A DNA stretch of 64,000 nt from an uncultured delta proteobacterium (GTDB lineage Bacteria; Myxococcota_A; Polyangia; Polyangiales; Polyangiaceae). Below are positions 1 through 64,000 of this stretch, piece after piece (within the stretch, counting starts at the first letter, position 1; the number at the start of each line of letters is the position of its first letter). Made by a program: the position numbers and the translations under genes. The notes beneath the pieces are model-generated. The model saw only the letters and a program-made list of their open reading frames with translations, was not told where the DNA came from and did not search any database. The stretch covers positions 416,001-480,000 of the forward strand of contig CAVQUB010000011.1 in assembly GCA_963716725.1 (NCBI GenBank), written 5' to 3'.

Positions 1-31
1 GACGAGGGCCGAGGTTGAGGCACGAGAAGGC

Positions 32-589
32 ATGGCCGCGAGCGCCTCGCCTAGCATGAATCCGGACGAGTCGGTGAACTCGGCGCCTGGTCTCCGCGGT
101 GGAAACGTGATTTCATCTTCGCGCGTGCGTATTCCGAGAGGCGTTTGGACCGTGGTCAAGGAGGTCGCGCGCCACGTCTTGCGCCGGCCGGTGACGGGGA
201 TCGCCGCCGCGGCGCGGACCGCGGACGGACGCTGGCTCTTGATCCGTCGCACGGACACCGGCGAGTGGGCGCTGCCGGGAGGCACACTGGAATGGGGCGA
301 GCGCTTGCGCGACGCCATCGTTCGGGAGCTCGGGGAGGAGGCCGGCGTGGACGTCGTCGACCTCGGGCAGGTCGCAGGTGTGTACTCGGATCCCGATCGA
401 GACTTGCGCTTCCACGCGGTGACCATCGTCGTCCATGCGCTCGTCACCGAACCGTCGCGCCCACCGATGAACCCGATGGAGGTGAGCGAGGTTGCGTTGT
501 TCGAGACCGCCGATCTGCCGCAGTCACTGGCTCACGGCATGACGCGCATGCTCCAGGACGCCGCCGCCGGGGAGCCGACCTGGGAGTGA
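32..589 (+). CDS. NUDIX hydrolase
   Basis: Nudix box GGTLEWGERLRDAIVRELGEEAG, followed by the GVYSDPDRD motif. The true start may be downstream of 32. Confidence 0.9.
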   Translation: MAASASPSMNPDESVNSAPGLRGGNVISSSRVRIPRGVWTVVKEVARHVLRRPVTGIAAAARTADGRWLLIRRTDTGEWALPGGTLEWGERLRDAIVRELGEEAGVDVVDLGQVAGVYSDPDRDLRFHAVTIVVHALVTEPSRPPMNPMEVSEVALFETADLPQSLAHGMTRMLQDAAAGEPTWE

Positions 590-636
590 CCTCGAGCCCC
601 TACCCGCCGCGCTCGACCCGTGGCAGGGTTTCGTCC

Positions 637-1815
637 ATGCCGCTCTGGCGCGCAATTTGGCCGTTGCTCATCCTCCCGCTCGCCGCGGGTTGCGGCCTGT
701 TCAAACAGCTCGAGGTCGACTCGCCTGGCAACTGGGTTCAGAAGCCGAGCAACGTCGCCGTCGCCCTTTCCGTCAGCGACGGCGACACCCCCATCACGGA
801 TCTGACCGAACAGAGCTTCGCGATCTACGAGAACGAGCAGCTCGTCTCCACCGACGACTCCAAGCAGGTGTTGCTCGATCGCGAACTCGCGGCTCACTTC
901 CGAACGCTGCTTCTGGTGGACATGTCGAGCGCCAAAGACGAGGCCACGCGCACTCGCGTCGCGCGCGGCGTTGCGAGTTTCGTCGAAGCAGTCCGCAAGA
1001 CCCAGGCCGTGAGCGTCTACGCCTTCGACGGCTCCGCGGACCTCGCTGCCATCGGAGAGTTCGCAAGAGGCGAAGAGGGCCCAAAAGAGCTGCCGGCGCT
1101 GGCGGGCTACGCGAGCCGTGACCCCTCCCGCAATCTGAACGGCGCGGTGAAGCGCGGCCTCGATGAGCTGGGCGCGCGCCTGATGACCCAGCAGAAGTCG
1201 GTGCGCATCGGCACGCTGGTCGTCGTGACGGCTGGGCCCGACAAGGCCGGTCGTCAGAGCGCCGAGCAGCTCCAGCAAGCGGTCGATGGTTCGCCGTACC
1301 AAATCCTCGTCGTCGCGGTCGGGAACGAAAACGCCTACGACGTCAGCGCCATTTCCAAGTCCGGCACGCTCTGGGCGCCGTCCCTTGCCGGCTTGGGGCC
1401 GACCCTCGCCGATGCGGCCAGCAAGGTCGGGGACCTGATGGAGCGTCACTACCTGCTCTCGTACTGCTCGCCCGCGCGGGCGGGCGTGCGACGCGTTCGC
1501 ATCGAGGTCACGCGCATCGGCACCGAGGGCGACGAACGCAAGGGCAACATCGAGTTCGAGATCGACTCCACCGGCTTCGGTCCCGGCTGTGATTCGTCGA
1601 CGCCTCCGAAAGCGGGAGCTGCCGCGGGCGCAAAAGACGACCCGTCGGGGGGCGACGGCAAGAAGCCCGACGACAAGCCCAACGAAGCGACGGCCGGCGA
1701 CAAGAAGAGCGGCGACAAGAAGAGCGGCGACAAGAAGGGCGACGGCAAGCAGGGCGGCGACGAGTTCGTCCCGCCGCCGAACAAACCCGGCTACGCGCCG
1801 ACCCCGACCAAGTGA
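637..1815 (+). CDS. VWA-domain lipoprotein with Lys/Asp/Gly-rich tail
   Basis: The ATG at 637 gives a signal peptide and lipobox (LAAGC). LLVDMSS is a MIDAS-like motif. GDKKS repeats lie at the C-terminus. The ORF-track extension to 145 overlaps the NUDIX gene and was rejected. Confidence 0.75.
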   Translation: MPLWRAIWPLLILPLAAGCGLFKQLEVDSPGNWVQKPSNVAVALSVSDGDTPITDLTEQSFAIYENEQLVSTDDSKQVLLDRELAAHFRTLLLVDMSSAKDEATRTRVARGVASFVEAVRKTQAVSVYAFDGSADLAAIGEFARGEEGPKELPALAGYASRDPSRNLNGAVKRGLDELGARLMTQQKSVRIGTLVVVTAGPDKAGRQSAEQLQQAVDGSPYQILVVAVGNENAYDVSAISKSGTLWAPSLAGLGPTLADAASKVGDLMERHYLLSYCSPARAGVRRVRIEVTRIGTEGDERKGNIEFEIDSTGFGPGCDSSTPPKAGAAAGAKDDPSGGDGKKPDDKPNEATAGDKKSGDKKSGDKKGDGKQGGDEFVPPPNKPGYAPTPTK

Positions 1816-2180
1816 CCGGTCCCGGGCCGCGCGTGCGCGTCGAGCTGTTCGAGAGCGAGACGATCGTCGGGCGCGGACGCAAACAGGTCACCTACCTGTT
1901 GCGCGTGAACGACGCCTGGATCTTGGCGAGTGAGCACCCGGGCGCCGTTTCCGAGCGGCTCTCGTCGGGCCCGGGAACGGTCTGGGAGCGTCGCCTCGAG
2001 CTCGATCTACCAGTCGGAGCGCGGCTCTGCCGGGTGGTGAGTACTCCGCTGTCGGAACCCAGCCGTGACGCCCTGGAGTACCTCACCGATGCTCGCCGCG
2101 GACCACGCCGAACCACCCGACGGCGCGAGCTCGTGGTGGATCGACGCGGGGCGCTGGTGGACGCTCCTCCGAGCCGGTGA
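1812..2180 (+). CDS. hypothetical protein
   Basis: GTGA overlap with the upstream stop; 122 aa ORF with no recognised domain. Confidence 0.6.
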   Translation: MTGPGPRVRVELFESETIVGRGRKQVTYLLRVNDAWILASEHPGAVSERLSSGPGTVWERRLELDLPVGARLCRVVSTPLSEPSRDALEYLTDARRGPRRTTRRRELVVDRRGALVDAPPSR

Positions 2181-2250
2181 CCCGCGATACGCGCGGACTC
2201 CCCGTTGACCTGGTCGCCATCCCTTGCTCTGCTGCTTCGCGGAGGCTCTG

Positions 2251-3795
2251 GTGCGACGTGCGATCCCTATTCTCGCGACCCTGGTGACGCTCACGGCCGC
2301 GAGCGCTTCGCGCGCGTCGACGGCGCTCGAGTACCCCGACAACGGGGTGGCGCAGTTCTCCCGGGGCGGCGCCTGGCTGGCCACCGCCACCGATCCAATC
2401 GCGGGCTACTACAACCCCGCGGCTCTGGCGACGCAGGCCACGAGCTTCAGCATCGGGCTGAACCTCGCCTTCCAGAACGTCTGCTTCGAACGCAAGGGCC
2501 CGGACGGCACGGACATCGGTCCCAGCAAAGGCCTGACCGATCAGGGCATCACCTACGGGGAGGTCTGCAACTCGAACGCGGGGCATCCGAACCTCATCCC
2601 CAACGTCGCCTTCGTGTGGCGCGCCACCGAGCGCCTCGGGATCGGGCTCACCATCGTTCCGCCGTCGTCCTTTGGTCAGCTCGAGTGGCCCGACCTGGTG
2701 GCCATGCCCGAGAACCACTCGTCGGGCCGAACCGCGCCCACGCCCGCGCCGCAGCGCTACCTCTCGCTCTACACCAAGGGCACGATCCTGTTCCCAACCC
2801 TCTCGGTCGGCTACTCGGTCACCGATCGCTTCCACATCGGAGCCGGGTTCGTGGCCGGCATCGCCCTGCTCGAGTTCCGCTCGATGTCGATGGCAAACGT
2901 CGACTCGACAAACCCCTACGACCAATACACCCAGGACAGTCGCAGCCGCGTCCAAGCCCAGGACCTATTCGTGCCGGGTGTGGTCGCCAGCGCGTTGTTC
3001 GAGGCGACCGACCACCTCGACCTCGCCGCCTGGTATCGCTACAGCGACAAGATCCGCGCGAAGGGCGACCTCGAGGTGACGGCGCAGTATTACGACTCCG
3101 CCGGGCGTCGCAACCCAAAGGCCGAGGTCACCAAGAGCAAGGATCAGAAGGGTGCTGACGCCGCCAAGGTCGTGCTCACCCTGCCCATGGAAGCGCGCAT
3201 CGGCGCTCGCTGGCACATGCCGCTCGCAGCGCCCACCGGCCTCGATGCGGAGCGCTTCCGGAAGGACCGCCACCGCGTACGCGATCCCCTTCGGGACGAT
3301 CTCTACGATCTCGAACTCGATCTGACCTGGGCCAACAACGGCAGCGCCGAGGCCACCGAGATCCGCTTCCCGGAGGGCATCTTCGTGGCGAACCTCGGCA
3401 CCGTTCCGACCAATGCCGATCGCCCGACAGGCTGGCGTGACTCCTTCGGCGCGCGCCTGGGCATGCAGTACAACGCGATCCGAAACCGGATGGGCCTGCG
3501 TACCGGAACCTGGGTCGAGAGCAACGCCACGAAGGAGGAATACCTCTCGGTGACGGGGGTACCGGCGCTCCGCGGCGGGGTCGCGGTCGGCATGGTCCTG
3601 CGCATCCAGGGTGTGGATCTCGAGACCGGCTACCAGCACATCTGGAACGCGGGGCTCGACAACGAGGGCAACGGGAAGCAACGCGCCATCGCCGCGAGCG
3701 GCTCGCCGGACAGCCGCTCGCACCACGCCGTCAACGGCGGGAGCGTGACGCAGCACGCGAACGTATTCTCGCTCGGCGCCGTCGCGCGCTTCTAG
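2251..3795 (+). CDS. FadL/TodX-like outer-membrane transport beta-barrel
   Basis: GGAGG at 2241, then GTG at 2251. Signal peptide, SRGGAWLATATDPIAGYYNPAAL hatch motif and a C-terminal Phe. Confidence 0.8.
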   Translation: MRRAIPILATLVTLTAASASRASTALEYPDNGVAQFSRGGAWLATATDPIAGYYNPAALATQATSFSIGLNLAFQNVCFERKGPDGTDIGPSKGLTDQGITYGEVCNSNAGHPNLIPNVAFVWRATERLGIGLTIVPPSSFGQLEWPDLVAMPENHSSGRTAPTPAPQRYLSLYTKGTILFPTLSVGYSVTDRFHIGAGFVAGIALLEFRSMSMANVDSTNPYDQYTQDSRSRVQAQDLFVPGVVASALFEATDHLDLAAWYRYSDKIRAKGDLEVTAQYYDSAGRRNPKAEVTKSKDQKGADAAKVVLTLPMEARIGARWHMPLAAPTGLDAERFRKDRHRVRDPLRDDLYDLELDLTWANNGSAEATEIRFPEGIFVANLGTVPTNADRPTGWRDSFGARLGMQYNAIRNRMGLRTGTWVESNATKEEYLSVTGVPALRGGVAVGMVLRIQGVDLETGYQHIWNAGLDNEGNGKQRAIAASGSPDSRSHHAVNGGSVTQHANVFSLGAVARF

Positions 3796-3910
3796 TCCGC
3801 GGCCGGTCACCGACCTCGCGGGCAAAGACGCGGGGGACGCGGGGAACCCAGGGAAGATCCTCCTGGTTCGGGCACGCTCTCCTGCCTCAGATCCGCAGGA
3901 AAAGGGCGCG

Positions 3911-3957
3911 AAGCACAAAATAAAACAAGGGCGATCTGGTCACCCAGATCGCCCTTG
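3911..3957 (-). terminator. intrinsic terminator for a minus-strand transcript
   Basis: Perfect 14-bp stem (3926-3939 / 3944-3957) with a loop reading GUGA on the minus strand, followed on minus by TTTTATTTT. Confidence 0.8.
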
Positions 3958-5860
3958 GGAAGTCACCGTTTACCGGTGGTGGGCGGGACACGCCCCGAGC
4001 ATGTTTCAGCTTTTGCTATCACCGGTCTCCACTCCGCCGTTTGCATACGATCGGGGTGGCATCATCGCCTCAATGGGGGCTCCGCAAGACTCAGGCCCGT
4101 CGATTTCGCGGTCGCTTGGCCTGGTGCGGTGACAGGGTTGTTAGCCGCTGTCAGCTTCGGCGAAGAGTATTGTCGGCGCATCGCTCAGTCGGCCGGCTTT
4201 CGCCCACCGGAGCCTCGACGTGAACCGCGTTGTCGCGGTCACGGATGCTGACCCCCCGCGTCTCATCAACTGGAGGAGCCTTCACCAACGCATACCCTGC
4301 CTCTGATGTTCTCTGTCACCGCATGGGCACGGTCAGCAAGACCTCAGGCTCTCACTACCCGCTGGCTCGACCCGGCCGCCACTCGCTCGCGCGAGTACTC
4401 TTCCGAACCTGCATTGACCCTCACGGTCAGAACCGCGCTCGCGCCGAACGGTTTAAGAACAGCGCTGCACACGATCCAGAACACCTATCGTCGTATCTGC
4501 GACGCACGAGGTTTTACCCTCATGCTCAAAACCACCCGCTCAGTTGTTCACTTGAGCTGGTGACTCCGCGTACCCGTTCGCCCATCCGCTTTTCCGCGAC
4601 GCTCCGTCAAGAGCACCTCGGTTCCGGTCGAGCTATGCCGATTGTGACTCGTGCCTTTCGGCAGCCGAGTCCATCAGGCCAGAGATACGTCCGATCGACG
4701 ACTGCAATCCCACATTTCAAAAACGAGCACTCGTTGCTTCGCGTGGTTACCGAGTCGCTTTCCAGGGTTGCCCCTGGTGCGCTGCGATGAGTGAGGCGGT
4801 TCACGCCGCGTTCACTCGCTTCGGGCGGCGCTACCACCAGCGCAGCGAGTATTCTCCCCTCGCCGCTCCGTTGGAGCTCCGACTCCTCTGACGCTCCCGT
4901 CACCACCCAGACGTCACCGGCTCATTAGGCCAGCTTCACCCAGGCGACCGAGATCACTTCCACTGCCGCGATGCGTGAATTGCGACAGCTTTCGTGACCC
5001 GGAGCACCTTCCTCTGGCTAGGAGCCCTTCTCGGGCTCTTTGTTGGTCCCCGCGCTCGGCAGTGCCGAACGTCGACTCCAACTCACACCGTCCCTTCGCC
5101 CGCGGTGGAGATCATCCACCCTGAGCTAGGCCCCGTCCGCTCACCTCAGCCACAACCGAGGCTCGCCTCTCGAGCCAGACGCCGCTCACCAGATTCTGCA
5201 ACATTTCAACGCGAAACCCGAGCACACCAACGAACGACGTTTCCTCACCCGACGAGCCGCTTTCGCACCCTTCGTTGCCCGACACCGACCGAAGTCGACC
5301 CGAGCTGTGAGCAGCGCAGCACCGGAGAGCCTTTCTCTCGAACGACCCTCTGGCTGGCACCCCGAAGGCGCCTGCCGCACCGGCCGAGACACGGGGAGTT
5401 GGCTATGCGTGCTGCGACGCAGAGGCCCACTCAGCCACGTCTCGAACACCCCGCTGTCGTTGACTCACCGCTGGTCGAGCCTGAAGAGGACTGGAGCAGT
5501 CAGCTGGCCAACCGAGGCCTCCAATCTCACCGCCCGCGCGAACGGGTGGGGTGGTCCTGAAAGCCGGGGTGCCTTCGAATCTCGAGAAAGCCAAGACAGA
5601 GGCGCTACTCCGTCTGGCCGGGATGCCCCAATTTCCGAAGAATAGCTGGCCACGCGAGGTGGGCAGCTTGGGGTCACCCTCACGCCTTTTTCACCAGTCG
5701 TCTCGGTAGGCCTTTGACGGGTCCACTCGAGGCGACGGGCGGCGGCGTCCATCCACAGGCAGGCTTGCGACCCGCACGGCAGACAGTGCGCCACGGCGCT
5801 TCTGAAATTCTCTACGAACCGGTCGTTCGCCGGCAGATGTGCCGCGAACTTCCAAGGACC
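3911..5860 (-). ncRNA. putative very large structured non-coding RNA (or tandem RNAs), family unknown
   Basis: No credible ORF. Many hairpins with minus-strand GNRA/UUCG loops, nested helices, a repeated motif and a 3' terminator. The 5' boundary is a guess. Confidence 0.55.
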
Positions 5861-5918
5861 ATTAATGCTTCAGGTCGACTCTCTAAGCAACAAGAAAATC
5901 AGCGGAGATGCGATTTTA

Positions 5919-5950
5919 TTATCCACACAGTCAGTCACAGGTAATCCACA
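5919..5950 (+). promoter_or_regulatory. two DnaA boxes
   Basis: TTATCCACA at 5919-5927 (consensus) and TAATCCACA at 5942-5950 (one mismatch), inside an AT-richer patch. Confidence 0.5.
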
Positions 5951-6294
5951 GGCCCCCTTGCGGGGCCGAGCAGCATCTGATCGACGGCAGCTAACCGTTC
6001 GTATTCACGAAGTTATCCGGAGAGCAACGAGCTGGAAGCCCGCCCGGCGCGCACAAGAACATGCGTTGACTACTTCATTTGAATACCGATGCTATTCTCG
6101 TTTGAAATCCCGGGTCTCTTCTTCGACTGAAAGAGGGGGTAGGTGAATCCACTACCCAAGCGCCGCCCTCGGCCCGACGCCCCTTCGCGGGGCGCGGTCG
6201 CTCAGTCCGAGATCCCGGCGCACCCCAACCCACTTTGGTGACCGAGAGGCCGCGATTCGGTGGTACACCGCTGTTTCCGCGAGGAGGCTCCCTG

Positions 6295-6516
6295 GTGCCG
6301 CTGAACGTCGACACGCTGAAATCCGAGCGCGATAAGCTCAAAGAAGGTCTCCGCGAAATCGAAGCCGATCAGCGCAAGCTCGAGGCGGAGATCAAGGCGC
6401 TGCGCCAGCGCGAGCTCCAAGCCAAACGTGAGATCGAGGCGCTCAACGTGCTGCTCGAAATCCACGACGCCCGCGAGCCGAGCAAGAAGGCCCCGCCCAA
6501 GAAGCCGGAGGAGTGA
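6295..6516 (+). CDS. small coiled-coil protein
   Basis: GAGGAGG at 6281-6287, then GTG at 6295. Heptad-like charged helix LKSERDKLKEGLREIEADQRKLEAEIKAL. Confidence 0.75.
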   Translation: MPLNVDTLKSERDKLKEGLREIEADQRKLEAEIKALRQRELQAKREIEALNVLLEIHDAREPSKKAPPKKPEE

Positions 6517-8200
6517 CGCCCGAGCTCACTCGGGCGCTGGCAGCGCGCGGCAAGTGGCCCTCGGTGATCCGAATCGAACCGAGGCGCGAGGCGGAACCGC
6601 CGGGAGCGAAGCTGTCGACGAGCGGAGCGAGCCCTTCGACGCCCAGCGCAGCCGGCGGCTGGAGCGCCGTCCCCGCCGCCGCCAGCGACTCGACGTGGAG
6701 CGTCTGCGTCGGAAACGCGAAGCGAACCCCGAGGCTCTCGGCCAAGCGCAGGACTTCGAGCAAGATGTCGTGTCGGGTGACCAGCTCGTCGGACCATTCC
6801 GCAGCCTCGACGTAGCAGTGAAGTGTGACGTCGAGGGACGAGTTGGCGAGCCGACTCAGGTGCACCTCGAACTTGTCTTTGCGGGTCCGCTCCGACGCCC
6901 AGACGATAGCGCGGATCCCCTCGACAAAGGCCTCGATGCGCTCGACCGGGGTGTCGTAGGTCACGGAAAAAGTCTCCAGTATTCGGCGGTGTCGCCGCGC
7001 GCCCATGTTCTCGATCTTCGCCTCCGCCAGCCGGGCGTTGGGCAAGGTGACCAACGAGTCACCCAGAGTCCGGATGCGCGACGAGCGGAAGCCCACCTCT
7101 TCCACACGCCCCTCGACGTCCTCGACCTTCACGAGGTCGCCAATGCGAAAGGGTCGGTCGATGAAGATCATGACGCTCGCGAAGAAGTTCGCGATGGTGT
7201 CCTTGGCGGCCAACGCCATGGCGAGACCACCAATCCCAAGCCCCGCCAACAGCGAGCCAACGTCCACGTTCAGGTTCTGGAGCAGGACCAGCACCCCGAC
7301 GATAACCAAGACGATCTTCATTGAAGTGCGCACCAGCGGCACCATCTGGTCGTCGAGCCCCGATCCGGTCTGCTCGGCGCGCGTCGCCAGGTGTGCAGCC
7401 AACACGTCCACGAGTCGGTAGAGCGCGAGCACCAAGGCGACGATCACGCTGGCACGCAGCGCCGTCGAGAGCCCGAGTGCCACACCGAGCGGCAGCCCGA
7501 GCTGGGGATACGCGAGCCGCAACGTCAGCACTGCGAAGAGCATCGCACCGGGAGTCGCGAAAACCTTCACCAACTCTGCCGTCAGCCGCGCCCCTCGCCG
7601 CTCGGCGAAACCCGCCAGCCGGTGCTTCAGCACGAAGCGAATCAGCTGCCTGAGCACCAGCGCGACCAGCACGATCAGGGCCAAAGCCAGCCCCTGCCAG
7701 AGCTCCATGCCGAGCATTCGACCCCGGAGCCAGGGCGGCAAACGGCTCACGATGCCGTGCTTGCCCATCAGCAGTGAGTCTTCGTAGATCTCGTCTATGG
7801 CATCGAGGCTTGCCCGCGACCACCGCCACATGCCGTCGGCTTGCCTTTCAACCAAGATGTTGGGGAACGCCCCATGGGGCGCGATGGACGCTCGCCGCGT
7901 GTCGGGGTTCACCCAGCCCGGCTCGTCGCTAAAACGCGCGGTGTCGATCTTCAACGCGCGCGCTGCGTAGACGGTCTTGACGCGCTGCGCGCTCTCGCGG
8001 AGCTCGCTGGTCGAGCGTCCGGCGCGATCGAGACAGCGTGTGGCCTTGGCGGGGTTGTGGTGTTCCTCCGACAGCCAGCCGAACAACGAATCCACCGCGT
8101 CACGCGGAGACTTGCAGCTGGCTGGGGGCTCGGCAGACACGCTGAGCGGCGCAAGGACGGCTAGCAAAAACAGGACGAGACAATGGTGGATATGACGCAC
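6443..8200 (-). CDS. mscS: small-conductance mechanosensitive channel with periplasmic N-terminal domain
   Basis: LLAGLGIGGLAMALAAKDTIANFF, DRPFRIGD, VEEVGFRSSRIRT and FAFPTQT motifs, plus a signal peptide. Confidence 0.92.
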   Translation of the reverse strand: MRHIHHCLVLFLLAVLAPLSVSAEPPASCKSPRDAVDSLFGWLSEEHHNPAKATRCLDRAGRSTSELRESAQRVKTVYAARALKIDTARFSDEPGWVNPDTRRASIAPHGAFPNILVERQADGMWRWSRASLDAIDEIYEDSLLMGKHGIVSRLPPWLRGRMLGMELWQGLALALIVLVALVLRQLIRFVLKHRLAGFAERRGARLTAELVKVFATPGAMLFAVLTLRLAYPQLGLPLGVALGLSTALRASVIVALVLALYRLVDVLAAHLATRAEQTGSGLDDQMVPLVRTSMKIVLVIVGVLVLLQNLNVDVGSLLAGLGIGGLAMALAAKDTIANFFASVMIFIDRPFRIGDLVKVEDVEGRVEEVGFRSSRIRTLGDSLVTLPNARLAEAKIENMGARRHRRILETFSVTYDTPVERIEAFVEGIRAIVWASERTRKDKFEVHLSRLANSSLDVTLHCYVEAAEWSDELVTRHDILLEVLRLAESLGVRFAFPTQTLHVESLAAAGTALQPPAALGVEGLAPLVDSFAPGGSASRLGSIRITEGHLPRAASARVSSGVTPPASWAGPSCSARGRRGFRAAR

Positions 8201-8254
8201 GAGACCTCCGGCGGCTGGCAGCTTTCCAGACCGCGGCGCGCGCGTCCAAGCGGC

Positions 8255-8662
8255 TCAGAGCTTGGTCTTGCCCAGGGCCAGAATGGCGGCAAGCTCAGGG
8301 TCCGAGACGGGCACGACCGAGAGCCGCCCGCGGCGAACCAGGCCGAATTCGGCGAAGCGCGCGTCGGCCTTGATGGCAGCGAGGGTCACCGGCTCGACGA
8401 TGGGCCCGAGCGGGGCCAGGTCGATGGCAACCCAGGTGGTATCCCCCGGATCCGGGTACGCGGCCCGCGTGACCTTTGCCAACCCCACGACGCGACGCTC
8501 GTCGCCCGTATGGTAGACGAGGACGAGATCGCCTTTCTGGGTCGAACGCAGGTGGTTCTTCGCCGCGTGATTGCGGATGCCGTCCCAGACGGTCTTCTTG
8601 TCGCGCAGGAGATCGGCGAAGCAATATGTGCCCGGCTCGGTCTTGAGCAGCCAGGTTGCCAT
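8255..8662 (-). CDS. EVE domain protein
   Basis: WLLKTEP, WDGIRNHAAKN, GDLVLVYHTG and RLSVVPV motifs. Confidence 0.92.
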   Translation of the reverse strand: MATWLLKTEPGTYCFADLLRDKKTVWDGIRNHAAKNHLRSTQKGDLVLVYHTGDERRVVGLAKVTRAAYPDPGDTTWVAIDLAPLGPIVEPVTLAAIKADARFAEFGLVRRGRLSVVPVSDPELAAILALGKTKL

Positions 8663-9927
8663 CAGCCGCCGTCCTTGGCTCCCGCGTCACCACCATCGGT
8701 GCCCCCATCGAGATTGCTGGGACACCCAGGCAGAATGACGGGAGGAGCTTCGACGCCGAAGCTCGCCTGGCGAGCGTCAAACCCGATGCCGACCGAGAGC
8801 GCGTCGCAGGCGGCGGACTCGGAGTTGGTGCCGTTGTAGAGCACGTCCGCGTTCAGCGCGAGCTGCCCTTTCATCAAGTTGTAGAGCGGGTGCCCGCTGC
8901 AGAGGCCTAGATCCTCGAAGGCTTGACCCAAATCGGTGAGGCGTGCGCGACCGGCGATGGTGCCGTCCTCCATGCGGTAGCTGCCCTCGAATTCGACGAT
9001 CTTGGCCACCACGATGGCTCGCTGAAGTTTGAGCGGGTAGGCCCAGGCGGCGCTCTTGCCAGGAAACCAGAAGTTGGTGTTCTCCGGCAGCTGCCCGACG
9101 ATGTATCCGTCGCGCACGTAGGCGCTGGGGTCGTTGAGCAGCGCGCTCGGCAGTTGTGCCGGCGTCACGCTGCCGTCGAAGGTTCCCTTCTGAATCGTCC
9201 ACTTGTCCGCGGGTTTCCAGCAGGGGTTCGCCTTCCATGCGCCGTTCGACTTGAGCTCGCAGGCCCAAGATGGCTTCTTCTCGAGGCCCGGCGACGGGTA
9301 GAAGTCCAGGCGCACGTTCTCGTCGTTCGGGGTGCCGTTCCACTTGGAGAGACGGAAGACGAAGTTGTAGTCACCGCGGCACAGCGCACAGTTGAACGCG
9401 TCGTTGCTCAATCCAAAATCGGTACCCAAACCCTGCAGCGCGATGGCGTCCGATTCGAGGCGACCAAAGGTGTTGTCTCGACACTCACGACCATCGCCGG
9501 GCGCGGCCCCAACCGGGGTGCAGGGCATGGCTTTGGGCTCGACACTGCAGGTCTCGGAGTTCGTGCAGATCCCGTCCAGGTCGAAGCCGAGCGTCTTCCA
9601 CGCGCCATCGGTCGCGTCACCATTGCGATCGAGCGAGCCGAGCGCCATCGAGTTGATGGCGAAGTGCAGATCGGGCACCGAGTCGGCGGGCGTGTTCTTC
9701 GGTCGGTGCCCAGGGGTGGGCACCCCGGCGGTCACGCAACCGTCCCCGCCCTTCTTGCTCCACCAGCCGACGCCGCTGCCCCACTGCTCGGGTGGAACCG
9801 AGCTCGCCGCGCTGCCTTCGAGCAGCGACTCGTCGTAGACCTTGCAGGAATGGAGCGCGACCAGGGCCGCCAGGCCGGCTCCCAATGCCTTGGCCGCTGT
9901 GCGGGATGTGTTCGCGCTGCTGCTCAC
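8662..9927 (-). CDS. Cys-containing exported lipoprotein, hypothetical
   Basis: Signal peptide ending ALHSC. GFDLDG...DG..CRDNTFG and CDALSVGIGF motifs typical of myxobacterial lipoproteins. Its stop overlaps the EVE start. Confidence 0.75.
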   Translation of the reverse strand: MSSSANTSRTAAKALGAGLAALVALHSCKVYDESLLEGSAASSVPPEQWGSGVGWWSKKGGDGCVTAGVPTPGHRPKNTPADSVPDLHFAINSMALGSLDRNGDATDGAWKTLGFDLDGICTNSETCSVEPKAMPCTPVGAAPGDGRECRDNTFGRLESDAIALQGLGTDFGLSNDAFNCALCRGDYNFVFRLSKWNGTPNDENVRLDFYPSPGLEKKPSWACELKSNGAWKANPCWKPADKWTIQKGTFDGSVTPAQLPSALLNDPSAYVRDGYIVGQLPENTNFWFPGKSAAWAYPLKLQRAIVVAKIVEFEGSYRMEDGTIAGRARLTDLGQAFEDLGLCSGHPLYNLMKGQLALNADVLYNGTNSESAACDALSVGIGFDARQASFGVEAPPVILPGCPSNLDGGTDGGDAGAKDGG

Positions 9928-9960
9928 GGTCCTGGTGGAGGATAGCCTCGCGGACGCCCT

Positions 9961-11301
9961 TCAGTCCAAGTCCCGATCGGCAACGTCGAGGAACAGCGGG
10001 CAGTGGTCGGACAACTCACGTTCCGCGGCGCCCGGACCGCCGGCGGGAGCCGCAGCGCACGCTGAATCGCCGCATCTGCCGGAGACCCGGGTCCGCGGCG
10101 CGGCGCCGAGCTCCGCGAAGGACGCCGAGGCGACGAAGTGGTCGAGCAGCGTACCGTGCCCGCGGTAGTACTCGGAACAGGTCGCGCTGGCGGGGATCCG
10201 GCGGTAACGCGTGGAGAGGGCGCCCAGCGCGCGGTCGGTGCTCGCGAGCTCGTCGGTGGCCGAGATCGCCGGCGAGCAGTCCTTGCAGCCCATGGTGTTG
10301 AAGTCGCCGGCCAGTAGCACGTCGGAGTCGCCCTCGACTCCGAGCAACGCGCGGTGCGCCGCGACGATGGCCGAGATCGATTTGTTGCGTAGGTCCAGCG
10401 AGCGACGGTCGCTGCCGCTCTTGCTGTGGATGGACACGAAGTGCAGATCGAGTCCGCCAGGCAGAGTCAGGTGCAGCGAGAAGCCCGGCCGCAGGCTGTC
10501 CTTGCACGCCTCGCCGTGGGGATTCATCGCCGCGACGGTGGTCGCGCCTTTGGCGGCGACGCGGCGCGCGTCGTAGATCACGCCCACGTGCTGGGCCGCG
10601 GTGTTGGGGCAGTCGTCGAAGGCTGCGGCCCACTTGCCTCGGGTATGACGATCGAGCGTGCCCAGCAACTCGGTCATGGCCAATCGTGCTCGCGCATTCG
10701 TCTTGAACTCCTGCACCGCGAGCGCGTCCACGTTCGACCAAGCGACGATGCACGCCAGCCAAGGCAGATCCGTCCCGCCGCCGTCCGCGCCCTTGCCGGG
10801 CTTGCCATCGGGGAACCAGCGGACGTTCCAGGTCCCAAAGCGCGCCGTGCCTTCCGGCTTTGGCAGCCGACGACCCTCGGAGAGCGCGCGCTCACAGGCC
10901 CCTCGAGAGGCCCACGGCGATTCGGCAGCTGACGAGGGACCGGCGTCCCGAGCCTCGATCGCCACCGGCGCTCCCGCGCCCGCCAGGTAGCGACGAGTGA
11001 GCCATCCCCGGGTGCCGTCTGCGGCGCGCACCTCGAGCCAACTCCCGTCGGGGCTCTTGGTGAGGACCTCGACCTCGCTGCCATCGGCGAGGCGGGCCGA
11101 AATCGCAGCTGCGCGTTCGGTCGGATGCAGGGGCACGCCGTCGGGTTTCGTGGCGCGCAGGCGGACCTTCTCGCCTGCGTGAGCTGCGCTCGCTGCCGGA
11201 TTCGGGGGCGCGCTCGACGCTCCGGAGGGCGACGGGAGCGTCCGGCCGTCGCGACAACCGCTCGCGCACGACAAGAGCAAAGCGGCGAGCCACAGGCGCA
11301 T
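9961..11301 (-). CDS. exported SH3 + endonuclease/exonuclease/phosphatase (EEP) protein
   Basis: TWNVRWF, AVQE, LAGDFN, LLDHF and SDHCP EEP motifs. SH3b-like segment WLEVRAADGTRGWL. Lipoprotein-like signal. Confidence 0.85.
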   Translation of the reverse strand: MRLWLAALLLSCASGCRDGRTLPSPSGASSAPPNPAASAAHAGEKVRLRATKPDGVPLHPTERAAAISARLADGSEVEVLTKSPDGSWLEVRAADGTRGWLTRRYLAGAGAPVAIEARDAGPSSAAESPWASRGACERALSEGRRLPKPEGTARFGTWNVRWFPDGKPGKGADGGGTDLPWLACIVAWSNVDALAVQEFKTNARARLAMTELLGTLDRHTRGKWAAAFDDCPNTAAQHVGVIYDARRVAAKGATTVAAMNPHGEACKDSLRPGFSLHLTLPGGLDLHFVSIHSKSGSDRRSLDLRNKSISAIVAAHRALLGVEGDSDVLLAGDFNTMGCKDCSPAISATDELASTDRALGALSTRYRRIPASATCSEYYRGHGTLLDHFVASASFAELGAAPRTRVSGRCGDSACAAAPAGGPGAAERELSDHCPLFLDVADRDLD

Positions 11302-11321
11302 CCGCGGCACGCTATCACGCC

Positions 11322-12272
11322 TCACTCGATGCTGATCTTGGCGTCGAAGCGGCGACCCGCAGCGTGGACGAAGTAGGCCCGACCGGGCACGCCGGGGCGC
11401 GGCGGGTCGAAGCCCATCGCCACGGTGTGACGCGGATCCTCGTAGTCTTCCTCGGGCTCGACCGACGATAGAGTGACCTCGATCCGCAACGTCTCGGATC
11501 CTGCCTTCGCCTCCGCCTTGCTGAGCGCGAAGCGACCTGTCTGCAGGAGCAAGAGCGTGCGATCGACCAGCCTCGAGATGTGCGCTGGCAACGCATCGCG
11601 CTTGCTCACCACACTTCGCTCGATGCGGCCTTCTCCGTCGATCACGATCACAACGCTCGCCGCGCCCGCCGCGCCGATCGGGAGGTCGTCCCAGGTCGGG
11701 TCTTTGTGTGTCGCGGCGGTGACCGCCTTGGCGAACGCCTTGGCCAAATTTGCGACGCTGGGCGCCGACCCGCTGGTCCCCGCGCTCGGGCTCCCGGCAG
11801 CATCGCCGGCAGGCGCGGAGGCCGCCGCAACGGAAGCAGCGCCGCTCGCGGATCCGGGCTCGGATCGCCGCGGGGCGGGGGCGGGAACGGTCGCGGGGGC
11901 GGTCGCGGGGGCGGTCGCGGCTCGCCTTCTGGGCGAAGCGCGCCGCGCGGGTGCAGGCGCAGGCGCAGCGGTCGCCGGATCGGGTGCAGGCGCAGGCGCA
12001 GCGGTCGCCGGATCGGGTGCGGGCGCTCGTGCCGTGGCTTCGGGCTCCCCGGCCGCAGCGGCGGCGCCGGGCGCCACGGGTGCCGCGGCGGCCACGCGCT
12101 TTTGGGCCTCGATGACCACGTCGATATCGAAGGTGTCACCGCTGACGCTGGCGCCGCTCTCTCCTCGACTAGTGCTGCTGGCGCCGCGAACCGTCATCAG
12201 CACCGCGAGCCCAAAGACGAGCGCGTGGACAAAGGCGGAGACCGCCAGGGCGGGACGGAGCGGCTCGACCAT
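11322..12272 (-). CDS. TonB/TolA-like single-pass membrane protein with Pro/Ala linker
   Basis: N-terminal TM segment with SAFVH, a long PA-rich linker (33-bp tandem duplication at 11948-12013) and a C-terminal IVIDGEGRI domain. Confidence 0.6.
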   Translation of the reverse strand: MVEPLRPALAVSAFVHALVFGLAVLMTVRGASSTSRGESGASVSGDTFDIDVVIEAQKRVAAAAPVAPGAAAAAGEPEATARAPAPDPATAAPAPAPDPATAAPAPAPARRASPRRRAATAPATAPATVPAPAPRRSEPGSASGAASVAAASAPAGDAAGSPSAGTSGSAPSVANLAKAFAKAVTAATHKDPTWDDLPIGAAGAASVVIVIDGEGRIERSVVSKRDALPAHISRLVDRTLLLLQTGRFALSKAEAKAGSETLRIEVTLSSVEPEEDYEDPRHTVAMGFDPPRPGVPGRAYFVHAAGRRFDAKISIE

Positions 12273-12375
12273 GGACGACGACACGGCGATTGTGACACCC
12301 GCGGGCGGCTCCGGGTTCCGAGGCAGGCATTGTCGGCGGAATCCGCTAGGGTGGCCTGGCGTTGGAGTGCATGAA

Positions 12376-13581
12376 ATGGCGTGGACTCGCAGACTCTTGG
12401 GACTCGGACTTCTGGTCGTCGCCTGCCAAAGCCCACCGGTGGAGCGCTCCCCGAGTGCAGACACCGGCGCATCGAAGAACGCAGCGGGCTCGGCGGAGGC
12501 CCCGCTGTCAGCGAGTGCGGTCCCGCCCATCGTCCCCGCGAACAGCCTCAGCGAGGGTGAGTTCACCCGCCTGTTCCACGAGCTGTCCGAGCCCGACCGC
12601 TATTTCTTCAGCGACAACTTCGTCTCGAACGAGACGAGCTATCTGCAACCCATCGCCGAGCTCAGCGCCCGAGCAGCCAAGGGCGGGGCCTACCTGGGGG
12701 TCGGACCGGAGCAGAACTTCAGCTACCTCGCGCTGCTCGAGCCGAAGCTCGCGTTCATCGTGGACATCCGCCGCGCCAATGCCCTGGAGCACTTGCTCTA
12801 CAAAGCGATCTTCGAAGAGGCCACATCGCGCTCCCACTTCGTGGCGTTGCTGCTCGCGCGCGACTACGACGCGGAGACAGATCCCGGCCCTTCAGCGCCG
12901 ATCAAGGCGGTGCTCGCCCATGCCACGCGCAGCACGCCAGATCCAAAACGCTTCTTGGATCTGCACGCGATGCTCGTGAAGAAGCTCCAAAGCAAGGGTC
13001 TCTCTTTCGGAGCCGAGGACCAGAAGACGCTGACGGCGACTCACCGGGCATTCTTCGATCGGGGCCTCGAGCTTTCTTTCGAACTCCACGACAAGAACGG
13101 CCGCAAGTACCCGCGCTTGAGCGAGTTGCTCTCGGCGGAGGACTCCCGGGGCTCGACGGGCTTCTTGGGGACCGAGGCCGCGTTCCGCACCGTGCAACAG
13201 CTGCAGCGAGACAACCGCATCATCCCCGTGGTGGGCGACTTCGCAGGCGACCACGCGATCCTGCGCATCGCAGCAGAACTTCGTCGCCGGGCCCTCCCGG
13301 TGAGCGTCTTTTATACGTCGAACGTCGAGCAGTACCTGATGGAGCCGGACAAGTGGAAGGCCTGGACGCGCAATGTCGAAGCGCTCCCGTCCAACGAAAA
13401 GAGCCTGTTCTTACGCTGCTACCTCGATCAAGGCCGCCGCCACCCGCTTCAGCTCCAGGGGCATCGCACGGCGACCGTGGTGGCGTCGTTCGACCACTTC
13501 AAGTGGCGCAACAAGACCCGGGGCTACGGCAGCTTCTTTCAGTTGGTAACGGACGGGCTCGGCGCCGACGCCGGTCACTGA
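12376..13581 (+). CDS. conserved hypothetical lipoprotein
   Basis: The ATG at 12376 gives lipobox VVAC. Globular domain with YFFSDNFVSNE, YLGVGPEQNFSY and FYTSNVEQYL motifs. Confidence 0.75.
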   Translation: MAWTRRLLGLGLLVVACQSPPVERSPSADTGASKNAAGSAEAPLSASAVPPIVPANSLSEGEFTRLFHELSEPDRYFFSDNFVSNETSYLQPIAELSARAAKGGAYLGVGPEQNFSYLALLEPKLAFIVDIRRANALEHLLYKAIFEEATSRSHFVALLLARDYDAETDPGPSAPIKAVLAHATRSTPDPKRFLDLHAMLVKKLQSKGLSFGAEDQKTLTATHRAFFDRGLELSFELHDKNGRKYPRLSELLSAEDSRGSTGFLGTEAAFRTVQQLQRDNRIIPVVGDFAGDHAILRIAAELRRRALPVSVFYTSNVEQYLMEPDKWKAWTRNVEALPSNEKSLFLRCYLDQGRRHPLQLQGHRTATVVASFDHFKWRNKTRGYGSFFQLVTDGLGADAGH

Positions 13582-14909
13582 AGCTTGGGCAGCAGGGGCA
13601 GCGCGTCTTTCACCAGCACCGTCTCTGCGAGCTCGGCCGCGACGGCCTCCGCCTCTTTCTCATCATCGAAGAACGCGAGCTGGTGATCGAGCTTCTTCCG
13701 AGCGTGCGCGGTCCCGACGTTGAGCAGCGCGCCTCCGTAGCCGGAGCGGCCCTCTCCCGAACCGAGGCGCTCGGCGACGCGGGCGACTCCGCCGGCGCGG
13801 TGGATCGCCGTGCGGGTGCTCTCGGTGCGTGTCACCGCGTCATCCAGGGTCGTTCGCACCCCGGAGCTGCCCGGCACGATGGCCACCGCAAGCTTGAGGT
13901 AGTCCAGGTAGTCGCCGCTCCCGCGCCAGATGCGCATCACCTGCCGATAGATGTTCGAGGTCGGAAGCCCCGTCATCGCGTCGAGCACGGTGAGCAGCCG
14001 ACCGAGGCTGTCTTCGGCTTCGAGCCGAGCACCGAGCCAGCTCCGGTAGTCCGAGCTCGCGGCCAGCTTCCGTTGCAGCGCGCGGCCCCGCTCGAGCTCG
14101 GGCAGGCGGTCTCGATCGCGCTCGGGATAGGCTGCTCCTACACCGGAATCGTCGTTGCTGTCGCGCACGACGCCGAGCAGCACCTTCCGCACATTGGACG
14201 ACAGGCTCGCGGAGCCTGCATCGGTGGCGCGGGCGGTGAGCCCGACGGCGACGATGGCCACCTCGGTGCGACCCAGACGTTCGCGATCCGACTCGATGCG
14301 CGCCAGGACGAGCAGCAGCACCGAGTGGTAGTCCTGCCGGCCAACCTGGTACGGCAACGCAAAGGGCAAGGCTCCCCCCGAGTCGAGCGTGTCGAGCTGC
14401 CGAACCAGGCGATACTGCTCTTCGCGGCCTTCGTCGATGGCGCGCCGGACCCTCACCAACTGCGACAGCAACGAGCCGAGCGCAAAGTCCAGGCGGCGGA
14501 TCTCGTCGTAGTCGGTGTGGACGTGATCGCGCGCGAGTTTCCAGCCGCGCGTGGCACGCTCCCGATCCGCGGCGGACATGTCAGCGGTGAAGGTCAGCCG
14601 TTCGGGCACGATGCGCTCGACTCGGAATCGCGAGTTGTCGTCGGCGACGCGCACGAAGAAGGCGACCTCGCGCTGCTGCAGGGCGTCGAGGGCGACGATG
14701 CCTTTTTGCGCAAGCACGCGGTAAGCGTCAAAGCTGCCAGCCCGCGCGCTTCTCTCCACCTTCAAATAGGCTTCGGCGTAGTGAGTGTAGGAGCCGGACA
14801 CCCAGGCCTTGCCGTGCAGGTGTGCCAGCGGCGTTTCGGGCTGCCGAGGCGTACAGCCCAGCACGCCGACCACCAGGCTCTCGATGAGGAGCTCCCGGCG
14901 GGTCCACAT
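13575..14909 (-). CDS. hypothetical exported lipoprotein (possible Tat signal)
   Basis: TRRELL followed by VLGC. Start overlaps the upstream stop. Confidence 0.7.
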   Translation of the reverse strand: MWTRRELLIESLVVGVLGCTPRQPETPLAHLHGKAWVSGSYTHYAEAYLKVERSARAGSFDAYRVLAQKGIVALDALQQREVAFFVRVADDNSRFRVERIVPERLTFTADMSAADRERATRGWKLARDHVHTDYDEIRRLDFALGSLLSQLVRVRRAIDEGREEQYRLVRQLDTLDSGGALPFALPYQVGRQDYHSVLLLVLARIESDRERLGRTEVAIVAVGLTARATDAGSASLSSNVRKVLLGVVRDSNDDSGVGAAYPERDRDRLPELERGRALQRKLAASSDYRSWLGARLEAEDSLGRLLTVLDAMTGLPTSNIYRQVMRIWRGSGDYLDYLKLAVAIVPGSSGVRTTLDDAVTRTESTRTAIHRAGGVARVAERLGSGEGRSGYGGALLNVGTAHARKKLDHQLAFFDDEKEAEAVAAELAETVLVKDALPLLPKLQ

Positions 14910-16087
14910 CAGAGCACCGTGAGGTTCGAATAATTCTGAAACCGCTCGGCGGTCGCGCCCGGGCGCTTCGACGCCACGCCGGGGGGCCCCGCATTTCCCC
15001 TGGCGCCCGACGCGCCCTCGACTCCCTCATTTCCATCTGCCCCTGCCGGATGCGTCCCGGATCCGCTCCCGCCCCGGCCGACCGAGCCACCGCGTCCTCC
15101 CGCTCCACTCGCCCCGGCAGAGCCGCCGCCCACGTCGAGAGCGATGAGTCCGCCCAGCTCCGGGAATCGCTCGTCGAAGATCAGCTCGATGCGACCGCCC
15201 GGACCACCGCTGCCACCGTTGCCACCGTTCCCGCCTGGCCCTCCCGTGCCGCCGGCGCCGGGTGGACTGCCGCCGCCCCCGCTCCCACCGTCGCCCCCAC
15301 GCCCACCGCCCGCGCCGCCACCACCCGCGCCGCCCCGCGCGACGATCACCAGTTTGCTTTCGGGATGAAAGAGCACGACATCGCTCACCGCGCCTTCGAT
15401 CCGAACTGCAACGAGCTTGTCGTAGAACGCCGTCTTGACGAAGGTCGCCCGGACGACCAGCTCGGGTCCATTTCCGCCCTGGCCGCCGGGACCGCCGGGC
15501 GAACCCGGCGATCCGTCACGGCCGGATCCACCCGCGCTGCTGGATGAGCCCGAGGAACCGGACTCGCCGCTGCGCCCGCCCTCGCCCGCGCGACCCGTCG
15601 GTCCCATGGACCCCTCGGCTCCCGCCTCGCGAATGCAGCGGTAGTCCGGCTTGTAGGTGGTGGTGAAGGAGAACTTGTCGGGGCGCCGTCGGTACACGCT
15701 GGTGATGCTGATTTCCTGCGCGGCCGTCGCTAGCACGTCGGCCTTGGGCGTGAACCAGCCGCTCGCATCGAAACCGCCGTGCTCGCTGTGAAATGCGAAG
15801 TCGTCGAAGTCGAGCTTGCCGTTTCTGTTGGCCCCGGCCTCGCCGCCCCAAGTCTCGAGCTTCTCGACCTTTGCCTCGCCGGCAAGCACGACGTCCGCGA
15901 ACACCGCCATTTGCACGCGCTCTCGCGGACAAATGGTCTTCTCGCGCTTTCGGATGTCGACGCTCATCGACTTCACGTCGGCGCCCTCCAGATCGACCGT
16001 GTTGGCTCCGGCCAGCGTGCGCAGGGCCCCGCAGCCGATCCCGACGGTGGCCAGCGAGATCAGCGCCGCGAGCCCGAGTCGCCTCAA
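14909..16087 (-). CDS. lipoprotein with collagen-like Gly-X-Y repeats
   Basis: Lipobox GIGC and several G-x-x runs. TTGA overlap with the ftsH stop. Confidence 0.75.
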   Translation of the reverse strand: MRRLGLAALISLATVGIGCGALRTLAGANTVDLEGADVKSMSVDIRKREKTICPRERVQMAVFADVVLAGEAKVEKLETWGGEAGANRNGKLDFDDFAFHSEHGGFDASGWFTPKADVLATAAQEISITSVYRRRPDKFSFTTTYKPDYRCIREAGAEGSMGPTGRAGEGGRSGESGSSGSSSSAGGSGRDGSPGSPGGPGGQGGNGPELVVRATFVKTAFYDKLVAVRIEGAVSDVVLFHPESKLVIVARGGAGGGGAGGGRGGDGGSGGGGSPPGAGGTGGPGGNGGNGGSGGPGGRIELIFDERFPELGGLIALDVGGGSAGASGAGGRGGSVGRGGSGSGTHPAGADGNEGVEGASGARGNAGPPGVASKRPGATAERFQNYSNLTVL

Positions 16088-17994
16088 GCCGTCCCCGTGG
16101 GGGGGTCGAAGAGCGCCACGATCCGATCGCGATCGAGGGTCTCGTCCTCCAGCAACGCATCGACCATGCGGTCGAGTTCGGCCCGCCGCTCGCCGATCAG
16201 CAGCTTTGCGCGCTCGACCGCCTCGCTCAAGAAAGTCCGCGTCTCTTCCTCGATGACGTGCACCGTCGCGTCACTCGTGCCTCCTTCGATGGCGAGCCGT
16301 TGACCCAAGAACGGATGCTCGGTTCGGTGCTCGTGATACACGGGGCCCACCCGCTCGCTCATGCCGAAGTGAGCCACCATTTTGAAGGCGATGTCGGTGG
16401 CCTTCTGCAGATCGTTGGCAGCTCCGCTCGAGACGTCACCGAAGACGACGCTCTCGGCGGCGTACCCCCCCATCAGCATGACCAGTCGCGCGGAGAGCTC
16501 GGCTCGCGTCATGATGTGGCGATCCGCGCCCGGGGTCTGTTGGGTCACGCCCAAGGCCATGCCGCGCGGGATGATGGTCACGCGCTCGAGGGGTTCGGAG
16601 TCTTTCGTGAAGTGCGCAACCACGGCGTGCCCAGCCTCGTGCACGGCCACTCGCTTCTTCTCGTGGGGGTCGAGCTTCGTCTCTCGCGGATCCCCGAGCA
16701 CGATCTTGTCGTAGGCCGCCAAGAAGTCGCTCTGCTCGATGAAATCAGCGCCGCGTCGCGTCGCGCCGAGGGCCGCCTCGTTCACCAAATTTGCCAGATC
16801 GGCGCCGGAAAACCCCGGGGTGTTCCTGGCGACGGAGTCCAAGTTGATCTCGGGAGCCAGGGGTTTGTCCTTGGTGTGGACCACGAGGATGGCGCGGCGA
16901 GCCGCGCACTCGGGGCGATCCACCATCACGCGCCGATCGAAGCGCCCCGGTCGCAGGAGGGCCGAGTCGAGCACGTCGGGGCGATTGGTGGCCGCGAGCA
17001 CGATGGTCAGATCGTTGCGCGAGAACCCGTCCATCTCGGACAAGAGCTGATTCAGGGTCTGCTCCCGCTCGTCATGGCCACCGCCCATGCCGGCGCCTCG
17101 CGAGCGCCCGACAGCGTCGATCTCGTCGATGAACAGGATGGCGGGCGCTACCTTCTTGGCTTCCTCGAACAGCTCGCGCACGCGCGCCGCCCCGACCCCG
17201 ACGAAGAGCTCGATGAACTCGGAGCCGTTGATCGAGAAGAACGGAACCTTGGCTTCGCCCGCGACGGCGCGAGCCAGCAAGGTCTTGCCCGTTCCCGGCG
17301 GGCCCACCAGCAGGATGCCGCGCGGGACCTTGCCGCCGAGGCGCCGGAAGTGCTCCGGGTGGCGCAGGAACTCGACGACTTCGAGCAGATCTTGTTTGGC
17401 CGAGGCGAGGCCGGCGACGTCGTCGAAGGTGACGTTCACCTGACCTTCGCGCTCGAAGCGGTGCTTTCGGCTCTTGAGCATGCCGCCCGCGCCGAAGGGC
17501 CCGCCCGACCCCATCATGCGAGAAGCGCGCCGCGAGAACCAGACCCAAAGCCCGATGATCAAGGCAAAGGGGATCAAATTCACCAAGAGCTGGAGCGCAA
17601 AGGGCTGCTCTTCGCTCTTCACCGAGACCTCGACGCTCTTGCCCCGGAGCAGCGGCAAGAGGTCCCGGTCGTCCTGGCTGGGAACCATCGACTTGAAGGT
17701 CTCGATGGGACGACCCTCGATGTTCTCCTTCTGCTTGAGCTTACCGGTGACCTGCTGACCACGCAGCGTCACGTTCCGGACCTTGCCTTCGTCCGCGAGG
17801 CGGTAGAGCTGCGTGTAGCTGATCTCCGGATGAGGCTCGCTGACCGAGCCAAAGTACTGCCAGGCCCAGAAGCTGGCCAGCAGGAGCGCGAGGATGACCC
17901 AACCCTTCCACGACGGACGTCCGGCGGATGTGGATTCCCCGGGAGTCTGGGGCGACTCCGGCGGCGACGCAGGCGGTGGCATGCTCTGGGACAT
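16084..17994 (-). CDS. ftsH: ATP-dependent zinc metalloprotease FtsH
   Basis: Two TM segments, Walker A GPPGTGKT, Walker [21 protein letters not shown]...RPGRFDR and HEAGH zinc motif. Confidence 0.97.
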
Positions 17995-18002
17995 GGCGCC
18001 CT

Positions 18003-18398
18003 TCAGGAGTCGCTACGTTCCGGATCTTTGCGACGACTGGGCGCGGTCGACGCTCCGACCACCCATTCGAGCTCCGGCACGACCTCGTCGAACTCGATGG
18101 CCATGCGATGCGGCCAGAGACCATGTGGATCGGCTTCGTTGTTCTCCACGCGAACGACTCGTCCCGTGACGCGCTTGGGCACCGCCTGGTCGGGCAGCTT
18201 GAGGGAGACCTCGATGGGCGCCCCCGGGTCGAGGGTGCTGGCGGTGAGCATGAGGACCCCGCGACTGCTGGCATCGTGCGTCACGGCGATGCCTTCGCGG
18301 AGGGCGTCGACCTTGACGGGGATCCAGACTTGGAAACGATCGTTCTCGCGGCGGGGCATGGCTGGGCGGAGCATAGCCGTTTTCCGTCGAGTGCCCAA
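18003..18398 (-). CDS. single-domain PilZ protein
   Basis: RRENDR (RxxxR) and DASSRG (D/NxSxxG) motifs. The start is probably a downstream ATG. Confidence 0.8.
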   Translation of the reverse strand: MGTRRKTAMLRPAMPRRENDRFQVWIPVKVDALREGIAVTHDASSRGVLMLTASTLDPGAPIEVSLKLPDQAVPKRVTGRVVRVENNEADPHGLWPHRMAIEFDEVVPELEWVVGASTAPSRRKDPERSDS

Positions 18399-18427
18399 CG
18401 CTGCTATAGCGAAAAAGTCACAGAGGA

Positions 18428-18922
18428 ATGCTCATGGCGAAAGACATCACTCAGACCGTCACCTTCGACGCAACGCCCGCGGTCGTCTACCGCGCGCTGG
18501 TCGATGCCAAGCAGCACGCCCTCATGACGGGCAGCCGAGCGACCAACGACGGCAAGGTCGGCGGCACCTTCAGCGCCTACGACGCGTACATCGTCGGCTT
18601 CAACATCGAGCTGTCGAAGGGCGAGCGCATCGTGCAAGCGTGGCGCGCCAACGACTGGAGCGACGGAGCGTGGTCCATCGCGCGCTTCGAATTGAAGCGA
18701 GCGGGCACGGGCGGAACGCGCTTGGTCTTCACTCATCACGGAGTGCCCGACTCACATCACAAGGGCATCAGCCAAGGTTGGAAGGACTACTACTGGACGC
18801 CGCTCGGCGCGTGGTTGAGCGAACGCGCGAAGAGGTCCGGTAAGACCAAGGCGACGAAGTCCGGTAAGGCCAAAGCGACGAGGTCCAGTAAGACCAAAGC
18901 GACGAAGCGCAAGGCGCGGTAA
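18428..18922 (+). CDS. SRPBCC/AHSA1-like protein with Lys-rich tail
   Basis: VYRALVD...RIVQAWR...GWKDYYW START-fold pattern and a basic repeat tail. Confidence 0.85.
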   Translation: MLMAKDITQTVTFDATPAVVYRALVDAKQHALMTGSRATNDGKVGGTFSAYDAYIVGFNIELSKGERIVQAWRANDWSDGAWSIARFELKRAGTGGTRLVFTHHGVPDSHHKGISQGWKDYYWTPLGAWLSERAKRSGKTKATKSGKAKATRSSKTKATKRKAR

Positions 18923-19038
18923 CCGGTCGCGCAAACCCCGCGCCGCCCCGCAATCTTTTCAACACCGAGGCAGCGCAGACGTGTAGGGAAAGCCCCGCCC
19001 CACCCCGATCTCGCGACAATGCAGCGGCGGGGGTCGCC

Positions 19039-19431
19039 GTGGCACGAGCCCTGCTTATCGATGGGTACATGCCGCACACACCGCCCCAGGTCGAGAGCCC
19101 CGGCGCTCGTCCCGACCGTCGCGCCGATCGCCGCGCGAAGCTCGATCGTCCGGTGATGATCGAGACCGAGGCGGCGTCGCGTCCGGGTCGTGGGCTCGAC
19201 GTCTCGCGCGCCGGACTGGCGGTCGAGAGCGAACTCACGCTCCGTCCGGGTGAGACCGTCGAGGTCTACTTCGAGCTCCCGATCGGCTACGCGATCGAGG
19301 CCCAGGCTGTCGTCACCCGCTGCGAGAAGAACCGCGTCGCCCTGCGCTTCCTGGCGCTGAGCCACGAGGCTGAGGTCGCGCTCCGCTCGTTCTGTCGCAT
19401 CAGCGGCCTGCACCGCTTCGACAAGGCCTGA
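19039..19431 (+). CDS. single-domain PilZ protein
   Basis: RRADRR and DVSRAG motifs, followed by the beta-barrel pattern LRPGETVEVYFELP. Confidence 0.8.
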   Translation: MARALLIDGYMPHTPPQVESPGARPDRRADRRAKLDRPVMIETEAASRPGRGLDVSRAGLAVESELTLRPGETVEVYFELPIGYAIEAQAVVTRCEKNRVALRFLALSHEAEVALRSFCRISGLHRFDKA

Positions 19432-19505
19432 GCCCGGAAAAGCAGCGCGGTGACCCGAGCTGGGCGTCGCTTGGCACGGACTCCGCTTGCGGCGCCGGGG
19501 GGCCG

Positions 19506-21570
19506 ATGGCATCGAGCGCCGCCATGAGCGACGAAGAGGGAAGGCAGCAGAAGGCGGAGGGAAGCGAGCAGGCGGCGGAGGCAAGCGACTCGGGCGACCA
19601 GTCGGCCTCGGACCTCGATGACGGCCGCGATGACGGCGGCGACCACGGCGCGCGCGTGGGCGGGCTGCCACAGCTCACGGACGAACAGATCCGCACCTGG
19701 ACCCTCGAGCAGAAGGACCGCTGGTGGCTCGAGAACGTCTTCAAGGGCGACATGCCCCAGCTCACCCTCCGCTCGGCGCTCACCGGCATGATGCTCGGCG
19801 GCCTCCTGTCGCTGACCAACCTGTACGTCGGCGCCAAGACCGGCTGGACGCTCGGCGTGGGCATCACCTCGGTGATCCTGGCCTTCGCCATGTTCAAGAT
19901 CCTGTCGCGGCCTCGGGCTCGGCAGCGAGTTCACGCTGCTCGAGAACAACTGCATGCAGTCGATCGCCACCGCGGCCGGCTACATGACGGCGCCGCTGAT
20001 CTCCAGCCTGGCGGCCTACATGATGGTCACCGGCAACGTCATCCCGATGATGACCACCATGATCTGGATCATCGCGCTCGCGGTGCTGGGCGTGCTGTTC
20101 GCCTTTCCGCTCAAGCGGCGCTTCATCAACGACGAGCAGCACCCGTTCCCCGAGGGCCGCGCCGCCGGCGTCGTGATGGACGCGCTGCACACCGGCGACG
20201 CCACAGCGGGCTTGCTCAAGGCCAAGATCCTGGTCGTGACCGGCGGCCTGGCCGCGCTGCTCAAGGTGGCTCAGAGCGAAGCCATCACGAAGAAGCTGCA
20301 AGCTGACCTTCCTGACACGTGCCGGAGTATCTCGACGACTGGGTCTACAAGCTCACGACGCCGAAGATCGGCGGGGTCGATCTGCGGCAGCTGACCGTCC
20401 GCCCCGACACCGACTTCGTGATGATGGCCGCCGGCGGCCTGATGGGCATCCGCACCGGCGTCTCGCTGATGATCGGCGCCGTGCATCAACTACTGCGTCC
20501 TCGCGCCCTGGGCCATCGGCAACGGGGACATCCACGGCAAGGTGAGCGACGGGGTCACCACCTACGGCTTCCGGGCCATCACCATGTGGGCGCTGTGGGG
20601 CGGCGTGGCCATGATGACGACGGCGTCGCTGTTCGCGTTCTTCTCGAAGCCGCAGATCCTGATCAGCGCCTTCAAGGGTCTGTTCGGCAAGAAGGATCCG
20701 AGCAAGCAGAGCGACGTGCTCAAGGACATCGAGCTGCCGATGAGCGTCTTCGTGATCGGCATCCCGGTCGTGGGCGGCATCGTCGTGTGCGCTGGCCGCA
20801 CCACTTCTTCGACGTGACAGTCTGGATGGGCATCATCGCGATCCCGCTGATCTTCGTCTTCACGCTGATCGCGGTGAACTCGACGGCGCTCACCTCGATC
20901 ACGCCCGACCGGCGCGCTGGGCAAGCTCACGCAGCTCACCTACGGCGTGCTCGCGCCGGGCAACATCACCACCAACCTGATGACCGCGGGCATCACCGCC
21001 GAGGTCGCCAGCAACGCCTCGAACCTGCTGATGGACATCAAGCCGGGCTACATGCTCGGCGGCAAGCCGCGGCACCAGGCCATCGGCCACGTGCTGGGCA
21101 TCTTCGCCGGCGCGCTGGTGTCGGTGCCGGTCTTCTACCTGGTGTTCCTGCGGAACGGACCGGCCAACCTCATCACGGACCAGTACCCGATGCCCGGCGC
21201 GACCATCTGGAAGGCCGTCGCCGAGGTGCTGACCCGGGGCCTGTCGAACCTCGAGGTCAGCGCGCGCTGGACAGCGCTGATCGGCGCCCTCGTCGGCATC
21301 GTGCTCGAGATCGGCAGGGTCGCAACCAAGGGCCGGTTCTGGCTCTCCGGCGTCGGCATCGGCCTGGCGTTCGTGATCCCGTTCAACACCTGCCTCGCCA
21401 TGTTCCTCGGCTCGTTCTTGTTCTGGCTCGCCGAGCGCGTGCTCGAGAAGGAGGAGAGCACCGCGCACCAGGTGTTCGTGAAGAACATGGAGCCCATCTG
21501 CGCCGGGCTCATCGCCGGTGGCGCGCTGATGGGCATCGGCGTCATCCTGCTCGAGAACTTCGTGCTCTGA
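19506..21570 (+). CDS. OPT family oligopeptide transporter, broken by seven +1 insertions (probably sequence errors, possibly a pseudogene)
   Basis: QLTLRS, NLYVGAKTG, LLENNCMQSIATAAG, FPEGRAA and LLMDIKPGYMLG motifs are spread over successive frames. Removing 7 bases restores a length divisible by three. Confidence 0.85.
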
Positions 21571-21609
21571 CCCGACCCTGCCCGGCTCGCCCGCAGCCGC
21601 GGGCGGCGT

Positions 21610-22734
21610 TCAACCGAAGCAAGCGCCGTTGTTGCACGTCTGCGCGGGGCCGCAGCTCCGGCCGCAGCCCCCGCAGTTGTCCTCGTCAGTGAGCGGGTTC
21701 TTGCAGCCCGTGCCGCAGCAGATCGAACCGGTGGGGCAGGCGGCGCCACCGTTGCAGCTGCAGATGGCTTTTGGCCCCTCCTTGGTACACACCTCGCCCT
21801 GCCCACAGATACTGCCCTCGCAGACGCAGAGATGAAGGACAGAATTGCAGCTGACCCCCGACAGGCCGTTCGAGGCCTCGCACTGGGAGGCGGTGCTGCC
21901 AGCCGCACTTGCCCTCCGCGCAGCTGAATTTCGACAGGGTACCGCCCTGAAGACTGCACGAGTTGCCGCACACACCGCAGTGGCCGGTCGTGTTGCCCAG
22001 CGCCGTCTCGCAGCCGTCGTCGGGCAACGGCTTGGAGGTCTCGTTGCAGTTCCCGTAGCCATCGGTGCAGAGCGGCGAGCAGCTTCCGGTCGTGCAGGTG
22101 GTCGCCGCTGCGTGGTTGTTCGAGCAGCTGCGGTTGCACTTTCCGCAGTGCGCAGTCGGTCCGCTGGCGTTCAACGGGGTCTCGCAGCCGTTGGAGTTGT
22201 TGGCGTCGCAGTTGCCCCAGGTAGACGAGGTGCAGCTGATGCTGCAAAGCCCAGATAGGCAGGACGGGGTCGCGTTGGGCTGGCCGCTCGGGCAAGGACT
22301 GCACGAGGTCGAGCTGCACCCGTACGTCGCGCTCAATTTCGAGACGCAGGCTCCGCTGCACAGCTTCTGCGTGCTCAGGCAGCCGCCGGTGCCGCCGGTG
22401 CCACCACCGCCGGTGCCACCACCGCCGGTGCCGCCGAGTCCGCCGCCGCTCCCTCCACTCCCGCCGTCACCCGCGAGCCCACCGCTGCCGGAGGCGCCGC
22501 CGGCGCGGAGACTCCGCCAGAACCCCCGTCTTTGCCCGCGACGCCGCCGGAGGACAGTCCACCCGCCACGCAGGTCTTGGTGGGCGGGTCGCACACGTAG
22601 CCCTCCGCGCATGGGCATTTCTTGCCTTCGAGGCTCACCGCATCAACGGTGCAGGCCGCGGCCGCGACCCACGCGGTACCGACCCCGAGCACCAAAGCGA
22701 GCCATCCGTGCAAGTGAACCTCCGACAAAGCCAA
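21610..22734 (-). CDS. Cys-rich myxobacterial lipoprotein with Gly linker, frameshifted twice
   Basis: Lipobox AAAC and repeats of the type HCGKCNRSC, HCGVCGNSC, NCGGCGRSC. Frame changes near 22505 and 21900. Confidence 0.7.
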
Positions 22735-22817
22735 CCACCACGATAGCCGCTTGAGCGCCTGAGCTCAATCCCACGGCTGGTCGCCCAGGGCCTACTGAGC
22801 TAGAAGAGTGGCTCCTT

Positions 22818-22893
<76 letters not shown>

Positions 22894-23761
22894 ACCTACG
22901 ACGTGTGTACGAACTTTCGTCGCAGTGGTTGAGACCGCCGGACCGCTGCGGGATTCGGCCATCAGGGCGGCGGCGGCCGAGGCCTTTCCGGGCACGCGGA
23001 CCTCTCGACGACGCAGCGATACGCACACGCGGCCTCGGGGGATCTGCAGGCGGCCATCGCATGCTGGGTCGGAGCGGTGAGGCGCGGCCACCCGCGGAGC
23101 CCGGCGGCGCACGATGCGGTACGGTTGGCAGAGCTGCACGTCCTCCGTATCGAGCGCTGCGGCGGCGACCATCGCCCCCGGCACCACCACGTCATGCGGT
23201 TCGACAGCTTCCCTTCGAGGAGAGGCCGCATGGGTGGCGGCCCGTCGGCAGAGCGTGGTGAGCGCACTCATGTCACCTGAATCGAAGACCCGCAGCGAGT
23301 CCTCGATGGAGCAGGCATAGTAGCGAAAACCTTCGGTGACCTTTTCGCACTGAAACAGACGCTTGGCGCACTGAAACGATCCCACGCTGAATTAGGATCT
23401 TTGCGACACACCAGTCCCTGGCGCGGGCCTTGCGACCACGGGCCCCGCCGTGCCCACGCCCGAGATCCCGCTAGGCCGTGCTGGCATTGTAATTCGTGAC
23501 CGAAACGATCGTGGTTCTCGGGGCTCGAAACGACCACCGCAGTCGCAGCGCTGGTCGGCACTACGATGGCGGTTGCCGTTTGTCGCGAGTCGCTGTTGCG
23601 GGAGGTCAACCTCCTTGCGCCAGTGCGGCTAAACTAGGACGCGGTTGACCTGCTTCAGGTCGACCGTCGCGCACGGTCTCGAGCAGCGCGCCCAGGTGTT
23701 GCCTGTGGAGTGACCGATCAGCGACGCCGGGATGCGCGGCGCAATGAATCGTGCATGGGGC

Positions 23762-24045
23762 TCAGGCGAGGTTTTTTTTGAAGGCGGCCGGGGTCAGGGC
23801 ATCGAGGGGCAGCGCGAAGACGTCGCGGTGGGTACCGAGGCGCTCGAAGGCCCAGGAGAGATAGGCTTGTGCGGGGACGCGCTGTGCGCGACAGGTGGCG
23901 ATGATGCCGATGAGCACGCAGGCGCGGTGGGCGCCTGCGGCGCTGCCGGCGAAGAGCATGTTGAGGCGCAGCTTGGCGACGTTCTGGAACTCGCGCAAGG
24001 TGGGAGAGTTGTCGATGGGGACCAGCGGGTCGTCGACAAAAGCGC
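23762..24045 (-). pseudogene. IS66-family transposase C-terminal fragment
   Basis: FVDDPLVPIDNSPTLRE...MLFAGSAAGAHRACVLIGIIATCR...AYL matches the IS66 TnpC C-terminal pattern. The N-terminus is absent. Confidence 0.8.
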
Positions 24046-24048
24046 GTG

Positions 24049-24560
24049 CTCGGCATCCGGGCTTCGAGCACCACCGAGCTCGTGCTCGAAGACTGCGAAG
24101 TCGCAGCCGAGAACGTCTTGGGCGACGTCGGCGTTGGCTACAAGATCGCCGTCGAGACGCTCTTCGAGGGGCGCATCGGCATCGGCGCGCAGATGTTGGG
24201 GCTCTCCGAGGGCGCTCTCGACTACGCGATGAAGCACCTCGTCGAGCGCAAGCAGTTCGGCAAGTCCGTCGCGGAGTTTCAGGGCATGGAGTTCCAGTAC
24301 GCGCAGATGGCGACGGAGATCGAGGCCGCCAAGCTCATGGTCTACAACGCCGCGCGCCCGAAGGACGCCGGTCAGCCCTTCGTCAAGGAGGCGGCCATGG
24401 CCAAGCTCCTGGCGTCACAGGTCGCGGAGCGCAGCGCGAGCCTCGCCGTCGAGCCAATGGGCGGCGTCGGGTTCACCAAGGAGTACCCGGTCGAAAAGCT
24501 GTTCCGCGACTCGAAGATCGGCAAGATCTACGAGGGCACGAGCAACATGCAGCTCGCGAC
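24049..24560 (+). pseudogene. acyl-CoA dehydrogenase C-terminal fragment
   Basis: LGIRASSTTEL, ERKQFGK, GGVGFTKEYPVEKLFRDSKIGKIYEGTSNMQ. The N-terminal half is missing. Confidence 0.85.
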
Positions 24561-24890
24561 GCCGAGATCGTGCGCTCGGCCTACGCCAGCGGGTGAGCGG
24601 TCCTCAGAGCGCAGTCTCGGAACGAGGTGTCATGCCCCACGCGCGACACGCTCTGCGACTGTCCCGAGAAGTCCCTGGCGAGTGACACCCGATGGTCTTC
24701 TCGAGCGACATGGGCACTGCTCTGCCCGCTGCCGATCGAGGACTGGGATGTGTTGAACGCGGCGTTGAAGTCGCAAGCGAAGCGGCTATCAACGCAAAAC
24801 GACGCGGCGCCCCCACCAGATTCGGCCTGGGTAACTGAGGCTTCTGCGACAGCGGTTCCCGGCCGATTTCGGTCGGGCCTCGGAACGCCT

Positions 24891-26225
24891 ATGTTCAGCC
24901 TCGTGAACACGTCGATTCCAGAGGACTGGAGAGGACCGTCGGTCAAGCCGTCGCTGTCCGGCCTGCGGCAGTTTCGTGACAGACCGCATGAGTTTCTCCT
25001 GGAGCTTGTTCGTGAGCATGGAGATGTCGTCTGGTTTGGCGTGGGACGATGGCAGTTTGTCATCGGTGTTCAGCCGACCCATGTGCAGCACGTCCTGGTC
25101 GAAGGCCACCGGATCTACGACAAGACGACGTTTCAGTATCGATTGCTGAGCGAGGTGACCGGTGACGGACTGCTTACTTCCGGAGGCACCTTGTGGCGCG
25201 AAAGGCGACGCATTCAGCAGCCAGCATTCCACCATTCGCGGCTGGCCCTGGTAGCACACGCAACATCCCGGGCGACAGAACGGATGTGGCAGCGTTGGAC
25301 CGCAGCCAACGCACGACAGGTCGACGTCGCCTCGGAGATGATGCGGCTCAGCCTCGACGTCGTATTGGATGTTCTGTTTGGCATGGCTCCCGACGATCGT
25401 TCACCCGCACTCGTGGAGGCAACCGTCGGTGTCCTCGACCATCTCATTCACCGGTCGCGCTCCATCCCCGGAGTACCTTCGTGGGCCTCACCCTGGAGAC
25501 ACCGTCGATTTCTCCGTTCACTGAACCTCCTCGATCAGGCGATTTTGGACATCATCGACGCACGCCGACGAGCAGCGCCAACCGGTGATGAAGCCAACCT
25601 GCTCGACCTCTTGATCGCAGCTGAGCAGGAGCAGCGGATATCCCCCGCCGGCGTGCGGAACGAGATGCTCACGATGATCATTGCCGGACATGAGACCGTT
25701 GCGAGCGCACTGACCTGGTGCTGGTCGTTGCTCGCCAACCGACCCGACCTCGAAGACCGGCTCGCGCATGAGGCCGACCGCAGCCAGATCGATCCCGGCA
25801 AGGCAGCGGCGTCTCTGCGAACTGCAAGGAACACCGTGTCGGAAGCCCTGCGCCTGTACCCACCGGCCTGGCTGGTGTCCAGGAGCTCAACGGCCGGTCG
25901 GGGATCCAGCAAGTGGTTACCGAAAGGCACGCTCGTTCTGCTGAGTCCGTATGTCACCCAGCGTCACGCGGCGTATTGGTCCGATCCGGAGAGCTTTGAG
26001 CCTGACCGATTCGACCAGGGCATCACCAAGGGAAGCTATTTCCCCTTCGGAACCGGTCCGAGACAGTGCATTGGAAGAGACTTCGCGCTCGTCGAGGCCG
26101 TGATCGTTCTGTCGGAGGTCTCCAAGCGCTGCAGACTGAAGCCGGTCATGCCCGCGCGGCGTGAGTATGCCGGGGTAACGCTTCAACCCGAGGGTGGCCT
26201 GAAGGTGGCGGTAGTTCCTCGTTAG
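24891..26225 (+). CDS. cytochrome P450
   Basis: AGHET I-helix, EALR, PDRF and FGTGPRQCIG heme motifs. Start uncertain (frame open from 24627). Confidence 0.93.
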   Translation: MFSLVNTSIPEDWRGPSVKPSLSGLRQFRDRPHEFLLELVREHGDVVWFGVGRWQFVIGVQPTHVQHVLVEGHRIYDKTTFQYRLLSEVTGDGLLTSGGTLWRERRRIQQPAFHHSRLALVAHATSRATERMWQRWTAANARQVDVASEMMRLSLDVVLDVLFGMAPDDRSPALVEATVGVLDHLIHRSRSIPGVPSWASPWRHRRFLRSLNLLDQAILDIIDARRRAAPTGDEANLLDLLIAAEQEQRISPAGVRNEMLTMIIAGHETVASALTWCWSLLANRPDLEDRLAHEADRSQIDPGKAAASLRTARNTVSEALRLYPPAWLVSRSSTAGRGSSKWLPKGTLVLLSPYVTQRHAAYWSDPESFEPDRFDQGITKGSYFPFGTGPRQCIGRDFALVEAVIVLSEVSKRCRLKPVMPARREYAGVTLQPEGGLKVAVVPR

Positions 26226-26279
26226 ATTGCCGCGACATTCCCGGACCCCTCTCGCCGTGTGGTCCAGATGCAGCGAGCA

Positions 26280-26645
26280 AAGCTCGAGCACGTTGACCAG
26301 GCCCGTGCCGCCGGGCGCGCCCACCGCCATGCCCGCGCCGTTGAACTGAGTCGAACTCTCTTGTGCGGAGTTGGTGTTGAACACCATGAGCGCGTAGGCG
26401 TCTCCCGCATCGCCGCCAGCGCGCTTGAAAGCGAAGATGCCCGCGTCGCTCTCCTTGCACGTGCGATCGCTGGCCCAGGTGACCTTCAGATCTCCGTGGG
26501 TCAGGGCCTTGTACGAGCGGCGAATGCGCGCGAGGCGGCGCACCCACTGGTAGTCCGGGCTAGCTTGGTTGTAGCCGCTCCACCACAGATCTTCGCGGTT
26601 CGCCGGATCATTGCCGCCGGCAAAGCCCTGCTCGGTACCGTATTT
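26280..26645 (-). pseudogene. alpha-amylase (GH13) C-terminal fragment
   Basis: YGTEQGFAGGNDPANREDLW...LARIRRSYKAL...IFAFKR. The catalytic core is missing. Confidence 0.7.
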
Positions 26646-26739
26646 CGACTTCGCGCCGCGCACTCACGTCTGTCGGCGCGGCGCACAAGCGCACGAAAGG
26701 ATCGGGAAAAGCCGCTTTGCGCCAGGCGAGGGTTGGCAT

Positions 26740-26990
26740 GCTTGCCTGAGCGTCGCATGCCGCGAAGACATAGCGGAGTCCGCTACCTGCAGGATCAGCC
26801 CGCCACCCTCCCGTCGAGTGCCACCCGGATCTCCGCGCCCAATCTGCACGCGGTCCACCGCCTGCAAGGCATGCCGCGCCCCACCCCGGTGCGGATGCCC
26901 ACTCTCGCAAATCAGGAACAGGTGTTGCTGAACCACGCTTCCCCCTTCGCCTGAGCGAGGGAGCGTCTGCGTGGCGTCGTCCTTCGACAC
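26740..26990 (-). pseudogene. N-terminal FHA-domain fragment (FHA/sigma54-activator type)
   Basis: VQIGRG...VADSAMSSRHATL FHA signature after an N-terminal TQTLP. Truncated. Confidence 0.6.
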
Positions 26991-27382
26991 CGATACACCC
27001 TCACACCCGGGCAAGCGGTTCAGGGGGCGACCACCCCACTGGCGCACGCGATCGATCTCGTCGAGCAGAACCGGATCGAGCAGCTGCGCTTCGAGTTCCG
27101 TTTGAGCTCGTACGCGAGCGCACCACGAGCACCGGCCCCATCACGCCGCCTCCCGCGGCGTGATGCTCCACGGAGGAATGGAGGACACGACCAACCACCG
27201 CGCGGGCGCGTTCCCCGCCGCGTCCGCCGATCGAGCGGGGCCTTGGCCACCCGGGTTGGTGGAGGGGCCTCCTCGCCGAGAAAGAGGCCAAACACCGGTT
27301 CCGGAGACCGCGGTCCCGGGGCGCGCGAAGGGCTGCAACTGCGGCCTTTCGGCGTGGCACGGTGGCGGGTTCCGAGGGCGAC

Positions 27383-28187
27383 ATGAGCGACGACAAGACC
27401 ATCAAACCCATCAAGCAGGCCGAGCCAACGCCGGCACCCGCCCCAGTCGTGACCAAGGCGGCTGTTCCCTCCGCCTCAGCGTTCGTAGCCAGCGCGGTGA
27501 GTTCGAGCGCCGTCAAAGCGAAATCGACATCCGCAATCGCTGGCCCCGCTCAGTCGGCCGCGCAACCCGTCGCAGCGCACTCCGCCGTCGCTGCGAAGGC
27601 GTCGCCGGCGGCAGCACTCACCGACGCAGTCGACCTGACCGGCTGTGATTTCGAGCGGCGCCCAGTTGGCGCGTGCGGTGTTGTCTCGCGCCAAGCTGAG
27701 CCGTGCATCGCTCCGCGGGACACGCCTCTCCAACTCGGTCTTGACCGACGCGGATCTGTCTGGCGTCAACGCGCAGCAGGTCGAGCTGCGCGAGGCGAGG
27801 CTGGAACGTGCGAACCTCGAGCAGGCCAACCTCCGCTATGCGGATCTCGTCGGCTCGAACCTCGCGGGGGCACGCTTGGCCGGTGCGGATTTGTGGCGTG
27901 CGAACTTGACCGGAACGAACCTCAGGGACGCCGACGGACTCGCAAAAGCCAAATTGGACGGCGCCGACCTACAAGAGCTCGACCTCTCGGGCGCCGAGTT
28001 GAAGGGTGCGTCGTTGCGGATGTCCAATCTGCGGGCGGCGAACCTCTCCGGTGCGAATTTGGCCGGTGCGAACTTGGAGGCCGTGGACGCGAAAGACTGC
28101 AGGTTTACCGCGGCCACGCTCTCGGGCTGCAGGCGGCGGGACAGGCGGCGGCGCGAACTGCCCCGCGTCTCAGACATTCGTCGATGA
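27383..28187 (+). pseudogene. pentapeptide-repeat protein, frameshifted and probably truncated
   Basis: A(D/N)Lxx repeats from about 27630, an extra base near 27650, and a run into an unrelated Cys-rich frame near 28130. Confidence 0.75.
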
Positions 28188-28992
28188 AACGCTGATCGCT
28201 CGCGCGGCGGTGGCGCTCAACTCGTGCCTGTCGGACGATGGATTCTGGCGGACGCAGAGCTACCTGCGAGGCACGCTCGGCGGCTATCAGTACTTGGCCA
28301 CGAACTTCGTCGAGTGCCTCGCCAGCGTCACCATTGGCTGCGCCGGTGTCCTTGACTGCTATGGGCTAGCGCCGAAGACCAGCGCGGACACGTGCGGAAC
28401 CTGCAAGGGCAATGTCGCCGTGACCTGTCACGCGGATGGAGACTTCCTTTGGGATTGCGCCAAGGCGGGCGGCACATGCCAGGCGGGGGAATGCGACGTC
28501 GCCGGCCACCCGCCGTGCGACGTCGTGGGCTTCCAAGAGAGCTGCGACCCGGCAGGTCGCCCTGTTCACTGCGACGACCACGTCTTTAGAGGACCAGCGT
28601 GCGCCGAGTTCGGCCTCCAATGCGTCTCGGACGCTTCGCTGGGGCAGACCGGGTGTGAAGGCACTGGAGCTGCGTGCGTGTCGGACAACACCTACTTCGA
28701 CATCGCCTACGCCGGTGTGGCTTGTAACGGCAATTTGCTGGATGCTTGCGTGCTCGGCAAACGCGCCCTGCTCGACTGTTCCTGCTTCGGACAGGGATTC
28801 TCATGCCAGACCGCGTTGGGCACGTCGTTCTGCGGCGTGGCGAGCGAGTGCGACCCGATGAACCATCTGAAGTCGTGCGATGGCGACTCGGTCGTGTTCT
28901 GCAACGCGGGCAAGCTCGTGCACGTCGCGTGCGCGGCCCTCGGGTTCACCAAGGGTTGCGCCAGCTCGACGAAGATGGGGGGTGCGCCCTGA
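28130..28992 (+). pseudogene. Cys-rich myxobacterial exported protein lacking its N-terminus
   Basis: Begins at a GGGTGGG linker followed by a Cys-dense domain. No own start codon or signal peptide. Confidence 0.6.
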
Positions 28993-29487
28993 CCCCTGCG
29001 CCGGCCTGAAGACGAGCTGAAGACCGACTCCGCGACGCGCTGCGCGATACTCGAAGGAGTGCAGCGGCGGCGACGGCCCTGGGGAGTCCCTGAAGAGGGC
29101 AACCGATCGGAATCGATCAGAATCTACCCAGTGCCATTTCGCAGGACCATGCCGCCACCTGGAAGCTGGTTTTCGCACAGCTACGGCGCGGAACATCCTG
29201 TAGCCATCACGATGCAATTGCACGAGGCGAAAACACTCGCTCTTTTCCGTACGGACCCGAAACCCGGACCTGTTCCCGGAGCTCGGCATCCCGCGATCGA
29301 CAGCGCTGAGTTGGATCCGACGAGGCATGGGGAGCGTTGTCTCTCTGGACGCAGATCCTGACGAGGACGGCGGGCTTCGGCTCTCGGCAGCTCGCTATCA
29401 CGTTTGGTGTCGAGCAGAGGAAACCTGCACTCTCGATCACCGCCCAAGCTGTCCGCGCACCATGCCCCAGCGACTGACCTGCCCGGA

Positions 29488-29540
29488 GGTCGAGGCCGCT
29501 CGGAAACTGATCCAGTTGGCCGCTCGGAAACTGATCCACT
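29488..29540 (+). repeat. 21-bp direct repeat pair resembling an IS21-family terminal end
   Basis: GGCCGCTCGGAAACTGATCCA at 29494-29514 and 29518-29538 (period 24). No istA/istB follows. Confidence 0.6.
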
Positions 29541-29809
29541 CGGCAAGTTGATTTCTACTGCTTTCGACCTAGCTTGGACAAGGCCGTAACTTGAGAGGCA
29601 TGCCCGAGTGTATCAGCCTTTGGTCCAGGCAGCCCGCAGCGCATCCTTTGAGAGATTCGATCCGCCCGCAGATCTCCCCTGTCGGACGCGCTGCGCGATG
29701 CCCGAAGGGGCGGGACTCGCCAGGCGACTCAGCGGTACTCCGCCGCGATCTTCAGCCGAGCACGCCGGTGCCGGCGGTGCTTCGGCAGGAAGCTGGCGAA
29801 CTGGGCCTC

Positions 29810-29945
29810 GCTGCGATGGCGGCCCGGCTCTTCACCGCCCCCTCGTCCAGCTCACGCTGCCACGCCTCGGCCTGGGCCAGCAGCTCCGTGATCGGCGGCG
29901 GGTCGGTGGGCGCGGGCTTGGCCTTCGCCAGCTTCCTGGTCCCCT
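29810..29945 (-). pseudogene. fragment of a serine-recombinase-associated HTH protein
   Basis: ELLAQAEAWQRELDEGAVKSRAAIAAR resembles the segment seen in small proteins and C-termini beside large serine recombinases (recognised from memory). Confidence 0.4.
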
Positions 29946-30042
29946 GAACAGCAAACCGGCTGCGGAAGCTCGTACCTGTGTCGGGGTTGGGGCGCTGAGC
30001 CGACGACTTGTGTTCGCACGTCGCCATCGCGAGCCCCCCCGG

Positions 30043-30074
30043 CGTCACTCGTCACTCGTCACTCGTCACTCGTC
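30043..30074. repeat. heptamer tandem repeat (CGTCACT)x4.5
   Basis: Read directly from the sequence. Confidence 0.9.
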
Positions 30075-30223
30075 GTCTGGGCCGTCGTCGTCGTCGAAGG
30101 CGGCCTGCTTCTGCTTCATCGGTGCGATCTGACCGCTCTTCCGGGCGGCCGTCAGCTCCGCTCTGGTCACCTTGCCGTCCTGGTGTGCTGAGCCAGGTCG
30201 CTGCTGACACTCCCCAGCAAGAG

Positions 30224-31183
30224 TCAGCGGTACTCCGCCGCGATCTTCATCTCGAGCAGGCCCTTGCCCGCGACCTTGCGCTTGGGTTTGTCGCCCGGCG
30301 CCGAAACGGTGACCTGACCGCGGAGCACGAGCTCGAGGGGCCATCCACTGTCGAGCAGCAAGAGCACCGCTCCCTTCGCTTGGATGGTAGTCGTGGCCCC
30401 CTGGCGGCTGTCCGTGATGGTCATCGTGAACTCGAACTTGCCGACCTTCTTGCCAGCGCGTTCTTCGGCGCCGACAAAGGTGAACTCAACGTCGCCGTAG
30501 CTCTTGTCGCCGGCGCCGTCGCCAGCACCGAACATCTCGGCCAGCACCTCCTTGGGCGGTGTGAACTTTTCGCCCGGTGCCAGCGGATGCTTGGGCACGA
30601 AGCTGGCGAACTGGGGCGGCTTGCCGAACTCCTTGTTGTCCTCGAGCAGAGCCTCGCGCTCGACGTCGCTGACGGCCTTGCTGTCGGCCGCGGTGATCAG
30701 CACCTTGCCCTGCTCGAGGGAGATCACGTAGCTCTTGCCCGTGAGCGGGCTGGGGATGCGCTGCTCGCGGTCGCCCTTCTTGACGATCTGGTTCAGCTCT
30801 TCGTAGCGGACCTTCTTCTTGGTGATGGCGCGACCGTCGTTGGCCATCACCGTCGTGTGCCGTAGCTTGCTCTTACCCTCGCCGCTCTTCTCGGTGGCGA
30901 TGACCTTCGCGCCCTCGGTCATGGTAATTTCTAGACCGAGCACGAAGCTCTCGCGATCGACGCGCTCACTGCCGGGTTTGGGCAGGACGAAGGTGAAGCG
31001 GGTCTTGCCGTCGGTCGTGGGCTCCGGCGAGTCAGCGGCGGCCGGCGCCGCGGAAACGGTCGCCGGGGTGGACCCGGGCTCTTGGCCAGCGGCGGGGCTC
31101 GAAGGCGGAGCCTGGCCGGCACAGGCGAAGGACATCGATAGCACCGAGAATGTAGCGAGAAGAGCGCTGCGCATGCGGGCCAC
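30224..31183 (-). CDS. hypothetical lipoprotein
   Basis: Lipobox SFAC, Pro/Ala linker and a beta-rich domain. Confidence 0.75.
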   Translation of the reverse strand: MARMRSALLATFSVLSMSFACAGQAPPSSPAAGQEPGSTPATVSAAPAAADSPEPTTDGKTRFTFVLPKPGSERVDRESFVLGLEITMTEGAKVIATEKSGEGKSKLRHTTVMANDGRAITKKKVRYEELNQIVKKGDREQRIPSPLTGKSYVISLEQGKVLITAADSKAVSDVEREALLEDNKEFGKPPQFASFVPKHPLAPGEKFTPPKEVLAEMFGAGDGAGDKSYGDVEFTFVGAEERAGKKVGKFEFTMTITDSRQGATTTIQAKGAVLLLLDSGWPLELVLRGQVTVSAPGDKPKRKVAGKGLLEMKIAAEYR

Positions 31184-31231
31184 GCTAACTCCCCGAGCAC
31201 ACGGTCGCCACCCTGACGTTATCCTGCGCGC

Positions 31232-32488
31232 ATGCGAGCTTGGTTTTCACTCTTGGCGCTCGGACTCCTCTGCTCCTGTGGCAAGGAGGACGCAGCAGGG
31301 TCGAAGGAAGGCGACGCCGGGGGCATCGAGTGGTGCCCTGCCAGCGGCGTCAGCAAGGGTCCTTGGGTGATGCAGGTCGACGAGACCAACGCGCTGTTGC
31401 GTTGGGAGGCCTGCCGCGCGGGCACGTCGAGCGCGGTGTCGTGGGGCACCGAAGCTGCGGCGCTCGACCAGAAGGCGCAGGGCACGGAGACGGCCGTGCA
31501 GATCCCAGTCACATACTTGGCGGGACTCGCGACCCTGCAACCCCAAGATCTCGAAGGCACCTACTACATGCACGACGTCGCGCTCGGCGGGCTCGAGGCG
31601 GGCAAGTGCTATCGCTACGCGCTCGGTCAGGACGGTGCGCGACAAGGGCGCTTCTGCACCGCGCGGCCCAGCGGCGCCGGCTACTCGATCATGGCCATCG
31701 GCGACACCAACCCCGGGCTCGGTGAGCACACCGTCAAGCTGCTGGAGGTCGCCGGCAAAGCTGGCTACGACCTGACGCTGCACGCGGGGGACATCCAGTA
31801 CTACGCTTCGGGGCTCGAGTCGTGGCAACACTGGTTCGGCCTGATGGCGCCGATGTTCGCGAATGGCGCGTTCTTACCTGCGGCCGGCAATCACGAATAC
31901 GAACGGCCCGAAGAGTACGACCTGTACTACCAACGCTTCTGGGACAAGGCCGGTTTCGACGGCCAGGACGCCCACTTTCGCGCCCAGTCCGGCGGCGTCT
32001 GGTTCTTCTTCTTGAACACCGAGAGCGACTTCGCCCCCGGCTCGGCGCAGTTTGCGTGGTTCGAGACCCAGTTGGCCGACGCGGCCCAGAAGCCCGGATA
32101 CCGGGCCAGCATCGTCACCATGCACCGGCCCTTGCTCACCTGTGGCGACACCAGCCAGTCTGACGACGCGCGCGCCGCGCTCCAGCCCATGTTCGAGAAG
32201 CACGGCGTGAAGCTGGTGGTGCAAGGGCACATGCACGGGTACGAACGCTTCGAAGTTCCGACCAGCGCCGATCCGACCCGGACCGTCACCTATCTGACCG
32301 TGGGCGGCGGCGGCGGCTCCATCGGAGACGTCGACGAGAACGCCGACCGTCCGACCTGCGCCATGCGCAAGAGCTCGGGGGCGTTCTTCCAGGTGACGAT
32401 GCTCGAAGTCGGTGCGAATTCCATCAAGGGGCGCACGCTCGACGAGACCGGCGCCGAGCGCGATGCCTTCGAGCAACCCCTGCCCTGA
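31232..32488 (+). CDS. purple-acid-phosphatase-like metallophosphoesterase lipoprotein
   Basis: IGD, AGDIQY, GNHE, MHRP and GHMHGYER motifs. FN3-like N-terminal domain and lipobox LCSC. Confidence 0.9.
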   Translation: MRAWFSLLALGLLCSCGKEDAAGSKEGDAGGIEWCPASGVSKGPWVMQVDETNALLRWEACRAGTSSAVSWGTEAAALDQKAQGTETAVQIPVTYLAGLATLQPQDLEGTYYMHDVALGGLEAGKCYRYALGQDGARQGRFCTARPSGAGYSIMAIGDTNPGLGEHTVKLLEVAGKAGYDLTLHAGDIQYYASGLESWQHWFGLMAPMFANGAFLPAAGNHEYERPEEYDLYYQRFWDKAGFDGQDAHFRAQSGGVWFFFLNTESDFAPGSAQFAWFETQLADAAQKPGYRASIVTMHRPLLTCGDTSQSDDARAALQPMFEKHGVKLVVQGHMHGYERFEVPTSADPTRTVTYLTVGGGGGSIGDVDENADRPTCAMRKSSGAFFQVTMLEVGANSIKGRTLDETGAERDAFEQPLP

Positions 32489-32489
32489 G

Positions 32490-34502
32490 TCAGAGCGTCG
32501 CGTCGAACTTCAGGGTCGAGGTGCGCTGGCGAAGCTCGGCGTCGAGGGTCTGCTTCTCGCGCCGGGCTTGCTCGAGCTCCGCGCTCAGGCGAGCGAGCGC
32601 GTCTTCGTCGCGAGTCAGATCGGCGACGTAGCGCTCGCGCAGGCGTTGTTCGTCCCGCGAGTCGCGTAGCGACGACAGGTTCTCGCGCACGCGGGCCTGT
32701 TTCTCGCCAATTTCGTTGATTTGCACCTGCAGCTCCCCCTGGCGCCGCGTGGACTCGGCGACGCGCTCGTTCAGCGAAACGATCTCGCCAAGCGCCTCGT
32801 GTGCTGCCGGACTCAGGTAGCGGCTGGCAACCCAGACCTTGAGCTGGTCGCGCGTGGTGTGGGTCAGGTACACGCTCTCCCATTGGTCCCCCTGCTCGGT
32901 GACGACGAAGCGGGTCTCACCCTTGGCCGACGCGTCGAAACGGAAGCGCTGGAAGCTCTCCGTCGTCTCGAGAGGCTTCGGCGTGTCGACCAGCTTCCAC
33001 TGGGGCTCGAAGCGATGTTCGAGAAATAGATCCATGACGGCGGCGGTCTTGTTCGTGACCCGGTAGATGGTACGCGCGATCTTGTAGCGCAAGAGATGAA
33101 GCACTCCGTTGACGATGCGCACGGCGTTCACGTCTCTCACGTCGCTCTCGTGATCGACGGCGACCACGCAGCCGAGCTCCACCGAGTAGGGCACCAGGCG
33201 CTTCTCGCCGGGCTTCATGGTTTCGAGCATGGACTCGCCGACGTAGTCCTCGTTCTCGAGCACCGTCAGCGGCCCGCCTTCGAGCGTCAACCCGGTGGTG
33301 TTCTCGAGCCAGATGGCCGAGAGCGGGTTCTTGTCACGCACGTCGGGGTTGTAGATGGCCACCCGCTTGCCGCTGAGCGCCGCCGCGAGGATCGGCACCA
33401 GCGCCGACTGGTTGCGCTTCACCGTCACCGGCCGATCCAAGACGTACTGGAAGAGATCGCCCACCTCTACCGTGCGGGTCTGCACTTGCACGCTGCGCTC
33501 GCGCGCCTGCGATCGCTGCGCGGGCGACGGCGGCCCCATGGCCGCGGGGGCGGGGGCTGCGCGGGCCATGCCCGGCATGGGGGGAGGCGGCGGTGGGCGG
33601 TGCATGGCCGGCGCCGCACCGCGGGAAAAGGCCATCGCCTCGTCGGCCGCTCCCGCGGTCTCGTACGCAGCCTGCTCCAAGATCGGCGGCGCGTAGGCCT
33701 CTTCCTCTCGAACCTCGACCACGGGGCGCCGGCGATGGCGGGGTGCATAGAGGTCGTGAACGAAGGAGATGGGCAGGCCCGCGACCAAGGTCAGCGCGAC
33801 GTCGTCCCAGTCCTCGTCCTGAGTGTTGTCGACGAGGGCCCAACCTTGGATGCGGGTCTCGGACTGGCCGAGCATCACCCGGTACGAGGTCTTCCAGACC
33901 GGGGTCTCCACGACGTAGCTCGCCTGCACGGGCCGAGAGCCGTCACCGCGGGCGAAGATCGTGAGGCGCTTCAGATCCTTCTTCTTGGCGCCGATCAGGA
34001 TCTCGAGCAGGTGCTGCAGATCCTTGCGCAGCCCTTCGTCGAGGAAATCGAGCGATTTGACCTCAGTCAACTCGAAGGTTCGGAGGCTCGAGCCGCCCAC
34101 CAGCAACACCAACTGGTGCTCGTGTAGGGAATCGTCGCCTGCCTTGCGCCAGCGCGTCTCGATGCCGGCGACCACGCCCTCGACGCGGTCGCTGCCCGCG
34201 ACCACCGCCACGCGCGCGCCCTTCACTTGCTCGAGCAAGCCGCTCAAGCTGTTGCCTTCGGGGAGCCGGATCGCCACGTCTTCCAGGCGCTTTTCCGTGG
34301 GCAAGGTCGATTCGTAGCTGATACTCGCGATGTGTCCCTCGCCGAGATCCAAGACCGTGAGGGACTTCAGCACGTCGTTCATCTCGGCGGCCTTGAAGGC
34401 GAGGTCGATGCTGGTGTCGCCCTCGACGTTTCCCTCGCGTTCGAAATATCCCACACCGTGCTTGAACAGGACCACCCGGCGGATCGGCAAGACATTCGTC
34501 AT
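32490..34502 (-). CDS. DUF4139-like protein
   Basis: VVLFKHGVGYFER, DVLKSL, PVWKTSYR and QGWALVDN...EDW motifs, with a C-terminal coiled coil. Confidence 0.75.
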   Translation of the reverse strand: MTNVLPIRRVVLFKHGVGYFEREGNVEGDTSIDLAFKAAEMNDVLKSLTVLDLGEGHIASISYESTLPTEKRLEDVAIRLPEGNSLSGLLEQVKGARVAVVAGSDRVEGVVAGIETRWRKAGDDSLHEHQLVLLVGGSSLRTFELTEVKSLDFLDEGLRKDLQHLLEILIGAKKKDLKRLTIFARGDGSRPVQASYVVETPVWKTSYRVMLGQSETRIQGWALVDNTQDEDWDDVALTLVAGLPISFVHDLYAPRHRRRPVVEVREEEAYAPPILEQAAYETAGAADEAMAFSRGAAPAMHRPPPPPPMPGMARAAPAPAAMGPPSPAQRSQARERSVQVQTRTVEVGDLFQYVLDRPVTVKRNQSALVPILAAALSGKRVAIYNPDVRDKNPLSAIWLENTTGLTLEGGPLTVLENEDYVGESMLETMKPGEKRLVPYSVELGCVVAVDHESDVRDVNAVRIVNGVLHLLRYKIARTIYRVTNKTAAVMDLFLEHRFEPQWKLVDTPKPLETTESFQRFRFDASAKGETRFVVTEQGDQWESVYLTHTTRDQLKVWVASRYLSPAAHEALGEIVSLNERVAESTRRQGELQVQINEIGEKQARVRENLSSLRDSRDEQRLRERYVADLTRDEDALARLSAELEQARREKQTLDAELRQRTSTLKFDATL

Positions 34503-34538
34503 GGCGCCCGGAGGGTAACATTGGGCTATGCTGACTGC

Positions 34539-35045
34539 ATGAGAGGCTCGGTCCTGTTTGTGATCGTGGCGTGCCTCGGGGGTTGCAGTGCGAGCAGTGG
34601 CGGAGGAGGCGCCGGGGGCGCGGGCGGCGGCGGGGGTCAGGGAGCAACCCCGGGCGCGGGCTCCGGTGGGGGCGGCTCCGGAGGGGGCGGCTCCGGCACG
34701 GGCGCGACGGGCGCCGGGGCCGGCGAGATCGGTGAACCTTGCAGCTCGAACGCCGACTGCACGGCGGTCGCGGGGGCAGAGTGCTTCACCACCATCGGCG
34801 GGGGCCCCGTTCCGACGGTGACCTTTCCGGGCGGGTTCTGCTCGAAGGCCTGCGACACGCAGTCGAGCGACAAGGAGTGCGGCGAAGTCGCCGGCTGCGC
34901 ATCGATCGGACAGTCCGGCGGTGGCGCAAGCACGACGCTCACCATCTGCTCGCCGCCCTGCGCCTCGGACGCGGAGTGCCGCCAGTCCGAAGGGTACAAA
35001 TGCTTTCAGATCATCCCGGGCTTCGGGGTGTGCACGCCGCCCTAG
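34539..35045 (+). CDS. small Gly/Cys-rich lipoprotein
   Basis: Lipobox LGGC, Gly linker and an FPGGFCSKAC...CASDAECR Cys domain. Confidence 0.75.
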   Translation: MRGSVLFVIVACLGGCSASSGGGGAGGAGGGGGQGATPGAGSGGGGSGGGGSGTGATGAGAGEIGEPCSSNADCTAVAGAECFTTIGGGPVPTVTFPGGFCSKACDTQSSDKECGEVAGCASIGQSGGGASTTLTICSPPCASDAECRQSEGYKCFQIIPGFGVCTPP

Positions 35046-35071
35046 CCGGGCGAGCGCGCTGAGGAGATTAG

Positions 35072-38000
35072 ATGAACACCATCCGCAGATCGCGAATCAC
35101 GCTCGTATTTGCTGCACTCGTCGCCCTGAGCTGCGGAGGCAATCCCGAGGTGAACAACTCCAACACCGGTGGAGCCGGAGCGTTGGGTGGTAGCGGTGGG
35201 CTCTCGGGCAGCGGCGGGAGCGGCGGGAGCGGCGGAGGGATAGTCGTCGACAGCGGATCGGACGCGAGCGGAGGGGCGGGCGGCTGCAGCGACTGTGACG
35301 CAGCGCCGGTGTGCGGCGACGGCGTCATCGAAACGCCGGAGCTGTGCGACGACGGCAACGCCACGCCCGGCGACGGCTGCTCGGGCGTGTGCGCCATCGA
35401 GCCGGGGTACAGCTGTCTCAGCCCGGGCCAGCCCTGCGTCCCGGTCGCCGCCGTGTGCGGCGACGGCCTGATCAGCGGCAGCGAGGCCTGCGACGACGGC
35501 AACGCCACACCCGGCGATGGCTGCTCGGCGACCTGCAACGTGGAGCAGGGTTACGCCTGCTCCACCCCGGGAAAGCCCTGCACTCCGGTGACCACCGCGA
35601 AGTGCGGCGACGGCGCGGTGAACACCGGTGAGCAATGTGACGACGGCAACGCCACGCCGGGCGACGGATGCGACGGAGCGTGTCAGCTCGAGGCCGGATG
35701 GCTGTGCCCAACGCCGGGCCAACCCTGTGCAAAGAACGAGTACTGCGGGGACTCGATCGTGCAACCGACCAAGGGCGAGACCTGCGACGACGGCAACGCC
35801 ACGCCGGGCGACGGATGCTCCGGCGTGTGCGCGACCGAACCGGGATATTCGTGCATCAACCCCGGCAAGCCCTGCGTGCTGATCTGGGTGTGCGGGAACG
35901 GCAAGGTCGATCCGGGCGAGAGCTGCGACGACGGCAATACGAGCGCGGCGGACGGCTGCAGCGCCGACTGCACGCAGGTCGAGCCCGGGCACACCTGTCC
36001 GCCGACGGGCGGGCCTTGCTCCAAGGTTCCGCCAAACACCTGCGGAGACGGCATCGTCGCTGGGCTCGAGCAGTGCGACGACGGCAACACCGCGTCGAAC
36101 GACGGCTGCTCGACGACCTGCGCGGCCGAGCCGGGCTACAACTGCCCGACGCCCGGCAAGCTGTGCGTGCCCGTCGCGGTCTGCGGCAACAAGCTGCTCG
36201 AGGCCGGTGAGGGCTGCGACGACGGCAATACGACCGCGGGCGACGGCTGCGGGGTCAGCTGCCAGATCGAGCCGCTGTTCACCTGCCCGACGCCGGGTCA
36301 GCCCTGCGTGTCCACCGTCAAGTGCGGCGACTCCGTGGTGGCGGGCACGGAGCTGTGCGACGACGGCAACACCGTCTCGGCGGACGGGTGCAGCTCGACC
36401 TGCATGCTCGAGGCAGGATGGACCTGCCCGAACGCCGGAGCCAAATGCATCGCCAAGCAGTGCGGGGACGGCATCGTCGCGGGCCTGGAGCAGTGCGACG
36501 ACGGCAACCCAGCCTCGAACGACGGCTGCAGCAGCGCCTGCAAGCTCGAGGTCGGCTGGGCCTGCGTGCTGTCGGGCCAGAAGAGCGTGTGCCACCCGAC
36601 GGTGTGCGGCGACTCGATCAAGGAAGGCTTCGAGCAGTGCGACGACGGCAACAAGATCCCGTACGACGGCTGCTCGCCCTACTGCAAGGTCGACCCCGCC
36701 TGCGCCAACGGCCAGTGCACTCCGGTCTGCGGCGACGGCCTGAAGTTCCCGCAAGAAGGCTGCGATGACGGCAACAAGCAGAGCGGCGACGGCTGCTCGT
36801 CGACCTGCATCGTGGAGAACGGCTGGAGCTGCCAGGTGGTGACACAAGCGCCACCCAACCAGCTCGACATTCCGATCCTCTACCGCGACTTCCTGTACTA
36901 CGGCACGACCTCGCCGGGACCCGGGCACCCGGACTTCGAGCGCTACGGTTGCGCGACGCCAACGACGGCGCTGGTGCAGAGCACGCTGGGGACCGACGGC
37001 AAGCCGGTCTTCGCGTCCACGACAGGTGTGGGCGCGTGCGGCGTTCAGCTCACGGACGCAACGTCGTTCTGCTGGTGGTACCACGAGACAGGCTGCGCGG
37101 CGGGAGCGAACCCCTACTCCAAGCTGGTCTACACGACCAACGGACTGCCGACCGGATCGCCCACCCTGCTCACGTTGCTGAAGGGCACCGGCAACACCTA
37201 CCAGTTCAGCAGCTCGGCGTTCTTGCCGGTGAACAACCTCGGATGGGGCAACGCGCAGAACTACAACGGGGGCAACTTCGCCTTCACCAGCGAGCTGCGC
37301 TACGTGTTCACCTATCAGGGTGGCTCTACGCCCGAGGTCTTCGACTTCACCGGGGACGACGACGTCTGGGTCTTCATCAACGGCAAGCTCGCCGTCGACC
37401 TGGGCGGGTTGCACCCGCCCCAGAACGGCAGCATCACGCTGAACGCCGCCGCGGCGACCACCCTCGGCCTGACCGTCGGCGGCATGTACGAGATCGCGCT
37501 GTTCCAGGCCGAAAGGCACACCACCGGCTCGAACTACAAGCTCACGCTCAGCAACTTCGTGCACGCCATCTCGCAGTGCACGACCTTCTGCGGCGACGGA
37601 GTGGTCGCCGGCACCGAGGTCTGCGACGACGGCACCGCCAACAACACCGGCGCCTACGGCAAGTGCAACCAGAACTGCACGCGGGGGCCCTTCTGCGGCG
37701 ACGCGAGCGTGCAAGCGCCGCCCGAGACCTGCGACAACGGGAGCAACACGGTCACCTACGGCGGCAGCAGCCAGCAGTGCGGGCCCGGCTGCAAGTACGC
37801 GCCGTACTGCGGCGATGCGTTGGTCTCCAACGGCGAGCAGTGTGACAACGGCACCGCCAACAACACCGGCGCCTACGGCAAATGCGGCCCCGGCTGCACC
37901 CTGGGACCGCGCTGCGGCGACAGCGCTCTGCAAGCGGGCAACGGTGAAGAGTGCGACGATGGCGCGAGCAACGGCGCCACCAGCAGCGCCTGCAGCGCCA

Positions 38001-38851
38001 CTTGCAAGCTGAAGTGCGGCAACGGAGCCCCCGATCCCGGTGAGGAGTGCGATGACGGCACGGCTGGCAACACCGGTGGCTACGGCAAGTGCAACCCAAA
38101 CTGCACCTCCGGTCCGCGCTGCGGCGACGGCGTGAAGAACGGCAGCGAGCAGTGCGACGACGGCAAGAACGACGGCAGCTACGGCAGCTGCGCCCCCGGC
38201 TGTGTGCTGGCCAACTACTGCGGCGACGCCAAGCTCACGAACCCGCCCGAGACCTGCGATCAGGGCCCGAGCAACAGCGCCTCGGCCTACGGCAGCGGGC
38301 TGTGCACCAACGCCTGCATGCCGGCGCCCTTCTGCGGCAACAAAGCGGTCGACGGCGCCTTCGGCGAGCAGTGCGACGACGGCAAGAACAACGGCCAGGC
38401 CGGCTCGTGCAGCTCGGACTGCAAGAAGCACATCCCGCTGCAGAGCTGCGGCGACGGCACGGTGCAGCCGCCGGAGGAGTGCGACAAGGGCTCGGCCAAC
38501 GGGTCTCAGGCCAGCGGCTGCGATCTGCACTGCCACCTGCGCTGCGGCAACGGAGTCAAAGACAGCGGCGAGCAGTGCGACAACGGGGTCAACGACGGCA
38601 GCTACGGCAGCTGTAACCCCGACTGCACGCTGCCGGGGTATTGCGGCGACGGCATCAAGAACGGGCCAGAGAAGTGCGACAACGGCACCGCCAACGCGCC
38701 GCCGGGCTCAGCCTACGGCGGCGGAGTCTGCACCACGAGCTGCCAGTGGGGGCCCTTCTGCGGCGACGGCTACGTGCAGGGCTCCTTCGGCGAGCAGTGC
38801 GACGGCACCAGCGGCTGCAACTCGAGCTGCAAGTGGAGCAACCCGAAGTAG
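35072..38851 (+). CDS. myxobacterial Cys-rich repeat (DUF4215-type) lipoprotein with central fibro-slime/PA14 domain
   Basis: About 23 CG(D/N)...CDxG repeats. YRDF..HPDFE, NFAFTSE, FTGDDDVWVFINGKLAVDLGGLH and FQAERH fibro-slime motifs. SD GAGGAG upstream. Confidence 0.9.
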   Translation: MNTIRRSRITLVFAALVALSCGGNPEVNNSNTGGAGALGGSGGLSGSGGSGGSGGGIVVDSGSDASGGAGGCSDCDAAPVCGDGVIETPELCDDGNATPGDGCSGVCAIEPGYSCLSPGQPCVPVAAVCGDGLISGSEACDDGNATPGDGCSATCNVEQGYACSTPGKPCTPVTTAKCGDGAVNTGEQCDDGNATPGDGCDGACQLEAGWLCPTPGQPCAKNEYCGDSIVQPTKGETCDDGNATPGDGCSGVCATEPGYSCINPGKPCVLIWVCGNGKVDPGESCDDGNTSAADGCSADCTQVEPGHTCPPTGGPCSKVPPNTCGDGIVAGLEQCDDGNTASNDGCSTTCAAEPGYNCPTPGKLCVPVAVCGNKLLEAGEGCDDGNTTAGDGCGVSCQIEPLFTCPTPGQPCVSTVKCGDSVVAGTELCDDGNTVSADGCSSTCMLEAGWTCPNAGAKCIAKQCGDGIVAGLEQCDDGNPASNDGCSSACKLEVGWACVLSGQKSVCHPTVCGDSIKEGFEQCDDGNKIPYDGCSPYCKVDPACANGQCTPVCGDGLKFPQEGCDDGNKQSGDGCSSTCIVENGWSCQVVTQAPPNQLDIPILYRDFLYYGTTSPGPGHPDFERYGCATPTTALVQSTLGTDGKPVFASTTGVGACGVQLTDATSFCWWYHETGCAAGANPYSKLVYTTNGLPTGSPTLLTLLKGTGNTYQFSSSAFLPVNNLGWGNAQNYNGGNFAFTSELRYVFTYQGGSTPEVFDFTGDDDVWVFINGKLAVDLGGLHPPQNGSITLNAAAATTLGLTVGGMYEIALFQAERHTTGSNYKLTLSNFVHAISQCTTFCGDGVVAGTEVCDDGTANNTGAYGKCNQNCTRGPFCGDASVQAPPETCDNGSNTVTYGGSSQQCGPGCKYAPYCGDALVSNGEQCDNGTANNTGAYGKCGPGCTLGPRCGDSALQAGNGEECDDGASNGATSSACSATCKLKCGNGAPDPGEECDDGTAGNTGGYGKCNPNCTSGPRCGDGVKNGSEQCDDGKNDGSYGSCAPGCVLANYCGDAKLTNPPETCDQGPSNSASAYGSGLCTNACMPAPFCGNKAVDGAFGEQCDDGKNNGQAGSCSSDCKKHIPLQSCGDGTVQPPEECDKGSANGSQASGCDLHCHLRCGNGVKDSGEQCDNGVNDGSYGSCNPDCTLPGYCGDGIKNGPEKCDNGTANAPPGSAYGGGVCTTSCQWGPFCGDGYVQGSFGEQCDGTSGCNSSCKWSNPK

Positions 38852-38921
38852 GGCCGCAGGACGCGGCCCTCATCCGACGTTGGCACGTGGGCGGCACGTA
38901 TGGGCAGGTCGGCGTGGCGGA

Positions 38922-39647
38922 TCAGTTGAGCGTGAGCTTGATCGACACGTAGTTAGTTTGATTCGGCGGCGTCAATGAAACCGGTCCCGAACCCGTGGCG
39001 AAGTCGATGCCCATGCTGGGCCCCGGAGGCCAGATCAGCTTCGAAGAGTCCTCTTCCGTGATCTCCAACATCAACCGGTACTGCCCGTCCGCGACGGGTT
39101 GATGGTTGACGTCGGTGCAGTCCCAGTCTGCGAAGCGCGCGCCGTGACTGGTCGAGGTCGCCGCTGTGATGGCATCTACCTTGTTGCCCTTGGACGCGGC
39201 GTTCCATTTCATCAGGTTAACGATGCGCTTGCCCGCCCACACTCTGAGCGACTTCACGAACTGGCCGGAGGCGGTCGTGACCCACACCGCGCCAATGTTC
39301 TTGGGAGAGTACTTGCCGTGGTACGTGAGCGTCGTGAACTCGACGTGCATCGCGCACGGGCCGCTCGACGTGCCACCGCCGGAACCGCCTCCGCCACTCG
39401 ACCCGCCCTGAGCCACGCCGCCACCCCCGGGAGAACCCGCGGCCGCGGCACTGCCCCCCGAGCCTGCGGAGCCCCCAAAACTGCCGCCCCCTTCTCCGCC
39501 GCCCCCGGCGGGCTGACCTCCGGCGCCTGCCACACCGGCGCCCCCGAGTTCGTGACTCGGCGTCCAAAACGCAGGGTCGCCTTCGGCCACGGCGCAACCG
39601 GTCACAATCACCACCGCGAAGGTGGCAGCTTGGGGTCTGAAGGCCAT
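38922..39647 (-). CDS. DUF2271-domain lipoprotein
   Basis: AVWVTTASGQFVKSL...VDAITAAT...WD...DGQY pattern, lipobox VTGC and a Gly linker. Confidence 0.75.
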   Translation of the reverse strand: MAFRPQAATFAVVIVTGCAVAEGDPAFWTPSHELGGAGVAGAGGQPAGGGGEGGGSFGGSAGSGGSAAAAGSPGGGGVAQGGSSGGGGSGGGTSSGPCAMHVEFTTLTYHGKYSPKNIGAVWVTTASGQFVKSLRVWAGKRIVNLMKWNAASKGNKVDAITAATSTSHGARFADWDCTDVNHQPVADGQYRLMLEITEEDSSKLIWPPGPSMGIDFATGSGPVSLTPPNQTNYVSIKLTLN

Positions 39648-39671
39648 GGCACGCGGCGCCCGAACGCGGCT

Positions 39672-39932
39672 ATGCTCCCCCACCTTCTCTTGCTGGTCAA
39701 CCTCTCCCGCATAGCGCGACCGCGGCTGATTCTCGTCGCACTGAGTCTCGCAGCCTTCGCAGCATTCGCAGCGGGGTGCAGCAACGTGGCGGCCTATCAG
39801 CGTCAGCGCCTGGCGCATCCCACCATGACCTCCTCATTCGGTCAGAGCGACGCTTTGGCGCACGTTCGTGCCGTGCAAGAAGGTGCCATCGGCGGTGAGA
39901 TGGGCGCCTCCTCCGGCTGCGGCTGCAACTAG
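39672..39932 (+). CDS. DUF4266-domain lipoprotein
   Basis: AAGC lipobox, VAAYQRQRLAHPTM and the C-terminal GCGCN signature. Confidence 0.85.
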   Translation: MLPHLLLLVNLSRIARPRLILVALSLAAFAAFAAGCSNVAAYQRQRLAHPTMTSSFGQSDALAHVRAVQEGAIGGEMGASSGCGCN

Positions 39933-39941
39933 GCGTTTCAG

Positions 39942-41141
39942 ATGGTCTCCACGGCACCGGGGCGAGCGATGCCCATCTTCGCCGCCGTGCTCGCGACGCT
40001 GATGGTTGGATCCGTTGGGGCACAGGAGGCGCGCAGCAGCGTCACCACCGAGGTGAAGGGTGAGTTCGCCGCCTACACTGACACTGATTCGGTGAGTGTC
40101 GTGTCGCCCTCGACGGGCGTGAAGCTTCACGACGCGTCGAGCGGTTGGCAAGCGAGTGGCAGCTACTTGATCGACGTCGTGTCCGCTGCTTCGGTCGACA
40201 TCGTTTCCACCGCCAGCGGCCGGTGGAACGAGGTCCGACATGCTGCCAGCTTGCAAGCGGGGTACAAGCCGTACGACCTTGGCGGCACGGTGAGCGGATC
40301 GGTGTCCCGGGAGCCCGACTACCTGTCGCTCACGGGAGGAGGGGGAGTCTCGTGGGACTTCGTCCGCAAGACCGTCATGCCTTCGGCGACCTATTCGTTC
40401 ACTCACGACATCGCAGGTCGCGCGGGGACCCCCTTCGAGGTCTACTCGCTCGAGCTCGACCGCCACTCGCTCGGGGCGCGTCTCGAGCTCGTGATCAACC
40501 GCGAGTCCCTGCTAGACGTGGGCGTGGATGCCGGATTCGAGGTGGGTCACCAGGAGAAGCCGTACCGCTACGTTCCCCTTTTTGCGCCCGATATCGTGTC
40601 GGCGATTGGCGCCGGCATGCCGGTGGACGCCGTCAATGCCGCTCGCCTACCGGGACGCACCGAGGAGCGACTGCCCACGACGCGGCAACGTTACGCGTTC
40701 AGCGCACGATTCGCCCAGCGCCTCGCGGACAGCACGTTCTTGATTGACCAGCGTCTGTACGCGGACTCGTGGGGAGTGAAAGCCAGCACGACTAACCTGC
40801 GAGTCGTCTTCGACCTCTCGCGCCGCGTCAACATCTGGCCCGAACTGCGTTTCCATGCCCAGTCTGGCGCATCGTTCTGGCGCCTTGCCTATGCAGGAAG
40901 CCTGGCTTCCGACGGAACGCTCACCGTACCCGCGCTGCGGACGGGCGACCGAGAGCTCAGCCCTCTGACCTCCGGCTCGGGCGGGGCTGGATTGCATTTG
41001 AATCTCGGGAGCGCCGCCGATCCCACCGAACTCGGCTTCACGCTGCTGGCTCAATCGATCGCGACACGGTACACCGACGCCCTGTTCATCACCCAGCGCT
41101 TCGGCTTCTTTAGCGCCGTACAAGCGGAGGCCAAGTTCTGA
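39942..41141 (+). CDS. DUF3570 outer-membrane beta-barrel
   Basis: DVVSAASVDIVSTAS, SREPDY, PYR, ERLPTTR, RLYADSWGV and DRELS motifs. C-terminal Phe. Adjacent to DUF4266. Confidence 0.8.
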   Translation: MVSTAPGRAMPIFAAVLATLMVGSVGAQEARSSVTTEVKGEFAAYTDTDSVSVVSPSTGVKLHDASSGWQASGSYLIDVVSAASVDIVSTASGRWNEVRHAASLQAGYKPYDLGGTVSGSVSREPDYLSLTGGGGVSWDFVRKTVMPSATYSFTHDIAGRAGTPFEVYSLELDRHSLGARLELVINRESLLDVGVDAGFEVGHQEKPYRYVPLFAPDIVSAIGAGMPVDAVNAARLPGRTEERLPTTRQRYAFSARFAQRLADSTFLIDQRLYADSWGVKASTTNLRVVFDLSRRVNIWPELRFHAQSGASFWRLAYAGSLASDGTLTVPALRTGDRELSPLTSGSGGAGLHLNLGSAADPTELGFTLLAQSIATRYTDALFITQRFGFFSAVQAEAKF

Positions 41142-41656
41142 TGCGCAGAACTCTCGCGGGCTTGCTCTGTGCGGCTGCGCTCTCTGCCGCCTGCGCTGAT
41201 CCCGAACACACCGACGCCGTCGACGCACTCGGCCCCGAGGCGCCGGGCGTGGCCCCGGGGCCGCTGCACCGACCCGGGCAACCCTGCCTGACCTGCCACG
41301 GTGGCAAAGGTCCGGGCCACGTCGAGTTCAGCATCGCGGGCACCTTGTACAAATATGCGGATACCGCCGAGCCGTTAGCCAATGCCATCGTGCGCTTGCA
41401 GGACCACTCCGGCCTGCGCACCTTCACCGGCACGAACTGCGCGGGGAACTTCTTCGTGCAGAAGACCGACTTCGCTCTGGCGTTTCCCGTATGGACGCGC
41501 ATTGAGTTTGGCGGTTCGACACTCGACATGAGCACACCCATCTTCGCTGAAGGTTCGTGCGCGCATTGCCATTTCGATCCGCCTGGAGAAAGCTCCGTCG
41601 GGCACGTCTACTTCGCTCCGGTGGGCCTGCCGCTGTCCGGAGGCGATTGCCCATGA
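41141..41656 (+). CDS. di-heme c-type cytochrome lipoprotein
   Basis: Lipobox SAAC with CLTCH and CAHCH heme-binding motifs. Confidence 0.75.
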   Translation: MRRTLAGLLCAAALSAACADPEHTDAVDALGPEAPGVAPGPLHRPGQPCLTCHGGKGPGHVEFSIAGTLYKYADTAEPLANAIVRLQDHSGLRTFTGTNCAGNFFVQKTDFALAFPVWTRIEFGGSTLDMSTPIFAEGSCAHCHFDPPGESSVGHVYFAPVGLPLSGGDCP

Positions 41657-42153
41657 CGAGAGCCCTGGCATTCATCGCGGCGTGCTGCGCGGTGTCCTGC
41701 TCGGGCCCGAGCGGCGACGAGACCCAGGTCATCCCCACAGGAGCCTCGCGCGAGTCGTTTCCCGCGGTCGCCGACGTGCTGCACTCGCGCTGCGGATCGC
41801 TCGACTGCCACGGCACTGTCGGGAGAAATCTGCGAATTTACGGCCTCAATGGCCTACGGATCGACGGCATCACGGGTACCGGTCTCACCACCGCCCAGGA
41901 GTACGACGCAAACTTCCTGTCGGTCGTCGCGCTCGAACCCGTCACGTTTGGGCTGGTCGTGCGCGACGGGGGGCGCGACCCCGACCGCCTCTCGTTGGTG
42001 CGCAAGGCCCGCGGCGCCGAGGCGCACAAGGGAGGAAAGCCCATGCCGCAGGACAGCACCGGCGACCGCTGCTTGATCAGCTGGCTGGCGAACTCGGTGA
42101 ACGCAGATGCGTGCGCCGATGCGGCGGAGATGGCCGCGCCGGACTGGCCCTGA
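41653..42153 (+). CDS. putative c-type cytochrome lipoprotein (CX4CH)
   Basis: ATGA overlap with the previous gene. Lipobox AVSC, RCGSLDCHG and a distal HKGG. Confidence 0.65.
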   Translation: MTRALAFIAACCAVSCSGPSGDETQVIPTGASRESFPAVADVLHSRCGSLDCHGTVGRNLRIYGLNGLRIDGITGTGLTTAQEYDANFLSVVALEPVTFGLVVRDGGRDPDRLSLVRKARGAEAHKGGKPMPQDSTGDRCLISWLANSVNADACADAAEMAAPDWP

Positions 42154-42162
42154 GCCCGGCCG

Positions 42163-42981
42163 TCACACCCCCAACGCGTAGCCCAAGCTCAACGCGAGCG
42201 CCGTCCCGTTCGAGGGAAACAGGCGCATCAAGCCAAGCTCGAGCGTCGGTCCATGGCCGGCAGCGATGGGAAGGAACACACCGATCCCGATCCCCGCGAA
42301 ACCCGAGCCGGCCTTCTTGTAGACGTCGAGTTCTTGTGTTGGCGGGTTGTCCGGTTGGTTCGGTGGGGGAGCGGCGTTCGGATCTTCGACCACTTGGACC
42401 TTGGATTTGCCATCGACCTCGCCGAGGCCCGCATTGAACAACACGTAAGGTGAAAACCCGGTCGCCCTGTGCGCGGGCCCGAGCAGCCAGTACCCGAGGC
42501 GTGCTTCCGCATGGAAGGGCATGAACCCGGAGGAGCCGTCCTGCGGCGGCCCGCCTCCCCGGACTACGTAGCCGAGCCGCGCGCCAACGGTCACCGAATC
42601 GAAGAGCGCGAAGTCCGCACCCAGTTTCAGGCGAGTCGTGCCAAGCACGAAGCCGCCGTTGATCTTGTCGTTCTGACCGACGAGCGGTGTGCCGTGATAC
42701 TGGGATCCGGAGCCGCGAAAACAAGCGAAACCGTCTTCGAGCTGACCTTGCTTCGAGCAGACATCGTCGCCAGAGACGAAGGGTAGATCTTGGGTGACGT
42801 CGCCCGCGAGCCACACGCGCGGAGGCGCGGCGCCGGACGCTTGCGCTGAACCCGCATGGGCTGCCAAGACACCGCCAACGGCGAGGACTCGCGCCGCGAG
42901 TGTGCCCGCGAACCAGGCTGTGCGTAAGAAGCGCGCCAAGCCGACGCCTTCTATCACGACTTCCGAGTTCGCGCTGCCCAT
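42163..42981 (-). CDS. hypothetical exported protein, probable small outer-membrane beta-barrel
   Basis: Signal-like region, alternating beta strands and C-terminal LSLGYALGV. TGATG coupling to the upstream gene. Confidence 0.65.
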   Translation of the reverse strand: MGSANSEVVIEGVGLARFLRTAWFAGTLAARVLAVGGVLAAHAGSAQASGAAPPRVWLAGDVTQDLPFVSGDDVCSKQGQLEDGFACFRGSGSQYHGTPLVGQNDKINGGFVLGTTRLKLGADFALFDSVTVGARLGYVVRGGGPPQDGSSGFMPFHAEARLGYWLLGPAHRATGFSPYVLFNAGLGEVDGKSKVQVVEDPNAAPPPNQPDNPPTQELDVYKKAGSGFAGIGIGVFLPIAAGHGPTLELGLMRLFPSNGTALALSLGYALGV

Positions 42982-43612
42982 CACCGCAGCGGAGCCCCGG
43001 CCTCTTCGAGCTCGAACAAGGTGTCGCCGACTTCGACATCGGCGCCGTCCGCGGGTCCGACGGCGACGATCTTGGCTCGCTTCGGCAGGCCGGGACCTCC
43101 GTAGCTGATGCGATGGAAGGTCTTCATGATCTCGAGCAGGCACAGGGTCTGACCCTCGTCGACGACCGAGCCGCTCTCGACGAACGCCGGCTTGTCCGGA
43201 GACGGGCGGACGTAGAACCGTCCGCTCGACGGTGCGGAAAACACCAGGCCGCCGGCGCCGGATCCGGCCTCTGCCTCGGCCTCGACGGCCAACACCGCTC
43301 CGGTGCTCGGATCGAGCGTGAGCAGCAGGCTGCCGTGCTCAACGGGCACGCGCGCGAGACGCGAGACGGCGGCGTCGCCGATGATCAGACCGTGAGCCTG
43401 ATCGTCGAGTACGAGATCGTGGAGCACACCTAGCGCTTCGAGCTGTCCGACCTGAGCGCCCGGCATGAGCAGCGTTCCCGGCGCGGGACCGCCCCGCCAG
43501 AGCCCGACCCCCGGAGAACGCAGCTCGATGCGGCCGTCGGCGAGGCGCAGGGTCTTCACCGCGAGCGTGTGGTGGAAAACCCGGCCGTCGCGGGCGTAGG
43601 GCCGGCGCGCGC

Positions 43613-43616
<4 letters not shown>
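42981..43616 (-). CDS. biotin carboxyl carrier protein with extra N-terminal domain
   Basis: APSSGRFY...FVESG...LEIMKT biotinylation motif. Confidence 0.88.
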
Positions 43617-45343
<1,727 letters not shown>

Positions 45344-45350
45344 GCTTCTC

Positions 45351-46724
45351 CTACGCGGCAGGCCAGCCAGGGATGTTGCGATTGTCGTAGCGCCCGCTCA
45401 CGAACGCTTCGCTCCGGAGCACCGCGAGGTGCATCGGGACGGTGGTCTTGATGCCCTCGACGTGAAGCGCGCCGAGCGCCTCGATCATGCGCCTTCGCGC
45501 GTCCTCGCGGTCGCTGCCCTTCACGATCAGCTTGCAGATCAGCGAGTCATAGAATGGAGGCACCTTGTAGCCCTCGGCCACATGGGTGTCGACGCGCAGG
45601 TGCTCGCTCGCCGTCGGCGGCTGCCAGACCGTGATGGTGCCGGGGCTCGGCCGGAAATCCTGCGCCGGATCTTCCGCGTTGATGCGGCACTCGATGGCGT
45701 GACCGTCGAAGCGAACGTCGCTCTGGGCGAATGAGAGCGGATTGCCGGCGGCCACCCGCAGCTGCTCGACCGCCAGGTCGATGCCAGTGCGCATCTCGGT
45801 CACGGGATGTTCGACCTGAAGACGGGTGTTCATCTCCATGAAACGAAGCGTGCCCGTGTCGTCCATCAAGAACTCCATGGTGCCCGCTCCGACGTAGCCG
45901 ATGGAAGCGGCCGCGTGCCGAGCGAGCTCGGCGGTTCGCGCGCGTTCTTCAGCCGAAATGGCCGGCGACGGGGACTCTTCGATCAACTTCTGGTGCTTGC
46001 GCTGCACGGTGCAGTCGCGCTCTCCCAGATGGCAGACGTTGCCGTACCGATCGGCCATGATCTGGATCTCGACGTGGCGCCCCCCTTCGAGCAACCGCTC
46101 GAGGTAGACCCGGTCGTCACCGAACGCGACGGCCGCCTCGCGCTGGGCGCCGGTGAACGCTTCCTCGAGCTCGTCTGGACCGCGCGCGATGCGCATGCCG
46201 CGACCGCCGCCCCCGCTCTCCGCCTTGATCAGCACGGGGAAGCCGACTCGCTCGGCCACGCTACGCGCTTCGTCGAGCCCGCTGAGCACGCCGTCGCTGC
46301 CAGCAATGAGCGTCAGCCCCGCGGCGCCCATTGCGCGCTTGGCCGGCGTCTTCTTGCCCATCAGGTGCATCGCGTGCGCCGGCGGACCGATGAAGGTGAC
46401 GCCGTGAGCCTCGCACAGCGCCGCGAAGGTCGGGTTCTCGGACAAGAAGCCCCAGCCCGGGTGCAGCGCCGAGCACCGCGTTTGCTTCGCTGCCTGCACG
46501 ACCTTCACCATGTCGAGGTAGCTCTCGGCGGAGCGGCCCGCTCCAAGGCAAACGGTTTCCCGCCCATGGGTGTAGGTCGCGTCGCGATCGGCCTCGCTCA
46601 CGGCGAGCACGGGCGTGACACCGAGCGCGTCGCAGGCCCGCGCGATGCGCACGGCAACCTCGCCACGGTTGGCGATCAGCACGCGGTGGAAGAGCAGCGG
46701 CATGGTGGGCGCGGAGGCTAACAC
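45351..46724 (-). CDS. biotin carboxylase subunit (AccC-like)
   Basis: [44 protein letters not shown] and ECRINAED motifs. Confidence 0.95.
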
Positions 46725-46865
46725 CCGGAGTATTTTCGGAGAAAGCCCTGTGTCATCCAGAGGCAGGATCCCGCGGCGAGCGTGGGATTTGCTGGTGGGG
46801 CGGCGGTCGTGATTCGATCGGTCAGCTCCGTTGGCGGATGGGCGAAGGCAGCCTAGGCTCGGGGC

Positions 46866-47693
46866 ATGCGCGCTCGGTTCACCCTCGCTCTGCTCTCGTT
46901 TGCATTTGCCCTCGCGAGCTGCTCTTCGGACGACTCGGGCGGCTCGCCCGCTAGCGGTGGCGCCGGCGGTTCGAGCGGTTCTGGTGGTGCCGGGGGCGTC
47001 GGCGGTAACCAGAGCTGCACGGCGACCTTCACCTGGCTACAGAAGGACGCCTACAAGGAGACGGCCGGGCGCAGCAGCGATCTCTGGCCACCCCACACCA
47101 CGACTCAGATCGACGTGAGCTGCGGCGGGCAAGTCGTGAAGACCGCGTTTCGGGAGAACCATGGCACCAAGCCCAGCGACAAAGACGCCACCGGCGCCCT
47201 GTTCCTGGTGCCGGTCGGCACGATGGAAGCCAACGCTACCTGGAGCGAGATGGAGCCGATGCTCTCGGCCTACGAGAGCTGCGAGTGCGGCACTGGGTTC
47301 TTGAGCATGGACGCGCTAGGCGATGCCGCAGTGCAGAAGCTGGTGGCGGAGATCGAGCAATACGTGCTCGCCCACCTGACCTGCACCGGCGCCGTGGACG
47401 CGCCCGGCCTCGTCCAGAAACTGAAGGCCGGTGACATCGCCGGGGTGCTGGCGGTGCTCCCGAGCTGCACCTGGGAGGCAGGTTTCGACTGGTCCCTCGG
47501 CTTCGACGACGCCCTGGGCAAGGTGATCGCCGCCGCGAAGGAGACCCTCGCGGACTACCACGTCTGCAACAACGACGCGGAGCTTCAGGCCACGCTCTTC
47601 GACGGCTTTCGCAAGACCGGAGCCGTCACCGCTTGTGACGGCAGCGGCGCGACCTGCCACGGGCCCAAGTGGTTCTACGCGCCCAAACCCTGA
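46866..47693 (+). CDS. hypothetical lipoprotein
   Basis: Lipobox LASC, Gly linker and a globular domain with paired Cys residues. Confidence 0.75.
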   Translation: MRARFTLALLSFAFALASCSSDDSGGSPASGGAGGSSGSGGAGGVGGNQSCTATFTWLQKDAYKETAGRSSDLWPPHTTTQIDVSCGGQVVKTAFRENHGTKPSDKDATGALFLVPVGTMEANATWSEMEPMLSAYESCECGTGFLSMDALGDAAVQKLVAEIEQYVLAHLTCTGAVDAPGLVQKLKAGDIAGVLAVLPSCTWEAGFDWSLGFDDALGKVIAAAKETLADYHVCNNDAELQATLFDGFRKTGAVTACDGSGATCHGPKWFYAPKP

Positions 47694-47696
47694 GGC

Positions 47697-49160
47697 TCAT
47701 TTGCAGCTGATGGGCGCTGCCCACAGCTCGTGACTCTCTCCGGTCGAAACCAGGAAGAACGACACCGCGCGATCCCCTTCGACCCAGACGCGCCCCTGGC
47801 CAGCGTCGGCGCCCTGGGGCGACACGCTCACGGCATCGCCCACTGGCGCGAGTTCGTCGTCGACGACCCGCACCTTCACCACATGCCCGCTCGCAACCCG
47901 CTCGGTCCACTGCAGCAGCCAGCCGCGATCCCTCAGCGCCGCCGCAGCGGGTGCGATGCGAGCGCTCGAGTCTCCGAGCGGGATGGCAGTGAGCCGCTCG
48001 GGTACGCGGCCCAGCTTGGCCTTGCCCGCGTAGATCTGGAACTCGGCCGCTTCGCTGGGTTTCGCAGCCACCAGGATCAACGCGTCCTGGGCGCCGAGGA
48101 CGGGCACGGGCGTGCCGACGGTGCTCGCGTCGAGTTCCGGCGTGAGGAGCTCCGTCGTCTTGTCGCCGTTGACTGCCAGCCACCCCGCCCGCACCTTCCC
48201 GCTTTGCCCGCCAGCGCGGAGAGTGACGAAATGCCCTGCGCTCCGGTGGCTTTCCACGCGGACCGGCGTGAGATCCTTCTCGGTCAACGGCCACACCACG
48301 TCGGGCTCACTGTCGCCCGCCCGGCGTGCGATGCCCATGGGCGCAGCGCCAATGCGCAACGGATCGACCCCGATCACGCTGCGCGCGCCCTCGAGGTTCG
48401 ACTCCTCGGTGTCCACCGCCAGCTCGACGCTGTCGCCCCGCACAACCGGCTGCGCGCCGATGATGGGCGTCTTGCTCGGCTGGAGCTTCTTGCTCTGTTC
48501 GGCGAGCGTATCGGCGGCGAGCACCACGAGCTCGGCCTGGGACACCGTCCGCGCGAATCCGACCGCGACGCGTCCCTTGCCGACCGCCGCCACTTCGAAG
48601 GGGACCTTGCCGTACGCGGGCTTGGAGACTCGACGCGCCCGGGATGCGACGCACCTCGTCGAGAGCGGGGGCAGCACGCGGGCTGCGGCCGGAGATGACG
48701 ACGGCGCTCCCAGCGAGGGTGTGTCGGCTACCGACGAGACCGTGGTACTGCCCTGAGTCCGGCTCGCGATCACCAGCACGGTCGCTCCCAACGCCAGCAC
48801 CAGACCAAGGCCCACCACCGCCAGAGCCACCATCAACGGAGTGCGCGACGAGCGCGGCGAGGAGGCCCGTGCCGCAGCAGGTTCGGGCTCGGCCGCGGGC
48901 GGCTCGGGCTCGAGCGACTCCGGGAGCGGATTGTCCCGCATCGTCGGCGCGTCGTCCTCGACGCGAAACGCCGGCAGCGAAGCCTCCGCGACGGCGAGCT
49001 CCGGAACGTCGGAGGCCGGGAGCCAGCCGTCCATGGTGGGGCCGGACACCATGCTGGTGGGCGAAGCGCGACCATCGCGCAAGGCCGTCCCCAGGGTCTC
49101 GAGACTGCCCGTGTATTCGAACCCGTCAGCTCCGATCCAGCGCCACTGCTTCTCTGCCAT
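47697..49160 (-). CDS. single-pass membrane protein with GYF_2-like N-terminal domain
   Basis: MAEKQWRW...MDGWLPASDVPEL, Pro linker, TM helix and a large beta-rich C-terminus. Confidence 0.65.
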   Translation of the reverse strand: MAEKQWRWIGADGFEYTGSLETLGTALRDGRASPTSMVSGPTMDGWLPASDVPELAVAEASLPAFRVEDDAPTMRDNPLPESLEPEPPAAEPEPAAARASSPRSSRTPLMVALAVVGLGLVLALGATVLVIASRTQGSTTVSSVADTPSLGAPSSSPAAARVLPPLSTRCVASRARRVSKPAYGKVPFEVAAVGKGRVAVGFARTVSQAELVVLAADTLAEQSKKLQPSKTPIIGAQPVVRGDSVELAVDTEESNLEGARSVIGVDPLRIGAAPMGIARRAGDSEPDVVWPLTEKDLTPVRVESHRSAGHFVTLRAGGQSGKVRAGWLAVNGDKTTELLTPELDASTVGTPVPVLGAQDALILVAAKPSEAAEFQIYAGKAKLGRVPERLTAIPLGDSSARIAPAAAALRDRGWLLQWTERVASGHVVKVRVVDDELAPVGDAVSVSPQGADAGQGRVWVEGDRAVSFFLVSTGESHELWAAPISCK

Positions 49161-49165
49161 CCGCT

Positions 49166-50146
49166 TCAGCCTCTCCGGGGCGACCTCGCCCGGCGCTCGA
49201 GCTCTTTCGCGAGCGCGGTGTAGCTCGCGAGCCGAGCGGAGTCGAGCGCTCCCGATTCGACGGCGGCACTCAGCGCGCAGCCGGGCTCGCTCCCGTGGCC
49301 GCAGTCGCGAAAGCGGCAACTCGGCGCCAGCGCCATCACATCCGGAAACGCCGTCTCGAGCGCGCCGGCATCGGCCCAAAGCCCCAGCTCCCGCAAGCCG
49401 GGCGTGTCGATGATGGCCCCGCCGACAGGTAGCAGCATCAGCTCTCGGTGCGTCGTGGTGTGTTTCCCACGGTCGTCGCGCGCGCGGACGCTCTTCACGC
49501 GCATCCGAGACTCACCCAAGAGCGCGTTGACGAGGGTCGACTTGCCAGCGCCCGACGAACCGACAACCGCCGCCGTCACGCCCCGATCAAGATATCGAAG
49601 CGGTGCGTCCTCCGCGATCTTGGCGAGCACGTCGATGGCGTGTACGTCCACGTCGCGCGCGACGGCCTTCGCCTCAGCAACAAGAGACTCGACGCGATCA
49701 CACAGCCCAGCCTTGGTGAGAAGCACCACCGGCTTCAGCCGGCCTTCGGCGGCCAGGGTGAGGTAGCGCTCGAGGCGCCGCGGGTTGAAGTCACCGTCGA
49801 GCCCCATGACCACGAACAGGACGTCCACGTTGGTGCAGAGGATCTGAGGCCGCTCGCGCTTCCCGGCGGCGCGGCGCACCAGCTCGGATCGGCGCGGCAG
49901 CACCGATTCGACAATGGCCTCGGCGCCTTCAGTGCAGGCAACCCAGTCGCCGGTGACGGGTCGCCCCAGTTCGGCGCGCAGCACCTTGCGCGGAACGCGC
50001 GCCGTGAGCTCGCCCGACTCCAGGAAGAGCTGGGCGAGATCGGCGTCGATGCGAGCGACCCGCCCCACGAACCCATCGCCGAGCGACAACTCCAGGAATG
50101 CTCGCCGGAGCTTCTCGTCGAAACCCATGTCCTCGAGGGCGCTCAC
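49166..50146 (-). CDS. rsgA: ribosome small subunit-dependent GTPase A
   Basis: VTGDWV, TKAG, GSSGAGKST, GKHTTT, IIDTPG and the CRFRDCGHGSEPGC zinc finger. Confidence 0.95.
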   Translation of the reverse strand: MSALEDMGFDEKLRRAFLELSLGDGFVGRVARIDADLAQLFLESGELTARVPRKVLRAELGRPVTGDWVACTEGAEAIVESVLPRRSELVRRAAGKRERPQILCTNVDVLFVVMGLDGDFNPRRLERYLTLAAEGRLKPVVLLTKAGLCDRVESLVAEAKAVARDVDVHAIDVLAKIAEDAPLRYLDRGVTAAVVGSSGAGKSTLVNALLGESRMRVKSVRARDDRGKHTTTHRELMLLPVGGAIIDTPGLRELGLWADAGALETAFPDVMALAPSCRFRDCGHGSEPGCALSAAVESGALDSARLASYTALAKELERRARSPRRG

Positions 50147-50280
50147 GGCCCAGAGCTCCCGCCAATGGTCACTACCGCCAGCTTCGCCTCGCGGGACAAC
50201 CTCGTCCAGTGCCAGCGTCTCGAGCTCACGTCCGGCGCATGCTATCGCACGGCCGGGCACAATGCCCTAGAGTGGCGGCC

Positions 50281-50808
50281 ATGTCCGACTCCGAGCCAAC
50301 TTCGGGCACGCCTCGCGCGGTCTTGCTCGCGCTCTCCGCGGGCTTCGTCGCCTTCGGCGTCGCGTTCTTGCTGGCGCCGGCCAAGCTCGCGGCCTACGCG
50401 GACGTGTCGACGACCAGCCGCCTCGGCTTGATTGAGCTTCGAGCCTTCTACGGGGGCATCGAGATCGGGCTCGGCGTGTTCTTGGCCGTCACGGCCATGC
50501 GCCGCGAGTGGCAGATCCCGGGCCTGCTGTGCGCGCTCCTGTCCCTGCTCGGGGTCTTCGGAGCACGCATCTACGCGATGACCGTCGAGGGCTGGCCGGG
50601 AGCCACCGTGCTCGTGCTGCTGGCCATCGAGCTCGCGGGGATCGTCCTGGCGGGGTTCGGCTTGATGCGGATCCGGGAAGTCTCCGCGGCTGCGAGCGCG
50701 GCGAGGGTGGGCGACGACCTGCTCTCACGCCCTGAAAAGACGAAGCTCATCGAGAAGACCCAACCCCTTCAACGCACGCTGCCGCTCGACAAGTCGAAGC
50801 GGATCTGA
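50281..50808 (+). CDS. DUF4345-like membrane protein
   Basis: Four hydrophobic helices and an ELRAFYGG motif. Confidence 0.7.
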   Translation: MSDSEPTSGTPRAVLLALSAGFVAFGVAFLLAPAKLAAYADVSTTSRLGLIELRAFYGGIEIGLGVFLAVTAMRREWQIPGLLCALLSLLGVFGARIYAMTVEGWPGATVLVLLAIELAGIVLAGFGLMRIREVSAAASAARVGDDLLSRPEKTKLIEKTQPLQRTLPLDKSKRI

Positions 50809-50819
50809 GGGAGACCTTC

Positions 50820-51599
50820 ATGGCTGACAAGGTGTTGGTCGAGAATCGAGGGGCAGTACGCATCCTCCGAATCAACCGCCCCGAGGTCCGCAACTGCGTG
50901 GACGGGGAGACCGCCGTGGGCCTCGGTGACGGCATCGAGGCGTTTGCGCTCGACCCGAGCGCCCGCGTGCTCGTCGTGACCGGCAGCGGCGGCGTCTCGT
51001 TCTGCGCCGGAGCAGATCTGAAGGACCCGGCCTCGTTGTTCCAACATCGTCACCTGGACAGCGCGGGACCGATGGGCTTCGCCCGCCTCGATCCCGGCAA
51101 GCCGACCATCGCTGCCATCAACGGCTTCTGCTTCGCCGGCGGGTTCGAGCTCGCCGCTTGGTGCGATTTCCGCATCGCCGCGTCGAACGCCGAGTTCGGA
51201 TGCCTCAGTCGGCGCTGGGGCGTGCCCTACCTCGACGGCGGCACCCAGCGATTCGCTCGCATCATGGGAGTCGGCAACGCGCTCTACTTGCTGGAGACGG
51301 GCGCTCGCATCGACGCCCAGCGCGCCCGTGAAATGGGATTCCTGCAAGAGATCGTGCCCGAGGGCAGCGCGTTCGACCGCGCGCTCGAACTCGCGTCCGC
51401 CATCGCGGGTTACCCTAACTTTCCTGGCATTTGCGCCGACAGGCAGGCCGCCCTGGCGAGCCAGGGCGTGCCGCTCGACGAAGGCCTGCTGCTCGAAGCT
51501 CGCCTCGGTCGACCCACGCTCGTGAGCGACGAGCTCGCGGAAGGCCTCGCGCGCTTCGGCGCGGGGGCCCGGGACGCTTCGCCACGCCCGAAGGACTGA
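50820..51599 (+). CDS. enoyl-CoA hydratase/isomerase family protein
   Basis: INRPEVRNCVD, FCAGADL, KPTIAAING...AGGFELA and DGGTQR motifs. Confidence 0.93.
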   Translation: MADKVLVENRGAVRILRINRPEVRNCVDGETAVGLGDGIEAFALDPSARVLVVTGSGGVSFCAGADLKDPASLFQHRHLDSAGPMGFARLDPGKPTIAAINGFCFAGGFELAAWCDFRIAASNAEFGCLSRRWGVPYLDGGTQRFARIMGVGNALYLLETGARIDAQRAREMGFLQEIVPEGSAFDRALELASAIAGYPNFPGICADRQAALASQGVPLDEGLLLEARLGRPTLVSDELAEGLARFGAGARDASPRPKD

Positions 51600-51650
51600 G
51601 GGCCCGAGCGCGACGCCGGTGAGAAGGCCAACCAACGTCGCGACCGCGCG

Positions 51651-53105
51651 TCACGGGCTCAGAGTCAGCGCGTCGAAGAGCAGATTGGTCCCGCTGGTCG
51701 GATCCCAACCCGCGGTGTTGGCGAATCGAATCGAGTATTCCGGAGTCGTGCGCAGGGACGGCGCCGGGTCCGGCAGCCAGAGCGCAACGCGATAGCTGCC
51801 GGCGGGCAGACTTGCAGGCAATGTGACGGACGTATCCAAGCTGTGGGTGCCCGGCTCTAGTCGACGCGGCTCCAGCGGCAGGTGGGCTTCGAAGTGGGCC
51901 GGACCGTCCAACACCAACACGAGGTCGCGGGAGAAATACGGGGCGGCAAAGCCATCGTTTCGCAGCACTAGCGACAGCGGCAGCGCGCAGCCCGCCTTCG
52001 CTTGTTCGGGGAAAGTCGCCTTCTCGAGCACCAATCGATACCCCAGCCGTGCAGCGATCTCATCGTAGCAACCCTCGCTCTCGAAGCGCGCGAGAGCGCC
52101 CGGGTGGTACGCGGCGTTGAGGAAGCTGAAGTGCAGCTCCGCCATCTCCGGCACCGCAACGGCGCAACTGGTCCGGGGCGGGTAGTCGTCACAAGTTTCG
52201 CCACCCGCCGGGACGAAGCGTGTGTCTTCGGCGATCAAGGCTTTCCATGCGGCCATCTTGCCAGCGGGGTAGGTGCCCACGTCGTCGGCGCTGGACAAGA
52301 AACAATCGTTGTGGTGCCCAATTCGCGCCACGGCTTCGGTGCCAAAGGCTTGGGCCTGGGTCACCGGGCCGCCGGCGTAGTCCTGCTTGAAGCTCCAGCG
52401 CCGAACCAACACGGGCATCTCCTGGGGCACGCTGGCGAGCAGCGCGTCGAGCACTGACTTCTTCGCCGAGGAGTCGGTGTCGAGCCCGTTGGTGCTCGAG
52501 TGCCACTCCCCCCACGGTCCGATGAAGCCTGCCTCGAGGAGCATGATCACGTCGGCGTGTTTCTGGATCAATGGAGCAAGGGCCTGGATGTGCTCGAGAA
52601 TGCGCGAGAGCTTCGCGTCATTCGGCGCCGTGAACTCTTCGCGGTAGACGAAGCGCAGCACCACCTTGATGCGAGCCGCGCGCGCGCGATCGAGACCCGC
52701 GCTCACCTTGGCCAAGAACGACGCGGGGATCGGCGCGTCGAGGTAGTCGAGCAGCGACACTCCGGCGTAGGCGATGGTCCGCCCCGACTTGCGCACATCG
52801 TCGAAGTCGTCGGTGGACGTGAGGCTGATGAAGTCGTGAAATCCGCGAGAAGGATTCAGCAGATTTTCGTTCGGCTCGAGCGCGTTGAACAGATGCTCCA
52901 CCGGCGTGGCAGGGCAGACCGGCGCATCGTCGCTGGCGTCGCTGGCGTCGCTCGCGACCCCGCCGAGCCCCGCACCCCCGAGACCGCCCGCGCCGGCGCT
53001 ACCTCCACCTCCGCCCGGCGTGCCCCCCGGGCTGCCGCCGAATCCCCCGCACGCGGACGCGAGCACGACGCCCGAGCAGAGCCCGGCGAACAACCAAAAC
53101 CGCAT
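51651..53105 (-). CDS. DUF4874/DUF4832 lipoprotein (glycoside-hydrolase-like)
   Basis: NPSRGF, VVLRFVY, AGFIGPWGEWH, GHHNDCFL, GGETC and RLGYR motifs. Confidence 0.8.
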   Translation of the reverse strand: MRFWLFAGLCSGVVLASACGGFGGSPGGTPGGGGGSAGAGGLGGAGLGGVASDASDASDDAPVCPATPVEHLFNALEPNENLLNPSRGFHDFISLTSTDDFDDVRKSGRTIAYAGVSLLDYLDAPIPASFLAKVSAGLDRARAARIKVVLRFVYREEFTAPNDAKLSRILEHIQALAPLIQKHADVIMLLEAGFIGPWGEWHSSTNGLDTDSSAKKSVLDALLASVPQEMPVLVRRWSFKQDYAGGPVTQAQAFGTEAVARIGHHNDCFLSSADDVGTYPAGKMAAWKALIAEDTRFVPAGGETCDDYPPRTSCAVAVPEMAELHFSFLNAAYHPGALARFESEGCYDEIAARLGYRLVLEKATFPEQAKAGCALPLSLVLRNDGFAAPYFSRDLVLVLDGPAHFEAHLPLEPRRLEPGTHSLDTSVTLPASLPAGSYRVALWLPDPAPSLRTTPEYSIRFANTAGWDPTSGTNLLFDALTLSP

Positions 53106-53168
53106 GACCGACAGCGTACACCTTTCGCTGGCAGCGGCCGACGCGGCCACTCTCCGCTCCAGCGTGCC

Positions 53169-54335
53169 TCATTTGATATGCTGATACGCGCCGCAGGGCA
53201 GCTTGGTCCCGGCCACGACCACGCCGAAGGGGCCGTAGATCTCCGAGGGCTGGCGCGAGGCCAGGAGCTTGCCGGCCGCGTCGAACTTGTACACGTCGGC
53301 AGGCTTGCTGCCGCTCCCGTCTTCGTAGTCGGCGGTGTAGACGTTCCCGGCGTCATCGACGGTGACCGGGACGGCCCAAAAGAGCCCCGGATCGGAGATG
53401 GCGGCAATCTCGACGTAGGGTGACGTCGACTTCACGCGGCGCACGCCGCCCTGCGACGCAACCAGGAACGAGTCCGTGCCCACGAACTGCAATCCCTCGG
53501 CGAAACCCTGAATCGGGATGGTGTCGAGCACTCCGAGCGAGGTCTTGTCCACCTTGTAGACCTGACTGCTGTTCGAGTTCTGGCTGGCGATGTACAGGTT
53601 CGAGTCAGGGTCGCAGGTGATGCCCGTGAGCGACCCGGTCGGGATGGTGAAGGTCTTCACGAACTTGTAGTTCTCGTCATACTTGTGGACCTCGTTGGTC
53701 CCGCCCGTCGCGGTGGTCGAGTAGATGTTGCCGAGCTTGTCGAAGATCAGGTTCTCGGTCGCTTCGGTCTTCACCTTTGGATGACAGGCGAACTCCACCC
53801 CCGGCTTCGAAAAGACGCAGAACTGCGACACTCCCGCCACCACGAGGTTGCCGTTCTTGTCGAAGGCCATGCCCGCCGGTCCCACGGCGTGGGACTGTCC
53901 TGGCGCCGGCAGCTCCGTCCCGAAGCTCAGATGCGTCCACGACGTGACCGTCAGCAGCTGCGCGTCGAGCTCGTACACCCGCGCGTTTCTCGAGCCCGCG
54001 ACGAACACGTGCCCCAGCGTGAAGGGCGACGGCGGCGAGCCACCCGTACCGAGCCCCCCGCTGCCGCCGGTGGCCCCGCCGCTGCCGCCGGTGGCCCCGC
54101 CGCTGCCGCCGGTGGCCCCGCCGCTGCCGCCGGTGGCTCCGCCGCTGCCGCCGGTCGCTCCGCCGCTGCCGCCGGTGGCTCCGCCGCTGCCGCCGGTGGC
54201 TCCGCCGCTGCCGCCGGTGCAGCCCGCGCAAGCCTCCGATGAATCGTCGTCGCCGCAAGCGGTCAGCGAGAGCGCAAGCGCGCCGGCCAACGTTGCAACA
54301 ACCCAGCTGGAAAGGCCCTGCGAGTGCTTCGACAT
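53169..54335 (-). CDS. lipoprotein with (TGGSGGA)n linker and NHL/beta-propeller domain
   Basis: Lipobox LTAC with repeats GMAFDKNGNLVV, FDKLGNIY, DPDSNLYI and VDDAGNVY. Confidence 0.8.
   Translation of the reverse strand: MSKHSQGLSSWVVATLAGALALSLTACGDDDSSEACAGCTGGSGGATGGSGGATGGSGGATGGSGGATGGSGGATGGSGGATGGSGGATGGSGGLGTGGSPPSPFTLGHVFVAGSRNARVYELDAQLLTVTSWTHLSFGTELPAPGQSHAVGPAGMAFDKNGNLVVAGVSQFCVFSKPGVEFACHPKVKTEATENLIFDKLGNIYSTTATGGTNEVHKYDENYKFVKTFTIPTGSLTGITCDPDSNLYIASQNSNSSQVYKVDKTSLGVLDTIPIQGFAEGLQFVGTDSFLVASQGGVRRVKSTSPYVEIAAISDPGLFWAVPVTVDDAGNVYTADYEDGSGSKPADVYKFDAAGKLLASRQPSEIYGPFGVVVAGTKLPCGAYQHIK
54055..54219. repeat. 21-bp coding tandem repeat (about 8 copies, TGGSGGA)
   Basis: Near-identical units CCGCTGCCGCCGGTGGC(C/T)CCG with no spacers. 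Confidence 0.9.
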
Positions 54336-54385
54336 ATTGAGCGTCAAGTTAGCAGCTCCTTCCCTGGAAGTCCGAGATCGACAGC

Positions 54386-56335
54386 TCAGCCGTCGTCCTC
54401 TGCCAAAACGATCAGTCGGTCGCCTTGCTTGGGCGCGATGGTCGCGTGGCGGAGTTGGTGCGGGTTGAGGCGGATGCCGTAGCGCTGCGCCGGGTCGGTG
54501 ACGTGGATCTGCACGCCAAACGCCACCTCGCCGCGGGCCTTGGCCGCGAGCATCAGGTATTCGAATGTGGTCGGGTGACCCGGCGGCACGTAGAGCGCGA
54601 GGTCTTTCAGGTAGATTTCGCTGCCCTCGGACTGGAACAGATCCTCGAGCACGGGCCGCACCCGCGGCTCGTGGGTCACCTGCGCCAGGACCATGCTGAC
54701 CATCTCGTTGCTGATGACGATGTCGTTGATCTCGGTGGTCGCTGCGAGATCACGGTTGCGCGGGTCGAGGATCTCGCTGCACACCTCTTGACCGTGCACG
54801 CCGGCACGGTGCCTGAAGTCGCGAAGCAAGAGCAGGGCGATGATGGCGCGGGTGTCCGCCGCTTCGCTCTCGTCCATGCCGTGCGCGTCGGAAGCGTCTC
54901 CGAGCACCATGACCGTGGGGTAACGCTCTGAGCGGACCTGCTCGAGCACGTGACGATTGGTGAAATCGCCCACCAGGTGGGTCAGGCCAATCTGCAGCTG
55001 TCCGCATTTGTCGGCGATCTCACGCTCGCGGTCGTCGAGGGACACCGAGTTGATCAAGGTCACGGTGGACCCCGGCCCCACGTAGGAGTCGAACTCCTTG
55101 AGGATGGGGAAGAGCTTCTCGTTGTACCCGAGCACGAGCAGGTGCTCCACTGGCTTGTCGGTGCCAGGCGGTGACGGGATCCCGATCTGATCGAGGCGGA
55201 GAGGGCCTGGGTAGGGCTGCCACTTGATGTGGTCGTCCTCGGCGACCAGGAGCAACTCCTCGTCCGGGCCGATGACGTGGTCGGAAGGGGGGTTGAGCTG
55301 GTGCGAAGAGCCGTCCGCCTTGCCGACGCCGACCAGGCAAGCGTTGGGGAATTCGAGCACGAGATCTCCGAAGCGCCTCCCGATGGCCTGCGGGAACCGC
55401 GCGTAGTGGATCTCGTTGCCCTCGAAGCGGAAGAGCTCGTCGTAGATCAAGCTCAGACCGCTGATGCGCGAAGTCTGCAGGATGATCTTGGAAATCATGT
55501 CGTTGGTGTTGATCACCTGCGCCCGCCCGCGGCTGGCGATCAGCGCGATGTCGCGGCTCGCGGACATCATCACCTCGGCGGTGATCTTGGTCCGATCGAT
55601 CCGCCCGCGTCCGTCGGGGTGATTGTAGAGGGCCATCAGCGTCTTGATCACGCGCCCATCGGCCCGATGCGGTTGATCCCGCTGGGCGTCGTCCAGCAGC
55701 ACGACGATGGAATTCGCGCGCTCGAAGCTGACCTTGGCCAAATCGTTCAGCGCGACGGAGCTGCCCGACCGGACCACGATCTTGACGCGCTTCGGATGCT
55801 GCACCTTGTCGCGCAGCGCCTCCTCCATCTCGACCTTGTCTTGCTCGGCCATCACCACCACGACGATGCGGCCCTTCTCGATGTTGGCCTCCGAGAGCTG
55901 GTCGATCACGCTGAAGACCTTCTCGGACCAGCCGAGAACCAGGAAGTGGTCGTGCTCGATGACGGGCGAGATGCCGCGCCGAATTGCTTCCAGGCGCTCC
56001 TGAAAATTGCCAGCCAGGGACGAGATGAGCAGGCCCGCAACGACCACACCGGCGACGGTCGCTGCGGTGGAAACCAAGCGATTGGGATTGCCCGCGTCGC
56101 TGCCCATCGTTCCGGGATCGATCAGCCGGGTGAAGTAGAACCACCCGCGATCGAGCAGGCTGCCCTCGGCGAGTTCGACGCCGGCAGCTCCTCCCACGAG
56201 CGAGAGCAGGGCGAAGCCGACGACCATCAGCATGGTCAGCGCAAACAAGAAGAACAGCTGCTTGCCGGCGCCGCCGCTCAGGAACTCTTCCCAGCGGTAG
56301 CGAAGCCGCGCACGAAGTCCCCGCTCGACCGCCAT
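54386..56335 (-). CDS. CASTOR/POLLUX (DMI1)-like cation channel with tandem RCK domains
   Basis: TM-pore (LIDPGTMGSD)-TM, HFLVLGWS, VRSGS, FEGNEI, second RCK LLVLGYN and EGSEIYLK. Confidence 0.8.
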   Translation of the reverse strand: MAVERGLRARLRYRWEEFLSGGAGKQLFFLFALTMLMVVGFALLSLVGGAAGVELAEGSLLDRGWFYFTRLIDPGTMGSDAGNPNRLVSTAATVAGVVVAGLLISSLAGNFQERLEAIRRGISPVIEHDHFLVLGWSEKVFSVIDQLSEANIEKGRIVVVVMAEQDKVEMEEALRDKVQHPKRVKIVVRSGSSVALNDLAKVSFERANSIVVLLDDAQRDQPHRADGRVIKTLMALYNHPDGRGRIDRTKITAEVMMSASRDIALIASRGRAQVINTNDMISKIILQTSRISGLSLIYDELFRFEGNEIHYARFPQAIGRRFGDLVLEFPNACLVGVGKADGSSHQLNPPSDHVIGPDEELLLVAEDDHIKWQPYPGPLRLDQIGIPSPPGTDKPVEHLLVLGYNEKLFPILKEFDSYVGPGSTVTLINSVSLDDREREIADKCGQLQIGLTHLVGDFTNRHVLEQVRSERYPTVMVLGDASDAHGMDESEAADTRAIIALLLLRDFRHRAGVHGQEVCSEILDPRNRDLAATTEINDIVISNEMVSMVLAQVTHEPRVRPVLEDLFQSEGSEIYLKDLALYVPPGHPTTFEYLMLAAKARGEVAFGVQIHVTDPAQRYGIRLNPHQLRHATIAPKQGDRLIVLAEDDG

Positions 56336-56464
56336 CTCTCCTCGCTCGAAGCCTTTTCGTGGAGGCACCGAGCGTCAACCTGGAATCGAGAGTGCGAAGG
56401 ATGATTGCGCCGCGTTCCGGGCCTCTGCTTGTAAGTCGCGTCGGGCCGCAGTAACGGTGCGCGC

Positions 56465-59083
56465 GTGAGCGATCCGGAATCCGAGCCGAAGGCCCCAGCC
56501 ACAGCCACGCCGGAGCCCCCAGCCGACGCCGCGCCCGAGCCCGCACTCGCACTCGCACTCGCACCCGCACCCGCACCCGCACCCGCGACCCCGACCGCAC
56601 CCGCGACCCCGACCCCGCCCGCGACCCCGACCGCGACCGCGACCCCGCCCGCGACCCCGACCCCGCCCGCGACCCCGCCCGCGACCCCGCCCGCGACCCC
56701 GCCCGCGACCCCGACCCCGCCCGCGACCCCGACCCCGCCCGCGACCCCGACCCCGACCGCGACCCCGACCCCGCCCGCGACCCCGCCCGCACTCGCACCC
56801 GAGCCCGCACCCGCGACCGCACTCGCACCCGAGCCCGCACCCGCGACCGCACTCGCACCCGCACCCGCGACCGCACTCGCACCCGAGCCCGCACCCGCAC
56901 TCGCACCCGAGCCCGCACCCGCGACCCCGACCGCACCCGCGACCCCGCCCGCACCCGCGACCCCGCCCGCGACCGCGACCCCGCCCGCGACCCCGCCCGC
57001 ACTCGCACCCGAGCCCGCACCCGCGACCGCACTCGCACCCGAGCCCGCACCCGCGACCGCACTCGCGACCGCGACCCCGCCCGCGACCGCGACCGCGACC
57101 CCACCCGCGACCCCGCCCGCACCCGACTCCTCCGACGCGCCCGCCCCGAGCTCCCGACGCTCCAAGCCCACCGCTCCCCCGCCCGCCAGTCGCACCGCGC
57201 CGCCGAGCCGCCATGATCCTGGGCACGGCGGACACGGAAAGCTGGGGCCATTGGCCCTCGGGGCCCTCGGGGTGGTCTACGGGGACATCGGCACCAGCCC
57301 GCTCTACGCGTTCCGCGAGTGCTTCCACGGCGACCACGCCATCGCCGCCACGCGGGGCAATGTGCTGGGCGTGCTGTCGCTCATGGCCTGGGCGCTGTTC
57401 ATCGTCGTCACCGTCAAATATCTCGTGTACGTGCTGCGCGCCGATAACCGCGGCGAAGGCGGCGAGCTCGCGCTCATGGCCCTCGCGCTGTCGAGCATCA
57501 AGGGCAAGGTCGGGCCGAAGATCGTGATCGCGCTCGGGATCTTCGGGGCTGCCCTCTTGTACGGCGACGGAATGATCACCCCAGCCATTTCGGTTCTGAG
57601 CGCCGTGGAGGGGCTCGAGGTGGCGGCGCCCGGACTCAAGCGCTTCGTGATCCCGACCACCATCGTGATCTTGATCGGCCTGTTCAGCGTGCAGAGCCGC
57701 GGCACCGCCGGAATAGGCGCGGTCTTCGGTCCAATCATGGTGGTTTGGTTCACGGTGCTCGCGGTGATTGGCGCAACGCACGTGATCGCCCACCCCAGCG
57801 TGCTTCAAGCGCTGAGCCCGCACCACGCCGTGCGCTTCTTGATCGAGAACAAGCTCGCTGGGTTCTTGGTGCTCGGCGCGGTCTTCCTCGTGGTCACCGG
57901 TGGCGAGGCGCTTTACGCCGACATGGGGCACTTCGGCCGGCGCCCGATTCAGGTGACGTGGCTCTTCATGGTCGGGCCCGCGCTGCTCACGAATTACTTC
58001 GGGCAGGGCGCGCTCTTGATCGATCACCCCGAGTTCGCCTCGAATCCGTTCTTCCGCTCGGCGCCGGCGTGGTCCCTGTATCCGATGCTGGTGCTGGCCA
58101 CGATGGCGACCATCATCGCGTCGCAGGCGGTGATCTCCGGCGCATTCTCGTACACGCGCCAGGGCATGATGCTCGGCTTCTGGCCGCGCATCGAGGTGAA
58201 GCACACGTCGTCCACCCAGATCGGCCAGATCTACGTGCCGCTGGTCAATTGGGTGCTCATGGTCGCGACCATCGCGTTGGTCCTGGGCTTCGGCTCGTCG
58301 TCGAAGCTCGCGGCGGCCTACGGCATCGCTGTCACGACCACGATGGTGATCACGACGCTCCTGGCCTACGTCGTCGCGCGACACCGCTGGGGATGGAGCG
58401 CCGTTGGCGCCGTCAGCCTCACTCTCGTCTTGCTGGTGGTCGACGTCGGGTTTTGGGGAGCGCAGCTGGTGAAGATCCCCCACGGGGGCTGGTTCCCCCT
58501 GGTGATTGCCGGCTCGATCTTCTTGCTGATGGTCACCTGGAAGGACGGACGCGCTCTCCTGGGGCGACGCATGCGAGAGCAGATGATCCCGCTCACGGAT
58601 TTCTTCGAGCTGATGCGTATCGAACGTCCGGCACGGGTCCCGGGCACCGCGGTGTTCATGACCAGCAACGCCGACGGCGCGCCGCCGGCGCTGATGCAGA
58701 ACTTCGCGCACAACCGAGTCGTGCACCAACAGGTGATCCTGCTCACCGTGCTCACCACCGAGGAACCTCGCGTCATGCCCGATCGACGCGTCTCGGTCGA
58801 AGAGCTGCCCGAGGGATTCCGGCGTGTTGTCGCGCGCTACGGCTTCATGGAGCAACCCGACATTCCCCGCTTGCTCGACGAGCGCCACCTCGAAGATTGG
58901 TCCATCGAGCACACGACCTTCTTCCTCGGCCGCGAGACGCTGCTCGCGACCAAGCGGGAGGGCATGGCCATCTGGCGCGAGCGCCTCTTCGCCTTCATGA
59001 GCCGGAACTCCCAACGCGCCTCGACCTTCTTCAACGTGCCCTCGGATCGGGTGATGGAAGTCGGCTCGCAGATCGAGCTGTAG
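56465..59083 (+). CDS. kup: KUP/HAK/KT potassium transporter with long Pro/Ala/Thr N-terminal extension
   Basis: GVVYGDIGTSPLY, DGMITPAISVLSAVEG, GGEALYADMGHFG and GQIYVP motifs, ending EVGSQIEL. Confidence 0.95.
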   Translation: MSDPESEPKAPATATPEPPADAAPEPALALALAPAPAPAPATPTAPATPTPPATPTATATPPATPTPPATPPATPPATPPATPTPPATPTPPATPTPTATPTPPATPPALAPEPAPATALAPEPAPATALAPAPATALAPEPAPALAPEPAPATPTAPATPPAPATPPATATPPATPPALAPEPAPATALAPEPAPATALATATPPATATATPPATPPAPDSSDAPAPSSRRSKPTAPPPASRTAPPSRHDPGHGGHGKLGPLALGALGVVYGDIGTSPLYAFRECFHGDHAIAATRGNVLGVLSLMAWALFIVVTVKYLVYVLRADNRGEGGELALMALALSSIKGKVGPKIVIALGIFGAALLYGDGMITPAISVLSAVEGLEVAAPGLKRFVIPTTIVILIGLFSVQSRGTAGIGAVFGPIMVVWFTVLAVIGATHVIAHPSVLQALSPHHAVRFLIENKLAGFLVLGAVFLVVTGGEALYADMGHFGRRPIQVTWLFMVGPALLTNYFGQGALLIDHPEFASNPFFRSAPAWSLYPMLVLATMATIIASQAVISGAFSYTRQGMMLGFWPRIEVKHTSSTQIGQIYVPLVNWVLMVATIALVLGFGSSSKLAAAYGIAVTTTMVITTLLAYVVARHRWGWSAVGAVSLTLVLLVVDVGFWGAQLVKIPHGGWFPLVIAGSIFLLMVTWKDGRALLGRRMREQMIPLTDFFELMRIERPARVPGTAVFMTSNADGAPPALMQNFAHNRVVHQQVILLTVLTTEEPRVMPDRRVSVEELPEGFRRVVARYGFMEQPDIPRLLDERHLEDWSIEHTTFFLGRETLLATKREGMAIWRERLFAFMSRNSQRASTFFNVPSDRVMEVGSQIEL
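56525..57125. repeat. about 600-bp hexamer-based simple repeat tract
   Basis: Mosaic of GCACCC/GCGACC/CCGACC/CCGCCC/GCACTC/GAGCCC units, in frame with kup. Confidence 0.9.
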
Positions 59084-59169
59084 ACCGGACGAAATCTTTC
59101 ATCGGCGCGGAGCGTAAGAGGAACTACGGCGTGGCCGTTGGGGTCTCGTCGAAACGCTGAGGTGAGCGA

Positions 59170-59718
59170 ATGATGCGTCGAGCTTTGGGCACAATCGCGG
59201 CAGTTCTGGTGGCGCTTCCCCTCGCGGCGGAATCCAAGCCAGTCCAGCAGGCACGACCCGCACCCACCGCCCAGGTGGCCCAACCGACTCGCCCTGCGGC
59301 GGCAGTGAAGCCCCGCGTCGCCGTCGGCCGCTCCGTCGAGGTGAGCTGGGGTGGGCAATGGTGGGCAGCCGAAGTCCTCGAGTCCCGCTCGGGCATCCGC
59401 CGAATCCACTACACGGGCTGGGGCGCCGAGTGGGACGAGTGGGTGGGCCCGGATCGAGTCCGCGCCGCCACGGCCGCGGCCCCGGTGGTTCCGCTGAAGG
59501 CCGCCCGCGTCGGGCAGCGTATCGACGTGGAGTGGCACGGCAGCTGGTGGCCCGCCGAAGTCGTGTCGATGAAGAACGGCTTCTACAAGATCCACTACGC
59601 CGGTTGGGACACCGAGTGGGACGAGTGGGTGGAGCTCCCGCGCATGCGCGCCCCAGCGTCGACACCCGGGCGAGCCCCAGGAAAAACCCAGCAGATCGTG
59701 GGTGGCGCGACGTTCTGA
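59170..59718 (+). CDS. secreted protein with two Tudor-knot/Agenet-like domains
   Basis: Signal peptide and two copies of V(E/D)V.W.G.WW.AEV......IHY.GW..EWDEWV. Confidence 0.8.
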   Translation: MMRRALGTIAAVLVALPLAAESKPVQQARPAPTAQVAQPTRPAAAVKPRVAVGRSVEVSWGGQWWAAEVLESRSGIRRIHYTGWGAEWDEWVGPDRVRAATAAAPVVPLKAARVGQRIDVEWHGSWWPAEVVSMKNGFYKIHYAGWDTEWDEWVELPRMRAPASTPGRAPGKTQQIVGGATF

Positions 59719-59719
59719 G

Positions 59720-60505
59720 TCACTGGTCGATGACTTTGAGTCCCTTGTCTCTCAGCGGCTGGATCACGCTGAGATCGCTCGGAGGCGTGCCAGCAACATA
59801 GAGAAACTTCAGGGTCTTGATGTCCTTGAGGGGACTGTAGTCCTTCACGAGGGTGCGCTGGATGCTGAGCCGTTCGAGCTTCTTGTGACCTTCGAGCGCA
59901 CGCAGGTCCCGCACTTGGGTGTCGTCCAGCGCAAGCTCGGTGAGGTTCTTGAGCCCCTTGAGCGGCATGATGTCCGTGACCTGGGTCCGCCCCAGATCGA
60001 TGCGGTCGAGCTTCACGAGCTTCTCGAGCGGTGTCAGGTCGTTCACCTTGCTGATGCTCGCGCGCAGCGACTCGAGCTGCGTCATGCCGGAGAGCAGCGA
60101 GAGGTCGTCGAGATCTCCCGGCCCGAGGAACAGCTCTTTGAGGTTCTTCGCGTGGGGAATGATGCACGGATCGAGCTGGTGCATCTCGACCTGCGAGAGG
60201 TTCAGGCTCTTGAGCTTGCCAAGATCGGCGATGGTGATGGTGCCGTCGGCCTTGGCGAGCTTCTTGCGCACCTCCGCCTCGACGGCCTTGTCGTCGAAGA
60301 CGACCGCAGGGCCCTTGGGGCAGTCGGCGGCGCTCTTCTTGGGGCGCGGTTTCTTGGCTTCTTTCGGCGGCGCGGCGCTGGGCGCGGGCGGCGGCGTGGG
60401 CTTGGCGGCCGTCGCGGACGCGGTCGATGCCGTCGGTTTCTGCTCTTCTTCGCAGGCCGAGAGCACGACGAGAGCGGTCAATACCAGGCAGAATCGCTTC
60501 GACAT
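59720..60505 (-). CDS. internalin-like leucine-rich-repeat lipoprotein
   Basis: Lipobox LSAC and 22-aa repeats such as DLTPLEKLVKLDRIDLGRTQV. Confidence 0.85.
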   Translation of the reverse strand: MSKRFCLVLTALVVLSACEEEQKPTASTASATAAKPTPPPAPSAAPPKEAKKPRPKKSAADCPKGPAVVFDDKAVEAEVRKKLAKADGTITIADLGKLKSLNLSQVEMHQLDPCIIPHAKNLKELFLGPGDLDDLSLLSGMTQLESLRASISKVNDLTPLEKLVKLDRIDLGRTQVTDIMPLKGLKNLTELALDDTQVRDLRALEGHKKLERLSIQRTLVKDYSPLKDIKTLKFLYVAGTPPSDLSVIQPLRDKGLKVIDQ

Positions 60506-60543
60506 CGGGGGCAGGCTACTCCAAAATCGCGCGGCCTGGCAGG

Positions 60544-62262
60544 TCACCGATACGCGCCCCGCCGGCACAGCGCTTCGGTGAGCTCGATCAGTTGATCCAT
60601 CGCCCCCAACACGTCGCGCGCGTCCACCGGCAAGTCGAGCATGCAAAGGCTGACCTGGTCGGGTTCGACGGACAGCTGGAGGTTCTTGGCCGCCCACGCC
60701 TTGGTGAGCGTGAGGGCCTCCTTGGGCATGGCTTTGATGGCGCGCTCGGGGATGGGTGTGAGCGTGTGCACGCAGACCTTCACCGCTACCGCTACGGCGC
60801 CTGGTCCCCAGAGCTGCGAGACCTCCACCCGACGTCCGTCAACCTCACCAATGACCGAAGGCCGTGCCAAGAGCAGCTGGCCGTTGACTCTCTCCGCGAT
60901 GGCTCGCCACACGCTGAGGTCGACGCCGGCCGGCGCCGGCAGCGACCGTGCCAGATCGGGAATGCGTCGCGCGATGGCCAGTGCGGCCTCTGCGAGCCCC
61001 AGCAGGGGCTCCGCGGTGAGACCGGCGGCAGCGCGCTGCAGGAGCAGCTCTTCATCGCTGATACGCCGAACCTCGAGCGACTGGACCCAGTGCTCGAGAA
61101 ACCCGACGGCGGCGCGCACCTGAGCCTCGTCGCGCCCGCTGACCCGCGAGCTCTCTCCCAGAGGCACCCCGTCGTCGCGCCAGAGTCGGGAGAGCCCACC
61201 CACCGGCTGGCTCGTCAGCTCGAGTCCCAGACTCGGGTAGCGCACGGCAGCGGCGAGCACCGGTTGCCCCGCGGAGTTCTCGCGCCAAACGGTCACGTCC
61301 GCCGCGCCGACCTTCGCAGTGAGTCGATCGTCCTCGAAGGTCATGCCGGCGCGCTCGGCGACCTCGCCCCAGAGCAGGCGAACCCTCGGGTTGCCCACGG
61401 TCGGCGGCGCGCGCTTCGAGCGAGCCGAGGCGGCAGCGCCCGGCAAGATGTCGATGGGCATCGACATCACCACATCCGCTCCAAGCCGCCGGGTGACGGT
61501 CGCCTCGAGCCCCCACGAGATCCGGAAGGCTTCGTTGGAATAGGTCGGGGGCACGTCCGGGATCCGGAAGTCGAAGGTGATCGGCTCTCCCTCGCGGACG
61601 CGGGACATTGGAAGGTCGATCTGCCAGCTGCCGATCTCTCCGTGCCCCCGCGGAGCAAAGGAGGACTCGTACCCAGCGAGCCGAACCCGAATGCCCGTGT
61701 AGCGGGCCGACGCGACGTTGCTCAGCGCCACCGCTCCACTCAAGATCTCGCCCGGTCGCAGCTGGGTGCTATTGATGCTCACCTCGACGTGGGGCTCGCG
61801 TTCGCGGGGCCCCTCGGGCGCGCTGGAGTAGAGCAGCGGACGCGCTTCGGCCGGCACACTTCGGGGATTGGGCACGACCGAGAGCTCGAACTCGCGGTCC
61901 AGATCGGGCCACCACGGGATCGCGAGCTCGGCCGCTAGCGTGTAAGACACCCGCACGACGCGACCAACGAAGCTGGGGGGCGCATCGCCTGGGATCGAGA
62001 ACCGGACGGGGAAGCGCAGCCGCCCTGCGGCGAGCTCGCGAGGGCCCGAGAGACGCGCAGTCTGGCCGATCCGCGAGCCGACCTCGGTCCAGTCCCGGTA
62101 GTTCACCGCGGCTCGGGTGCGCCCAAGCAGCTTGACGTCGAAGTGCTCGATCTCGAGCGGACGTCGCAGATCGAGGACGAATTCCGCCTCGAACTTCTGA
62201 CCCGCCGGTAGCTGTCGCGGCACGATCACCGCCAGCGTGGGGCGGCGTTTCCAGATCGCCAT
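60544..62262 (-). CDS. hypothetical protein with two arrestin/Spo0M-like beta-sandwich domains
   Basis: Duplicated F.F.IP.D.PP(S/T)(F/Y)...V/IS(Y/W).L motif in the N-terminal half. Confidence 0.6.
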   Translation of the reverse strand: MAIWKRRPTLAVIVPRQLPAGQKFEAEFVLDLRRPLEIEHFDVKLLGRTRAAVNYRDWTEVGSRIGQTARLSGPRELAAGRLRFPVRFSIPGDAPPSFVGRVVRVSYTLAAELAIPWWPDLDREFELSVVPNPRSVPAEARPLLYSSAPEGPREREPHVEVSINSTQLRPGEILSGAVALSNVASARYTGIRVRLAGYESSFAPRGHGEIGSWQIDLPMSRVREGEPITFDFRIPDVPPTYSNEAFRISWGLEATVTRRLGADVVMSMPIDILPGAAASARSKRAPPTVGNPRVRLLWGEVAERAGMTFEDDRLTAKVGAADVTVWRENSAGQPVLAAAVRYPSLGLELTSQPVGGLSRLWRDDGVPLGESSRVSGRDEAQVRAAVGFLEHWVQSLEVRRISDEELLLQRAAAGLTAEPLLGLAEAALAIARRIPDLARSLPAPAGVDLSVWRAIAERVNGQLLLARPSVIGEVDGRRVEVSQLWGPGAVAVAVKVCVHTLTPIPERAIKAMPKEALTLTKAWAAKNLQLSVEPDQVSLCMLDLPVDARDVLGAMDQLIELTEALCRRGAYR

Positions 62263-62269
62263 CGCGGGC

Positions 62270-63668
62270 TCACTTTGCCAGCGCCGCCAGGCACTCGTAG
62301 GCGGCGTATTTGTAGCTCTCGGCCAGGGTTGGGTAGTTGAACACCATCTCGATGAAGAGGTCGACCGACGCCTCGCAGTGCAGCGCGGTCTGACCGATGT
62401 GCACCAGCTCGGTGGCGCGCTCGCCGATCACGTGCACGCCGACGATCCGGCGGGTGCCGCGCTCGACGACCAGCTTGGTGATGCCCTCGACGTCACCGGT
62501 GATCTGCCCCCGCGCGTTGTTGCGGTAGAGCGCCCGGCCCACGACCACGTCCATGCCCTTGACCCGCGCGGTCTCCACGGTCTCGCCGACCGCGCTGACC
62601 TCGGGGATGGTGTAGATGCCGTAGGGCACGATCTCGGCGACCGCCTGCTTGTACTCGAAGCCAAACGCCTTGCAGATCGCGACGCGGCCCTGCTCCATGC
62701 TGGCCGACGCCAGGGCCGGAAATCCGATCACGTCGCCGGCCGCGAGAACGCTCGGTACCGTGGTGCGGTACGCGGCGTCCACCTGCAGGTAGCCGCGGGC
62801 GTTCGGCGTCACCCCGATGCGATCCAGCTTCAGCGTGTCGGTGTTGCCGATGCGCCCCGCCGCGAAGAGCAGGTACTCGGTCTCGAGCCGCTCGTCGCCG
62901 AGCTCGGTGACGATCACCTTGCCCTCGCGGGCCACGCGGTTCCAGCGCTTGCCGAGCACGATCCGGATGCCGAGCTTGGTCATGGCGTCGCGCAAGCGCT
63001 CGACGATCTCGCTGTCCAGAAACGGCAAGATGTCCGGGCGCGCATCCACCAACGTCACCTGCACGCCGAGCGCTGCGAACATGCAGGCGTACTCGCAGCC
63101 GATCACGCCGCCGCCCAGGATGGTCAGCGAGCTCGGCAGCTTCGAGATGCCTGAGGATCTCGTCGCTGTCGTCGATGCCAGGGTCGGCAAAGTCGATGTC
63201 CATCGGTCGGTGCGGGCGCGATCCGGTGGCGATGAGCACGAAGTCGCCGTGCAGCCGCCGCTGCCCTTCGGGGCCTTGCACCAGGACGGTGTGCGCGTCC
63301 TCGAAGCTGCCGTGGCCGCGCACGTAGGTCACCGAGTGGCGCGCGAGGTTCTCGCGGATGGTGCGCGACGCCAGCTCGGCGATGGCGTTCTTCCGGGCGA
63401 TCAGCGCCGGCACCGTAGCGGCCGCGTCCAGCTCCACCGCCACGCCGTACAGGTTGCGAGCGCGGTAGCCCGACACGTACAGCGCCGTCTCGCGCAGGGT
63501 CTTGCTTGGCAGAGTGCCGGTGTGGACGGCGGCGCCCCCGGGCTCGGGCTCGGCCTCCACCACAGCCACGCGCTTTCCGAAGTAAGCGGCCTGCGCCGCG
63601 CCCTTCTCACCGGCGGGCCCGGAGCCGATGACGACGAGATCGAAGTGTTCGGTGCTTTCGCTCCCCAT
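62270..63668 (-). CDS. sthA: soluble (Si-specific) NAD(P)+ transhydrogenase, one +1 frameshift near 63152
   Basis: GSGPAGEKGAAQAAYFGKRV, HTGTLPSKTLRE (no CxxxxC), GGGVIGCEYA, GDVIGFPALAS and FNYPTLAESYK motifs. Confidence 0.9.
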
Positions 63669-63693
63669 GCCGCCATCGTAGACCGACTCGCAG

Positions 63694-64000
63694 ATGTCCG
63701 CCGAGCCCGTGATCGACGCCTGGATCCAGCACCCGAACCCCGGCTTTCTGGCCCATCCCCTGTTTGCCTCGCTCCGCCGCTGGCTGGGAGCCAGCGAAGT
63801 CCCCGACGCCTTCCCCCTCGAGCTCACGGTCGCGGCCCTCGAGAGCGCCAACGTGAAGCACGCGCTCTTGTCGGCATGGCACGGCCCCAGCGGCGCGATG
63901 ATCTCCAACGACGAGGTGGCGAGCGCCGTGCGTGCGCGCCCCGATCTGTTCAGCGGCGTGGCGTCGGTCGACTTGGCGCGACCCATGGACGCAGTGCGCG
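63694..64000 (+). CDS. amidohydrolase_2 family protein, truncated by the window end
   Basis: Hand translation from ATG 63694: MSAEPVIDAWIQHP...LRRW...ISNDEVA...PDLFSGVASVDL. Not in the supplied ORF track. Confidence 0.75.
   Translation, partial: MSAEPVIDAWIQHPNPGFLAHPLFASLRRWLGASEVPDAFPLELTVAALESANVKHALLSAWHGPSGAMISNDEVASAVRARPDLFSGVASVDLARPMDAVR

Follow-up and report, generated by a model that had tools for sequence, protein, structure and literature searches.

Location and extent of the RNA gene

Within the window, the whole 64,000-nucleotide stretch of DNA that was analysed, the region between two genes at 2224-3795 and 6443-8200 is occupied by what is very probably a single-copy gene for a non-coding RNA of ~1.9 kb, running on the minus strand from ~5844 to ~3958. 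The features assigned to this gene and its immediate surroundings are as follows.

3958..5844, minus strand: RNA body (~1,885 nt), with limits taken from RNA-library contigs
C5844/G5843/G5842, minus strand: RNA 5' end, from RNA-library contig ends
near 3958-3962, minus strand: assembled 3' end, from RNA-library contig ends
3926..3957, minus strand: intrinsic terminator hairpin with a 14-bp stem and a GUGA loop, from a terminator scan
3917..3925, minus strand: U-tract TTTTATTTT following the terminator, read from the sequence and the terminator scan
5845..5853, minus strand: conserved GGAAGTTCG abutting the mature 5' end on its upstream side, invariant in 16 aligned genomic members
5861..5890, minus strand: sigma-70-like promoter candidate, TTGCTT (5890..5885), 18 nt, ATTAAT (5866..5861), suggested by sequence and alignment
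5919..5927, minus strand: perfect DnaA-box 9-mer, TTATCCACA on the plus strand and TGTGGATAA in the RNA sense, beginning 84 nt upstream of the RNA
5942..5950, minus strand: second DnaA-box-like 9-mer, TAATCCACA on the plus strand, with one mismatch, at the upstream edge of the conserved block

A first-pass annotation had delimited the element as 3911..5860, limits that proved to be slightly off, the RNA 5' end lying at 5842-5844 and the conserved promoter block extending to 5953. Its other descriptions of the stretch held good: there is no credible gene in 3911-5860, the longest open reading frame (ORF) on either strand being 188 aa and the two longest having no Pfam match; GC content is lower than in the gene to the left (0.59-0.67 versus 0.64-0.72); a 14-bp terminator faces the minus strand; and no minus-strand gene ends within 2.5 kb, the nearest upstream, an MscS-like gene, ending at 6443. 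The terminator (3957..3926, then TTTTATTTT) corresponds to helix 94 of the consensus structure described below, and both the hairpin and the following T-run were present in all 16 aligned homologs, with compensatory changes (6 of 14 pairs changed on both sides, 99.1% of cells paired). The plus strand of the stretch is C-rich (GC skew down to -0.27), and the minus-strand RNA is thus G-rich. Internal repeats of the RNA were of 14-28 nt only, and a single promoter block and a single terminator were found at the locus.

Relationship to established RNA families and coding potential

The window was compared with the Rfam 15 set of 4,227 models, which includes those for OLE, GOLLD, ROOL, HEARO, raiA, the rRNAs, RNase P, tmRNA, 6S RNA and group I and II introns. 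At the gathering score, the only match in the whole window was a tRNA at 22818-22890; at E<=10, the region 3600-6500 yielded a single chance match of 17.7 bits on the terminator hairpin (gathering score 43), and nine diverse homologs yielded three unrelated sub-threshold matches of 15-23 bits. No full-length Rfam match was thereby obtained, in agreement with the initial view that the RNA lies outside the recognised families. The ~1.9 kb RNA appears to be new and previously undescribed: no account of such an RNA was found in full-text searches of the literature, conducted mostly outside subscription journals, so that a prior description is possible.

Codon-like conservation, which the first-pass annotation had proposed should be sought in homologs, was absent. 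Variable sites were distributed almost evenly over the three codon positions of the RNA (219/213/226), whereas those of the neighbouring FadL-like gene, serving as a control in the same genomes, were not (149/101/279), and the spectral power at period 3 was 0.87 times the median for the RNA compared with 126 times for the control gene. The many ORFs of 60-190 aa included none that was positionally conserved across members or clades, the best candidate varying in length modulo 3 and containing stops. A small ORF starting from the invariant AUG/GUG in UCUUUGAAAUGUGG was likewise considered and rejected on grounds of lengths differing modulo 3 and stops.

Comparative evidence for a conserved fold

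A consensus structure of 593 pairs in 94 helices, multi-domain and supported by covariation, was derived from an alignment of 16 sequences (2,201 columns). All of the tetraloop hairpins picked out by eye at the outset exist and fall within helices defined by this comparison:

GCAA loop: helix 57, five pairs changed on both sides
GAAA loop: helices 65 and 66, four and three pairs changed on both sides, respectively
GCGA loop: helix 76, three pairs changed on both sides
UUCG loop: helix 32, three pairs changed on both sides
second UUCG loop: helix 28, no pairs changed on both sides

Seven GNRA or UNCG tetraloop hairpins with a stem of at least 4 bp were counted on the minus strand and one on the plus strand; the expectation from dinucleotide-shuffled minus strands was 2.87±1.60, and 5 of 300 shuffles reached seven. 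The tetraloop excess taken alone is modest, and it is the comparative evidence that decides the question of structure.

Across the 16 sequences 88.6% of cells were paired, compared with 78.1±0.2% in shuffled alignments (none of 500 reaching the observed value) and 39-43% when partners were slid, and 338 pairs were changed on both sides, compared with 208.5±7.7 (again none of 500), the structure having been derived from the same alignment on which most of these pairs were counted. Conservation and covariation in relatives, on which the initial proposal had been made to depend, were accordingly both strong. When 15 sequences were held out of the prediction, 76-96% of their pairs were canonical versus 35-47% with partners slid, and 599 of 795 double changes were still canonical, a count made with no control run. 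A central domain, for which 53 distinct sequences were available, had 93.2% of cells paired versus 80.0±0.5% shuffled, and 31 of 46 pairs changed on both sides versus 20.8±1.8 (in both cases none of 500 shuffles reaching the observed value). With eight sequences, the alifold energy was -1442 for the sense strand compared with -1095 for the antisense strand and -1064 to -1094 in five column shuffles, and G-U cells numbered 978 versus 330. An energy-free covariation scan returned 27 short antiparallel runs against 26 parallel ones, and four runs of at least seven pairs against none.

Three long-range helices were prominent, pairing columns 10-29 with 709-727, 728-744 with 1310-1328, and 1341-1351 with 2028-2036, and having eight, seven and five pairs changed on both sides, respectively. 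A further predicted helix, helix 1, would pair the 5' end with a site lying ~140 nt short of the 3' end; being invariant, it is without covariation support. Two of the domain closures have the motif GGUGAC...CAGAGG in common; many invariant nucleotides, dozens of them at junctions, lie in junctions and loops outside the helices; and in 30 of 31 sequences one hairpin loop, CGCGAA, retains its palindromic CGCG, with no covariation between palindromes. Comparison of the homologous sequences thus establishes a predicted multi-domain fold of ~590 bp, with domains closed by long-range helices.

Presence in RNA libraries and transcript ends

In RNA libraries the stretch is represented by a single contig of the length of the molecule. 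Twenty rows recorded as RNA, originating from nine studies, contain the stretch or part of it, five of them at least half of its words, and it is covered by RNA-library contigs that come from four studies, contigs being unable to show start, end, strand or level. Rows with only small shares of the stretch were left out of account for habitat. One such contig of 1,885 nt (X1) extended over 3958-5842 and another (X5) over 3994-5805, and in a further run (X6) loose ends, which we take to be Illumina adapter, abutted 3962 and 5843. No joints were seen in the RNA-library contigs on the stretch. Contig depths ranged from 16 to ~1,100, values from which no ranking of expression is possible. In the JGI collection 15 whole contigs of 1,561-1,889 nt consisted of the RNA homolog alone, seven of which started at the same base, with (C)GGCACAT or GGTACAT, and 12 of which ended in alignment columns 2149-2166.

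With regard to the minus-strand transcript ending near 3915 that had been anticipated, the contig ends lay at 5842 and 3958, in agreement with the whole contigs of the JGI collection and so without refuting the proposal; the assembled 3' ends lie near 3958, at or just before the terminator stem. With respect to that 3' end, the contigs are compatible with either trimming of the hairpin or poor coverage of it. The two flanking genes had no coverage in any of the four RNA-library runs, an observation which, being of contigs, counts neither way.

A leader of ~10 nt is probably trimmed, giving a sharp 5' end at CGGCACAU, and the abutting GGAAGTTCG may mark a site of processing or else act as a promoter element of unusual type. 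The mature RNA is probably stable and plentiful.

Distribution and genomic setting

Homologs of 1.8-1.9 kb (1,807-1,937 nt), 53-89% identical, occupy the same chromosomal place in uncultured Polyangiaceae. Full-length copies with sharp edges and 72-88% identity were present in all six genomes of the same genus, the window's own genome has one copy, and a model of the central domain detected a single copy apiece in 27 of the 151 family genomes. A pattern scan of 185,579 species genomes with a 20-21-nt 5' motif that includes GGAAGTTCG located 19 loci, all in Polyangiaceae or 'Myxococcales' metagenome-assembled genomes (MAGs) and 14 of them full-length by nhmmer; the carriers so named were all uncultured MAGs. 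The neighbouring genes were syntenic in the eight other genomes checked (8/8), and the RNA had no counterpart among 50,697 phage records and 72,556 plasmids, nor in the viral contigs searched, results which uphold the non-mobile chromosomal context originally ascribed to it. The gene for the RNA is thus single-copy, vertically inherited, chromosomal and located on the minus strand. Between clades its identity was 53-60%, and that of the FadL-like gene DNA was 64-68%, indicative of about equally fast evolution.

Two of the neighbouring genes, coding for proteins of 556 and 421 aa, were considered as specific partners of the RNA and rejected because of their far wider spread (79 and 64 of the 151 family genomes, respectively, versus 27). 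A REC-EAL gene, likewise rejected as a partner, diverges from the RNA promoter in four genomes but is missing from the genus of the window. In two relatives that lack the RNA the outer flanking genes are retained, and no FadL-like, RNA, MscS-like or 421-aa gene lies between them.

Upstream region and putative DnaA boxes

Alignment of the regions upstream of 21 members placed TTGC or TTGA ~18 nt before CATAAn or ATTAAT, and a consensus promoter scan of the locus called no promoter-like sites. Sigma-54 and ECF promoter readings of GGAAGTTCGCGGCAC were rejected by eye, their spacing being a misfit to what we take to be the relevant consensus. The 9-mers further upstream, named from a presumed DnaA-box consensus, are a constant feature: DnaA-box-like 9-mers occur in all 21 genomic members, in 19 of which a copy with at most one mismatch begins between -82 and -86, its orientation never varying. 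The perfect box has only seven copies in the 7.9-Mb genome, one of which is that at 5919..5927. Conservation across the genus begins at the second 9-mer (5942..5950), and in other clades the second box is 12 nt upstream of the first. The RNA would on this evidence be transcribed from a sigma-70-like promoter with one or two DnaA boxes situated 85-107 nt upstream, to which DnaA may bind. Given such boxes in the promoter, synthesis of the RNA is probably coupled to DnaA and hence to the state of replication or growth.

Alternative explanations for the locus

That the stretch codes for protein, is a decayed pseudogene, or is read in another genetic code or with frameshifts has next to nothing to recommend it beyond the many short ORFs that GC-rich DNA yields here, and is exceedingly improbable in view of substitutions without the 3-periodicity so strong in the flanking gene, the failure of any ORF to be kept across clades, and the lack of Pfam matches to the longest; nor would sharp edges, a length held to 1,807-1,937 nt and compensated pairs kept across genera be expected of a pseudogene. 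A group II intron is characterised by a domain V/VI core and usually by a reverse-transcriptase ORF, and this candidate was rejected, there being no intron model match at E<=10, no ORF with a Pfam match and no joints in the contigs. More generally, the RNA might belong to a mobile element or phage and be of a known sort (GOLLD- or ROOL-like, a group II intron or an IS-associated guide RNA) but too diverged to score, and the other very large bacterial non-coding RNAs, GOLLD and ROOL, are indeed described as encoded by phages or prophages (PMC12286853). This explanation is nevertheless very improbable, since the gene is single-copy in the genome and occupies a syntenic site, flanked by genes of housekeeping type, in every clade checked, the searches of phages, plasmids and viral contigs were blank, matches to intron domains were absent even at E<=10, and no reverse transcriptase, transposase or integrase adjoins the gene, the nearest tRNA being 17 kb away.

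Equally hard to credit is a DNA-level DnaA-binding locus (oriC, datA or DARS-like) or other chromosomal site with an incidental transcript. Loci of this type have a cluster of DnaA boxes and an unwinding element, at a switch in GC skew and/or beside dnaA. The conserved 9-mers of all 21 members and the AT-richer upstream stretch (GC 0.51 at 5851-6150) would suit such a site, but no more than one or two boxes are present, and these outside the 1.9-kb body; dnaA lies on a different contig (C5, the RNA locus being on C11); and cumulative GC skew is without a turn at the locus, for which combined reasons a replication origin was rejected. Moreover, neither compensatory changes nor tolerance of G-U pairs on one strand is expected of a DNA site. 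It is somewhat less improbable, though still decidedly unlikely, that the locus encodes several smaller RNAs in tandem, an alternative raised by the first-pass annotation, or a precursor cut into separate functional pieces. Contigs cannot tell a single molecule from fragments, the pieces of fragmented rRNAs can remain base-paired, and two domain closures do have a motif in common; however, distant parts are joined by the three covarying long-range helices, several assemblies contain a single contig running from end to end, the largest internal repeat is 28 nt, and there is one promoter block and one terminator. A tandem is consequently not favoured, and a single ~1.9 kb non-coding RNA is the preferred reading.

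Proposed mode of action

In the scheme proposed, transcription of the gene, which ends at the conserved intrinsic terminator, would start from the sigma-70-like promoter with its upstream DnaA box or boxes, and a leader of ~10 nt would be removed to leave the sharp 5' end at CGGCACAU. Owing its action to a three-dimensional fold, the RNA would then form the core or scaffold of an assembly, either ribonucleoprotein or RNA-only, in the manner of OLE, ROOL and GOLLD, the invariant junction and loop nucleotides serving as contact sites for tertiary structure or partners. This is the most likely mode of action, at a little short of an even chance.

Invariant nucleotides in junctions and loops are typical of catalytic cores and specific binding sites, and their abundance here, outside the helices, would also suit a large ribozyme, or a decoy titrating an abundant protein as 6S RNA does RNA polymerase, rather than a passive scaffold. 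Taken jointly these two possibilities are unlikely without being negligible, and the ribozyme and the decoy are each, alone, a doubtful proposition to the same degree: no substrate, cleavage junction or partner is indicated, the contigs contain no joints, and the size is far beyond that of known decoys. More broadly, there is a slightly better than even prospect that the RNA founds a new class of giant bacterial RNAs, over twice the size of GOLLD and similar in size to 16S rRNA, folding into a defined multi-domain particle and forming the core of an RNA machine, be it a ribonucleoprotein, an RNA-only assembly or a ribozyme, with its synthesis wired to DnaA, in uncultured wastewater and soil myxobacteria.

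Significance

Besides rRNA, the structured bacterial RNAs so far on record reach less than ~1 kb at most (PMC12286853; PMC9723947). An RNA of ~1.9 kb with ~590 conserved pairs would reset that upper size limit and, rRNA excepted, leave every other structured bacterial RNA far behind in size, the earlier large bacterial RNAs, GOLLD and OLE, having each proved structurally unprecedented. Readily assembled from environmental RNA and vertically inherited in a bacterial family, it implies a cellular function entrusted to a very large RNA in these myxobacteria. A starting point for studying its regulation is given by the conserved DnaA boxes, and the alignment, structure and ends make its function directly testable.

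Comparison with known systems

The 16S and 23S rRNAs are of a comparable size class, consist of domains each closed by a long-range helix, and are likewise present in RNA libraries. By way of contrast, the Polyangiaceae RNA matches no rRNA model, is single-copy and outside an rRNA operon with a terminator of its own, and is found only in 27 of 151 genomes of one family; rRNA also evolves far more slowly than an RNA with 53-60% identity between clades. RNase P RNA, tmRNA and 6S RNA resemble it as independent genes with their own promoter and terminator, probably processed ends and paired 5' and 3' regions, but it exceeds them four- to tenfold in size, is not recognised by any of their models and, not being universal, occurs in only a part of one family.

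The genes for GOLLD and ROOL lie in phages and prophages, frequently close to tRNA islands, and many GOLLD members, the largest of the three classes covered in that account, exceed 800 nt (PMC12286853); the Polyangiaceae RNA, by comparison, is a syntenic single-copy chromosomal gene with its nearest tRNA 17 kb away, is about twice their size, and matches neither model. The original claim that it is longer than OLE, ROOL and GOLLD is borne out by a length of ~1.9 kb set against ~600 nt for OLE and the figure given for many GOLLD members. GOLLD and ROOL form RNA-only nanocages. They and the Polyangiaceae RNA are alike in being very large, intricate, hairpin-rich non-coding RNAs of bacteria that were recognised through covariation, with conserved loops that could make tertiary or intermolecular contacts, as might the CGCGAA loop, palindromic in 30 of 31 sequences. 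OLE is ~600 nt in length, occurs in Gram-positive extremophiles and anaerobes, and works in a ribonucleoprotein complex with Oap partners (PMC9723947), differing in size, host and model from the ~1,900-nt RNA of the Polyangiaceae, among whose adjoining genes there were no Oap-like partner genes. Homo-oligomeric RNA assembly is described for GOLLD, ROOL and OLE (PMC12286853), and OLE, like the Polyangiaceae RNA, is chromosomal, structured, non-coding and lineage-restricted, its ribonucleoprotein mode of working being the model favoured here.

Locus and sequence features

The RNA occupies a gap of ~2.6 kb between two protein-coding genes in which no credible ORF was found, and its two longest ORFs (188 and 186 aa) gave no Pfam match. 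The GC content of the RNA stretch was 0.59-0.67 as against 0.64-0.72 in the left-hand gene, upholding the first-pass annotation, which had singled it out as a less GC-rich stretch devoid of a credible gene. The GC skew of the plus strand falls to -0.27 across it, and because that strand is C-rich a minus-strand transcript would be G-rich. The relevant window features are:

2224-3795, plus strand: FadL/TodX-like outer-membrane gene, left border of the RNA gap
3957-3917, minus strand: 14-bp terminator hairpin followed by TTTTATTTT, from a sequence scan
6443-8200, minus strand: MscS-like channel gene, right border of the RNA gap

Each hairpin initially listed was present in the sequence, as was the 14-bp terminator said to face the minus strand. 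Hairpins with GNRA or UNCG loops and stems of at least 4 bp numbered seven on the minus strand versus one on the plus strand; shuffled sequences yielded 2.87 ± 1.60, with seven reached in 5 of 300, and the minus-strand excess is real, yet modest taken alone.

The view that no recognised family is represented also stood: Rfam 15 gave a tRNA as its sole match to the whole window at gathering scores, and at E ≤ 10 one 17.7-bit chance match to the RNA region, located on the terminator. On the single criterion that could be tested for membership, the RNA falls outside every Rfam family. The tRNA-Arg (CCT) at 22818-22893 was the only Rfam or ARAGORN match in the 64-kb window.

Homologs and secondary structure

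BLAST against 40 relatives detected a full-length copy in all six same-genus genomes (72-88% identity), and the window's own genome has just one copy. Conservation ends abruptly at window ~5953 and ~3916, the adjoining intergenic DNA giving no alignment. Searching with a profile of the seven copies revealed that a second genus has a homolog that is collinear over its full length (E 5e-70). Exact occurrences of a 20-21-nt 5'-end motif were sought in 185,579 species genomes and found at 19 loci, every one in a MAG labelled Polyangiaceae, Myxococcales or delta-proteobacterium. By nhmmer, 14 of these matched at full length, four only in their 5' part and one (locus L023) not at all; since these last five were mutually collinear, or had a common 3' end and terminator, they were taken to be more distant members of 1.7-2.1 kb. 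Removal of duplicates left 16 sequences of 1,807-1,937 nt in at least five clades, with between-clade identities of 50-60%.

With eight sequences, RNAalifold gave -1442 in the sense orientation, -1095 in antisense and -1064 to -1094 for five column shuffles, the corresponding pairs changed on both sides being 233, 187 and 92-121; the strand was set as minus by the G-U cells (978 sense versus 330 antisense). In an energy-free scan, antiparallel runs of seven or more covarying pairs numbered four, versus none in the parallel control, totals for runs of at least four pairs being equal (27 versus 26). The consensus of the 16-sequence alignment (A1) comprised 593 pairs in 94 helices, with 88.6% of cells paired (78.1 ± 0.2 shuffled; 39-43% with partners slid) and 338 pairs changed on both sides (208.5 ± 7.7 shuffled), values reached by none of 500 shuffles, both figures being flattered by derivation of the structure from the alignment on which they were counted.

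A metagenome scan with an internal motif yielded at least 115 loci, 40 of them true homologs among the matches listed. In 15 of these listed homologs, held out of the prediction, 76-96% of pairs were canonical versus 35-47% when slid, and 599 of the 795 pairs that differ on both sides from the nearest relative remained canonical. Fifty-six matches (53 distinct) were aligned to a covariance model built on the central 161 nt; in this alignment, itself fitted to the model, pairing was 93.2% (80.0 ± 0.5 shuffled) and 31 of 46 pairs had changed on both sides (20.8 ± 1.8 shuffled). With covariation in relatives above shuffles and pairing kept in held-out homologs, the initial proposal of a structured RNA was supported, and these data show that the ~1.9-kb RNA works through its structure.

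The principal helices, in A1 columns numbered in RNA sense, are:

1-8 (GGCACAUC) with 2043-2051 (GAUGAUGCC): predicted 5'-3' helix, invariant
10-29 with 709-727: closing helix of large domain 1, long-range and covarying
728-744 with 1310-1328: closing helix of large domain 2, long-range and covarying
1341-1351 with 2028-2036: closing helix of large domain 3, long-range and covarying

Being invariant, the first of these lacks covariation support. Additional sub-domains make up the rest of the fold together with a 3' tail and the terminator; GNRA and UUCG loops are abundant, several larger loops (CGUCAA, UCGC, CGUGAA, CGCGAA) are nearly invariant, and no long internal repeats were found in the RNA. 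The junction motif GGUGAC...CAGAGG occurs twice, at columns ~1088-1108 and ~1770-1793 (window about 4890-4910 and 4300-4325), each copy at the 3' closure of a domain, and could be a tertiary or protein-binding module used twice, or the trace of an ancient duplication. Thirty of 31 sequences retain the hairpin loop CGCGAA at columns 1996-2001 (window about 4105-4110), whose CGCG palindrome could mediate a symmetric loop-loop contact, though the loop does not covary between palindromes.

Coding potential

Variable sites in the RNA were spread evenly over the three codon positions (219/213/226) with a period-3 power 0.87x the median, versus 149/101/279 sites and 126x in the FadL-like gene of the same genomes; codon-like conservation is thus absent, in keeping with the non-coding assignment first made. 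No positionally conserved ORF was found among members, and the sole recurrent candidate was rejected, its length changing modulo 3 and stops occurring in many members.

Transcript ends and the upstream block

Twenty RNA-type rows from nine studies (wastewater, sludge and others) contained all or part of the RNA stretch, and five of them included half or more of its words. Mapping covered four runs, one from each of four studies, all as contigs and hence blind to strand, level and true ends. RNA-library contigs of 1,885 and 1,813 nt lay on 3958-5842 and 3994-5805, the remainder being shorter and derived from related strains. One run had loose contig ends at 3962 and 5843 that we take to be Illumina adapter sequence. 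Among the matches listed from a metagenome collection, which does not state RNA or DNA as source, 15 of 16 long ones were whole contigs made of the RNA alone (1,561-1,889 nt): 12 of these 15 start no more than 12 alignment columns from the 5' end, seven with a literal (C)GGCACAT or GGTACAT, and 12 end in columns 2149-2166, the foot of the terminator stem. Because transcripts, not genomic contigs, would give such ends, we infer a mature 5' end at 5842-5844, with assembled 3' ends stopping at the terminator foot.

In the upstream block (5845-5953), a 9-mer within one mismatch of TGTGGATAA, the reverse complement of the DnaA-box consensus, was present in constant orientation in all 21 genomic members, starting at -82 to -86 in 19, and many carry another copy 12 or 23 nt farther upstream; the perfect 9-mer has only seven copies in the 7.9-Mb genome. 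In the window such sites lie at 5919-5927 and 5942-5950, outside the bounds of the first-pass annotation, and they recur upstream of loci L011 and L014-L031, often as a tandem pair 12 nt apart (CTGnGGAnAAcCTGTGGAnAA). A replication origin was rejected because dnaA is located on a different contig and GC skew shows no turn at this position; as sequence matches, the sites suggest coupling to replication or growth state.

A TTGC/TTGA element ~18 nt before CATAAn/ATTAAT looks like a sigma-70 promoter, and a consensus promoter scan called no site in the block. The -10 element lies 17-22 nt upstream of the mature 5' end, too far for a normal start, which suggests a short trimmed leader: transcription would begin ~10 nt before the 5' end observed. 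Between this start and the mature 5' end, directly preceding the latter, lies an invariant GGAAGTTCG (window 5845-5853), which may on that account be the trimmed leader or a processing site.

Distribution and gene neighbourhood

The order NUDIX, 556-aa protein, FadL-like, RNA, MscS-like, 421-aa protein, SH3-EEP protein was kept in all eight other genomes examined, some of which have 3 kb inserted to one side of the RNA. The central-domain model matched 27 of 151 sampled family genomes (17 of 89 genera), always once per genome, and 4 of 151 in a class-wide sample (the window's genome, two of the same family and, weakly at E 1.5e-5, one of a sister family), figures that are floors because the model misses at least one known distant member (genome G009). 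Phage records, plasmids and viral contigs gave no match, and overall the RNA gene is shown to be single-copy and vertically inherited.

No conserved neighbour tracking the RNA was found; of 151 family genomes, 79 carry the 556-aa neighbour and 64 the 421-aa neighbour. In four genomes of other clades a REC-EAL gene (response-regulator-EAL, c-di-GMP phosphodiesterase type) is oriented divergently from the RNA promoter, a placement confined to some clades and missing in the window's genus:

L044:10374-11804, divergent: REC-EAL gene beside the RNA promoter
L046:11095-12429, divergent: REC-EAL gene beside the RNA promoter
L045:6325-7605, divergent: REC-EAL gene beside the RNA promoter
L049:6531-8087, divergent: REC-EAL gene beside the RNA promoter

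In two RNA-negative relatives (loci L167 and L168, of genomes G008 and G125) the NUDIX, 556-aa and SH3-EEP genes retain this order, with no FadL-like gene, RNA, MscS-like gene or 421-aa gene between these flanks; the missing four may therefore be gained or lost together. In genome G043 the FadL-like gene beside the RNA (C4:1714314-1715843) is split into four collinear pieces, which could reflect assembly-error frameshifts or a pseudogene. In a number of family genomes (e.g. G157, G049, G047 and G015), matches to the 556-aa protein (window 145-1815) run through one to six in-frame TGA codons, for which frame errors, overlapping frames or some other cause could account.

Possible function and comparison with known RNAs

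The features singled out are the size of the RNA, the large number of invariant nucleotides in its junctions and loops, and its easy assembly from RNA libraries. Our best guess is that it would form the stable core of a particle, either ribonucleoprotein or RNA-only, the alternatives to such a core being a ribozyme or a protein decoy. A search of full-text literature, largely outside subscription journals, found no account of such an RNA. We regard the family as new, within the existing broad category of large bacterial RNAs of unknown function. OLE, ROOL and GOLLD serve as analogues for a particle core (PMC12286853; PMC9723947), and the present RNA is about twice as long as the largest ornate RNA class described in PMC12286853.
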